Below are positions 1 to 64,000 of a stretch of DNA of 64,000 nt, one piece after another. The stretch comes from Selaginella moellendorffii (Eukaryota > Plantae > Lycopodiophyta): positions 773,924 through 837,923 of the forward strand of contig NW_003314289.1 of the NCBI RefSeq assembly GCF_000143415.4, in the 5' to 3' direction. How positions within the stretch are numbered: the stretch's first letter is position 1; every line of letters begins with the position of its first letter. A program made the translations under genes and the position numbers. The notes under the pieces were generated by a model. The model was not told where the DNA came from. It searched no databases and worked only from the letters and a program-made list of their open reading frames with translations.

Positions 1-218
1 CTAGGACATGCTTAAAGGAATACACATACTCTATCTAATTGCTAAGTTGGAGTCTTGAATGCTGAAAGAGGTCGGGCCTTGAAATGAAAGGTGGTCGCTT
101 GGAAGGAGGGGCAGCAGCCACTTCTGCAGGCGGCAGAGAGTTCCCGAAGCAAAAGAGCAGCGTCTCCAGCGTTGAACTCGAAAGTTCTAGTGTTGAATCA
201 TCCAAGTTGGAGATGTGA

Positions 219-710
219 ATGATCGCTAGCTCAACTTCTTCCTTCAGAAGCGAAGCCAGCAGCTTCTATCAGTGTAGCGAAGTACTTCTTCCGATCCCGC
301 TCCAAAGATACCACGACAGGGCCTGCCTTGACAAGTGGAATAGAGGAAATCATTCGGCCCACCCGGGAGTGGCTGTTCAGCCTATGCAACCTGTGCAACC
401 TGTCAAGGAGAGCGTGGAGAGGAAAGTTGTGGCGACCAAGAAACGGAGGGTCGTTGTCACGGGAATGGGGGTTGTGTCCTGCCTTGGACATGAGCCGGAT
501 GCTTTCTACGGGAATTTGCACCACGGCACGAGTGGAATAACAGAGATTGAGACATAGTGTCCAGAATGACATACCGATAGGAATGATGGCTGCATCAGAT
601 CCACCAGCGAGCATCACGCTGTGCAGTAATGTTTTCTATGATTGTGTGAAAAATATTCTAACTAGATCAACTCTCTCGCAATAGTTGCAGGGCGTCCCCA
701 TCCATCCCTG
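219..710. pseudogene. Rearranged fragments of a plastid beta-ketoacyl-ACP synthase II (KASII-like)
   Basis: The + strand 219-557 encodes KKRRVVVTGMGVVSCLGHEPDAFYGNL..GTSGITEIE (KASII N-terminus) and then stops. The adjacent - strand (~575-618) encodes VMLAGGSDAAIIPIG followed by a GTATGT donor, and ~680-710 encodes GWMG. Both are internal KASII motifs. Confidence 0.75.
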
Positions 711-3317
711 GTCAGAACATGAAATCCGTTAACTTTGTGTTTCACAGAATCATTCTTAGCCGTGTTCATCCTCCTTGGTACTGGCCTCGTCGGCAACACC
801 AGTGCTTGTGTTGCACACTCTTCAAAGCCCTTCTCTTATTTCCCCTCAATGTTACAATTCTCCATGCATGGTTTCTTGGAGCGTGATGGTTCAAGCTCAT
901 GCCAAGAACAAGCAAGGGGGCAAATCGTTGGATCTGTATCAATGTCATCTAGAACTGCAAGAGCAAACTACTTGAATTGCTGTAGAGGCTTGTCACTACG
1001 TGGGAAGCGATCACTCCCATGAAGGAATTGCGTGCTCGAGCACTGGAAGGAATCTCTTGGTGGATCCGACCATGACTATGAATAAGCTCTACGAGCCGGG
1101 CCTTCAGCCTGGCCGCGCTCACGTCCGGGTCGTTGTTCGTCTACAGAAGCCAAGCGATCTTCTAAGTTCCAAGATATACAGCGCTCTTCAATCCCTGAGA
1201 TGTGTGATCATTACTGGAGTTCTTTCGTTGATCCTCCGACTTATACTTGGCTAAAACTAAGGAAAACGAGCACATTCTAACAGCCAACACGCTGCTTTAT
1301 CATTTGACTCCTCCTCCGACTGACAACGGCTTCATGGCATTAGTCTGCTTGTTTCTCGAAAGCCACAGCAGAGCAACACTAAGCATGAGTGATGCCGATC
1401 TCAAGGTCCTTAGAGAAGAGTGCAAGTGCTAGCTTGTTAGGCAAACTCACACACTGCAAACTGGGACGGAGGAATGAAGCCACTGCTGACAAAGATACGA
1501 GAAGAATAGCTTTGCTGCGGCTAAGGAATGTCATACAGTGTCAAAGTATTTTTTGGATGACCAATTCCACCACTACGAATACGAAAGCTTTTTTATGATG
1601 AGAACTTTGGAAGGTGCATTTATTCTTCTAGTAATTGTATTAATTAGTTTAAATACTAATTAATAAGTTTATATTGTGAGTGCTTGGAAATTTATGATAA
1701 ATGTTTTAATGATATATTAATACAACCATGTTTTTATAAAATGGATATCTCATTATATACATTTTAATTAGAAACAATAACATTTTAAAAACATGAAATT
1801 AATAAAATTAATAATGTTTTTTTTATATCTTAGAGTTAATTATATAATGGATTATGGAGAGAAAACATAATGAATTGTGATAGTGCTGATTTAATTATAT
1901 GCAATGGAATTAGTGATAAGTAATATATCTTCAGAAGAATTATTCAATTTCTATTTATAATGGTTCATTAAATGTTATTAATCAATGTGGGTATATAATA
2001 CATCTGGAAAACACTACAATTAATGTAGTGCAAATGATAATACTCTTAAATATTATCATAAAGATAATGTTATAATTCATTTAAGTAATTTATTAAAAAT
2101 ATATCATGTGACAATATGAAGTATATGAGTAACATTTATTACAATAGTAACTGATTCCTATGCAATTGAGTATATTATTAAAACTTTCATCAACCAAAAG
2201 TGCTTAGAGAAATTCAAAATTAATAACTTAAAGGATTTTAGAATATATTACAACATTAATTAGTACTTTACCATCTTATTATTTAAGAGCTTCACAATTT
2301 TAATTGTCTCCAAATAAAAAATCTCTTTATATTTACATCTGATTTTATCTTTAAATGTCAGGCATAATTAAAATGGTCTAGAGGATGTGATAAATATAAA
2401 AATTGTGAATTTAATATTCAAATAAATAGAAATATAGTTTTATATCTTAATAGTGATAAAGTTGTTTGGTCTCTAAATATTTTTTATGGTACATTCGTTT
2501 ATTTTTTATCGTTATAAAATGATTATAACTTTATATGAATTATATGAATTTAATCAAAGAAACTTTTCTCAACATCTTTTTATTACGGTATGATTGTCAT
2601 CAGATACATATCCTTGTTAGCATTTAAATTTGAAATAAAACTTATATTTTGCAAATAAATATAATACAACAAAATACACTTAGTTAAATCTATCCTTTTA
2701 TAACAAAGAGAATATTGACTTATTTTATTTTCATTATAAATAGAAAAAAATTAACCTTCTGCCTAAATGACACAAAATATTCTCAAACATATTAATAATT
2801 ATAATTTTTCTATAAGTATTGTATTATCTTTCTAATCTGCAAGTAGAAAATATTTAGACAGGAAATCACAACTATTATATTATGATCTCTTAAAAAAAAC
2901 ACAAATTCTAGACAATACTACAAGATTGATAGATAGATAGCTGTTGCAAAGAGTAAAATTAATCTCAGTATTTCTATATTTTATATTATTTTAAAGCTAC
3001 GAACAATTATTACTAATCACGAAGTAGCTATAATATCTAGAATATGCCGTGCGTGCGTGCGTGCTTCTGTATGTCCCACTCAGTGTTTCTGATGCTTCCT
3101 CCCAATCAGTGCCGACTTTAAGTTTCTTTTTTCTTCTAATTCGCAAGTCAACCTTGAAAAGGATGCACAGACTTGTTGACAAGTGGGCTGATATAATGCT
3201 TAGTCCACCCAATGTGACGTGTATTATGAAACTTTGGTTTGTCTATACATATTATAGACATCAATCAAACCAAAGCAAACAAGCAGTATCAATTATTCTA
3301 TTGGAGTGACTTCTTGG

Positions 3318-5316
3318 TTATTGGATGTCAATGGTGTGGTGGCAGGATTCCTCGTCTTTGGAATGGGCTCTAAACTTGGCGGCGATTCCCAGCTGCTCCA
3401 CCGTGTCCACAACATGTTTGAGCCTGGCCGTGGTTTCCAGGAGGAGGAACACAAAGGTGGCAAGCGAGAAGTTATTGGCGCTTTCCATGTTGTAGTCGAA
3501 TGTGCAAGTGAGAGGCCCACTGTGGGCAATGATCCTGTCTCTCTTGTCAAACTCGAATATAGGATCCTCCGTGGGGGATGATGGTGTTAGGGGTCCACTC
3601 CAGGGAATAAAATTGTCAGTGTCGATGGCTATGGGCAGCCTGTGAGCCTTGCTTTTGATGATGGTGTCGCTCAATCTGATGTTCACGAATAGGGTTGAGT
3701 GGCGCTGGATGGATCTCTGGAGCTCGAATGCGGCCTGATTAACGTCGCTAAGCAGCTGGCTTGCGGGCTTGTTTTGCTGCATCCTCTTGAGATTGTTGCC
3801 TACTTCGGTGATTACTTTGTTGATTTCTTTGCTGACGGCGTAAATCTTCTTCTCGAAGCACCGCCTCAGCTCTATTGGTGCCTGATCATCAAAAGTTCAG
3901 ACACTTTGTTAGTGGTTTTCCTTTCAAAAAGTGTGCTACACGTACTTTTGACTTTGATGTGAGGCAGCCATGCAATGCCATTGCTGTGTAGGAACAATGT
4001 CTAAGAGCTGTCCCAACTTTTATGTAGTGTCCCCACGGGTATTTTATGTTGAAGTCGCCGTGTGGAGGTTCCCAAGTTGCAAAGTTTGCCTGAAAGTATT
4101 CTATTTGTCAGCTTGGCTCATCAAAATCCTTCGATAGCAAATCTTACAAGGGAGTCCTCGTGGCTCTTCGACGTGAAAAGAGAATTATACTTTTTGTATG
4201 TGGCATCGCTTACGTCAGTCACAAGCTTTTCTTCAGCTTTCGGATCAAAATACATTTCCACTGTTTCTGAGGAAACGTAATAGGATTAGATCTTATAACA
4301 TGATTGAATAATTGTTAAGTTAGACTTGCCTTCTAGCGATTCAGCCAGTTTGGAGAAGTTTTTGGAGGTCAGTTCATGAAGCTCATCACCAGCCCAGATT
4401 GGATAAATAAATGTGGTTGTAAAAAGGGAGACAGAACAACCAACAGTTATCATGTACAATCGAGACGATGCAATCTCAACCGGATGCAGGCTGGAGTTTG
4501 TAGAGATCATGAGCAAGCTGAAAGTAAGAAGGAAAACAAGAAGTCCATAGTCATATCGGGCCTTCATTTTGGGGACAAACCGCAGAAACGTTGCCACCAC
4601 TCCTATATACACAGCAAAACTTCCATGAGAAAAGTGCTGTTCATTTTAAAATCTTCTCCAAACTTACCAACAAAAAATATGGCAATGCAAGCAACTGCTT
4701 TGTGGCCTGCTGCGCCTCCAATTTCAGCTAATTGGCTGATACCAAGTACCAAAACTCCGGCAAAGAAAGTTCCAGTCACTCGATTGAGTCCTTTGCAGTA
4801 AGTTGCCCCTGGAAGAGAAAAACCATCAGTAATAACCCACTTCTCTAAAAGAAATTTTGTACCAGTTGTAAACTCAAAGATCACCACCACAGACATGATG
4901 GCCCAGATTCCATTGTGTCCCACAAAGTCCTCGGTGTGGATGAAAAGAGTGTATAGAGCAGTAATAATTAGCGCGAGCGCCACCTTGAATGCATGGATGA
5001 TCTTCCTTCTATCGTTGGCGGCAATTGCACGGAGCTGCCCAAACGTAGAGCACAGGGCACCGTATGCGTACGACACCACGTACGGAATCGCGCGCATCCA
5101 GCTGAGAATGACCCCAAACTTTTGGCTAGTGCTCCTAGCAAAGTGGTTCGTCACTGGGTCATTGTCCGTGCGTGCAAGCGTGACATCCTCGGGAAACACT
5201 CTTGAAGATCGTTCCGCTCGGGTGCTCATGCCTTGAAGTTCTTGTTGGTGACTTGGATTCGGAGGGAGTGGCGCTGCAACGGCCGCGGGATGATCGTGGT
5301 CAAGTGATGGTATCAT
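3318..5316 (-). CDS. ALMT: Aluminium-activated malate transporter (ALMT family), multi-exon
   Basis: DRRKIIHAFKVALAL, WAIMSVVVIFEFTTGAT..KGLNR, KARYDYGLLVFLLTFSL, PIWAGDELH, ANFATWEPPHG (WEP motif) and the C-terminal SLATFVFLLLE. Exons join at short introns, one apparently GC-AG near 4329. Confidence 0.93.
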
Positions 5317-6638
5317 TTTGAGAGTTGCTAGAGAGTAAGTGCACGAAACATAAACCAGGTGGTGACGACTTTGGTGCCAGCCGGCCTTTGTATTGGCTCT
5401 GCATTCAAGAGCTGAAACAAGAGCTACTACTCATCATATTGCTCTAACTTCGCCCTACAAACTTGGAAATTCTGAAGAGAATTGTTTGCAGGTTTATAAA
5501 CAGCTCGGTCTAAACCCACAAGCTCATCAAACAAGTGTTCTCCAGATGAAATACAGCTGTGAATTCTTGCGCTGCCAGGGGAACTCCAGATGGATTTGGC
5601 ACGCTGCCGAAAGTTTGAGTCGTCCGGTCTTTATATTCCAAGGATGTTGACACTGGCCCCATACTGCCGCTAGATTCGTTTGTGCACCTAAAATGCGATT
5701 TCAATGGTGGATCTATGGGATTGGACCAAGACATATGGATATACTTTCCTTGTAAAAGATTATTGTTTTCCTCATCATTAGTTAACCAGGTTATTAGATC
5801 AATAGTTTATTTAAGAGTTTTACTAGACAGCACCAGACTGTACATTATATTCCTAATGGATTTTAGTCCCATGAGCTCGGGAGATTACTGAGGCCACGAA
5901 AATGAGACATTGATTAAGGCCCATGCTTATCACTGGTCATAATCTTTCTTAGATAGCATTACACATTGTTTATGTTTCACTTATGGAGAACATTGAGTGT
6001 TTGTCTCCATCATGGGCAGCGATGGAATCTAGCGCATCTGGATTGCAAGGAGCAGAAAATTTTGACCACATACATGGCTGTTATTTGTGGTTGCCACCTT
6101 TATTTTCGATCTTGATTTATTTTTATCTATTATCTTTTTCTAGAGAGATGCTTCAGTGACCAGTACTTTACAGTACTCACCGGACGGTACTTCTGTCTCG
6201 CATGCAGGAGCGAAAAATTATCCACGAATATGCTACAGTTTTAATGGCTGAAGCTAGCATTGCCTGCCACTTTGATTTCTTTTGCAAAATTTAAAGCAAT
6301 GGCTGCGTTCCACTAGTGCATGCTTTAGGGCATGACGAAGTGGAAAGATGGTACCGCACGGGGTGAAAAGTGCTGCACTTTTCTTTTCACTGTCAAAGGT
6401 TTCAAAGATCTATAATCTTGAAGTGCAAGGAATTCTAGAAATTCTAACCGGCTTACCTCTCAGGTAAGCATGACCTGATGAACTCAAAATACTCGAATTT
6501 ATAGTTATAAAAAAAATTACTTTTGTTTAAGTCAAATTCAGTTTTAAAACATTAAAAACATACCTTTTTAATTATTAATACCTCAATTGGTTGTTTATTC
6601 TTATCAGGACTTATCAAGTTTACTATTTTAATACGTCA

Positions 6639-8720
6639 ATGGAACTGGTAGCGGCTAGCAGCGAAGTTCCACTCCAGCTAGGGATGGAGAACCTAGAGAA
6701 TCACTGTGTGGGAATTTCCCGGTACGTGAGGTTGATAAAGCACTATGCGCAATCCAAATCCCTAGCAGAAGGCAAGTGCATCCATCACCAGGTGAGAACA
6801 TTGGATCTTGAGGGAAACTTGTCCATTGGCAGCAGTCTTTTGAAAATGTATCTTCAGTGTGGGAGTTTGGATGGTGCTCGAGTAGCATTTAGCAGGATGG
6901 ATTTAACTGAACCAGAGAGCTGGAATGCGGCAATCGCAGCTTTTGCCCAAGAGGGGCATTACTCAGAAGCTATGAAAGTCTTTGAGAGAATGAAGGAGCT
7001 GGGATCTGTGGCTCCAAACAGCATCACCATCGTTACTGTTCTCAATGTTCTCAAGCTTCTTCCTCTGGATTTTAAGTCGCTGGCCATTGCCCGGGAGATC
7101 CACACGACAATCGTTGCGAAAAAGAAGGAGATGGATGCTTGTGTGGCGACTTCGCTCATGGGCTTGTACGGGAGATTTGGCTGTTTGCCGGAGGCCGAGT
7201 CAATCTTCCAGAGTTTGGGTTTTAAAGATCGTGTCTCTTGGAGCGTGATGATCTCAGCATATGCTCATAATGGTCGCAAGGATTTGGCGCTGGGATTCTT
7301 CCGAGAGATGCAGTTTGAGGGGATGAAGCCAAACCAGATTGTTTTCGTGAATGTTCTCAATGCTTTGGGTTCTCCAGGGGATCTTCTAGATGGCGAGAGG
7401 ATTCACTCGTTGGTGATTCAAGCGGGAATGCAAAACAAGGTGATCCTTGCCACTGCGCTGATCACCATGTACGGAAGATGTGGATCTCCATCAGCATCAA
7501 TCCGTGTGTTCAGAAGAACAAATCCCAAAGACTTGATCTCGTGGAACTCCATGATCGGGGCCTACGCTCACAACGGGGAGTTTGAGAAATCCATGAGAAT
7601 CTTCCACCAGCTTCTCAAAGCTACATACGTGGCTCCAAACCGGGTCACCTTTCTCACACTCCTGGGAGGACTTGGCACGTCCAACGAAAACGCCCGCCAT
7701 GCAAAGGTGGTGGAGCGCGAGATTACGTCCCGCGGGCTGGGTACGGACGCCGTGGTGGCCACCGCGCTGATGAGCGCGTACGGCAAGTGTGGCCACGCCG
7801 GCGAGGCGCACAGAATATTCGACGGCATCGAGCCCAGGAATGTGGTCTCCTGGAACTCCATGATCTCGGCCTACGCTCACAGCCATCGCCATGAGCTCGC
7901 GCTGGATCTCTACCACCGGATGCTCCACGAGGGCGTGAATCCGACGATGGTCACGTTCGTGGCGGCGCTGGGCGCTTGCTCGGAGCTTGCCGACGTGGCG
8001 GAGGGCGGGAAGATTCTCTCCTGCGTGACCGATTCCGGGCTCGAGCTCGACCACGTCCTCGGTACGGCTGTGGTGGACATGTACGGCAAGTGTGGAAACT
8101 TACGTCGAGCTCGCGAGATCTTCGATGGGATGAAGAAGAAAGACGTGGTTGTGTGGAGCGCTCTGGCGGCCGCTTACTCCCACCGCGGGAACGATCGATC
8201 GCAGCTCCACACTGCTCTCAAAGTCTTCCACTGGATGCAGCAAGAGGGCGTTCATCCTGGCAGCGTAGCGTTTCTCGGAGTTCTCTCGGCGTGTAGAAAC
8301 GCCGGGCTTGTGGATCAAGGCTGCGCGTACTTCTCGTCGATCACTTCCGACCATGGACTGGAAGTTACCAGCGAGCAGCTTGGGTGTGTGGTGGATCTTC
8401 TGGGACGAGCTGGATGGCTGGCGGAGGCGGAGGCGTTGGCGGCGAGGATGGCTGGCGGAGGAGATAGCTGCGCTTGGATGATGCTGCTGGGAGCGTGCAG
8501 GGATGGCCGGGATGTGGAGAGAGCGAAACGGGCAGCCGAGAGAGTTTTGGAGCGGGATCCGAAGAATGCAATGGCTTACGTGATGCTGTCACAGGTGTAT
8601 GCTGCCGAGGGGAGGATGGACGATGCCAGGAGCGTGAGAAGAATGATGGAGGAGAGGGGGATTCATATTAGCAGGAGTAAAACGGAGGAGTTTACCTCGC
8701 TACAGGCTTTCTTCCAGTAA
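6639..8720 (+). CDS. PLS-class pentatricopeptide repeat protein with a partial E domain (organellar RNA editing factor-like)
   Basis: Long intronless ORF with repeated SWNSMI.AYA and ALITMYG.CG motifs, plus E-type motifs (CVVDLLGRAG, W..LLGAC, AYVMLSQVYA). No PG box or DYW domain. First ATG at 6639; an upstream exon is possible (donor near 6463, acceptor at 6607). Confidence 0.9.
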   Translation: MELVAASSEVPLQLGMENLENHCVGISRYVRLIKHYAQSKSLAEGKCIHHQVRTLDLEGNLSIGSSLLKMYLQCGSLDGARVAFSRMDLTEPESWNAAIAAFAQEGHYSEAMKVFERMKELGSVAPNSITIVTVLNVLKLLPLDFKSLAIAREIHTTIVAKKKEMDACVATSLMGLYGRFGCLPEAESIFQSLGFKDRVSWSVMISAYAHNGRKDLALGFFREMQFEGMKPNQIVFVNVLNALGSPGDLLDGERIHSLVIQAGMQNKVILATALITMYGRCGSPSASIRVFRRTNPKDLISWNSMIGAYAHNGEFEKSMRIFHQLLKATYVAPNRVTFLTLLGGLGTSNENARHAKVVEREITSRGLGTDAVVATALMSAYGKCGHAGEAHRIFDGIEPRNVVSWNSMISAYAHSHRHELALDLYHRMLHEGVNPTMVTFVAALGACSELADVAEGGKILSCVTDSGLELDHVLGTAVVDMYGKCGNLRRAREIFDGMKKKDVVVWSALAAAYSHRGNDRSQLHTALKVFHWMQQEGVHPGSVAFLGVLSACRNAGLVDQGCAYFSSITSDHGLEVTSEQLGCVVDLLGRAGWLAEAEALAARMAGGGDSCAWMMLLGACRDGRDVERAKRAAERVLERDPKNAMAYVMLSQVYAAEGRMDDARSVRRMMEERGIHISRSKTEEFTSLQAFFQ

Positions 8721-10215
8721 TGACTGCAAATTTGATGAGACCGCTTTTGTAGCCTTGTATCATATAAGCCATTGCAAAGGCTCCTCGGATTGTTGTCCAG
8801 CCTGAAAGCTTTTGTTAGACATGAAAGCTTGGAAACGAGAAGTTTACTCAACCTGATCTTAGAAGGCCGAAAAGCGCTTTCGGGTTGAGTGCTGAAGCGA
8901 TCACTGCCGGCCAGAATGGACTCACATACACGGACCAATCCTCGGCTCTAACATCCTGTGAAAACCGTCAGTCTTTGGTGCTTACACCACAGTCCAAGGA
9001 GCAATAAATTCACCTCCAGCTGCAGTTCTTTTGCAAGCTCCACATAGTCGAAAGCCGAGCACCACGCTGGTAAGTAGTACGCGCTGCAAATCTTGTCCAA
9101 GAGCTCCTGAGCGTGTTATAACGGGATGAAACAAAAAGAACATACAGAACGACACAAGAACCTGCTCTTCTTTTCGGAGGGACGACTCTTCGGGAGAAAG
9201 ATCTCTGTGGCACCATGTAACAATTAGCAGACGACCACCAGGAGCAGCCACTCTCACCAATTCTTGCATGAACTAAGAAACGCTACTGTTAGCATCTGAG
9301 GAGCTTCCAGTACCAAATGGAGCTTACTTTCCGCTTGTCTGGCATATGCTCCCCGCTCTCCATCGACCACACGAGATCAAATTCGTTGTCTGGAAACGGC
9401 TGGATCAAAGCATCCGCGACTTGAAACGACACCTGAAATCCAGAGAAGAAAACACTCAAGTCAGTTCACTACATTTCATACAAGCCAACAAAACCTTTTC
9501 CCCAAGTCCTGCTTCGGCTGTGATATCGTTTGCTCTTTGAGCTTGCACGGGACTAAGCGTGATCCCTCTGACCATTGCCGAATACTTCCTGGACAAATGT
9601 CGAGCACTGCCTCCAATCCCACAACCAACGTCCACAATTTTCTTCGGTTTCTCTTCGTCAGCTACCAAGAAATAGGAAAAAACAAAAGCAAAATACTCAA
9701 AAGAAAGAAAAAATAAGACTCGGGCGATCAAGATCCAGGAACAAACATAACATCCAGCAACGAACATAACAAGTTAAAATCACATAACCACAGGTAGTCC
9801 AAGAAAAAAAACAAAAACATAGAACACACACACACACAAATGCTCAAGCGTGAAAGCTCTTACCTGGAATGCCGGCCCACGCCAAGGCCTCCTGGATCAT
9901 TCTAACCTGTGCCGCCCTGTGATCGCCTTTGAGCGGCTTCCCGGGATCGTAGAATCCGTGGTGCATATGCTCGCCCCACACATCCTCCCACACACTAGAC
10001 GAGGAATCGTAGAACCTGGCAATGCCTCGATTGAGCTCCTCCGACACTGGCGGCCCCTTGCTCGCGACCGCCGCCATTGCCGCTCCCGTGGAGTCGGATC
10101 CAGAGGCCGAAATCTTGTGCTGCGACAGCGGCATCGATCGAAATCCCCACAGCCATGGCGTCGGCCGGCTAGAGCAGGAATGCGCGGTCGCGGCCCCAGG
10201 GCAAGAGGAAGCCAT
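8692..10215 (-). CDS. VTE4: Gamma-tocopherol methyltransferase, multi-exon
   Basis: Transit peptide, GIARFYDSSSSVWEDVWGEHMHHGFYD, SAM motif IVDVGCGIGGS, ELVRVAAPGG..I.VTWCHRDL and DWS..VSPFWPAVI. The last exon reads GYKSGLIKFAVITGRKPVAR, with TAA at 8694-8692. Confidence 0.95.
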
Positions 10216-10305
10216 AGCTGTGACGTCCCCCCAAAATCACTTATAAAGAGAGGATAAAAGTTAACCCGTGAGCAAAGATCCATGGTCACGAGAAACCCGG
10301 AAGCC

Positions 10306-10398
10306 CTAGATGCGATAGAAGATTCTTCCAGTTTAAATTTTAGGGCTCGCTCAACTCTAGATGCGAGAGAAGATTCTTCCAGTTTGAATTTTAGGGCT
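10306..10398. repeat. ~42-bp direct duplication (period 51) upstream of VTE4
   Basis: ctagatgcgatagaagattcttccagtttaaattttagggct (10306-10347) versus ctagatgcgagagaagattcttccagtttgaattttagggct (10357-10398); two mismatches. Confidence 0.9.
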
Positions 10399-12169
10399 TC
10401 TCACAGTAGACGTTCCTGAGCAAGACGTAGGTCGCGGCGCCCTTGCGGTCCAGATCGAGGGCGCACTGCGCGGCCCGAGCGGCCGCATCGACGTTCTTGT
10501 GGTTGTTGCAAGCGCCCATGAAGCAGATCCAGTCCTTGGCGATGGGCTCAAAGGGCATTTGGCGGATGAGATCCTCGGCGGGCCACAAATGCCCCGCGCG
10601 GCCCAGCGTGTCGATCACGCACCCGAATTGCTGCTTGGAGGCACTCAATCCGTGGTCGAAGATCATCGAGTAGAAGAAGGAGTGGGCGATCTTGACGTTG
10701 CCTTTGTGGATGCAGCTGAGGAGAACGCAGGTGAATGCGGCCTCGTCCGGAGAGAAGCCCTCGTTCCTCATCTGCCCAAACAGCTCCCACGCGAATCGGG
10801 GCAAGCCACAATTGGAGTACATTGCGAGCATCACGACCCACGACGCTACACTCTGTTCTGGGCTCGAATCAAAAAGAAATTTCGCTCGAAGAATCTGGCC
10901 GTTCTGAGCGAGCGCCGAGAGCATCGAGTTCCAGGACACAACGTCCCGTGACGGCATGGAGTAAAATATTCTCTTCGATTCTAAAAGATGCCCGTTTTGG
11001 GCATATGCTGCGAGCCTAGCGGTCCACGAGATCTGGTTCTTCTCGGGCATCTTTTCAAATATTCCTTCCGCATCTATAAGCTTGTCACTAAGAGCGTACG
11101 CCGAAAGCATTGAGTTCCACGAGACACGATCGTGAAAGGGCATTGTGTCGAATATAAACTTAGATTCCTCCAGATAGCCGTTTTGGGCATATGATGCGAG
11201 CATCGCGTTCCAAGAGACAAGGTTGCGGCAGGGCATATCATCAAATATCTGTTTAGACTTGGAAAGATTATGGTTCTGAGAATATGCCGAGAGCATCGCG
11301 GTCCAAGATACCACGTCCCTCTCTGGCATCCGGTCAAAGAGAGCTTTAGATTCTTCCAGATGCCCTCGCTTGGCATGCGCTGTAAGCTTTGCATTCCAAG
11401 ACACGAGATTCCTACACGGCATTTTTACAAACAATGATTTGACCTCGTTAAGATTCCCAGTTTGCGCAGCTGAAAAGAGAATTGTATTCCAGGAGATCAA
11501 ATCCCTCTCAGGCATAGAATCAAATAGGATCTTCGTTTGATCCATTTGCCCCATTTGGGCGTGTGCTGCGATGATAGAATTCCACGAAGAAAGGCTTCGC
11601 TCGGGCATGGTGTCGAATATTCGCCTTGCTTCGTTTAGATCCCCGTCTTGGGAGAAAGCCGTTAACATCACATTGAGAGAAAGAACGTTGTGCCCGGGCA
11701 TGGAATCGAACACGTGCCTAGCCTCTTCCAAATGCCGCGTTTGGGCAAATACGCAAAGCAAGGTGTTCCAAGTTATAAAATTTGGCTGGGGCATCTTCAC
11801 GAACGTGGAGAGGGCATCCTGGAGATTCCCCGCCTTGGCTATAGCGGCGATCAGGGTGTTCCAGGAGACCTCGTTTCTCTCCGCCATGGCGTCGAAGATC
11901 GAGCGTGCGGCGGCTAGGTTGCCATTGTAGGCGTAGGCGGCGAGCATGAGATTCCAGGAGAAGATGTCCTTGGTGGGGATGGAATCGAAGACGGCGCGCG
12001 CGGATTCTGGATCGCCGCAGTTGCCATACATCTCGACGAGCAGGTTGGAGAGGTAGAGGCTGCGCTCCGGCGATTTGCGCTGGTGCTGGACGATGAGCGC
12101 ATGGATGTGCGGCGCGGCCGCGCTGCTGCGGCAGGATTTCGCGATCGAGCAGCATTCTTTGAGGTCCAT
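10391..12169 (-). CDS. PLS-class PPR protein rich in 31-aa short (SS-type) repeats, truncated E domain
   Basis: 592-aa intronless ORF with tandem 31-aa 'MPERDVVSWTAML.AYAQNG.L.ESK.IFD' repeats. It ends ATYVLLRNVYCEKP* inside the E region. Confidence 0.9.
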   Translation of the reverse strand: MDLKECCSIAKSCRSSAAAPHIHALIVQHQRKSPERSLYLSNLLVEMYGNCGDPESARAVFDSIPTKDIFSWNLMLAAYAYNGNLAAARSIFDAMAERNEVSWNTLIAAIAKAGNLQDALSTFVKMPQPNFITWNTLLCVFAQTRHLEEARHVFDSMPGHNVLSLNVMLTAFSQDGDLNEARRIFDTMPERSLSSWNSIIAAHAQMGQMDQTKILFDSMPERDLISWNTILFSAAQTGNLNEVKSLFVKMPCRNLVSWNAKLTAHAKRGHLEESKALFDRMPERDVVSWTAMLSAYSQNHNLSKSKQIFDDMPCRNLVSWNAMLASYAQNGYLEESKFIFDTMPFHDRVSWNSMLSAYALSDKLIDAEGIFEKMPEKNQISWTARLAAYAQNGHLLESKRIFYSMPSRDVVSWNSMLSALAQNGQILRAKFLFDSSPEQSVASWVVMLAMYSNCGLPRFAWELFGQMRNEGFSPDEAAFTCVLLSCIHKGNVKIAHSFFYSMIFDHGLSASKQQFGCVIDTLGRAGHLWPAEDLIRQMPFEPIAKDWICFMGACNNHKNVDAAARAAQCALDLDRKGAATYVLLRNVYCEKP

Positions 12170-12637
12170 GGGATTTCCATCAAGAAGGTCGGTCAGGGTT
12201 TTGGGGGCGCGCGTCTATCTTGATCAATGGGGCAGGCATCTAGATCGAATGCCGGCTTTCTCGATCGATCGGGTGAAATTTCACTACCAGGTGATGGATG
12301 AGTCGCAAGAACAGGTGTAGAGATCTTGGGATTGAGACGAGTCACTGGGGAATAAGAGATTACTTCGCGAGATGGGGCTTTGCGAGAATTTCCACTTCCA
12401 GGAGAGATGATCCAGCCGAGAGAATCGTCCAGCATTTATGGAAGTTCTTCAATAGGGGACGTAACCACGAAAAGGACCGGGGAATATCCTTTTGGCGGAT
12501 CAAAGTTACACATCACTAGGCATGTTTCACGACTCATCAGCACAGAGAGCGTGATCGAGATTTTAAAGACGCGACTGCCAAGCAGGGATTGAGCTGCCTC
12601 GTTGCCACTACTAGGTGTTCTTCCGGGGTTGGCGATC

Positions 12638-15600
12638 ATGGCACTAGGGAACGGTGTTTTGGGTGTTCTCAAGGAAGAGAAGAATAAGTGGGAGAGGAGA
12701 GCTCCGCTCACGCCGACGCTCTGTGGAAGGCTGCTGCGAAGTGGAGCCGTGGAGAGAATCATCGTCCAGCCATGCAGCAAGCGGATTCACAGAGACTACG
12801 AGTATGAGGACGCTGGCTGCGAGGTCTCTGAGGACTTATCTCAATGTGGTCTTATTCTCGGGGTCAAGCAACCCAAGGTCTGTGTGTTGGATTCTTTCGT
12901 TTTTCATTGTTGCTTGCTTTTCTCTGTCTTGCAGCTTGGGACTCTGCTGGAAGACAGGGCTTATGGATTTTTTTCTCACACCCACAAAGCACAGCCTCAA
13001 AACATGCCTCTACTGGACGAGGTGAGCGAGAAAACTAGCTTGGTTATTCAATCTGGCTATCCATTTCTCGTGGTCAGGTGCTTGGAAAGCGTGTTTTACT
13101 CTACGATTATGAGCTTATTGTCGACGATCATGGTAAACGACTTGTTGCATTTGGGGAGTACGCTGGAAGAGCCGGAATGATTGATTTTTTTCGGGGTCTT
13201 GGTGAAAGTAAGCCGTTTGATTTTGTGCTGCTTACAGAAGATTGATGCTGGAATTTTGTAGGACTTTTGAGCCTCGGGTACTCAACGCCGTTTGTTTCGC
13301 TGGGGTCCTCGTATATGTACATGTCATTGAGTGCGGCTAAAGCTGCAGTGCTCATGGTCGGGGATGCCATTTCAAGCAGTGGTCTTCCGCAGGAATTGTG
13401 TCCGCTGGTGTTTGTATTTACCGGTTCTGGAAATGGTAAGACTTTTCTTTGTGTACATGTTAACAGATTTTTCGTTCTTTTTGCCAGTTTCACGAGGTGC
13501 TCAGGAGATTTTGAATCTTCTTCCGCATGAGTATGTGCACCCTTCTCAACTTAAGGTTTGGTGAACAGTTGTGTTAGGAAAAAAACTATTACCGCTCATC
13601 TGTGTGTCTGTGTCATAAGGATCTGTCAAACCGACGGATAAGCAACCGAAAAGTTTATGCTTCTGTAGTTACTGCGGAGCATATGGTGATACCGAACAAC
13701 CCCGGGAAACAGTTTAACAAGGTCAGTTTTCAAGTGCGTATTCTGTTGCTAAATTTTAAGTTGCAGGCTGATTACTATGCACATCCCGAGGATTACCATT
13801 CAACATTCCACGAGACAATAGCCTCATTTGCGTCTGTGATTGGTAATATTTTCTAGAAAAACCTAGAAACGTCAATTCTGGTACTTTTATCTTCATCATT
13901 TTGCAGTGAATTGTATGTACTGGGAGCATCGATATCCGCAGCTTCTTACCAACAATCAGTTGCAAGACATGTTTGATAAGCATGCTTCAAAATGTAGGCT
14001 ATTGGGAGTCTGTGACATAACTTGCGACGTTGAAGGTTCAATCGAGTGCCTTAAATCAACGACGTGCATCGAGCAACCATATTTCAGGTACATGTTTTTA
14101 AAAAAAAAAAAAAATTGACGTGATTTACTTTCTCCTTGGATCGCAGATACAATCCTGTTACACGTTCGCATCACACGGACCTGGATGGTGAGGGATTACT
14201 ATTCTTGGCTGTCGACATTCTTCCCACTGAATTTGCAAAAGAGGTACACAGGTCTTCACGTGTTTTTAGATTGTTATTATAATCATGCAACAGGCCACCG
14301 CGCATTTTGGGAATGTGTTGCAACCTTTTATCAGCACAATGGCACGGTGTAAGAATCCCATGGAGGCCGTATCGCCGCTGAGACGAGCATGCATTGCTCA
14401 CAGTGGCCACCTTAGCCAATTGTTCGACTACATTCAGCGTATTAGAAATTCTGAAGCTCGGTAAGTTTTCTTACTTTTTTCTCAATGTCGCTGTTTCACT
14501 TTTAAGTGATCATGCAGGCTGATGAACGGCACAAGCACATTCACAACGAAGGTAAAAAGCATGACTTAAGAAAATCTAAACAGATGTTTTCTAAAACCAG
14601 GTGTCACTTAGTGGTCATCTGTTTGACAAGTTTCTGATAAACGAAGCTTTGGACGTGATTGAAGCAGCTGGAGGCAAATTCCAAATTGCGACGTGCCAGA
14701 TTGGTCAAACGTGTGATGCCATTTCTTATGCAGAGATTGAAGTACGTATGCTTTTTCTTCTGTGAATATACAAGATTTTTGCATTCCAGGTTGCAGCAGA
14801 ATCAGAAGAGAACTTAAGCCGCATTGTGGACGCTTTATCTACGATGGCAACGCGTTCTACAGGAGAGAATCATTGTTCTGAAAAAGCTTCAGTTGTTTCA
14901 GAATATAGGAACATTCTTATTCTCGGAGCCGGGAGAATGTGTGAGCCTACATTGATGTACCTCACTGAAAATGCGTTCGAGGACTACGCTGATACGTCAA
15001 AGCCGCCCAAGCAAGTTTTTGTTCACGTTGGATCGTTGTATCTTGAAGACGCATCCAAGGTATGCTTGTCAAGAAGGGAATATATCTTTCCAACTTCTTA
15101 TTTTCTAATGTATCAGGTGGTTGAGGGTGTCGAAAACGCTCTAGCAATACAGATTGACGTAATGGATGAGCAACAGCTAGAGAGTCAAGTACAAAAGGTT
15201 TTTCCCGGTTTTCATCTTTTTACCTTCCAATGAAATAATCATATTGCTTTTCCTCCAGGTTGAAGTTGTGATCAGTTTACTGCCTCCAAGTTTCCACGAG
15301 AGAGTCGCGGTTGCCTGCATTGAAGTAAACTGTTCTTCTCTTTTCTTTTATCCATTTTCACTAATCTTTCTATTCTAGTTAAAAAAGCACCTGGTGACAG
15401 CAAGCTATGTAAGCAAAGATATGGCTCTTCTTGATTCAAGAGCTCAAGCGGCAGGAGTGACATTACTTTGCGAGATGGGGTTGGATCCAGGAATCGGTTC
15501 GTATGACGACTTGTGTCTTGTTTTCTAAATGCTTCTTTTGTTTGTCTAGACCACATGATGGCAATGAAAATGATAGATGCATCTCATGAAAGAGGAGGCA

Positions 15601-16921
15601 AAGTTCGCGTGTTTGAATCGTACTGTGGGGGGCTTCCATCACCTGAAGCTGCCAATAATCCTTTAGCATACAAGTTCAGGTACTTCAATGTGTCATCTTT
15701 TTTGTCTGCCTCACAAGGAGATATGTCTTGTAGCTGGAACCCGACCGGAGCTATCAAGGCAGGAAGGAATGCTGCTATCTACAAGCACGAAAACAAAATC
15801 ATCAGAGTCCCCGGTGAGTTCCCTTTCTCCCGGCGCTTTTCTTTTGACGAGTAGCTTTTCTTTCAGGCGAACGTCTTTTCGGCGCTGCTGTTTCATTTAG
15901 AATTCCGCAGTACCCAGCTTATGCTCTGGAAGTGCTACCGAACAGGGACTCCTTAATGTATGGCGACTTGTATGGCATCACCCAGGAAGCTGCGACAATT
16001 TTCAGAGGGACTTTACGCTATGAAGGTGAACAGCGTTATTTCTATTTGAACATTTGTCACTTTCGGCCTTTGTAGGATTTGGTCAGATAATGGACACTTT
16101 GGGGAAGCTAGGATATTACAATTCTGACAATCATCCGCTCTTGGCTTCTTCAACGGAAACTACATATGCTGCAGTTCTCGAAGCATTGATTCTGCAACTG
16201 TCAACCAGTTACAATGGTTTATGTGCGGAGGAGCTTGCTCGTATCATCTCCTCGGACAACTTAGATGTGGCGAAGCGCGTGCTAAGCTGCATAAGGTTGC
16301 ATATGCTACTCTATCTTAACAACATAATGTAAGTACTAATGCTGATATTTACAGGTTTCTGGGGTTGGACTCCCAAGAAATAGTTCCAAGGTCATGCAAA
16401 TCAGCTTTCGAGGTTCTCTGCTCGCGAATGGAAGAAAAACTTGTCTTCCGTGCTAATGAACAGGTATTTGTATACCAGTTGTTGTTTTGGTTGAACCTTT
16501 GTTTTTAATCTTATGCAGGATCTAGTTCTTTTGCATCATGAACTGGAGGTAGTGTACGAAGACTCGAGATCAGCTGAAAGACACTCGGCAACTTTAGTTG
16601 CTGTTGGAGAGAGTTGTAATCAGCTTAAAAACGAGTCACGTAGGCCGCATTCTGCAATGGCTCGAACAGTTGGTCTCACGGTAGCCATAGGTGCCGAGGT
16701 AAAGTTGAGGCTAGCAACGTCTCTCTCTAACAGGCTCGCTTTGCAGCTTCTGTTTACTGGCAGACTGAAGTCCAGGGGAGTCATTCGTCCACTTCAACCA
16801 GAAGTCTATGTTCCAGGTATGTCTTACGATTTTGTCCAGACAAACTAGAGCCTAACACAAGGATGAAGGTTTGGAGATTCTAGGAAAGCTTGGTCTGGGA
16901 GTTGTAGAAAACGTCGTTTGA
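12638..16921 (+). CDS. LKR/SDH: Bifunctional lysine-ketoglutarate reductase/saccharopine dehydrogenase, many short introns
   Basis: MALGNGVLGVLKEEKNKWERRAPLTP, FFSHTHKAQPQN, SDH part ILILGAGRMCEP, FESYCGGLPSPEAANNPLAYKF and SAMARTVG. Stop TGA at 16919-16921. Confidence 0.96.
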
Positions 16922-17023
16922 AACGAGCAGGTGGTATTATTTTAACTTCTCACGCTTTCTGATACGTATCTGATCCAGGAATCGCTGGGTGTTGGCAAAA
17001 ACAATAGAGTGAGGTATGTGTGC

Positions 17024-18743
17024 CTATCTTGCTCTCTGTGTCAGGATTTTGACTCCCACATACCTGCATAGATACAGTATCTTATCTCACCATAAATCCA
17101 AAGCATTCTCACCTTCCGAGCATCAAAATCGTAGCTTGCGGAATTGTTCCCGGCGAGTATTTGAACGTAGAGCCATCCACCACTCTGAGTCCTTTAATTC
17201 CCAGAACTCTATAGTCCGAGTCCACAACCTGGTTAACTAAGCAGCCACCGTGGTAGTGCCATATGGTCGTCAAGCGTTCTCTGCAATAGTTGGCTATGGT
17301 GGTGTTTATGGTAGCGGCAAAAGCTGGATTTCTCCTGTTAGGTGCTCCAACAGTCCCTCCCGATGGTAGAGTCTGGTTATCATAGACAAAAGGCCTGAAA
17401 GAGTTTGCGAGTATTACCTCCTCGATCGTGTTCACCCCTGCAATGCAAGTTTGCAAGTCTCGAGGGTCTTGGAAGTAGTTGAAAGTTACTAACGGATTGT
17501 CTCGTACGTTTTTGGATTGCAGAACGAGCGTCCCGGAAGACAAAGGCCCTGCGACTTTCTCAATTATGTTCCCGGCTCGAGCTCCTGGCACTCCCGTCAC
17601 GGCAACACCGCAGGCAGCTTCGATAAAATTCCCGAACGGTGCAGTGATCCCCACGACTTGCGCGAGTGCCGACTCCACTGGCGAAGGTGAGACTATGTTT
17701 ACGAGGGCTGCTGGATTGTCACTGACTTGCTTTCCAACTCCAGGCAAGTTGTAAACTACCTTGATCCCCATTGCCGTCACAGCTGGTTTGCTGGCCCAAC
17801 TCCACTCAACAAAAGTAACTGTGGACTTCCTAGTGTACCTGCGCATAGAATCACTTCGCCCTGGAGATTTTTCAGCAAGGTGGTCCGTGTTCTCCCGAGA
17901 GGATCGCTGTACTTGACTCCATAACTTCGATCTCCTGCCAAGAGAAAATCCCCAGATCATCTTGCCAGAGGTACGTGTTTGAAACTTTACCACTGAAGAG
18001 AATGAGCTCGACTTGTGCATGCAGCAGGATGTCGAGGTTGCGCGGATTGGCATAAACGAGTAAATTTGAAGCCGGCCTCCGGGTTCCCTGGTCATCAAAG
18101 ATCGTTCCTCCGGTCTGGGTCCCGACTTGGAAGTCGTAACTGGCACCGTTGTCAGGAGTGACTCCGGCCTTGATGAGTGATCTTCGAAAGGCAGCTTGAT
18201 ACGGCCCGAGACGAGGAACCGACGTTACAACTTGCTCGACCCATCGGAAAGAAGCGTTGGCCAAGCTTCCATCAAGGCCGAGATCGCTGATAACTTGGGG
18301 GCTGGCTCGGTTGTAGAAGCCGATGTTGATGGAAGTTCCACCGCCCAGGACTCGTGCTCGAGCGTTTGGAACGCCTTCGGTGGAGACGAATCCCTGGACA
18401 GGCGTGTCGCTGCCTTGGTTCAAGTAATTCACGATGAAGTTGTCCCGGAGGGTCACGTTTGGGTTCCCATAAGGCGAGCCTCCTCTCTCGAGCAAAAGGA
18501 CTCTAAATTTTTGGGAGAGCGTTGCTGCTAGCGGACACCCTGCGGTGCCACCTCCGACGACAATATAATCATAGAGCTGTGGATGGAATTTTGAATCTGT
18601 AGCTTCATGCATGGGTGGAAGATTCTGTGCTGAAAATCCGAAAAAGAAAGCAAAATAAGAGTTAGTGAAACAAAAAGTTCTTTTCCCTTACTTTTGCATG
18701 CACTAAGAAGACAAGAAGCTAGGATCAAAGCCAGGAACGCCAT
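17024..18743 (-). pseudogene. HOTHEAD/mandelonitrile-lyase-like GMC oxidoreductase with an apparent frameshift
   Basis: Signal peptide, YDYIVVGGGTAGCPLAATLS, ARARVLGGGTSIN, TIWHYHGGC and LRVVDGSTF. The frame GSPQLLLLSGVGPANQL hits TGA at 17779-17777, while homology (TAMGIKVVYNLPGVG) continues in another frame. This could also be a sequencing error. Confidence 0.8.
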
Positions 18744-20008
18744 TTGTTTCTTTTGTCTTTGTTTTTTCAGTGTTAGCATTGTATTTGATCTATCTCCTGT
18801 GCAAGTTGGCTACAACGTCAACAAAATGTTGGTAGAAATCCGATTATTTTATTGCTTTATTTGTCTTAACTTTTTCTTCATTTTTCCTCCTACTGGTTTA
18901 GTGTGTTCTGATCTCCATGGAAACAAATATCATTTAGCAAGACTGTGACTCAAGAATGAACTTGAAACACATTGTAAGAAAAACAATAAAAAACAAAAAG
19001 AAAAACTTACAAATTTATAAATAAAATCCTCAAAATCTTGTTCCTTGCCTAAGTGTGTTGAAGGTATTTCACTAGAAGCTTAGTTTATCTCTCTTACTCT
19101 TGATTGGAGCATGAAAAATATACAATGAGAGAAATAGGATCCTAGGAAACTCACTTAGAACACCTTACATAACACACTTATAATATTTTTGCTATAAACA
19201 TCCAAGCCATCATCTCCTCTTGTTTACTCTACTCAGATTCTATAGTTTTCATAGCAAAGGTAGCAGTAAGAAGATTTGCATGCTTCCATATCTACATATC
19301 TTAGTCAATTGGTAAATGGCCTAAGCCTGAGTCTAACTTGTGATTGATTCCTAAGCCTGAAAGTATTTCTAGATTAAATATAAAATTAAATAATAATATA
19401 CTAATAACTAAAGTAAATTAAAAACATTTAAACTAAAAGAAACAGTAATTTTAAATTGTTCTATGCTAAGTACATATATTATCATCCAAAGAATTAAAAA
19501 ATTGAATTTATAAAGTTATCTGAATAGTGTTTGAAATCAATTTTATTGACTCCATACTAAATCAAACTAGAAAATCATCATAGCACTCAAAACCAGCTCA
19601 AATTACCACTCATCAATATATCTATGAATTATGATCAATCTCATGTCAATATCTATAATGAAATTACCCACACTACTAGTATCTTTATGTATCTTTATGG
19701 AACTATACTAGCTTCATCTAAATAGAATGCCAATCATAATTGTATAGAAAAAACCTAAATATATATATTAATATCATTCAAATTTCTTTATAATGTCAAA
19801 TTTAATATTTATATTTTAAACTTAAAATTCTTTAAGTTAAAAATTACATGAACATTAGAGTAAACTTTATAGAGGGGCTAATATTAGCAGTGGTAGTTTT
19901 CTATCCTTTTTCTAGATAATGTGAAAGTGAATATTCTCCAAATTATTGTTTAACTCCACTTTATAATTGAAAAAATAAGCTATTTAATTAATTATAAAAT
20001 ATAAAGTT

Positions 20009-23000
20009 TGTGAGTAATATGTATATTCAATTAGTCAAAAAAACCTTAACTTATATATAAGAGTGAATAGTCTTCAATCCAATTACTACCAAAACTCCAT
20101 TACACAATGGCATCATAATCATACATCTAAACCTTAGATCATCCCCTCCTTTTAGGAGGATTGAAGGTAGTTAAGGTTCTTATGTTGATGAGCCAAAATC
20201 TAGGGAAACATCAAGAGACACTAGTGGATTTATAAGTGGTACAATTTCTTCTTAATCTTTTTTTATGAAGTGTTTTAGTCATTTCACATACACAATTTCT
20301 AGAGGATTAGTCTATTAAATGTCATATTAAATCTTACAAACTTGCAGTCTAACTTACTAAACACTTGATATAATCCCTTCCATTAAGCAAATGACACTTT
20401 AAACAAACTATATATAGTAAGATTGGGAAAATGAACTAATATAAAGTTATCCCCTTTATAATCTAGAAGTGGAAGTGGATAATGATTAAAGTTTTTAACA
20501 CCATTGTTGTCTTACTTATACGTGGCTCTAAGTGTTTAGTAGACTCTACTCAAACTAATGAAAGGATACTTATCAAATGTTGATCCCAAGAGTTCATTGG
20601 TAGTTCATAACAATTGTGAAGGAAACTCAACTCTCATGACTATATAAAAGTTTATATGGTGAGATACTAAAGAAATTTTGAGTCTCGTGATATAAATATG
20701 CTAAAGAAATGGTAAATAACCATTTTAATTCAAATGCTAAAAATTTACATATTTTATGATCATCCCTTTGAAGGTCTCAATATTATTCCACCAAATCATT
20801 TATATGTGGATGATAAGCAATTGTGAAAGTGTGATGTCAAAATGTAAAATGCCTCAGCCATAAATGCAAGATATTATCCGAAAGAATCTGCTCTAAACAA
20901 GAATGCTGGAAAATCACTCAATTAAGTAGGAAGTATCAAATAGTAATGGTAAATACACTAGCAAGAGCAATAACTTCCACCCAATAAGTCAAGTATTTAG
21001 CTAAAAAGGCTCTATCAAATTAAATGCTACCAGCTCAAACAAATAGGGTGCTTATTCTACTTTGAAAACATGGAATTTAGAGAATCAATATCATTTTCTA
21101 ATTCATTTAATTATGCATTTTCAAAGTTAAACTCCAATTGTCCCTCCATAACATAAGCAAGAGTAATATAAGCTTTGCATCAAATGCTATACATATACTA
21201 AATGATATTATATCACATCTTTGGCCATTACAAAGACATATACAACTTCTTAATTACATAGTGATGTCCTATGTGCCCACATAAAATAGAGATTAAAGGC
21301 ACCAATAGTTAAAATGATCATCAGAATCAATAAAGTAAAGAAGGTTGTCCTCAAAACAATATTAAAAATGTAAATGGAAAAATGGGATAAGTGGTATAAA
21401 ATTCTCAAACCCATTACAAATTTTCATAGCATAACCTTTTGAGCATTACAAACTTCATTAAGAGAAGGTAAATCCATCTCTGCACCTTGTGAATACTAAA
21501 TATCAAATACAAAAACCATCAATAACTAGATTTCTCATCTAAAAAATTCACTGATGCAAGAATAACAACTCCTCAAGAATAAAAGAAAAAAGTAAAGAAA
21601 AGAAAGGAAATTATAAAAGAGTGTTAGCATTAGCCATAGAATTCTCTAGATAACAAACAATATTGAAATTATATATCTAAAGCTTTAAAGCCTATTAAGT
21701 AGTATGACTAACTAAATTCTTCCACTTTAATACTGAAGTAACCACAACATGATTACCCTTTAATAATGTTTGAGAATCATATAAGTATGCATAAAGCTTC
21801 TTAAAACCCCAAATTGTTACTAAACACTCATTCTTTATCTTGCTAGTCATAATATGTGACTAATGTATGTAATGAAGTGCTACTAATCAAGTATAATCAT
21901 GCTCTATTGTATCAAAATGCCTTTGATATTAATATTAAAAGCATCTATATGCAAGATGAAGAGTTGAGTGTAGTTAAGATATGCCAAAGTTGGAACATAA
22001 CACTTCTTTAAGATTTACAAATACCCACTTGTAGTTATAATACTAAATAAAAGACAATATTGATGACTTCAACAATATTTGCAATAGTGTAGTATGATAA
22101 ATGAGATGATCAATAAAATAACTTAGATATTATGCATCTTTCCAAGAAAGCATTGCATATCATTTACACACTTTGAAGTGGGCAACTTAAAAAAAACCAC
22201 AACTTTATAAGAATAAACTTGCAAACCCTCACAATAAATGTAGTACCCAAGATAATTCATATTCTTGGACCCAAACACACACTTTGATCACTTCAAATTC
22301 AAAATAACTTCCCATAACTAATCTAACACTTTGATATCTTTTTTAAATAGATCAAGATATCATTAATAAAGCTAACAGTCATTTTTAGCATATCAAAAAA
22401 AACTTTATTTATCATTTATTGAAAAATTGTCAAAGTATTATTCAAACCAAATAACATCATCAATAATTTATATAAATTAAATGGTAGACAGAAAATGTCT
22501 TTGAAATATCTTCTTCAACTATCAGCATGTGTTAGTACCTAAAACAAGATCCAACTTGGTGAACTAATAACTTCTCTATAAATGATTTAAAAGATCAATA
22601 GTATGAGGAAGAGGGTACACATCCAAAATAATCACATCATTTAACAAATGATAGTCAATGCAAGCTTGAATACTCTCATCAAACTTTGTCACAAGATAAA
22701 ATTCACATGCCCAAAAACTTTGAGAATTACATAAATTGAATAGAAACCTTGATAATACAATCATCCCTAATTAGAATAGGATGATACATTGGAATCTTGG
22801 TTCCAAGTGATAGGTCAAAATTGAAGAGATCAATATACTCAAAAACACAATAGAAAATAATCTAGAGACATAAGTGATGAAAGTAGATATAAAAACAAAA
22901 GGACTAAATGGAATATAGGTAAGAGGAATGGAAGAAATATCAGGGAGTAATAAACAAAAGGAAGAAGCTTCAAAGTCATATTTAGCATGATTGGACTACA

Positions 23001-23750
23001 ACTAATCCATATTAAAGATGAAATTACACCTCCACCCATAATAATTGAAGTTTAAGTTTAAAATCACTCACACTCAAAACTAAGCCCACCTCACCCCACA
23101 TACACACATGCATATAGTTGTTGTTACCAAAAATGAAAATTAGCTCTACCATATAAGATACAAATTTAGATAACAATATGTGGCAACAGATTAAGACACA
23201 TAAGATAAACTTGAACATATATCAACCAATATAGAGAGGATATTGTTGATATCAAAGCCTTTATCCATGAAACAAATGATACCAATTGATATATATAGCC
23301 ATCCTCATAATATGTTTAATAATGAATATCATGGTCATGACCACATCTTCACCTTTATCTATAGGCAATTGTGGCATCCACCTCNNNNNNNNNNNNNNNN
23401 NNNNNNNNNNNNNNNNNNNNNNNNNNNNNNNNNNNNNNNNNNNNNNNNNNNNNNNNNNNNNNNNNNNNNNNNNNNNNNNNNNNNGTAAATTATAAGAACA
23501 AGAAAGATTTAAACAATGCTAAAGTTAAATTTAAATAAAAAGCAAAATTTAATCACTCTCAAGGACAACAAAAAATATTCTTTATCTCCACCAATGTGAT
23601 TGCATGGAATAAAGAAATATGCGTGTTTGATTAACTCAAAAACCTTATCTTATATACAGAAGTGATTGGTCTAGATGAAACCAATCTAATGGCTATCAAA
23701 ATTCCACTACAATAGTAATAGTAAATAAAATTGTAATTATACACTTAAAA
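20009..23750 (-). mobile_element. Highly decayed Ty3/gypsy LTR retrotransposon, same family as 49619-54561
   Basis: LTR-like remnants at ~20009-20140 (followed by PPT complement atcatcccctcct) and ~23600-23750 resemble the short LTR. An RT remnant CIDYHLLNDVIILDVYPLPHTIDLL lies at 22576-22680. Contains an N gap. Confidence 0.75.
23385..23484. other. Assembly gap (100 N)
   Basis: Run of N. Confidence 1.
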
Positions 23751-24634
23751 TGTTTTCAATATTTAAAAACTTCAAAAATTATATGTAAAAAATATAATTA
23801 TTATGGATATAATTTAGTTATAATTTAACTATACAAAATGGGAGTGGATATCATTTATTTAAAATTGTAAGAAAATATAGATATTATAAATTTACAAAAT
23901 AGTATTATGATTCATTCTGATTAATGTAGAGCCATCAGATTGAAAACCCATATTATCTTTTGATTTATTAAAATCATAAGCATTAATAAGCATATACTTA
24001 AAAATAAATCATGGTTACCAATGCCTAGGAGTGGCTAAAACCCCTCCAAATATGAGCCAATCTTGACATAGTTGTTTACTGTAATTTATTATAATACGAT
24101 TATTCTATATATCTAATTGTTAAAACCAATTCAAAATTGCTATGTATAATTTTAGAAATGAGTTTCCAAATAATACTTAAAACCTTCAATAAGAGTCACT
24201 AATTAATTTCCTTATTTGGATTCAGTAATTTAGAATTAGAATCTATATATTCCTGAATAATGGGCTAGCAACTAATTAATAATAACAAAGATCAAGGTAG
24301 CTTAGATAGACATTAATTAGAGTCATATAGGCTAGAGAGATATTGTATGACTTTAATATTTTGAGATAAACTAATTATGGAGGGAAACATAATTTAGAAT
24401 TCAAAAATATTAAGAATATTCTTTTATTTTCTAATGTTTCTCTAAAATTTAAAACATTTTATTTGTTGCAAAACTTAAGATAATATTGTCCTTTACTTTT
24501 AGCTATTGTATCTATTGCTAGATAAAAATATATCTTCTTTTTTATATTTTGTAACTTTTTTATTGTTTTCACCATCTAGCCTTTTTGTTTTGTTTTGCTA
24601 TATAAGAAATCTGTAATGTGATTTTGATTTAACA

Positions 24635-25130
24635 ATGTCACTGGCTATATGTATACTTATTTTGAATCTTGTCATTTCTCCTTATCTATGTAATACAGCA
24701 AGACTATCTATTGAAAAGAATGAATCTAAATCACTTCAGGTAAGTGTTGATATTTATAAAAGAATTAAAATAAAAAATAAAAAAACTTCATTAATAAAAG
24801 GATTTGCCCGGACGGTTTGGAGAGACATGTGACCATATTCATTTGCATATAACTGTAGTTGCAGTAATGCTTGTAGGAGAATGTAAATCAAATGGTGGAG
24901 GAATTGGTAGTGTACAACTTGATCTTAACAATGGGATTGGAAATGTAAATGGAAAATTAGTCGCAGGAGGATCAGATTTTATTAAAAGTTGTGATCTTAC
25001 CACTTTTGGCATTGCTGGAAAAACAACATTACGAGGGAAATGCAAGAATATGCGAGGATATCTTCAACCTACTGAAGTGAATTTAAACACTGCAATTATG
25101 AATCATGAGGGTGAGATGTTTTTCTCTTAA
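24635..25130 (+). CDS. Secreted cyanovirin-N homolog (CVNH) lectin, copy A; exons 24635-24739 and 24801-25130
   Basis: Hydrophobic signal peptide and a phase-0 GT-AG intron, followed by the two-repeat CVNH pattern F.ETC..IHL...LVGECK...LDLNNGIGNVNGKL / SDFIKSC...TTLRGKCKN...VNLNTAIMNHEGEM. TATATAA near 24599. Confidence 0.8.
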
Positions 25131-25499
25131 AACTATTTTATATTTTTTTCATTATATTTTTCATGGATTTTTTATAGTAAAATAAATGTTACAGTTTTGT
25201 CTTGTCATAGCTTTGTCAATTTATATTGTCATGGTTATTTGATTAAAATTTTTAATAGGGAAAATTCTATATCTTAATTCTTAGCAACAAAAGTTGATGA
25301 TTCCAAAGCCAATATATAAGAAAATAAAAATTTTAATTAAAATAAATAGGTAAATATAAAAATTATAAGAAGAACTTTAATTAGCAATATAAGAAACTTT
25401 TTTTGTTCATTTTGATAACTCATTTCTACTATTATAAATAACAACATTAAGGTAATTGGGATGCCAAGTAGTTTCACAATCCCATAAAGGCAAGGGTAC

Positions 25500-28400
25500 T
25501 ATTGAGGCCTACAATCTAGCATCTGGGATGTCAAACACCCACAAACTTGTCCATCTTCCTTAACTCTTCTATTAGCCCCACTACTCTAAATTCCTCTATT
25601 ATTATCTTGTCTCTTGCACAAGAAATCATGTCCTCCAGAAGTGTTTGTGTGTAAGTTTGATGAGCTGTTCTAGATTGTGAAGATATTATATGCCAAATAG
25701 ACCATATATCAGCCATGTTATCTAGTGCCAGCATCATAGCTAGACAATAAACTCTAAACCATGTAAATATAAAGAGAAGGCATTAGGTTGAGCAATTGCT
25801 CCACTTGGTATATCTCAGTAAAAAGCTATGCTCTAATTCACTATTCACACGTTTTTAGAATGATATGATTTACTTAAAAGAAATAGTTATGCTTGCTAAC
25901 TTAGTAGTCCTCCTAGCAATCCCTATGTTGGTGACTCAAGGATAACCATGACTACCAATCATGTTGCTAGAGGGTAAATTAAGGAAGGAAAGAGGATCAG
26001 TCATGAGTGAGGGAGAAATGAAAAGAGAGGAGAGGAAAGAAAAGTGGCCTTACCCTAAAAGAACACAAAAGGGAATATTCCTATCTAGGAATATTCTAGT
26101 ATGAGTCAAGAGGGTGAGATAGGACAAGATAGAGCATGGAGTTTTAAAAGCAAATAGATAAGCATCTAGATCTTTAGAGGCACCCTAGCCCCAAGAAGTG
26201 GTGAAACCTGGTGTGGACAAGTCTTTTGTCCTTTCTTTCTAAGTTTTCTTGGCAATTTTCATGTTCTTGGTGAGAATTGAGAGAAAGAAGCAAGATTTGA
26301 GAACTTAAAGGCATCATTTATCATGCTAGAAGTCTCATGTATAGAGATAAGTGAAGAGAGTTGAAAATTTGAGAGTTTTGAGTCGTTCTTTAAAGTATTT
26401 TAATAGTAACTTCTTTAGTGAGCAGATTCTCTCTCAATTCTGAGTAGATTAATTCTATATGTTTTCAATAGATTTGCTTCTCCTCTTTCTAGAAAGGTAC
26501 AATGCTCCTTGTATTTTTGGATTTTTTCTTTCATCATGAATGTTTAGATTTTTGTCTAGTGTTCTTTTGCCTTCTTGCTGCCTCAATCTTTTGGGTTGCT
26601 ACTCTGGCCCAAACATATGCTAGGATAGGATCTTAGTAAATTTAGCATAGATTTTTGGTAAGATTGGATTCTTTAGAAACATCTGGAGGAAATCTACCAA
26701 AGAGCAAAGATCAGACCAACATCAATATGTGATAAAGCTTGAGTGATTTTTCTTTCAACAACTTTACTATGAATGAGGGTTTTTCCTCATTGATTTCATG
26801 ACTGATTTACCTCTAATCCATCCGATCTGAGTCTAGATACATGTTTTTGAAGTTTTTGAGTGTTCTTTACATCCAAATTCCACCATTTTCATTAAGACTA
26901 TAAGTTCACAGTATCTCTAATCATTCTCATCTACTCACTACCATTTGATATCCTAATCACTTGCACAACATTTCATCATCCAATTCATGTTCTATATGGA
27001 CCATAAAGCTAAGATAGCTCCAATAAGGATCTGATCACCATGTAGCAACAAACACTATCACTAACAATCATGAGATACTATCATGACCATATACACTATA
27101 TTCCTAGAGCATTTCCCCACTTTTTGGAGGAGACTTCTTGGACCTGGGACATTGATCAAGGTGACAAGACCAAACAACACTTAGGGTGTAGACTTGCCAA
27201 CACCACTTTTTGAGCTTTGTTTATATGTGGACATCACCACTAGACACAAGTGGGAATCATTATCACAAACAGCTTAGTCTGAGAGAAGTTGTGAACACTA
27301 ATGACATATTGAGACTTCTAGACCATCACATTATCACTCAAGATCCATCCCATCACACTTCCATCATCCATCCATCCACATTCCATTTCATCCCATCCTC
27401 AAGAATCTTAGGTGAGCTTTTGAGCCAACATGAGGTGCTTTTGGGAGGTGTGGGAGCCTTAGAGTCAAAGCTTTAAGTTTGTGTTCTCACCTCTAAGCTC
27501 ATATTTCCTTCTTTGTTTCAATTTTTCCAATTTCTTTTCTTTTTTCCATTTTTCTTCCTTAGAGATTCCTAGGAATCTTTACCTCCCAAGAGTTTAGTTC
27601 CTTTGTCAAGTTTCCCACCTGATTTTTCCTTGACCTTTGAACTTCATATCTCATCCCATTTCCACTCTTTCACTTCCCTGCAAAAAGGTTCTAAAGAGAG
27701 ATTCTTATGTATTTTAAAAATGCTTTCCACTTTTTTTTAAATCATTTTCTAGAGTTGTATTCTTTTCTTTGTCTCTTTTTGAATCTTTGTAACTTCACTC
27801 CAGCAAGATACTAGCTCATAAATTATACCAATCAACACATCAAATAGATGTTGTAGGGTTCTTGCACTGTCAAGAGCTTTGTTCTATCCACCGTGGTTGG
27901 ATTGTGGCCCCAAAATTCCTTGAAATAGAAAGAAAGTTATCACTTAGGAAGATTCCACCATTTTTTATAAAAACACTGCAAGTCATAAATGCAAGGGCAC
28001 AAGGGCAAAGCATTTGAACGTTTGAGCATTGGAGCTAGAGAGTTTCTATAGTATTAGGGGGTGCTATCATCCCCAACACCTTAAACCTATGGTTTCCTTC
28101 ACACATAAATATTAAGGATGTGGCTTTATCCAGATTGTTACCCACTAATTTTGACTAAGGCGTAGGTAATGCTAATCCACCCATTAGTAAAGTAGGACAA
28201 GGAAGTTCCAAAGCCTACAATGATGTCTAAAGCCCATGGTAATGTCTATATCCATACATGTATTTGTGGGGCTCTAAACTTGGCTTTAAGCCAAACCTTG
28301 TAGAACTCTTACAAGGAATGAGAACACAACATATAGCAAAGTGTACAAAGTTTGTTAAAGGGAAGATTTGCCACTATTTTCAAGACAAACTCTTCATCTA

Positions 28401-30400
28401 AAAACATTTTAAAATCTTCCCAAGATAGTGTCACTTGGTACTACTTCAACCAATTCAACATTAACAAGAGGAATGTGCTTCTATTCTGGTACCTCTATGA
28501 TGAAAAAGTAATAATCAAAACATCCTTGTTCCATGCAATTATCATTAAGTGGGAGGAAACTTTCCCTTATAACCATTGATTAGGTTTAGGTCTGCACCCA
28601 AGAAAACCCCTAAAACACTCTGATAATGGAGGAAAACTTATTGCAAATCATGATAAGTGCCACAAAAAGATTGGTAATATCTACTACATGCAATTATCAC
28701 TTCTGAGTACCAAGAACTTCTAGACATATGAAGAGCTAACCACCTTGAGTCATTCAGATGGAAAAGAAAATGGCAAATATAAATCCATTGATGCCAGAGA
28801 ACTGATATGCCAAATTGTACTGTATCTACCAGCAAATACTATACGAGCTTAAGTGGGATAACAAAATAGTATTGGAAAGGAAATAGGTGTAAGGAATTCT
28901 TTCAGTATGAAACTAAGTTGGAGAGGGACTTCATTTATACCCTAACTTAGTCTACCTTTATTAAGAAAGCTAAAGTCCAATCAATCCACTTCTATAACTT
29001 CATTAATGCATTAATAAGATTTGGAAGAGTTGGTGGCTTACTTAACAACAGTGGCTTCCCTCATTAGTAACTATACACCTCTTGATTAGAGCTTGTAAAG
29101 TTTGCAATGCCACAAAAATGTAATATCACATTTTGTGGGAATGTTTAGTAGAATAGAAGGGCTCCATAGTGATTATGAAGTGTAATTGCCAAGGAGGAGT
29201 AGAAATCACGTGCTTTGGGGTGTCTTCGTCCAAGGGAAGATAAAACACTAAAAGACTTGGAAATAAAAACACAGTGAGGAATCTCACTTTGATTAACTCA
29301 ACCTTTCATATATACATATTATGCATATTTTATAGGAGCTTTTTGATGTTCTTTGAGGATGTATACTTGCAAAGATTTAGAAGGCTCGTTACACTAAATT
29401 ATTCAATGACAAGAACCCTTAGCTTGAGCAATGAACTTGAAGGTCTAGTCCAAATTAATAGTCTCTTTAGAAACACAATTGGATGTGATTAAGAAAAGAA
29501 GAGATGAAAAGAAGATTGCATAAGAATGAACATTCTAGCCCTTTTTTAGAGAAGTGAGGCTGGAAAAGAAAATTGAACATGGAAACCATTTATTGTGGTT
29601 CTGGCAGCATGTCTAAGAAAGATGACATGTGTATTCCCTAAGTTCTTTAAATTTTTCATTAAGTAATTCAAGCATTTGGGATGTATTATCTATAAACCCC
29701 ATCCCCCTCATCCCTCCCCTTGCTTTTGACCTACTCTTGGCATCTCTATGGTTTTTTAGAGGTTAATAAATAAATAAATAAATAAATAAATAAAAAACCT
29801 CATTGATAGAAAGGTTGATGATAAAATTGATAGAATGCCCCTTAAATCAGCTATATATCAAAATTGAATAGGGACATGATGGTGAGCTCATTGTGTCTCC
29901 TAAAGTTGCAACAAATGTTAGTGACATGAATGAGAATGTGGGAGCACTCAAAGTAAAGTGCACTAGTATTGATATAAATTGGCCCTTCAACACAATGTGA
30001 CTTGTAAGTCTTGACTCACTCCACCATGGTGAAGAAGACAAATGCCATATATTTGGAGCATTTTGAAACACTATAGATTTTTGCCCCACACCCTCTAAAA
30101 CACACTTCTACTGATTGGTGTTTGAAGTTTTGACAAATAATGTGGGGGCTCTTCAACCATCCCTTCCCACTGAGCTTCCATCTCCTATTATTTATATTGA
30201 TCTAAGAGATAAACTTGTCTTAATTCTAAAGAACAAATGACTCCTTGACCCTAAGTAAGACTCATATTCATAAACTTACTAAGATGCTCCTTGAATAACA
30301 TCATTGGAATTTCCACCACTTAATCGAACATGCCCTTGATAGTCATTAAAATTGGCTGCAATAGAGAATCCACTCCCTCCTAAAAACCTTGAATAATGAT
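25500..30400. mobile_element. Probable decayed repeat/retroelement-derived sequence, family unresolved
   Basis: CpG-poor and stop-ridden, with no intact ORF. It lies between TE remnants and no diagnostic domain was recognised. Confidence 0.3.
29765..29795 (+). repeat. (TAAA)n microsatellite
   Basis: taataaataaataaataaataaataaataaa. Confidence 0.9.
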
Positions 30401-31098
30401 CTTAGATCCTCTTGTTTGATCATGTTTATGTTTTTTTTTTCCCCCTACTCAAAAACAATCCCATTTGTGTATTTGATTCTTTATCACATGGAAGATGGAT
30501 TTGGGAAAATGCATGATATAATTGTATAATTAAGTGATAAAAAATTAACTGAAATAACACTAAAACTATCTCATAATTTTTTACATACAAATATTTTTAA
30601 AAACTTTTAACTAGTTTTGTGATGAACACAATAATATTTTAAAATAAATAAAAATTAATTAATTTTATGGAAACATTTTATTATTTTAATCATTTTTTAC
30701 CATTTTTCTGTACCACTTAATTATTTACACCCACCATCTTAGGCTCCTTATATAAAAGATGTTCTCACTATCATTGCCATTGGTGCCTTATAAAGTATAT
30801 AACCTCCCCAATGGACTCAATTTTCTTAAAAATATTTATAGTTATAATTTATCTTCAATGGTTAATTTTAGATTATGTATATTATAACTTAAATATAATA
30901 AATTAAATCTATTACTATTGTTTTTCAGACATGTATCAATTTAAAAAGAGATGTGTAGAAGGATTAATCATTTCTTACTCATTAGAACAAATACTTAAAA
31001 GGCCAAAGAGAAAAATATTATTATTTAAAGATTCTTCATATTAGTGTTTTTTATTATTCAAGAAACACAACATTAATGTGGATTTATAAATTAGCTTT

Positions 31099-31685
31099 CT
31101 AGAATACAAGATCTGTTCTAGGAGATGGTGGAGGACAAAAGAAGAGAGAACCATAATTGTTTCTGACTAGGAAATTAAGATTCAAGTGAGATGTATGATA
31201 ATAACCATGGGCATTTAGACAATCTCCCACCAAGACAGAATTTAATAGCGTGAAAGATTCCAGGTTACAAGAGCTTGGAAAATCAGCTCCCCAAGTCAAA
31301 TATCCAAATGAATTAGATATACCATTAGCAAGATCAAGCAAAACATGAGCAAATCCTCCATCTCCGGTCTTGGTTCTTGCTCCAAGCATCGCAATTCCAG
31401 CTAGTGCATAAATCTGTAAGTGTATTTCAGAGGCACTTGCTTCAAATCTACCACATACATCCTAGTAAACAAGAAGCTTAATACTAATAAAGCGAAAAAC
31501 TACAACCGTGAAATATATACCTCTGGAATTTGGTCTACACTAATGGTATCTGTAATGTTCATCCACAACTTAGTTTTATTTGTACTCCCAGATATATTTG
31601 TGCTGCTTGAGTTTCTAGCTTGAATTGAACTGTAACATATAAACAGGATTAGAAGGAACAATAGGAAGCACTTATCAAGAGCCAT
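31099..31685 (-). CDS. Secreted CVNH lectin, copy B (175 aa); exons 31685-31521 and 31461-31099
   Basis: Signal peptide, Asn/Ser/Thr linker and phase-0 intron, then DVCGRFEASASEIHL...VLLDLANGISNSFGYLTWGADFPSSC...VLVGDCLN...HLNLNFLVRNNYGSLFFC. Confidence 0.8.
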
Positions 31686-31947
31686 AGCTTGTTAGCTTGT
31701 TGAGTGAGATATGTATAATATAATTATATATAGATAGATAGATAGATATAACCTGGCAAATTGATTTTGTGTATTCTAAGCTTTACCAACTGTATCCTTT
31801 GTCAAGATTTACTTAAATGCATCTTGTGGATTGTTAGAGTTTCACACCAGCTTCTGGCTTGTCTTTAGCATTTTGTGTTTACAGATGTAGTTTTGGTTTA
31901 AATTAGTAAGGAAACAATTAAAAATGACATAGAGACAAAATGCCAAT

Positions 31948-33594
31948 TCACGGAACGTGACGTCCATTTTCATCAGCCAATACACGCTGTGAAAGATACA
32001 CCGTCGAAGAACTTCAAACTAAATCACTTTCAAAAAGTACCTGAAAGCAAGCGAGCGTGTAGCGTACATCATCCTCCGAAATGTGATAATGTGTCACCAG
32101 TCGGATACTGAAAAGAAACAAAACCAAACAAACCTTAAAAAGTAGGTTGAAAGAAATGAACAGGATACCTTGTCTTGGTCAGGTCATACGAGAGAATCCC
32201 AATCTTTCCCATAGCTCTGCACAGTTCTTCCGCTGTGAAGCGTGACTTGGTCACGTCCACATTTACCTGGAAGATAAAATAGCACCAGTCAGGATAAAGA
32301 GGGAGAGCAAAATCGTGACACTTCACAATGTTTGTCTCGACTGCGCTCATGTCCACCTGCAGGCCTTTCATTCCACACAATCCTTCTGGAAACATTCCAC
32401 TCAAGAATTTTGATAGTGGCCCAAGAAAAGCACGAACTACACAGTACCTGCTAATAGACGAGCATTGGAGTGATCTTCGTACAATCTGCAAACCATGTCT
32501 TTCAGCGCTACCAGACCAGGAGCAGCCAGTATTCCTACTTGTCTCATAGCTCCACCCAAAGCCTTTCGCAGTCGTTTAGCCTGTCCCAAAAGGATTTCTC
32601 TTCAGAAAATGAAAAGAACACAAAACGAAGCAAAGAGCCGTCTCTCAACCTTCTCAATGAATTCATGCGATCCAACAATCACACTTCCCGCTGGTGCAGC
32701 CAATCCTTTTGACAAGCAAACCTGACACGAAGCATTCGTCAAAATTGCCATGAAAACCTCGAGAAAAAACAGTCATACCGATACAGTATCAGCTGCTCGA
32801 ACAAGTCTTTCCGGAGACACCCCCAGAGCCTGTTGAAAGCAAACACTGTTTTTTTAATATTTCTGCTTCATCGCAGTCAGCACTACTCACTGTGGATGCG
32901 TTAAAAATTCGGGCACCGTCTACGTGTAGTCTCAATCCATATCTCTTGGCAAGCTGGCCAACCTGATCCGTGTACTCAACCGAGACGCATCTTCCACCGC
33001 ATCTAAGAGGTAGTGCATAGCAAAACTATAAGCGAGCACTCGAAACATTCCAGAAACCACGAAGAAACTCTCACCGGTTGTGAGTGTTCTCGATGCAAAT
33101 CAAGCGAGTCGTCGCAAAGTGCTCGTCGTCCAAAGGCTTGATAGCGTTTTCGACCGCCCTCAAGTCCATGGTTCCATCCGGATTGTTTGGAACAATGCTC
33201 GGGAAAACACCGCCCAGCGTTGCCATTCCACCTTGCTCGTAAACATTGATGTGGCTCTCAGACCCGATGATGGCCTCGCTTGCACGGGCCTGGGAAGAAA
33301 CAAGAAAAATCCACGACCAAAGAACGCGACAATGCCATGCATCATGCTTACCTCACAGTGAACAAGGACGCTGATGAGATTCCCCATCGTACCGGAAGGA
33401 ACAAACAAGGCGGCCTCTTTCCCAAATATTCTAGCCATTTCCTTCTGGAGCTCGTCCATGGTAGGATCGACCGTGACAATGTCGTCATCAACCTCGGCGC
33501 TGGCCATGGCGGCTCGCATCGCCGCTGTCGGCTTGGTGATGGTATCCGATCGAAAATCCACGATTCGTTTCGTTCCATTAGCTCCACAATCCAT
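31948..33594 (-). CDS. THA: Low-specificity L-threonine aldolase, multi-exon
   Basis: [57 protein letters not shown] and [10 protein letters not shown]. The last exon is predicted as [12 protein letters not shown]. Confidence 0.93.
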
Positions 33595-33799
33595 GGCTGA
33601 CGAGCAAAATCTGTCCACAACGGAATATCTCGCAAAGAATCAGCTGGAACACATCGCAGCGCAGCGCCAATCCGGCGCCTTACCTCCCGCGAGAAGAATG
33701 CTAGGGATGTTCTTCCCCGCCTGCAAAAGCCCTGCGAGCGGTTCTCTCAAGCAATGGAAAGAAGCTTTTTATACCTACATGCCCGGAAGCTAAAATGCT

Positions 33800-33832
33800 G
33801 CCACGCGACGGCATCCAGCGCGCCACGTGTCC
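33800..33832. promoter_or_regulatory. G-box/ABRE-like plus CACGCG element upstream of threonine aldolase
   Basis: gccacgcg (~33800) and gccacgtgtc (~33822), about 210-240 bp upstream of the ATG. Motif match only. Confidence 0.35.
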
Positions 33833-33952
33833 GGTGGGGATGACACCATGGCAAGAGACACAAACGTAGTATTATCCATAAGAACAAGCTTCTTTGTTTT
33901 TAAGCTACGCTATCTTTGATCGAGAAGAAACTATGGTTCTCTTGGATGATCT

Positions 33953-34633
33953 TCAGCCCCGGGTCTTGGATTTCTCGAAGAACGATTCCTGGCAGTGAGG
34001 ATCCAGCCACTCTCCGGAGCTTTTCCTGGGTGTTGGTGTTGTCACTGGCCTGACTTGCGAGGATTTGGCACCAACGAGATCGCAAATGACTTCCACCTTG
34101 TTCTCCCGTCCAAACGTCCCATTGCTCCGGTGGTCGGCATCCCTGAGCTTCTGCTTGAAACGCTGCTTCTTCCCCCCCGCGAAGTTCTCCTGGAGCGACG
34201 ATGGCTGCCTTAGACCAGGCTTTGCACCGTGAGGGCCCAGGTAGAGATTCTCCACCTGTGTGTTTATCGGCTGTGTTTCAAACCAAAGTTAGAAAAAGAG
34301 AAAGATCTTTCCAGCGTGGTAGGCACACCTTCTGCAGTGTTGGCTTTAAAGTCTCCACAGCCTTCTCCGTTCTCGCTGTGGTAGTGGTGTTCAAGCTAGG
34401 AATCTCGAATCCCTCGGCATCTATGGAGAAACACGGAGAAAAACGTGATATGAGTCCCGACCTCTCTGCGACTACAACTAAAACTCCACTCAATCGCTCT
34501 GTTTCTCGCAGGGAGTGCGATATTTCCAGAGGAAATCTCGGCAAAACCTGGAGAACGCGCTCCACTTACCCCATTCATCGTCGTCCGGGAGCAGCACCGC
34601 TGGCGGCGCGGCGGGCGAGGCAGCCGGATCCAT
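33953..34633 (-). CDS. Conserved plant protein of unknown function (3 exons)
   Basis: Spliced reading MDPAASPAAPPAVLLPDDDEW/DAEGFEIPSL.../VENLYLGPHG...KKQRFKQKLRDAD...GRENKVE...WLDPHCQESFFEK with canonical splice sites. The motifs resemble an uncharacterised land-plant family (from recall). Confidence 0.7.
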
Positions 34634-34899
34634 GGCGAGCACCCGAGGCTACGGCTCCGCAGCGCACGCCGGCGCAGCTCATGGAGAGCGGACAGACCAA
34701 CACAGCTCCCTCTCGCGCGATGGCCGCTCTATCTAGCGCGCTCGTCCCACACAGTGCCGAAAACCCTAGCTCAGCCCTAGAGAGCGGCATACGGCTCATT
34801 TTTAAACTCGCGCACTAGCGGAATGTGCCTGCCGACCGCAACAGAAGATGCCGGGCAAGCGGAATATTCCCTACGCGCAAGGGTATATTCTCTCTTGTA

Positions 34900-35515
34900 T
34901 TATCGTGGACAAAAGAAGAGAGAACCATAGTCGTTCATGACGGCATAGTTAAGGTCGGTTACGCTGCTCTGTGTTTCACCCTTTCCATCGTCGCAAGGGA
35001 TCCTTATCCTGGTTCCGCTGATGGCAATACTTGAAAGATCACACGATTGTGCAAAGTCGCTACCGGCGGGGCCGATATGGCCATTGTGGTTTCCAAGACC
35101 ATTGTTAAGTTCGAGCTGCACAGTCCCGGTGCCGCCACCAGGTGAGCTGCAGGTGGCCACCAACATTGCGATGCCATAGTTTGGAACTACGTGCAAGTGG
35201 ATTCCCGAGCACGACAGCGAGAAGCCACCGCAAACGTCCTGCATACATCTCACAAGAATCAACATGCTGAAATGTGGAAGAAGCTGACAATTTTACTTGG
35301 GGCCAAGCTGTGATCTCTTCGGTGTTGCTGTCGCCCGTGGAAAATATCTCTAAAAACTGAGGCTTTTGACTGTAGTCGATCTCCGGCCAGGCGCTGTGGC
35401 TAGAACCAGTGCTGTTGTGCTCTGGCTGTGTGTTGTTCGTCACCAGGGGAGTTGCGACATGGAGAGAAAGGAAGACTAGAAACAATGGTTTGAAAACGAA
35501 GGAAACAGCGGCCAT
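34900..35515 (-). CDS. Secreted CVNH lectin, copy C (185 aa); exons 35515-35297 and 35238-34900
   Basis: Signal peptide, linker and phase-0 intron, then DVCGGFSLSCSGIHL...MLVATCS...VQLELNNGLGNHNGHI..AGSDFAQSC...IRIPCDD...TDLNYAVMNDYGSLFFCPR. Confidence 0.82.
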
Positions 35516-35925
35516 TATATAAAAATATAGATAGATGCTTTGCTTCCAAATAAATAGTTGCCTATGGTACTTGGGTTTGCTGCTTTAATAATTCAGAGAC
35601 GTCGTTGCGATTGAAGCCAGCTCGCTATACAGAACAAAAACATCGGGAATAGAGACGTAGATTGTGCATTGGGCGGCTCAAGCTTTTCTATCTACATAGC
35701 TTTAAGACTTTGACCTTGCGAGAAAGCAAACCACCTTGCGAGACTTCCAATGGTTTTGGTGCTTTCGCTTTTAAGTTTTCTTTTACACAGTCCAAAGTGT
35801 CGTTATTCCCTTCCAAGGGAGATCTTAATCTATATCTCGAGCTTTACATGAGATCCAGCTCTATCTCTGTTAATTGGAGACTTTCAAGGCTTTGATGTAG
35901 AAACCTTGTAGAGATTTACAGTTCT

Positions 35926-37095
35926 TTAGTAACCAAGTACATTGTTTGCTTCCGAAACCCAGGTGACATAATCGCTCGGATCACTGAGAACAAAGTGGAT
36001 CTGTTGTGCATCAACGACAATGAGAAAATAGAGATAAATGCTTGCAGAGAAATCACCTCACCTCGTTGATACACGAAGGAGGATCTTTGATTTCCTGCAA
36101 CGCAATCCGAGCTCCTTCCCTCACGGGGTATCTGTTTTACGTAGAAAGCGCACGTCCTTTTTCGGAAAAAACAGCATTACGGTTTTGGTTACCCGTAAAC
36201 GCCACAAGAAATCGGTGGAAACGCCAGACATTCCAGTTCAATCTCCTTTGCACGTTGCAGACAACGCCTACAAAGTAAAACAAACAAACAACAAAAGCGA
36301 AAAGAAAAAAAAAAGAAAAGAAAACGAACTTTGTTTCTGGAAAAGAAGCAAAGTTATGCTTTGTCTGAAACTTTACCTGTAAGTCTGAGCAAGCAATGTA
36401 GGCGTTTCCTCGGCTCCATCGTAGGCTGGTCCAACCGCATGAATGATCCTGTGCAATGGTAGTCTGTAAGCCCTGGAAGAACAAACACGCAAATCGTGTA
36501 AGAGAAACGATTAAAAACTGTGAGCTTGAAGACCTTACTTGGTGACACCGCGTTGCCAATGCGGCATTTCACTCCAAACTGATCGAGAGATTTTAGCATT
36601 GCACAGGCTTCCGCTAGAGATGGTCCAGCAGCGTTATGAATAGCTGGTGAAAGAAAGCAGGTATGATTAGTGAAGGAGCAAATGAAGAACAAGTAGTTCT
36701 TGCCTCGATTCACGCCAATTCCAGCGTTTAGCTTCTTGTTTGCGGGAGCAACCTTGCGACCAAGGAGAGAATCTATCAACGAGCGCAATCATAAAGAAAA
36801 AGCGAAGAGAGAATGCGAGAGAGTTACTTACAATCGCATCGCGCTGGCCAGGAACTCGCCACTGCGAAATGTCGCCAGTCCAGAAGACGAGCAAGAAGCT
36901 GGGCAGTCTGTACAGGACGCCCCCTTCCAGCCCCTCTTGCGATGTCGCCCGCTCCTTGGGCGCATTGGGAGGCAGCAACAGCGACGGCGCTGGCAAATCC
37001 TCATCGTATGTAAACCAGTGCTCGTCGGAGATGCATCTGACCTGCGATCGCGCGAGCGCTGGAACCCTCGCCCTCCTCCCCAGGCATCGCAGCAT
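35926..37095 (-). CDS. Macrodomain (Appr-1''-p/MacroD-like) protein with a putative mitochondrial presequence; apparent 1-bp frameshift
   Basis: Spliced reading VFWTGDISQW..DAI/VAPANKKLNAGIGVNR/AIHNAAGPSLAEAC...C.IGNAV / AYRLPLHRIIHAVGP.Y / LAFPPISCGVYG/YP..EGARIAL / IHFVL. Intron phases are incompatible by one base near 36545. Confidence 0.85.
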
Positions 37096-37193
37096 TTCCC
37101 CCCGGGCTTAGGGTTTATCATCGCTTTTCAAATTCTAGGGCTCATATAAACCCTAAGGTTATAAAACCTTTCAAATTTTAGGGTTCATAGAAA
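37096..37193. promoter_or_regulatory. Compact bidirectional promoter with telo-boxes
   Basis: 98 bp between divergent ATGs. It contains ttagggttt (~37108), aaaccctaa (37148) and tttagggtt (~37177). Confidence 0.65.
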
Positions 37194-39629
37194 ATGAAGA
37201 AGCGCCGAAAATCGGGGCCAGGGAACTCTTCCGATTTCCTCGAGAAATGGATTCGTGCGGAGGCGCTAGCTCCAGGCAGCAATCCCATGGCAATCAAGCT
37301 GCCCCGCCAGGTCCTGGTGAATCCAGCCACCGGCTTCAAGCCCTACGCTGGAGCCTCGCGGTTTGATCAGCTCCCTCTCTCCGGCAAGACGCTCAAGGGA
37401 TTGAAAGAGGCCAAGTATGAATCCATGACAGAGATCCAGCGCGCAGCTCTTCCCCACGCTCTCGCTGGTCGTGATGTTCTTGGAGCAGCAAAGACTGGAT
37501 CGGGGAAAACGCTAGCATTTCTCATCCCGGTAAGAGTTCACGAAGGGAACTCTCTTTTTTTCTCACATACTTTTCTGGCTAGCTAGTCGAGAAACTATAT
37601 CGTCTTCGCTGGAGGAGTGGCCACGGTCTCGCGGGTCTCGTTATATCTCCAACGAGAGAGCTGGCCGAGCAGATCTTTCGAGAGCTTGGCAAGGTTGCAA
37701 AGCATCACAGGTTCTTGACACGAGGCTTGCTGATCGGGGGATCTCACGACGTTGGGCTGGAGAGCAATCGCGTCGGGGAGCTGTGCATCCTCGTCGCCAC
37801 TCCAGGGCGTTTGCTGCATCACTTGCACCAGACTGCCACTCTCGACTGCACCTATCTCCAGGTACCGCTTCAAAGTTTGTTCTTGCTCGAGCTCGGAGTG
37901 TAAAGATCTAACTTTGCAAGGTGCTTGTGCTGGATGAAGCCGATCGGATTCTCGACTCCGGCTTTGCGAGAGAGCTGACAGACATCTTGGCTGCCCTTCC
38001 GAAACAGCGGCAAACTTTGCTCTTCTCAGCGACGCAGACGCGCTCTGTCAGCGATCTCGCGAGGCTCAGCTTGCGTGATCCGGAGTACCTCGCCGTGCAC
38101 TCCGAGTCCGCCGTGGCGACGCCAGCCACCCTGCAGCAAAAGGTGGTGATCGTCAAGCTTCACCGCAAGATAGAGACCTTGTGGCGGTTCATAAAAACGC
38201 GGCTCTCGTCGAAGCTTTTGGTGTTCCTTTCCACCTGCACGCAGGTAAGTTGGCCCGTTTTCTCACATTTTCCGTCACCTTTCTAAGCAAAGATGATGTG
38301 AATCGTCATTCTTCGCAGGTGAAGTTCGTGTACGGGGCTTTCAAGCACTTGCGAGCTGGTGTTCCGCTCTCGTGTCTCCATGGCCGCCAGAAGCAAGGCA
38401 AGAGGGACCTGGTTTTCAGCAACTTCAATCAGGCCCGACCCTCGGTTCTCTTTGCGACTGATATTGCTGCGAGAGGCTTGGATTTCCCAGCGGTAGACTG
38501 GGTTGTCCAGGTACGTTCTTCTCTCGAGTTGTGTGATCTTAGCCGTGTTCTTATTTCCTTCGTCTTTGTTTTTGGAGGTCGACTGTCCAGAAGACGTAGA
38601 AACTTACATCCATCGCGTCGGAAGGACTGCTCGTAACAAGCTCAAAGGCAAGAGCCTCCTGCTTCTGGATCCATCGGAAGTGAAAATGATAGAGCTGCTC
38701 AGGCAGCACAAGATTCCTATCGAAGAGGCAGCGGAGGCTGCTCCGCGAGGGGAGTCTTGCGACTTGTCACAGCAGATAGGCGCGTGGCTTTCCAAGGATC
38801 CCGGACTCAAGCACAGCGCCCAGCGCGCCTTTGTCACTTACGTTCGCTCGGTCGTCCTGCAGCGGAACAAGGAGGTTTTCAACGTTGGCAAGCTTCCGCT
38901 ACCCGAGTTTGCGTTCTCTCTCGGCCTGGCGATCGCTCCCCGGATCCGGTTCCTGGGAAAGCAGGCTGCAAGCGTGAAGAATGAATCCCAGTCCTTGAAG
39001 AACGAGCTGGCGAAGTCGTCCTCTTCGTCTTCCAAGGTGGCCGGAGAAGTTAAGTCTTGCGCGGCTGATGAAGATGGCGACTTGTTCATGCGGCTGAAGA
39101 AACGGGGAAGGGACGTGATCAAGCCAGCAGCAGCAGCAGCACCAGGATCTGTGAAAGCGTAAGTTTTTGTTCGGAGTTTTAGAAGATGGCTCATTGTTTT
39201 CGTCTTGCAGACATAAGAAGACGAAGAGGCTAAAGATTGATGCGCGAAGTGGTACAGGGCAACGTATGGTGTTCGATGAGCATGGAAGTAGCCAGGACGA
39301 GAGAGGAGGTAAGGAACTTTGGAGCTCCAACGCTCGAGTGATCTTGTTTAGATTTTGTAGGCGGTGTGGAAGAGTTTGATCGGGAGATCGCGGAGAGGTA
39401 CAAGCGGTTGCAGCAGGAGATGAAGGAGAGGGACAGGCAAGACAAGGTTTTGGAGCGGCTGAGGCTGCGAGACAAGCGTCTCAAGCGAAAGGCGAAGGAG
39501 CAGAAGCTTGATCTTATTGACGAGGATATGTCGGAGCAAGGAGATGACAAACCGGAACTCCTCGACTCCTTGTCTCTAGCCGATCAAGAGGCCCTCGCTC
39601 TCAAGCTGCTAAGTCGATCAAACCATTGA
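37194..39629 (+). CDS. DEAD-box RNA helicase, DDX10/Dbp4 (RH32)-like
   Basis: Q motif [62 protein letters not shown] and [12 protein letters not shown], followed by a charged C-terminal tail. Confidence 0.92.
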
Positions 39630-39751
39630 CGCTGGCGTTTTGTGTCTGCCACAAGAGGATTTAGTTTCGAGAAGAGAATTCGCTTTGCAAAGAACCTGTG
39701 ATAGACGATCACGTCCACTTTGGTAACATGATGGGCATCTTTGTTGTCATC

Positions 39752-42700
39752 CTAGTCGAGAATAGTGTTAACGTTTGAAGTGATGGCTCTCTTTAGCTTG
39801 AGAAGCTCATCGATATCGCTCTGGACAACATCGAAGCCAACCTACAAGAAAAACGAAACTTGAGGTCCCTGAAGAGAAAAAGAAAAAACTAACCAGTCTA
39901 AAAACGCTGATGGCGCCAGTGCTGCCCCCGGCCAAGACGACTGGAGCGTCCTCCGAGAAGAGCAAGCACGAAAGCTTGGTATTCGCGAAAGGATATACAA
40001 TGACGGGTTTCATCGCCGTGACAGCCATATCCCATATCTGTCGTAGAATCCGAGCTGAGAAAATTAGAAACAAGGATTTCAGTGCTTGCCTCTAAACGAC
40101 CGTCGTCCGATACAGTCCCAAAAACGCACGAATGCTTGCAAGACCAGCGAATGTCGCCGACGCTTTCATTTGCAGTCTGGAAAACCAGCAATGCGCTTTC
40201 CTGCACTGAACATTCCATCCATTTGTATCAACGTAGACGCATCTATACGCAACGGCTTACTTGTTCTTCGCGCCAGAGCCGAACGCTCCAGTCGCTGCTA
40301 CAGCTCAAGAAAATATATGGCAAAACGGTGGACCATCTAACCTGCAAACGAGATGAATCAATCACACATATATAGATAGCGGCATTTTGTTTACCTGAAA
40401 AACGGGTCCGGTGTGTCCTACGTAGCTTTGCAAGTATTGTTCGTTATAAGAACGACTACATTTGTGAATCAGTCCCTCCTCGGTCCCTACCAGATACAAG
40501 CTGGAATAGCAAAGCACACATTTATGACCAATTCGAGCACAAGAAAAGTACGTCGAAGTACCTTGGGTCCCGAGGAGAGAAATCAAAGCATAACCCTGCT
40601 GCATGACGGGATATGAATGGTTGTGGTTGTGCTCCTTTGCTATGAGCCATAATCTTTTTGAGTCTCATCAAATTGACGAACTCCAGATCCTATATTCGCG
40701 GTTAAGTTTCGCGGAGGAAACACCAAAAAAAAACTAACCTTTTTCAAAGACCACTGAGAAACTCTACCGTCGGTTGAAATAGATATAAGCGTCTCTCCAT
40801 GGTCAGAAGTAGCATCGATCCATTGTAGCTTCCAAACAGGATCGTTATGCTTCCCCGTGGAAGCTCCTGTTTGCATCAACGGTTCCCGTTCCTTGTAATT
40901 CTTTGCATCATATACAGCCACATTCCCATCGTAAAAGCCAACTGCATAAAAAACGCCAATGAAGTCAGTTCAAAACAATCAGTAAGAGTACTGTTACCTG
41001 CAAGGAGGTTGGGACTATTTGTAGAGAAATCCAAGGCTGTGACATCAGAATGTGTTGGTATGGTTGCGTGAGGGTATCTCGGATTTTTTAAAGACCAAAA
41101 CGCTATAAGACCGCCCTTTTGCGTCCCGAACTCAAACTCTCCGTATCCTACACTAAGGAGATCCCTGCTGGTCTGCGAAAAACGTGCAACAATGTCGGTA
41201 AAAAATGGGAAAGGCAAAACCTCTCGCACCTTGTTCCACACCATACAGCTGACATTCCTCCCTTCCGTAAGGTCGCACTGGAAATCCCAAAGTTTGTGGA
41301 CTTGTTCTGCTGAGAGAACATCGCCGCTGGTACCATTACTGCTGGGAGACGAGGACGCACTTTTTGTCTGAGATACCGGCGAACTAGAGCTGCTATATTT
41401 CCGTGGCATAATCCGCTTCTGTTCTCTTGGTTTAAAATCTCGGTAGAACAAAAGCTGCAAAGACACTTGGAGGCCTTGGCAGAAGTATCGAAATAACGTC
41501 AAGATAATTACCTTGTCATGAAAAGTGTTCAAAACGACTGCTCTCTCGGCGATTTCCAAGGCTTTGACAAGTCCGGCCAAGCGATTGATATCCACCTTTC
41601 GGCTAGCAAACATGGTGAGAGTCATAAGCTCTTCCGCCCCAAGCATGCCTTCGCCACCAGCTCTCTGCATAGTGTTTGAGATTATGGAGCTTCTTCTCTG
41701 TGTTCCCATCAAGCTTCCACGGCCGGATAGCCTACGATTGAACATAATGCTGCCGCTTATCGATTTCTCAATACTTCCCCTTCGCGAGGTTGAAAAGCTT
41801 CCTCGCCGTGAGGGTGATATGCTCGCAGTAGTAGAGCCTCTTCTCGACGGTGCAATGCTGCCTAGTCCCGATCCTCTTCTAGTCGAAGGATCTATACTTA
41901 ACAGTCCAGACTCCCTTCGGGATGGAAATCCACCAATTCCAGACCCTCTTCTTGAACCGGGTAGATTCAAATTTCCAGACATTCTTCGACCCTGTGAATG
42001 TGATTTTAGATAAAAACTGCCACAGTCTTTTACATACCTGTAATAAGGGAGGAGGCTCACTAGCTTCTTCCAAGTATCCCGCAGATACAAGATCAGCAAC
42101 ACTCTTTCTGTGGTCAGCGGTTTGTTCGGATTCGTCGTCGTCCTCAGTTTTCAAAGGATCAACTTTTTCTTCTTTTACATTGCCGGAGTAAGAATCTGAG
42201 ATGTCCCATGAATTTGCCTGTCAACTGGCAGAAATGTGAATGAGTTGTACATCAAAAAGTAACATGCCGAAGGAACAACTTGGCACCTGACACTCTTCAG
42301 ATTGTTTTGGCAGTGCAAAAAACTGCGCCTCCTTGCATTTTTGCAAGCTCAAAGCCGTTTGAGCGCTGGAGTCCGAGTAGTTATCGCTACCTATTTTAGC
42401 CTGTAGACAAGAGCACGCTACACTATATTTAAGAATTAAAAAGCTGAAAGTAAAGAAATGTAGCTTACTTCCAAAAGATTTTTGTATCGAGCATTTCGCT
42501 CCAAAACTTGTTTGATTGTATCGTAAGTGTTTGACACACTCTCGCCTCTTAAATTGATCAGAACAAGTGTTTCACTCTCCACCAGATTCACGGTTATATT
42601 TCTTGCAAGTTCCTGCTCACATTGAGAGGTAAGAAAGATATTAGAAAATTAACGTGCCTAACCTGTTCCGTTGGAGGTGGCGCAATGCTAGTCGTGACAA

Positions 42701-43509
42701 TTTCGATACGCTGTGTCCTGACCGGCAAAGCCTCTTGTGGAACTTGAGGAACACTCGATCGTCGGCCACCACCCTCTGCAGAAGGTTCTTTCTCAAGGCC
42801 ATCCTCGGCTTCAAGATCCGGAGTGAGGGTTCCCAAGCTACTGCCGATTGAGTATCCAGTGCGGCTGTAAGCAAAAAAATCTTTAGATAGAACAACGACT
42901 GAAACGCCTTCTAAAGACCACTTGAACTGGACCTGAAGGTAGATACTCTTTCGGAATCAGGAGAAAACCGCTCAGGTGGAGCTTGCAACAGTCTCTCGTG
43001 CAGTACAGTCGGCCTTAGAGATACTAATGGTTTCGGTGTGACTTCTTTACCATTCTCATCAAAGACCTAAGCGAAAGAGTTTCACAGACTTTCATACTTC
43101 GCAAGCAGCTCTATGACAATAAGAAGGCCAAAAAAAAAAAAACATACCTGGATCACCTCTGGCTCATTCTCGCCTCCTTTGATATTCCTGCGCGTCCCTC
43201 GCCCGGCTCGAGCAGTAGAACGAATGCTCTTGGTGCTCTTTCTGCAACAAGGGGAAATAAGTGCGCTGCATTCTCTAAATCTATTGCGCGAGCAATCCAT
43301 GGCGCGAGCATTGCTTACTTGGATGTGAACGAAACCTGAGAGCTAGCCGAGAGCCGCCTGGATCGCATCGACGAGACCGATCCAGCGACCGACGCGGTTC
43401 CATCGCCACCTCCTCGCTTGAATTTCTCGAGCGCGAGGCCTAGAACAGAGGGGCTGAGCGACGGCCGCATCTGCGACAGCGATCCCCGCCTCCCGCCATC
43501 GTCATCCAT
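39752..43509 (-). CDS. Axonemal dynein intermediate chain, WDR78/DNAI4 (IC138-like), WD40, multi-exon
   Basis: LWDFQCDLTEGRNVSCMVWN, DLLSVGYGEFEF...GGLIAFWSLKNPRYP, KHNDPVWKLQW, ISISTDGRVSQW, YLVGTEEGLIHKCSRSYNEQYL and CSSDWSVRLW. Stop TAG at 39754-39752. Confidence 0.85.
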
Positions 43510-44101
43510 GTCGCAAGACAATCTTCCCTCCCAAGAGCCCTAGAAATATTTCTCTGTTCTCTAGAACCCTAAAATTGCAGGGGATAACTACTTGGTCAAC
43601 CAGTCAACTCCGTTATACTAACGGACCCCGTGGAAAATGTAGCGCGCTCCGTTTGGTAGACGGAGCAAAGTTTCCGTTAGTTTAGACCAAGTGTGTCTCG
43701 AGCTGGCCGGCCCTCATTCATTCATGCATTCAATAGTGGTGTAGTAGTGTGCTCTTGTCAAAGGGTTGTTCTTCCTCCCATCAGGGTTTGGTGGATCGCG
43801 CCATTGATCGATCGATCGGCGCTAGGGTTTGGAGGAAGCAGCGCATCTCTCAAACGGTGAGTCCGGGGGGCCATTTCGCGGATTTCTCGCGAGAAATCCG
43901 CGAGTTTCGGGCGTGGGAATGCGCGGGCGGCGCTGGCCAGCGATGATCGATGGGACAGGCAGCCTGAGCAGGGAAGCTAGTGAGAATGCGTAGGAGGAAA
44001 GGGAAAATTTCCAACTGGAGCCTGGGAATTTTCATCGATCCTGCCAGTGATGGATTTGCCGGCTCTTGGATGGAAGTAGAGATTTCTAGCAGTGGTGTGG
44101 G

Positions 44102-46430
44102 ATGGGGCAGTGCTACGGCAAGGTTGCCGTGACCGAGGATTCCAAGCCCGAGGAGAAGGAGGCTTCATACGCTAGGCAGGATTCCCGGCAAGGAGCTGCG
44201 TCTCCATACTCGGTTAAGTCCCATTCTTCTCCATTTCCTCCGGCGAGTCCGCTGCCCAAGTTTGCGAATTCGCCATTCCGGAATTTCGGTACCTCTCCGG
44301 CAACTCCAAGACGATTTTTTCGACGACCATTTCCACCTCCTTCTCCGGCGAAGCACATCCAGGCTGCTCTCGCCAAGCGGCATGGGACTGCCAAGCCGAA
44401 AGAAGGATCCATTCCAGAGGGAAGCGATGTGGAGAAGCCTCTCGATAAGAACTTTGTGTATGGGAAGAACTTCACGTCAAAGTACGAGCTGGGACACGAG
44501 ATTGGCCACGGTCACTTTGGGCATACTTGTCTGGCGAAAGTAAGGAAGGGGGAGATGAAAGGGCAGTCGGTAGCAGTGAAGATCATAGCCAAAGCTAAGG
44601 TACTTATCCTCGTTGTCCATAAGGTAACAGTGGAAATAATTTATTTTGACTGGTGTCTAGATGACAACAGCGATCTCAGTGGAAGATGTGCGAAGAGAAG
44701 TGAAAATACTCAAGGCTCTCTCGGGTCACCAGAATCTCGTCCGGTTTTACGATGCGTGCGAGGACAATCTAAACGTCTACATAGTGATGGAGTAAGACTT
44801 GTCTCTCACTGAATCGGTTTCTATTTTTTGTCTTAAAAACTTTCTCGGTTATCAGGCTTTGCGAGGGAGGAGAACTCCTTGATCGGATATTATCAAGGTT
44901 TGTTTTTGTATTTTAGTTCGTTGTCAGTAAGCTGATCCAGTTTATTGTAATCAGGGGAGGGAAGTACACTGAAGAAGATGCTAAGGTCGTTATAGTACAG
45001 ATTTTAAGCATTGTTTCGTTTTGTCACCTCCAAGGTGTTGTTCATCGAGACTTGAAGCCGGAGGTAATTTTGTTTTCTCTCTCCAAATGTGTTCGTTTAT
45101 ACCTCGGCTGTAGAACTTCCTCTTTACTACTAAGGACGAGAATGCAACTTTGAAAGCTATTGACTTTGGGCTATCAGATTTCATCAAGCCAGGTACGATG
45201 CAGCGTTTCGTTGCATTGAAGATATGGTTGTTGACTTGCCTTCCATTTTATCATTCCAGAAGAGCGGCTAAATGACATTGTTGGAAGCGCTTACTATGTG
45301 GCTCCCGAGGTCCTTCACAGATCTTACAGCACAGAGGCAGACGTTTGGAGCGTTGGTGTTATAGCCTACATCCTTCTTTGCGGCAGCCGTCCATTTTGGG
45401 CAGACACCGAGTCGGGAATTTTCCGAGCGGTGATTCAAGCGGAGCCGAACTTTGTTGATAAACCATGGCCGACCGTTTCTCCCGAGGCTCAAGACTTCGT
45501 GAAGCAGCTCCTTCACAAGGATATGAGGAAGAGGATGTCAGCAGCGCAGGCTCTCAGTGAGTTTCATCTTTCTCTGTTTTTCAGTCAGGTACTGACTAGT
45601 TCTTGTGTGCTGGACAGCCCATCCTTGGATACGTGGGAACCATAAGGTGCCATTGGATATGCTCGTGTACAGATTAGTGAAGGCATATCTGCGCGCATCT
45701 TCTCTCAAAAGAGCAGCATTGAAGGTACTGCGCAAGTTAAAGTTCTGTGAGGATCTTAAGTTTTCTCTCTAGGCGCTGTCTAAAACCCTGACAGAGGATC
45801 ACATGTATTATTTGCGATGCCAATTCGCGTTGTTAGAACCAAACAAAGGAGGGCGGGTTTCGTTCGAAAACTTCAAAACTGTAAGCTCATGTGGATTTCA
45901 CAGCTCTCTGTGTGCTTAAGACGGTTTTTTCCCCGTGACAGGCTTTGATGCGTAGTGCCACTGAGGCCATGAAGGAGTCGCGGGCGTTTGAGATCCTTTC
46001 TTCCGTCCGTTTCTTCCAGAAAACATGATATCTTATACTAACAGTCGCTGTGACAGATGGACGCTCTGGCTTTTAAAAAGATGGACTTTCAGGAGTTCTG
46101 CGCTGCGGCAATCAGCGTGCATCAGCTGGAAGCGTCCAGTGGCTGGGAGACTTTGTCTCGCACAGCCTACGATACATTTGACAGGGAAGGCAATCGCTTG
46201 GTTATCATCGAAGAAGTTGCTCGGGTACGCCAAAGTTCTAGTTTTTTATACTTGGTTCTCGCTTTTCAATGCGAAACTTTCTTCGTTTGCAGGAGGTAGG
46301 CCTTGGACAAACAGTCCCCGCTCATCTAGTATTGCGTGATTGGATTAGAAGTGATGGGAAACTTAGCTTGATTGGATTTAAAAAGCTGCTTCACGGTGTC
46401 ACGTCGAGGGCTCGCTCCAGGTTGCAGTAA
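44102..46430 (+). CDS. CRK: CDPK-related kinase (CRK), multi-exon
   Basis: MGQCYGK acylation motif, [56 protein letters not shown] and degenerate EF-hands ([17 protein letters not shown]). Confidence 0.95.
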
Positions 46431-46472
46431 CTTATAGAAGCAAGCAAGCAAGAAAAAAGTGAAGAACAAGAG

Positions 46473-46496
46473 CGAGAGAGAGAGAGAGAGAGAGAG
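46473..46496 (+). repeat. (GA)n microsatellite in the CRK 3' UTR
   Basis: gagagagagagagagagagagag. Confidence 0.85.
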
Positions 46497-47231
46497 TTTC
46501 CAAATTCTTTGGGAGGGGGGGAATTGAGATCGATGGTAGCTTCTCCATTTTATAGTGATGGAGGGACGCCTGGCATAGATCATAGATTGTTTATCTAGCT
46601 AGATATGATACAGGGAAGAAGAAGGAATTTCCAGGCGCTCAAAGTTTACATTCTTTGGAGATTTGGCGGAGATTTGTGTCAACCACCAATGTGACACGTA
46701 AGCAGAGAAGGAAAACGTGGAAGTTTCGAGCGTTGAGATATCGCATTCCTGTGCCAAACGATCCACAGTAATTAAACTTTACATTTTTTTGGCACACCAC
46801 CACCTTGTGATGGAGGATTGTCGATTTCTTTCGTGATGTTTCCAGTGAATTTCTACGCACGACTTTCTTCCTGCTCAGTCCCACCAGAGAAAAGAAAAAG
46901 CGATTAAATTCGAGAAAGCGAAAACTCGATGAAGAGTTTTATACTCACCAGGAAGGAATGATCACAGCCTCCACAAGCAATAAACAAGCTTTTCCTTTAC
47001 ATCTAAGACTTGCATTAAAAAAAAAGGGTAAAGAATCCTTTTTACATGTATACTACCCATGGCCATTTTATTCTCCCTAAGCACACACTCCCAAAAACGA
47101 GACTTTTTGTTTTTGTATACTTATCTACAGACTGTCCTGACTCTTTTGTTGAGAAGATCTCAACACACACACACAGACAATACATACACTCACAACACAG
47201 TATAAGGAGAAAGAATGTCGAGTACCTGGGG

Positions 47232-48130
47232 CTACGTCTCAAAAGTCTCACCATCTTCGGGCTCTTGATCTGGAATCATGGTCATTAGCATGTTTACCTG
47301 GCCCTGGAGCATGCTGTTCTCTCGCTCCATCTGAGCACGCTTCGTTCTCTCCTGCTGGAGCTGCATTTGGAGGTGCTCCATCGTCCTCGAATCCTCCTCG
47401 AGTTGCTCGTTTAGCTCAGTGATCTCCCGGTCCTGGATCACAAAGTATATCAGAACCAGCGGCAAACTCCGAGAAAGGAAAGAAGAAAAGAGCAATGCAT
47501 GGAACAAGCAGTGCATGGATAAAGCTAGCAAAGCACACCAACGAACGAGAAAACGAACCTTGCGGTTCATTTCTTGCACGGCAATGCGTCTCATGCTCTC
47601 CACCACATCAACATTGACAAGCTTCCTCTTCTTGCCAATCACCCAACCTCGGGGATACGTCGCCGTCTCGAAGTCTGGAGGGGGGAGGAAGCTCTCGAGC
47701 GATGATCCCTGCGCTTGTCGACCCGTGGAAGGCGCAAGAGGCTCGTAGAGAGCTCTCTTTCTGTCTGTCAACGGGAACTCGTCCTCTAGAACGATGTTGC
47801 TATCGTCCTTGTCTAGTTTCTTACTCGCTGATAGCCTCAACTTTGCCGGTTTTCTCGATCCCAGAGGTGGTGTATGGATCATAAGTTCCTCTGGAAAGCA
47901 TTTGCCAACCAGTAAGATCATAAGCTACTTATGAAACACAATGAGAAACTTTCAAGCAACTTGGCCTAGAAAGAATTGTGAAAGAAAGAAGGAAAGACTA
48001 GCAAGCAAGCAACGCTCCAAGAAAGCAAGGAGAAGAAAAAAAATCTTCCAATGCATGGATAAGTACCTGGTTTTCCGGAAGTAATTTTGGGATCGATTTC
48101 CATTGGCTTGGCTGCTACTTCCAGCGCCAT
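47232..48130 (-). CDS. HDR1: HEADING DATE REPRESSOR 1-like coiled-coil protein (3 exons)
   Basis: [78 protein letters not shown]. Identified from recall of the family. Confidence 0.75.
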
Positions 48131-48617
48131 CTCCCTAAAGATTTACCAATCCCACACACACAATCAGCACATTTTCTTTGGCTGCCGAAGGAAATCCCAG
48201 CGCAATGGCGGCTGCCGCGAGCTCGGAATCACCAGTGTAAAATGCCGAGAAAACCCTATGCCTTGCCGACGAACCTGGCCCAAGGGATCTAGCTCGCTAG
48301 CGCCTCCATGGAAGGAATCGAATCGTAATCCGACCGATGCACGCCGCAGGGGATCAGGGCTAGCGGGACGGGACTGAGAGTGGCACGAAGAAGTAAAAAG
48401 GAAGCCCAATGTGCGCTGTTGAACGCTTACTTTCCACGCGAGCTGGCGCATCGCGACCGTTGAAAGGAATTGCGACAGGGATCTGAGCCGTCGATAGATA
48501 GGGTGGTTGGTTCAAGTACTAACTAGTGGAATATCCGTATTTAAGAATAAATTTGGATATATATCAAACGGCGGTTTATATAATACATTATTAATATTAA
48601 CATAACTATCATATTTT

Positions 48618-48710
48618 CAAATGTATGGTTATGGTATTGTATATTATTATTAGCATAATGAATTTTGTGATTGGTTTCAATCCAAACCACTCATTCTTCT
48701 ATATAAACTT
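48618..48710 (+). mobile_element. Decayed solo/partial LTR of the same short-LTR gypsy family
   Basis: gattggtttcaatccaaaccactcattcttctatataaact closely matches the LTR segment gattggtttcaatctaaaccactcgctcctgtatataagct (54455-54495). Confidence 0.7.
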
Positions 48711-48978
48711 TCATTGAATATACAATGTTCAAATAGTTTTAAAATTTGGCAGAATAATTTATTGAATCACATTGATGATACTTTGAAAAATAACTTACTG
48801 TAAGTACATTTGGTTGATAAGTAGTTCTTTTAACTTAGCCTCCAGAAAATCATTTATTTTTGGGAAATTTGTGTTGTGTAATAATATGTATTTTATATAT
48901 ATTTATACAGGAACTTCCTATGATACTAGTTCATATATAAATTTAGATAATATAGATTAGAATATTTTCTAAATATCT

Positions 48979-49614
48979 ATGGCTTTAGTTGTGCAAATCA
49001 TTTTTACATTGCAATTGATCCTCTTGCTAATCTCATGTTCTTATACATATGGGTTGGAAAATGTAAAATCCAATAATATCACTCTTAGTAATGCTAAAAA
49101 TCCTTTCATGACCACAAATAAGACCATATTATGAATGAATATAAGTGACATTTCTAAAAGCGTGGATGAAATACCAGATGTAAGTCATGTTTTGCTTCTA
49201 TTGCTTTTACTTATAAAAGTTTGTGACATTTTCCAGTTTGTATGTGGGAGATTTGAAGCAACATGTACTAATATCCATCTGCATGTTTATAAAGCTTTAA
49301 AAATTATAATACTTGCAGCAAAATGTGATTCTGGGGATGGTGGATATGGGAATGTAATGTTGGATATTAATAATGGTATAAGTAACCAATATAGAAGGCC
49401 AAATAGAAGAAGTGATTTCACTGACTCTTGCAATATAGATTCTGTTCAGCTACATGGTTCAATCTTTGTAGCAAGTTGTAAGAATAAAGATTGTTATCTA
49501 GATACTTCTTATCTCCACTTAAACTTCCTTGTGATGAATGTTTTTGGCTCTTTGTTCTTTTGCCCTTTACCATCTCCTAGAATTGAACTGATTTATTTTC
49601 TATTTTATTATTAA
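48979..49614 (+). pseudogene. CVNH lectin copy D with a premature stop
   Basis: ATG at 48979 opens a signal peptide (MALVVQIIFTLQLILLLISCSY). An in-frame TGA at 49132-49134 aligns with Trp of copy B (KTKLWMNI vs KTIL*MNI). Intron 49180-49236. The CVNH domain ends FFCPLPSPRIELIYF, like copy B. Confidence 0.8.
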
Positions 49615-49618
49615 GATT

Positions 49619-52600
49619 TGTGAGGGCTAAGTGTACAGCTATGATGCTGTATACTAATATTAGTGTAGTGGGATTTTGGTAGTCGTTAGATCTTGCTCCT
49701 ATATATAAACTAGGGTTTTTTGGGCTAATTGATATGCACATTTTTTGTATTCCCTTTCCATATTCCAAGCACTCACATTGCTAGAGGTGAGGGGCACTTT
49801 TAATTGTCCTTGAGGAGTGTTTGGATTTAGGATTTTGGTTTAGATTTAGCTTTTGCATCGTCTAGATCTAGTTTTTTCCATTTCTTTTCTTTTGTTCTTT
49901 CATTTCAGAGTTTTGATTTAGATTTAGCTTTTTGCATTGTTTAGATCTATCATTTCCTTCTAGCTTTTTATCATTTCTTTTCTTTTGCTCTTTCTTTTTT
50001 GTTCATCTTCATGGCAGATCAGCAATCTCCTCCTCTAACTCTAGAGCAATAGTTGGTACAATTGCTTGATGCTATGCGTTTGCAATTGAACAACCAAACT
50101 CAGTTGATGGTAGCGTTCATGGCATGTGGTACAACTCCTCTTGCTCTTGGTGCCATCCTCACGTTTGGTCGGAGTTCTTTTGCAAGAATCTTGGGGATGA
50201 TGTGTATTATTGGTTTGATCACTTTACGGTGATTGCCCCATATCATTTTTGGGATGATGCTTGACGTTCGCATGAGTTTCCCATGTGTCATCAAGGGACG
50301 GCGTTGCAATGGTACAATGGTTTGAGCACAGCCACTCGTGGGGATTTGAGTGTTCTCCTGGACATCTTCAAATGCACCTTCGAACATGCCGACGACTGTG
50401 ATGATGCTTTTCAACAATTGCATCATCTTCGCTAAGGGCCATCTGAATCAGTGATGCAAATTTAGCGTTTGTTTCCGAAGTCTTTTGCTTCGTGTGGAGC
50501 CAAATATATCGAAGTAGATCAAGCTAGGAATGTTGTGGCCAGCACTTCGTCAAGATCTTGTTGGACTTGTGCATGCACTTGCTCTTGCCACCCTTGACGA
50601 TGCTCTTCGCTTGGCACAACATTATAAGATGTCACCTCTTCCATTTCTCGCTGCACATCCTTCCATTCCACTTCCTATGGGTGATGGTCCTGTTCCAATA
50701 GAGGTTGATGCTACTGTTGCTCGAGTCCAAGGACAAGCGTGAGGACGTGGTCATGGCCATGATGTTTGCTGCTGGGCGTATGATGAAGTTGGTCATATTT
50801 ATCAGCGTTGTCGGCATTTTCTGGATTGGTGACCTCCATTTCCTGGGTGGAGACTTTGGCGTCAGCAACGTCCCGTTAGTGCTATTGCAATGGAAGGTCT
50901 GGACACTGAGATGCATCCGGGAAACAAAGAGTCGCACGAGTAACGGATGGACCTTGCGTGAGGTTCATTCAGTGTTTACTTTCAAGGCTCATTTTTATAA
51001 CAAAAGGTCTCCTATTATTCTCTCCGTGTTAGTTGATACAGGTTTATCTTCTATTGTTCGACCTGTTGCCACACATTGTCGTCTACACTTGCGTCGTGTG
51101 GCAGAACCAGTTTTCATTCTTTATAGCAATAACCATACACATGCATATGCACGGGATGAAGTGGATATGTGGGCGATCTCGAGCGTGAGTTGCAGTCGTT
51201 GCGGGTGGTGCTGAGTCAAGCTTTTGACCTCATTCTTGGTATGAATTGATTGCTAAGTGTGACTTTGAGGATTCTCCCCCTTGTCTTATACTTCCTTATG
51301 TTTCATCTATTCCTTTTACTTTTGTACCTCTTTGTTTTTCTACTTCTACCTCTGCTTCTATTACTTTTGTTCCCCCACTATTTCCTTCTGTGTTTCCCTC
51401 TTGTTCTGCTTTTCCCTTTTCTGATTCCTCCGACGATGTTTGTGTTGCAGCGGTTGACCAGCTCATGAAGGAGTATTCTGATCTCTTTGAATTTGACCTA
51501 TTATCTAGGGCCAAGATTGCCACACGTTATCCGATTCTAACCAAGGATGCTCGTCCAATCAAGGTTTCTATTTGTCGTCGGTCACCCAAGGAGATCAAGA
51601 TTTTACATGCAAACGTCAAAGAGATGTTGGAGAAGGGTGTTATTCGAAAATTGCAGAGTTCTTGGGTATGTGAACCTCATCTTGTAATGAAGCCTGATGG
51701 GAGTATTCGTTTCTACATCAACTATCATCCGTTAAATGAAGTGACGATCCCAGATGTGTACCCTTTTCCTCATATTGTTGATCTCTTGGATCGTCTAGGG
51801 CAAAGTTATTGGTTCACCAAGCTAAATCTTGCTTTTGGGTATTGGTAAGTACCGATGGCTGAAAAAGATATTCCTAAGACTACTTTTCATACACCATTTG
51901 GTTTGTACGAGTTCTTGGTGATGCCATTTGGTTTGAACAATGCTCCAGAAACTTTCCAGCAGATGATGGACGAGGTTTTTTGTGATATGCCAGAGGTGAC
52001 TACTGACTTCATTGATGATGTCTTGATCCACTCGAAGGGGATGTGGGAGGAGTATGTTTGTGATGTTTGTAAAGTGTTGCATGTTTGGGTCCAAAGATAC
52101 AACTTATCTTGGGCATTGTATTTCTCATGAGGGTTTGCCAGTTGATCTTGACAAACTTGTGGCTGTTTTAAAGTTCCTTACTCCAAAGTGTGTGAATGAT
52201 GTGTAGCGCTTCCTTGGTAAGGTGCAATATCTCGGTCATTTTGTGGATCAACTTTCTAATTACACTACACAATTGCGAGCATTGCTGAAGTCATCAACAT
52301 CATCTTTAATCTTGTCTCTGGATGGTGAGTGGGCGTTTGNNNNNNNNNNNNNNNNNNNNNNNNNNNNNNNNNNNNNNNNNNNNNNNNNNNNNNNNNNNNN
52401 NNNNNNNNNNNNNNNNNNNNNNNNNNNNNNNNNNNNNNNCAACTCCTCTAGTTTTGGCATATCCTGACTACACTTGACCAATTATTTTGTGTATGGATGC
52501 TTTTGACATTAGTCTTGGAGGTGTGTTGATGCAAGAGAGCTTGAGTGTGCCTGGTTAGTGCCATCCCATTGCGTATATAAGCCATACATTACAACCAGCG

Positions 52601-54561
52601 GAGATGAACTACTCAACAATAGAGAAGGAGTTTTTAGCAGTAGTCTGGGGTTTCGAGAAACTTCATGCATATCTACATGGTTCTCGGACGTTATGTGAAG
52701 ATGACCGTGCTGTTGTTACTTCATTATTGAAGCGGAAGAACCTGGTTGGTTATACTACTCAATAGACTTTGAAGTTTCAGATATATGATTTTGGTGTTGT
52801 TCATTACATAAGGAGTTCTATGGCTGATGCTGATGCCCTTTTTTGAGCTCCTCTTCCTTCTCCACGCTCTTTTCATATTTCTGACGAGCCTATTATTCCA
52901 GCATCTCTAGATTTTCTAGATGAGGATTTTGTGCTGTCGGTGGTTGTTGTCTTTGACGTTCAGTGTCCACAAAGTGCAGAGCAAGATTTACCTTCTCTTG
53001 ATGAGGTTCGCGAAGCTCAAAAGATTGAGCCGTGGGTTCGAAGGCTTTGAGATGGGTTTGAGAATCCTACATCATTTGCTAATGACCTGCCTTTCCGGCA
53101 TTTACATTCTCAATATTGCCTTGATGATGACCTTCTTTATTTTGTGGGGATAGATCCTAATGATCATTTACGGCTAGTGGTGCCTTATGTATTTATTCCA
53201 CAGTTTCTCCATGCCTATCATGATTTTCCTGTTCTAGGTGGGCATATGGGACACCGTCATATAACCAAGAAACTGCGCAGTTCTTTCTATTGGCCAGAGA
53301 TGCAATATGATATTATCCGATATGTGCGTAGCTGCGTTTGGTGCCAAGCTTGTAATACTCCCCCTCATGTTACGGAAGGATGGTTGAAGTCAATTGTGGT
53401 TTCCCGTCCGTTTGAGTTGGTGGCATTTCATCTTATGGGACCTTTTCCACGGTCAACTACTGGCAATGAGTATGTTATTATTGCTTCTGACTACTTGACT
53501 CGTTGAGTGGAAGTTGGTGCTCTTGTTAACGCCTCTGTAACTGTTGTTGGATACTTCTTTATCAATCGAGTGGTGTTCTAACATTCTTGTCCAGAGCGAA
53601 TTCTTTCGGATAATGGTCCCACATTTATGGCTGAGGCATTTCATGTTTTGACGTCTCGGTTGGGGATATGCCACACTTTCAAGAGTGCTTATTATCCACA
53701 ATCAAACGGTCTTGTGGAATGGCTCATTTGGACATTCAAATGGATGATTGTGAAGTATGTGAACTTTCATCATTTAGATTGGGATGGTTATTTGTCGTCT
53801 CTTCAATATACATATGTCACAGGGGTGTAGAGTTCTGTTGGTGCTTCACCATATAAACTCTTATATAGTCATGATCCAATATTACCAATAAAGTTGGGTT
53901 TACCTTTGCGATTGTTATGAGCTGCCGATGTTAGGTCATAGGATTAGTATTTGACAAGCATTCTTCCACTTGTCCGAGTAGAGTCTGCCAAACACTTAGG
54001 CCGCATACAAGTGGGACAACAATAGCACTACAACTCCCATCATCATCCATCTGCAAAGTACAAAGTGGATGATTTGGTGTTAGTCCGTTTTCCCCATCTT
54101 AGGGTACGTGGTTTATCTAAGGGGCTTCTTGCACAGTGGAAAGGACCGTATCAGGTGTTGTGGCAAGTTGGACCACAAGTTTATGAGGTTCAACATGACG
54201 TTCAACAGGCCAATCCTTCAGAGATTGTGCATGTGTAACGGCTAAAACGCTTCGTACAAAGGGATTGGGAGGAGTTAATACCACTTACAGATCCGCTAAT
54301 GCCTCCTCCTGACGTTCCTCCAGATCCCAGCTCATCTACACGAGAACCCTTATGGTCTTCCATTATTCCGAGAGGAGGGGATGATGTGAGGGACAAGTGT
54401 ATGACTACGATGCCGTATACTAATATTAGCGTAGTGGGATTTTGGTAGCTGTTGGATTGGTTTCAATCTAAACCACTCGCTCCTGTATATAAGCTAGGGT
54501 TTTTTGGGCTAATTGATATGCACATTTTTTGTGTTCCCTTTTCATTTTCCAAGCACTCACA
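49619..54561 (+). mobile_element. Full-length but mutated Ty3/gypsy LTR retrotransposon without chromodomain; short LTRs, 4-bp TSD GATT
   Basis: 5' LTR 49619-49777 and 3' LTR 54385-54561 (TGTGAG...CTCACA), with PPT gagaggaggggatga. Internal order is gag (ATG 50011), protease, RT ([16 protein letters not shown]), RNase H and integrase (H..GGHMG, CVWC, YYPQSNGLVE, WKGPY). Many stops and frameshifts. GATT flanks both ends. Confidence 0.93.
52340..52439. other. Assembly gap (100 N; about 21 bp by comparison with the paralogous element)
   Basis: The flanks gggcgtttg and caactcctcta align to the - strand copy near 57712-57745 with 21 bp between them. Confidence 0.85.
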
Positions 54562-54618
54562 GATTTAATTAATAAAGGTTGTTATAAAGAAAAATATTTC
54601 CATCATCTGTTTTTTGAT

Positions 54619-55955
54619 TGTAATACCAAGAAGAAGGGCAATACCTCCATGAATTGAATCAAGCAAAGAATGCTCAATCCAACAAATCCACACCACAAGG
54701 AATCAGGCAGCATATGACACTGCTAAGAGCCAAGAGGAGTGCACAGCTGTGAGACAAGCTCATGAATTGAGCCTAGGAGGTATTGCTCCAGCACTTCCTG
54801 TAGCGCACGTGGTTTTGACCCTTTATCCTATGGTGATTTACCATAGGATAACACCACGAAGCGGAACCTAAACCCTCTTTGTGCCACGTGACAGATGCCA
54901 TGTGTCACATGCCACGTGTCCATGCCACGTGTCCATAGGAACCCGAGGTTCAGGGCCTTGGGCCACTGAACAAACGAACGGTGCCAAACTCCCAAGCATA
55001 GAGCCAAGGAGTGATGGAACCAAACCACGGAGCAACTCTCGAGCATATAGCCCAAAGAGCGAAGGGACAGGGGCCCGGAGCGACTTGGAACAGTCCTGGA
55101 GCAACCAGCATCCTAATGCCAGGATCAGCATGCAAAACGGAGCCAAACAGAGTCTGGCACTATTTCAGCATACCGGTGGCCTAACGTGAGAGTATGGGTA
55201 CTCCACCAGCTAGCATGGAATGGAACTTGGGCTTAGACCCAAGCCGGACGCAGAACAAGGACAGGCATGCAAGCGGGAGCTAGACTATGCCTCAGGTTGG
55301 TCGGCCATGCCCGACCTACCCACTATCCCTACTATACATTTGGAACCCCCCATAGCCCCCCCCCCCTTGAGGAACACACGCTTTGGGCTTTCACCCCAAG
55401 CCTCCCTTAGTATCAGGAGTTAGTCTCTGGGACAAACTCGAAACTTACTAAATATGGAATGTCCCTAGATTGTGAATTTGGACACGGGACGAACACCATT
55501 GTGTTCGGGCCGATCTCTACATTCCGTAGATATGCCAAATGAGCGAATCTAAACACTTTCCATAAATAGCATTTGGGACCGAAATGAGACTAACACAAAG
55601 GGCATGATAGCGAGGGTGTTTGGCAGACACGGTAAGCTATCATGTAGCGATATTGAGGGACCAATCTCAATACGCGAGGGTTCTTGTCGAGCCAGTGCAA
55701 GATAGAGCAAAAGAGAACTAAGAAGCTGGGCCGAGTATGCTCAGCTAAATAGACACTTAGGAATTCCTTCCTTATGCTCATCCGGCCAAGTACAGATGCA
55801 AAGTCCAGTTTACTAACACTTGAATAAGAGGGACTAATAAAGGGTCCAGCAATACCGACCTCCTGCCATCGTGGCAGTAAGGTAAGAGTGTCCGTAAGGA
55901 CTAGCCGACAGGTAACTTTCGATACCCGAAGTCACATTCGCGACACTTCCCCACC
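54619..55955 (-). mobile_element. Probable ~1.3-kb LTR of a different retroelement family, with an adjacent PPT
   Basis: GC-richer block. On the - strand GGTGGGGAAG precedes TGTCGCGAATG (55945) and the block ends in ...GGTATTACA (54619). No TSD and no coding domain. Confidence 0.4.
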
Positions 55956-56540
55956 AAGAATGTGCTAGGAATTGTGGAGGCAACATGCCAATTAAGCTTG
56001 ATCTACAAGAACTCTAGAGTTGCAAGAAGTATATGCAATACTGGTGAAAGGAAGATGTGTGTCTTAGTTGTCGATAGGAAGATAGTACTTGAATATTTGT
56101 ATTTGAGAATAAATTGTACCAAGAATGTCAACCAATTATAAAGATAGATTTGACTGAATAATGATTCAATCCAGATAGACAGTCTAATGCTTTGCTATTG
56201 CTATTAGCATATTATTAATATTAGTATAGTTATCATGTCATACCTTGGTGGCTTCACATTTAGTGTATTTTACATTGGTGGAGTTAGGTAGAATATGTCA
56301 TTAGAGCACATATAAACACATTTTTGATAGATTTTTCTATAAATTAACTAATAAATATGATGGTTGGCATTGAATAGGATATAGTTTTAACTAAATGATG
56401 CAAATTTTTACTAGGAACATTACCAATCCTTTATTTTAATAAGTTACTAGTTGTTATACTATACAAAAATTATTATTTTAACTTGCACCAGAAAATAATT
56501 CAAGTAGAAATTTTTAAAAATCTTCTTTTATAGGTTGCTT

Positions 56541-59390
56541 TATGAGTGCTTGGAATAGGGAAAGGGAATACAAAAAATGTGCCTATCAATTAGCCCAAAA
56601 ACCCTAGTTTATATACAGAAGCGATTGGTCCAGATTGAAATTAATTTGATAGCTACCAAAATCCCACTACACTAATATTAGTATACAGCATCGTAGCCGT
56701 ACACTTGGCCCTCACATCATCCCCTCCTCTCGGAATAATGGAAGACCATTAAGGTTCTTTTATAGACAGGCCGGGATCTGGAGGAACATTAAGAGGAGGC
56801 ATTAGCGGATCTGTAAATGGTATTAACTCCTCCTGATCCCTTTGTATGAAGCTTTTTAGCCGCTACACATGCACAATCTCTAGAGGATTGGCCTGTTAGA
56901 CGTCATGCCGAACCTCATAAATTTGTGGTCCAACTTGCCACAACACTCAATATGGTCCTTTCCATTGCACAAGGAGCCTTTTAGATAAACCACGTACCAT
57001 AAGATGGGGAAAACGGACTAACACCAAATCATCCACTTTGTACTTCGTAGGTGGATGTTGATGGGAGTTGTAGCACCATTGTTGTCCCACTTGTATGGGG
57101 CTTAAATGTTCAGCAGACTCTTATCGGACAAGTGGAAGAATGCTTGTCAAATACTGATCCCACGACCTAACATTGGTAGCTCGTGGCAATTGCGAAGGTA
57201 AACCCAGCTTCATTTGTAATCTTGGTAATCCTCGTCTAGAAAATCTAGAGATGCTGGAATAATAGGCTCGTTAGAAACATGAAAAGAGAGTGGAGAAGGA
57301 AGAGGAGCTCAAAAAAGGGCATCAGCATCAGCCATAGAACTCCTTGGGCGATGAACAACATCAAAATCATATATCTGAAGCTTCAAAGCCTATCGAGTAG
57401 TACGACCAACCAGGTTCTTCAGCTTCAATAATGAAGTAACAATAGCATGGTCATCTTCAAATAACGTCTGAGAACCATGTAAATATGCATGAAGTTTCTC
57501 AAAACCCCAGACTACTGCTAAACACTACTTCTCTATCGTTGAGTAATTCATCTCTACTGGTTGTAATGTATAGCTTATATACGCAATGGGATGGCACTAA
57601 CCAAGCACACTCGAGCTCTCTTGCATCAACACACCTCCAAGACTAATGTCAAAAGCATCCACATGCAAAATAATTGGTCGAGTATAGTCAGGATATGCCA
57701 AAACTAAAGGAATTGTTAATAGCTTTTTGAGATCCACAAACGCCCACTCACAATTCAGAGACCAGATGAAAGATGATGTTGATGACTTCAGCAACGCTCG
57801 CAATGGTGCAGTGTAATTAGAAAGATGATCCACAAAACGACTGAAATATTGCACCTTGCCGAGGAAGCACTACACATCATTCACACACTTTGGAGTAGGG
57901 AACTTTAAAACAGCCACAAGTTTGTCAGGATCAACTTGCAAACCCTCATGAGAAATACGATGCCCAAGATAAGTTATGTCCTTGGATCCAAACACACACT
58001 TCAACCGCTTCAGCTTTAAACCAACGTTGCATAGCTGATCCAACACTTTATAAATATTATGAATGTGCTCTTCCTATGTCCCCTCCAAGTGAATCAAGAC
58101 ATCATCAATGAAGTTAGTAGTCACCTCCAGCATATCGCAAAGAACCTCATCCATCATTCGCTGGAAAGTTGCTGGAGCATTGTTTAAACCAAACGGCATC
58201 ACCAAGAATTCGTACAAACCAAATAGTGTACGAAATGCAGTTTTAGGAATATCTTTTTCGGCCATCAGTACTTGCTAGTACCCAAAAGCAAAATCTAGCT
58301 TGGTGAACCAATAACTTCGCGCTAGACAATCCAAGAGATCAGCAATGTGAGGAAGAGGGTACACATGGGATCATCACTTCGTTTAACGGACAATAGTTGA
58401 TGTAGAAACAAATGCTCCCATCAGGCTTCATCACAAGATGAGGTTCACATACCCAAGGACTCTGCAATTTTCGAATAACACCTTTCTTCAACATCTCTTT
58501 GATGTTTGCACGTAAAATTTTGATCTCATTGGGAGACCGACAACAAATAGGAACCTTGATTAGACAAGTCCGACAAGATCTTGACGAAGTGTTGGCCACA
58601 ACATTCCTAGGTTGATTTGCTCTGATATATTTGGCTCCACACAAAGCAAAAGACTTCGGAAACAAACGCCAAATTGCATCACCGACTCACCTTGGCAAAG
58701 ACAATGCAATTGTTGGAAGGCATCATCACAGTCGTTGGCATGTCCGAAGGCGCGTTTTAAGACATCTGGGAGAACACTCCAATCCCCACAAATGGCTACA
58801 CTCAAACCCTTGTACCACTGCAACGCCGTCCCTTGATGACACATGGGAAACTCACACAAATTTCAAGTATCATCCCAAGAATGATATGTGGTAATCACTG
58901 TGAAGTGATCGAACCAATGGTACACATCATCCCCAGGATTCCCACAAAAGAACTCCGGCCGAACGCAAGGATTGGCACCAAGAGCAGGAGGAGTTGTACC
59001 ACGTGCTGTGAACACTACCATCAATTGAGTTTGGTTGTTCAACTCCAAATGCATAGCATCAAGCAATTGTACCAATTGCTCTAGAGTCAAAGGAGGAGAT
59101 TGCTAATTTGCCATGAAGACGAACGAAGAAAGAGCAAAAGAAGAAAAATGATAAAAAGCTAAAAGGAAATGGTAGATCTAGACAATACAAAATGCTATAT
59201 CTAACCCAAAATCCTGAAAGAAAAGAACAAAAGAAAGGATAATATAAAAAATGTGCATATCAATTAGCCCAAAAACCCTAGTTTATATATAGGAGCAAGT
59301 GGTCCCGATTGAAATTAATCTGATAACTACCAAAATCCCACTACGTTAATATTAGTATACAGCATCGTAGCCGTAGACTTGGCCCTCACA
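56541..59390 (-). mobile_element. Internally deleted copy of the short-LTR gypsy family, 4-bp TSD GCTT
   Basis: 3' LTR 56541-56716 with PPT and a partial 5' LTR at ~59245-59390. gag, RT ([17 protein letters not shown]) and RNase H remnants are collinear with 49619-54561, but the protease and most of the integrase are missing. GCTT at 56537-56540 and 59391-59394. Confidence 0.92.
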
Positions 59391-60287
59391 GCTTGAAATT
59401 TGATTCCCCAATTTGATAAAAATCCTAATTTGTATTTTTTATATTTATTAAGTTTGAAACCATAATCCTATTAATAATGTTGGCAAAATATGCTTCAGAA
59501 AATATAGAGATAGTAAATATTTAACATATTAATTTATGAAAAGAATTAAATTTTAATATTTCTTTAGTATTTCTATATTAAATTTATTAATTTGATAAAC
59601 TTTTTATTTTAGATAAGTTAAATTAATTTCTACCTCTGTTATATTTTAATAATATTATTTATAACATAAATAAGCACAATCATATAAAATAAAGGTACTA
59701 TTATCTCTTTTACTTTTGTCTTATTCATTCTTCTTTATGGTAGAGTATCATCGTTCTCCTCCTTTGACTCTAAAGTGGCAATTGGTATAATTGTTTGATG
59801 CTATGTGATTATAGTTGAATAATCAAACATAATTGATAGCAATATTAACTCAACGACATGTAACTTTTAATATTCATAATTATATTTGCAACACTTTCCC
59901 CCCTTTAGGGAAAATTGGTGTATTTTTCAATACTTACTCTAGTTTAGATCATCACTAGAGAAACAATTTAAGAAAAAATTTATCATATTCAAACTTTTAT
60001 GAAACACAAATCCTTAAGCCCTAAAGTGGAGTTGAAAGTATGCCTTATGGCAGTGGTTAAAGCAGAAGTCTAATGAGTGTAACACATTTGGACTAAATGC
60101 TTAGACTTGGAAAATCAAGAGTGAGAGTGGAACTCCAAACGAAATGCTCAAGGAATGAACATGAAGCAATTGATGAATGAGTCTCTAGAAAGGGACTCTA
60201 CCTTGGACTTAGTTTTGACACTTTCATGTGTCACAACACTTATCATATATCAATCCTTATGTCCAATAAGGAGCTAAGATAAAACTT

Positions 60288-60560
60288 GAGATGGAGTTTG
60301 AGATAGAGTTTGAAAAAGAGTCTAAGGTGGAGTTTAAAAAAGAGTCTGAGGTGGAGTCCAAAAAAGAGTCTAAGATGGAGCCCAAGGTTGAATTCGAGAT
60401 GGAGACTAAGACTGGGTCCAAGATTGAGGTTGAAACTAAGACCAAGACTAAGACCAAGATTGAGACCAAGACTAAGACCAAGACTGAGACTAAGATTGAG
60501 ACCAAGACTGAGTTTGAGTCCAAATCCTAATTTGAGTCCAAGTTCAAGTTTGAGTCCAAA
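60288..60560 (+). repeat. Degenerate hexamer-period tandem repeat (RAGNNN)n
   Basis: gagactaagaccaagactaagaccaagattgagacc...; yields low-complexity ORFs in several frames. Confidence 0.85.
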
Positions 60561-62706
60561 TATTAATACAGGTTGAGGGGTCAAAACCCAAAGCCCAAAG
60601 CAATTGTTCATTACAAGAGGGTTTCAAAAGTATAGTAGGGAGAATATAAGGTTGAATTTTAGAGGAACTAGTTTGGTTAGGAAAGCGCAATGTGACCCAA
60701 GAAGGTTATACATACATGGTGGGTGGTGACATAACCACTAAAGAGTTCAAGGCTAGAGTGAATACGAACAAACAAACGAGGTAGTTTAGTGAAGTGTTCA
60801 AGAGCCAACTCTAGCTTTCTTGGGAAATTGAATGGCTGATGCTCTTAATTCAAGTGTGGCCACATGGCACTACCTACTTGGATACTTGGCATAACTTATT
60901 AAACCTCATTGTAAAGCACATAAGGGAGGAAGGTAGGGAGAGTATCCACAAAGCTTATGTAGGGCCATGATATTTTGAAAGGTTGTTCCAAAGTCTTAGA
61001 CTATGAAAAAGAAAAAAAGCAATCCTCTTATATAGTGATAAAAGCATGGTCATATGGTGAGAAAGCCTCAAAGGTTAATAGGACTCAATGGTTGAGATTT
61101 TGGGTCTTAATGGTAGTGTTAGCGAGCACGACTATAGATGGAGAGGGATTTAGTGGGGATTAAAGAAGGGACATTAGGGAAGGGTGTTCCCTATGTCTTT
61201 GGGCATCCGAAGGATGTTAAGGTGTGGTCATAAGATGACTACTCATGGACAAATATAATGAATTTATGCTCAATAAATAATCACCAAACTTATCCTCTAA
61301 GAATCCATTGTTTAAAGCAAGAGGTAACTCACTTGATATTAAGAGCAATAAGAATCATTTGATATAATCAACTCAACCAAGGATTCAACAACTATAATCA
61401 ATCATCAATTCTTTCTTTTGCAAAGTTAGTATAGTCACTTTTCAAGAAAGAATCAAATTTTAACCCCTACTAAATAATTTCATCTACAATATAGCTAACT
61501 AAACTTGTCACTCGTCTCAAGAAGTGGGCCGGGGTTAGAGAACTAGGTGGGGGCTGGCATCTTACCCGACCAGGCCCACCAACTCTTTTAAAAGCTAATA
61601 TAGTTGCTAATTAGCAAGCCAATGATATAGTTTTCAGGTAAAATAATTAATAAATTAGCTATTGGAGAAGTTTAAGAAAATTTGTAAAAAAGCTTCCATC
61701 TTAGATAAAGAATGATTCTCAGTCTAGAAATGACTTCACATAAGTTCACTTCATCATAAGTTTTCATAACCCAACAATATGCTTAATTATTGAACATCAT
61801 GCCCAACTATTTGACATCTAACAATGACATCTACAATTGCTAATAAATACCCAAAATTTGATTATAAAGACCATATTTTTTATATCCACACTGCACTTAC
61901 ACTCTTCTTTAATCACCTTCAAAATCAAATGTAAAGCCAAAATACTAACAAGAAAAATAACATGAAAGTTAAGTTATAAGGAAAACTACTCATCACTTGA
62001 CATAATAAGCCACTTCCATTAACATAAGTGTTAGCAATGTCAATATTTTAATTACACATTTTCAAATTATCTAACAATTTACTCCAAGTGTTAACAGATA
62101 AATCAATAAGCTATAAAAATGAATGCTATAACTTTTCTAAAACTTCAATGAGTAAACTTTTAAAAACCAAGGTACAACAATCATCTTAGCATAATAGATC
62201 ACCTTTGAGAACCAAGTCAAAACTAGTATAATACTACTATTTGTAAGTAAACTAACTTTTCTATCATTGTTTGTCTAAACAACTTCATAAACACATTATT
62301 CATAATTATATAGATATGATATGGAAATCACAATAACTTAGCCATCAATCGAGAAACACCATAAGCAAGGCCACCTTATTACGTCAAAGGTTTACATGAG
62401 TATCAAGTGCTAACTTAATTCGACAAAATATAATATAATGCTACATTCTACCGATGGAGATTTAGAACATTTAATACCACCAACTTCATTCACAATATAT
62501 ACAAACTCATATCACTCTCTTTCCGACCAAACTCAAAACTAATTCAATACCAAGCTATTTAAAAGGTAATAGTAAGGTTAATCCAGTTTTAACTGATCCA
62601 TTTGTAATCATGCCTAGGAAGGATCCATTAGTGCTATACTAAACAACTATGGATCAACCTATTTGCCATTCTTAGCAAACCTAGGGAAGATTTACATTTA
62701 CCTAGA

Positions 62707-62806
62707 NNNNNNNNNNNNNNNNNNNNNNNNNNNNNNNNNNNNNNNNNNNNNNNNNNNNNNNNNNNNNNNNNNNNNNNNNNNNNNNNNNNNNNNNNNNNNN
62801 NNNNNN
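62707..62806. other. Assembly gap (100 N)
   Basis: Run of N. Confidence 1.
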
Positions 62807-62975
62807 TCTGGCCTCGAATTTAGACGGCTCGCGTATTAAGGTTTATCCCCACGGGGAGTCGGGCGTAGTGCCCTACGCCTGGTCGACCTATCCAACCCAT
62901 GCTAATTAGCTTACCTTCGGCGCGCCTTCAGGTCCCAACATATGCCACTTGCTCAACTTTGCAAATTGATATTTT

Positions 62976-64000
62976 TAATTGAATTTTGCATAAGTACATA
63001 GAGTTCTGCCTTGCAGAAATTCCTCCACTAGATCTCGCGCGTTCGTTAGGTTCTCCTCCGGTTCCCATGTTGCTTCGCAGTGTGGAAATCCTTTCCACTC
63101 CATGGAACTCTCTCACCTCGCGTCCTTGTCGCTTGCTCTTGCGCGCATTGAGGATGGCCTCGACTTCGTATTCCTCTTCCCCTTGGATAACCTCAGGTAA
63201 AGGTCTCACTTGGTCCTTGCGAAGCGGATCCTCAAAGTACAGCTTGAGTAAGTTCACGTGGAACACTAGGTGCATCTTCCCCATCTCTCGAGGAAGTCGG
63301 AGTTGGTAAGCCACTTTACCGATTCGTGCCTCAATCTCGTAAGGCCCCGCGAACCTGCTTAAGGAACTCAAGATCAATTCATTTACAGGAATACATGCAT
63401 CTTTAGCTTTGGGTCAACTTTCGGCTGATCCCACTTGGTAGTCTGAGGTTCTTGGTGTTCAGCCACACCTTCTCCCCAGCTTGGAACTCTACATCCCGAC
63501 GCTTCTGGTTCGCGTATTTGGTTTGCCTTTGTTGAGCCCGTTCCAAGGAATCCCTCATTAGATTCCAAATGCTGAGTCTTTCCGCCGTGAATGCCTCCAC
63601 TGCGGGCAACTCTCCATGATACTCGGCCACGCCGAGTTCCATAGGACCTTCAATAGCTCGCCCATTGATGACTTCCCATGGACTCACCCCGATACTCGAA
63701 TGTGGTGAGTTGTTATAACACATTTCCGCAAGTCCCAAATGACTTACCCAATCGGTCTGGTCTCCCGAGACATAGCATTGCAAATAATCCTCCAGCTGCC
63801 TATTCACCCTTACCGTTTGTCCGTCTGTCAAGAAGTGTTAGTGCCAACAACTTGACTTAATACCCCATACCTGTCTGTGGGTGATAGGCTATGCTGAATT
63901 TCAACTTGGTGCGATACTGTTCTAGGAGAGTCCTCCAGAACCTACTGGTGAAGATCTTATCTCGATCTGAGATGATCTCTTCCGGTCTTCCCCGTACTCG
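62976..64000 (-). mobile_element. Chromovirus-type Ty3/gypsy integrase C-terminal half plus chromodomain, interrupted by two intron-like inserts; continues beyond the window
   Basis: After removing 63870-63825 and 63406-63355 the frame reads PEEIISDRDKIFTSRFW...FSIAYHPQT/DGQTVRVNRQLEDYLQCYV..DQTDW...AEMCYNNS...KLTQ/RFAGPY...MHLVFHVNLLK...EEEYEVEAIL..., then (frameshift) WKGFPHCEATWEPEENL. Confidence 0.9.

Follow-up and report, generated by a model that had tools for sequence, protein, structure and literature searches.

How can a gene that is copied through RNA keep introns? The question is raised by one end of a 64,000-nt stretch of Selaginella moellendorffii DNA (contig NW_003314289.1, positions 773,924 to 837,923; here called the window), where the minus strand of positions 62810 to 64000 encodes, in pieces, the C-terminal half of a chromoviral Ty3/gypsy integrase. 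Intron loss is the classic proof of retrotransposition, and an earlier reading made from the sequence alone had set the two inserts that interrupt this gene against the rule that LTR elements purge introns from pol. As a general rule this holds, with known exceptions such as Ogre, and retention is not in itself new. Since Ogre already keeps an intron that must be spliced for pol, the novelty here lies in the position of the introns inside integrase.

We found that both inserts have the structure of short introns. Insert 1 is the canonical GT..AG intron that the sequence-only reading described, with CTAAC 17 nt ahead of its 3′ end. Insert 2, for which the branch point candidate is a weaker TTGAT at −23, ends in AG and begins with CT in the window copy, one base away from the GT of its sister copies. 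Both lengths are 1 mod 3, and both inserts contain stops in the upstream frame (63859 to 63857 and 63405 to 63403), so that retention breaks the frame, as had been claimed. GC content is 0.41 in insert 1 and 0.35 in insert 2, versus 0.48 to 0.53 in the adjoining exons. Insert 1 lies in phase 1, within the Asp codon of TDGQ, and insert 2 lies in phase 2, directly before the GPY/F motif. Alignment with uninterrupted homologues showed that these proteins match as far as each boundary and pick up again beyond it in a different frame, with 0 residues lost; in homologue P0001, for example, residues 52 to 94 end at 63872, and residues 235 onward start at 63356. Excision thus restores YHPQT-DGQ and KLTQ-RFAGPY, as predicted. 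The lengths also fit the introns of host genes, for which a crude scan of positions 1 to 49000 gave 15 candidates of 43 to 103 nt, including 6 of 43 to 54 nt. GT..AG ends occur in only 0.44% of 40- to 60-nt segments in this region, and chance is excluded because the joints found in RNA (63824>63871 and 63354>63407) equal the predicted ends to the base. Each insert therefore has GT..AG ends (intron 2 in the sisters) and a branch point motif, and is present in DNA and precisely absent from RNA, as U2 spliceosomal introns are. Collectively, these data confirm that the two inserts, of 46 and 52 nt, are genuine spliceosomal introns.

Short direct repeats flank both introns. Exon 1 and intron 1 close with an identical 5 nt, and AG|GT stands on either side of intron 2 in the sisters. 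Such repeats are expected for intron gain by insertion at a proto-splice site.

Table 1. Parts of the element in the window (window coordinates).
Feature	Position	Strand	Description
Exon 1, as far as the window reaches	63871..64000	-	Integrase catalytic core to YHPQT; ends at window edge
Intron 1	63825..63870	-	46 nt; GT..AG; CTAAC; in-frame stop 63859-63857
Exon 2	63407..63824	-	418 nt; region of the catalytic Glu plus connecting helices; equivalent to published short "ORF2"
Catalytic Glu position	63811..63813	-	Val only in the window copy
Intron 2	63355..63406	-	52 nt; donor CT here, GT in sisters
Exon 3	62975..63354	-	GPY/F-SH3 region and group I chromodomain; corresponds to published "ORF3"
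3′ untranslated region	62807..62974	-	Runs to assembly gap; family coverage to about 62860
Assembly gap	62707..62806	.	100 N; conceals the element's 3′ end

The order of domains across the exons (Table 1), a DDE integrase followed by GPY/F-SH3 and then a chromodomain, is that of a chromoviral Ty3/gypsy element. Exon 1 matched Pfam rve with an E value of 1.2e-4, below the curated cut-off, and is 58% identical to residues 52 to 94 of P0001; an RNA contig (X17 record 4) extends this exon 196 nt beyond 64000. Exon 2, which contains an ATG open reading frame (ORF) at 63723 to 63403, matched Ty3 integrase (E = 3.2e-5) and had 10,773 relatives at E ≤ 0.001. Exon 3 matched Pfam SH3_Tf2-1 (E = 1.8e-14) and, after a frameshift, Chromo (E = 7.3e-9). 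We infer membership in an LTR element, of which the LTRs and reverse transcriptase (RT) would lie outside the window. Within the 3′ untranslated region (UTR), no LTR or TIR is visible, the fold was no better than those of shuffled sequences (z = −0.58), and Rfam gave no match. The multi-arm fold of this region (62810 to 62975, minus strand), which the N gap truncates, includes one perfect 7-bp hairpin and likewise does not rise above shuffles.

The window copy is a decayed member of its family, broken in three places. The sequence-only reading had noted a Val in place of the catalytic Glu and a frameshifted chromodomain, and both observations proved correct: in an alignment with Ty3 Gag-Pol (PDB code 7q5b), the Val falls opposite the E of TDGQSE, a position held by Glu in 111 of 113 motif-bearing homologues, and the frameshift lies near 63098 to 63101. 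The third defect is the CT donor of intron 2.

To characterize the sister copies, we used contigs from a public sequencing run (X1, one of three runs labeled as DNA) that matched the 1191 nt of the element region at at least 85%. A total of 15,736 contigs aligned. These are short (longest listed piece, 207 nt), rare variants can drop out of them, and summed depth is not used here as a measure of copy number. Both inserts were present family-wide, and a GT donor was found where the sequence-only reading had proposed to look for one: position 63406 differs from the window copy in 50611 of 50686 units of depth. Similarly, position 63812 differs in 37243 of 37647, giving the sisters a Glu codon, which was also found in all 5 of the RNA-type runs examined. 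The sisters further carry two extra bases at the chromodomain frameshift (31 and 28 X1 contigs, as well as RNA-type runs X16, X17, and X20). Since the sisters have the GT donor, the Glu codon, and the two extra bases, the CT donor, the Val, and the frameshift are the window copy's own defects. The complete table of joints across the 15,736 X1 contigs contained no precise loss of intron 1 or intron 2. It listed 11 deletion joints, each in one contig at a depth of 8 to 18, and none equals an intron; one 375-nt deletion removes exon sequence along with insert 2. Variants shared among the sisters are found within intron 1 too (63866 at 73% and 63867 at 55% of depth), indicating that this intron predates the split into subfamilies.

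We assessed splicing in contigs from five of the six runs that we took to be RNA (X15, X16, X17, X19, and X20). The intron 1 joint, 63824>63871, was found in X16, X17, and X19, with 77, 130, and 30 letters on its short side, the last of these falling one under the bridging rule of 31. The intron 2 joint, 63354>63407, was found in X15, X16, and X17, with 250 to 255 letters. Each intron was thus precisely removed in three of the five runs, in studies P3 and P4 for intron 1 and P2, P3, and P4 for intron 2. One contig of 1083 nt (X17 record 4) skips both introns and has no stop among the 25 displayed of its 31 differences. Expression in the raw RNA-seq runs was very low (5 reads from X22 and 2 from X23 in about 12% of each run), and no splice joint was listed among these 5 and 2 reads. 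The depth bins nonetheless reveal one 150-nt X22 read that skips intron 1 (its bins add up to 150 nt, of which 15 and 19 letters fall in the two junction bins), so that the junction that the sequence-only reading proposed to map at 63870/63825 is seen in a read.

Unspliced forms were also found. Intron 1 was retained in X15, X19, and X20, and intron 2 was retained in X19 record 6 (depth 2) and partly entered in X20. These intron-keeping forms could come from pre-mRNA, antisense transcripts, or carried-over DNA; raw reads that lie within intron 2 belong to pairs oriented opposite to the spliced read. Stops in exon 2 were present in transcripts of X16, X19, and X20, indicating that dead copies are spliced too. 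Two contigs leave the element. X15 record 9, in which intron 2 is spliced and intron 1 is kept, joins unrelated sequence at 63904, just after a minus-strand AG, and may reflect either additional splicing to an exon farther upstream or a copy with a deletion. X16 record 2 departs in exon 2 at 63566 for 95 other letters and is likely an internally deleted derivative. The loose ends of the X15 and X16 contigs had no match within the window.

Next to retention in DNA and removal from RNA stands the pattern of substitution. We scored one change at a time under a rough neutral model in a small sample, 40 of the 168 X1 variant sites being shown. Among variants shared by sisters (20 to 90% of depth) in exons 2 and 3, 10 of 15 were silent, compared to a neutral expectation of 27.9% (p = 0.002). 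Exon 2 sites that vary between RNA contigs gave a similar result, with 11 silent, 4 missense, and 2 stop changes (11/17, p = 0.002), and the private changes of the window copy were neutral (4 of 11 silent, p = 0.37). The silent excess in exons 2 and 3 indicates that the spliced product was under selection, and the downstream exons were likely translated while the intron-bearing family spread.

The anatomy of the element resembles that of SM1-Galahad, a Galadriel-related chromovirus that Novikov et al. described in 2012 from the same species (PMC3350952). That element is 7.5 kb long with LTRs of >1 kb, a tRNA-Met primer binding site (PBS), and a polypurine tract (PPT); it is present in hundreds of copies at 95%, none of them intact. 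Its gag-pol ORF of 3885 bp ends in the core integrase; two shorter ORFs come after it, one of 316 bp and a final one of 309 bp that carries the chromodomain (PMC3350952; the 113 amino acids given there for the 309-bp ORF do not agree with its length). In the window, the frame ends four codons into intron 1 (stop at 63859 to 63857), and the ATG ORFs downstream measure 318 nt and, once the sisters' 2 extra bases are added to 307, 309 nt without the stop. The ORF layout of SM1-Galahad is thus reproduced, with ORF2 2 nt off (318 versus 316), in the same host and at high copy (15,736 X1 contigs). The host assignment agrees with a PPR protein encoded in the window, which groups with three named S. 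moellendorffii proteins. Shared features, as far as the published description goes, also include a main ORF that ends in core integrase, a last ORF with a group I chromodomain and an altered chromo box, and the lack of any "intact" copy (PMC3350952). The difference is that splicing would join the ORFs here, whereas that paper treats them as separate; "intron" and "splic" are absent from its main text. From the lengths, the predicted spliced product would have 1295 − 4 + 266 = 1557 amino acids, versus 1577 for SM2-Galahad, a close one-ORF sister family present in that genome at hundreds of copies (PMC3350952). The supplement of the same paper gave no sequence hit, and Galahad elements change position between its trees. 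By anatomy and ORF sizes rather than by sequence, the family is likely SM1-Galahad. An intron-split integrase would account for the failure to find an intact SM1-Galahad in 2012.

Other candidates for a relative were rejected or proved distant. The protein of SM-Tcn1 (supplement of PMC2864245) is a different, uninterrupted sequence. Word-index searches with exon 2 revealed no close sister protein (2 distant matches among 308 candidates and 0 of 7), and the best identity to exon 2 among 150 listed representatives was 50%. The HPxTDG motif is contiguous in 113 of these 150 and in 115 of 120 long proteins listed as related to P0007, the nearest homologue, all 120 being pols with RT or RNase H; because the P0007 search selects long proteins, it demonstrates only that the uninterrupted state is the usual one. 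Among the 150 representatives, 2 proteins end and 9 start at the intron sites, none with an intron-like tail. P0062 and P0153 (1298 and 1561 amino acids), considered as truncated and full forms of one product, were rejected, as both are uninterrupted pols with 37 to 51% identity. A metagenome scan gave 11 loci, all distant, of which only L005 spans the site of intron 2, and it is uninterrupted there. None of 172 pattern matches in bacterial genome contigs was a relative, and a protein atlas search gave no match.

Among the options of the sequence-only reading, DNA retention, RNA removal, and selection therefore lead us to favor an LTR family whose introns stay in its DNA and whose integrase is made only after splicing. 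The two introns are probably fixed across a high-copy chromoviral family, likely SM1-Galahad, in which unspliced RNA is likely copied and active integrase is likely made from doubly spliced RNA alone. In such a cycle, the unspliced RNA would serve as the template for reverse transcription and would also encode Gag, protease (PR), RT, and RNase H. Its integrase would be a stump that lacks the catalytic Glu, as the frame closes four codons past the start of intron 1. From the doubly spliced RNA, a polyprotein of about 1557 amino acids that includes the DDE, SH3, and chromodomain regions would be translated. In an element with a single fused ORF, splicing could thereby ration integrase against Gag and RT. 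The least certain step is that spliced RNA would have to stay out of reverse transcription. Integrase would need splicing, and yet no intron-free copy was seen among the X1 contigs, which implies tight sorting of RNAs that differ by 98 nt in several kilobases. By analogy with barley BARE1, we lean toward exclusion through a separate pool of unspliced RNA. A packaging or copying signal within an intron is a less likely means, and it is rather unlikely that intron-free copies arise and are then lost.

A bolder version, which we offer tentatively, is that an LTR lineage gained two host-type introns in integrase and reached hundreds of copies while keeping both, with splicing as a switch for the integration step alone. 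If this is true, RNA that keeps intron 1 would yield no integrase, RNA that keeps only intron 2 would yield a catalytic core without SH3 and chromodomain, and RNA lacking both introns would yield the full heterochromatin-targeting enzyme. The introns would then act as a built-in natural reporter of the way in which genomic RNA is separated from mRNA in plant retroelements.

Several alternatives bear on this interpretation. The element could be non-autonomous for integrase, borrowing the enzyme from intron-free SM2-Galahad while its own splicing is incidental host processing. In favor of this, that close one-ORF family has hundreds of copies in the same genome (PMC3350952), and exon 2 stops occur in three of the five RNA-type runs. 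We nevertheless consider borrowing unlikely, given the silent excess in exons 2 and 3 among intron-bearing sisters, the retention of the donor and the Glu codon in about 99% of depth, and the doubly spliced contig X17 record 4, which is stop-free across the 25 of 31 differences displayed. Less likely still is another option of the sequence-only reading, a Ginger-like DNA transposon built from a chromoviral integrase plus chromodomain, which would have kept its introns by moving as DNA. Movement of this kind would explain retention in every copy without special sorting of RNA, the ends of the element are outside the visible sequence, as the window ends inside integrase, and the transposases of Ginger1, with their GPY/F motif and 0 to 4 introns, are similar to complete Gypsy integrases (PMC2836005). 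The C-terminal domain of Ginger1, however, is OTU, Ulp1, or PHD, and the word "chromodomain" does not occur in PMC2836005, whereas the frame here ends after a chromodomain; GingerRoot is described without GPY and chromodomain (PMC6839031). The split pattern instead fits an element published with LTRs, PBS, PPT, gag, PR, RT, and RNase H (PMC3350952), and the long relatives are RT-bearing pols.

Bypass of the inserts by ribosomal frameshifting or read-through on full-length RNA, with splicing as a side effect, is very improbable. Frameshifting is common in Ty3/gypsy elements (PMC3735527), but both inserts contain upstream-frame stops, read-through of insert 1 would add about 15 residues to a DDE motif that is unbroken in most homologues (113 of 150 and 115 of 120), and RNA contigs show exact splicing. 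Finally, the three breaks in the window copy might suggest that a lone dead or domesticated copy received chance insertions or was invaded by introns. This would leave sisters without inserts and no spliced reads, and it failed on both counts: the introns are family-wide, so that invasion or domestication of one copy is refuted, and each of the three defects is private to the window copy. Its probability is close to nil.

The principle behind the favored cycle, in which unspliced RNA is copied and spliced RNA is translated, is known from other systems. Foamy virus makes pol from a spliced mRNA and uses the unspliced RNA as genome; there, splicing removes gag to give a separate pol mRNA, and no intron is known inside integrase. 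Among plant elements, the closest parallel is Ogre, a Ty3/gypsy element of legumes (Tat clade) that keeps an intron in its DNA and splices it out of some transcripts so that the complete polyprotein can be translated (PMC6317226, PMC4408406). The element described here shares with Ogre the intron kept in DNA and the splicing of some transcripts for pol, and it differs in being a chromovirus with two introns of ~50 nt inside integrase, one of them in the catalytic motif. It is not itself an Ogre, as it has a chromodomain and introns in integrase, and Ogre is, in the same accounts, non-chromoviral with an intron between the GAG-PROT and RT ORFs. BARE1 of barley and EVADE of Arabidopsis, both Ty1/copia, also have a short retained intron and a spliced RNA that is translated and not copied, with an uncapped, unspliced pool packaged in BARE1 (PMC3735527, PMC5580714); in contrast to the present case, their splicing breaks pol to raise Gag, which is the reverse logic.

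Outside these elements, Ginger1 resembles our family in its Gypsy-type integrase, GPY/F motif, and GT-AG introns in the coding region, and Ginger1 and GingerRoot differ in their TIRs, in having no RT, and in having no chromodomain reported, GingerRoot also lacking GPY (PMC2836005, PMC6839031). In Penelope-like elements, introns likewise survive retrotransposition, and one spikemoss Penelope family has an inferred intron; these elements, however, are described without a DDE integrase or an LTR-type particle cycle (PMC8557442). According to a 2025 review, plant LTR elements are generally without introns, the exceptions named being Ogre and EVADE, and direct studies of the export of their RNA are lacking (PMC12786077). 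A literature search that covered sources other than subscription journals, Repbase, the Selaginella genome paper, and the large REXdb supplements found no earlier report of introns inside the integrase of an LTR element. Within the literature searched, introns at this position, one of them in the DDE motif, thus appear to be new. ORF-based pipelines would call such intron-bearing families dead.

The window contains other repeats. A noncoding, LTR-like piece at about 54620 to 55900 (plus strand) has a TG start near 54620, an 11-C tract at 55356, and, at 55408, a motif that we take to be PBS-like. One stretch of it has three short motifs in the same order as in the 3′ UTR of the element; alignment of that UTR with 55.56 to 55.72 kb was not significant (score of 56, shuffle maximum of 65). 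The piece is possibly a LARD-type derivative. Two decayed, inverted copies of another Ty3/gypsy family, 84 to 92% alike, occupy 49600 to 54560 and 56540 to 59400, and an older relative of this pair lies at about 20000 to 23750. Four short ORFs (24798 to 25130, 31099 to 31461, 34900 to 35292, and 49135 to 49614) encode similar cysteine- and glycine-rich text, which we presume to resemble cyanovirin-N-type lectin domains.
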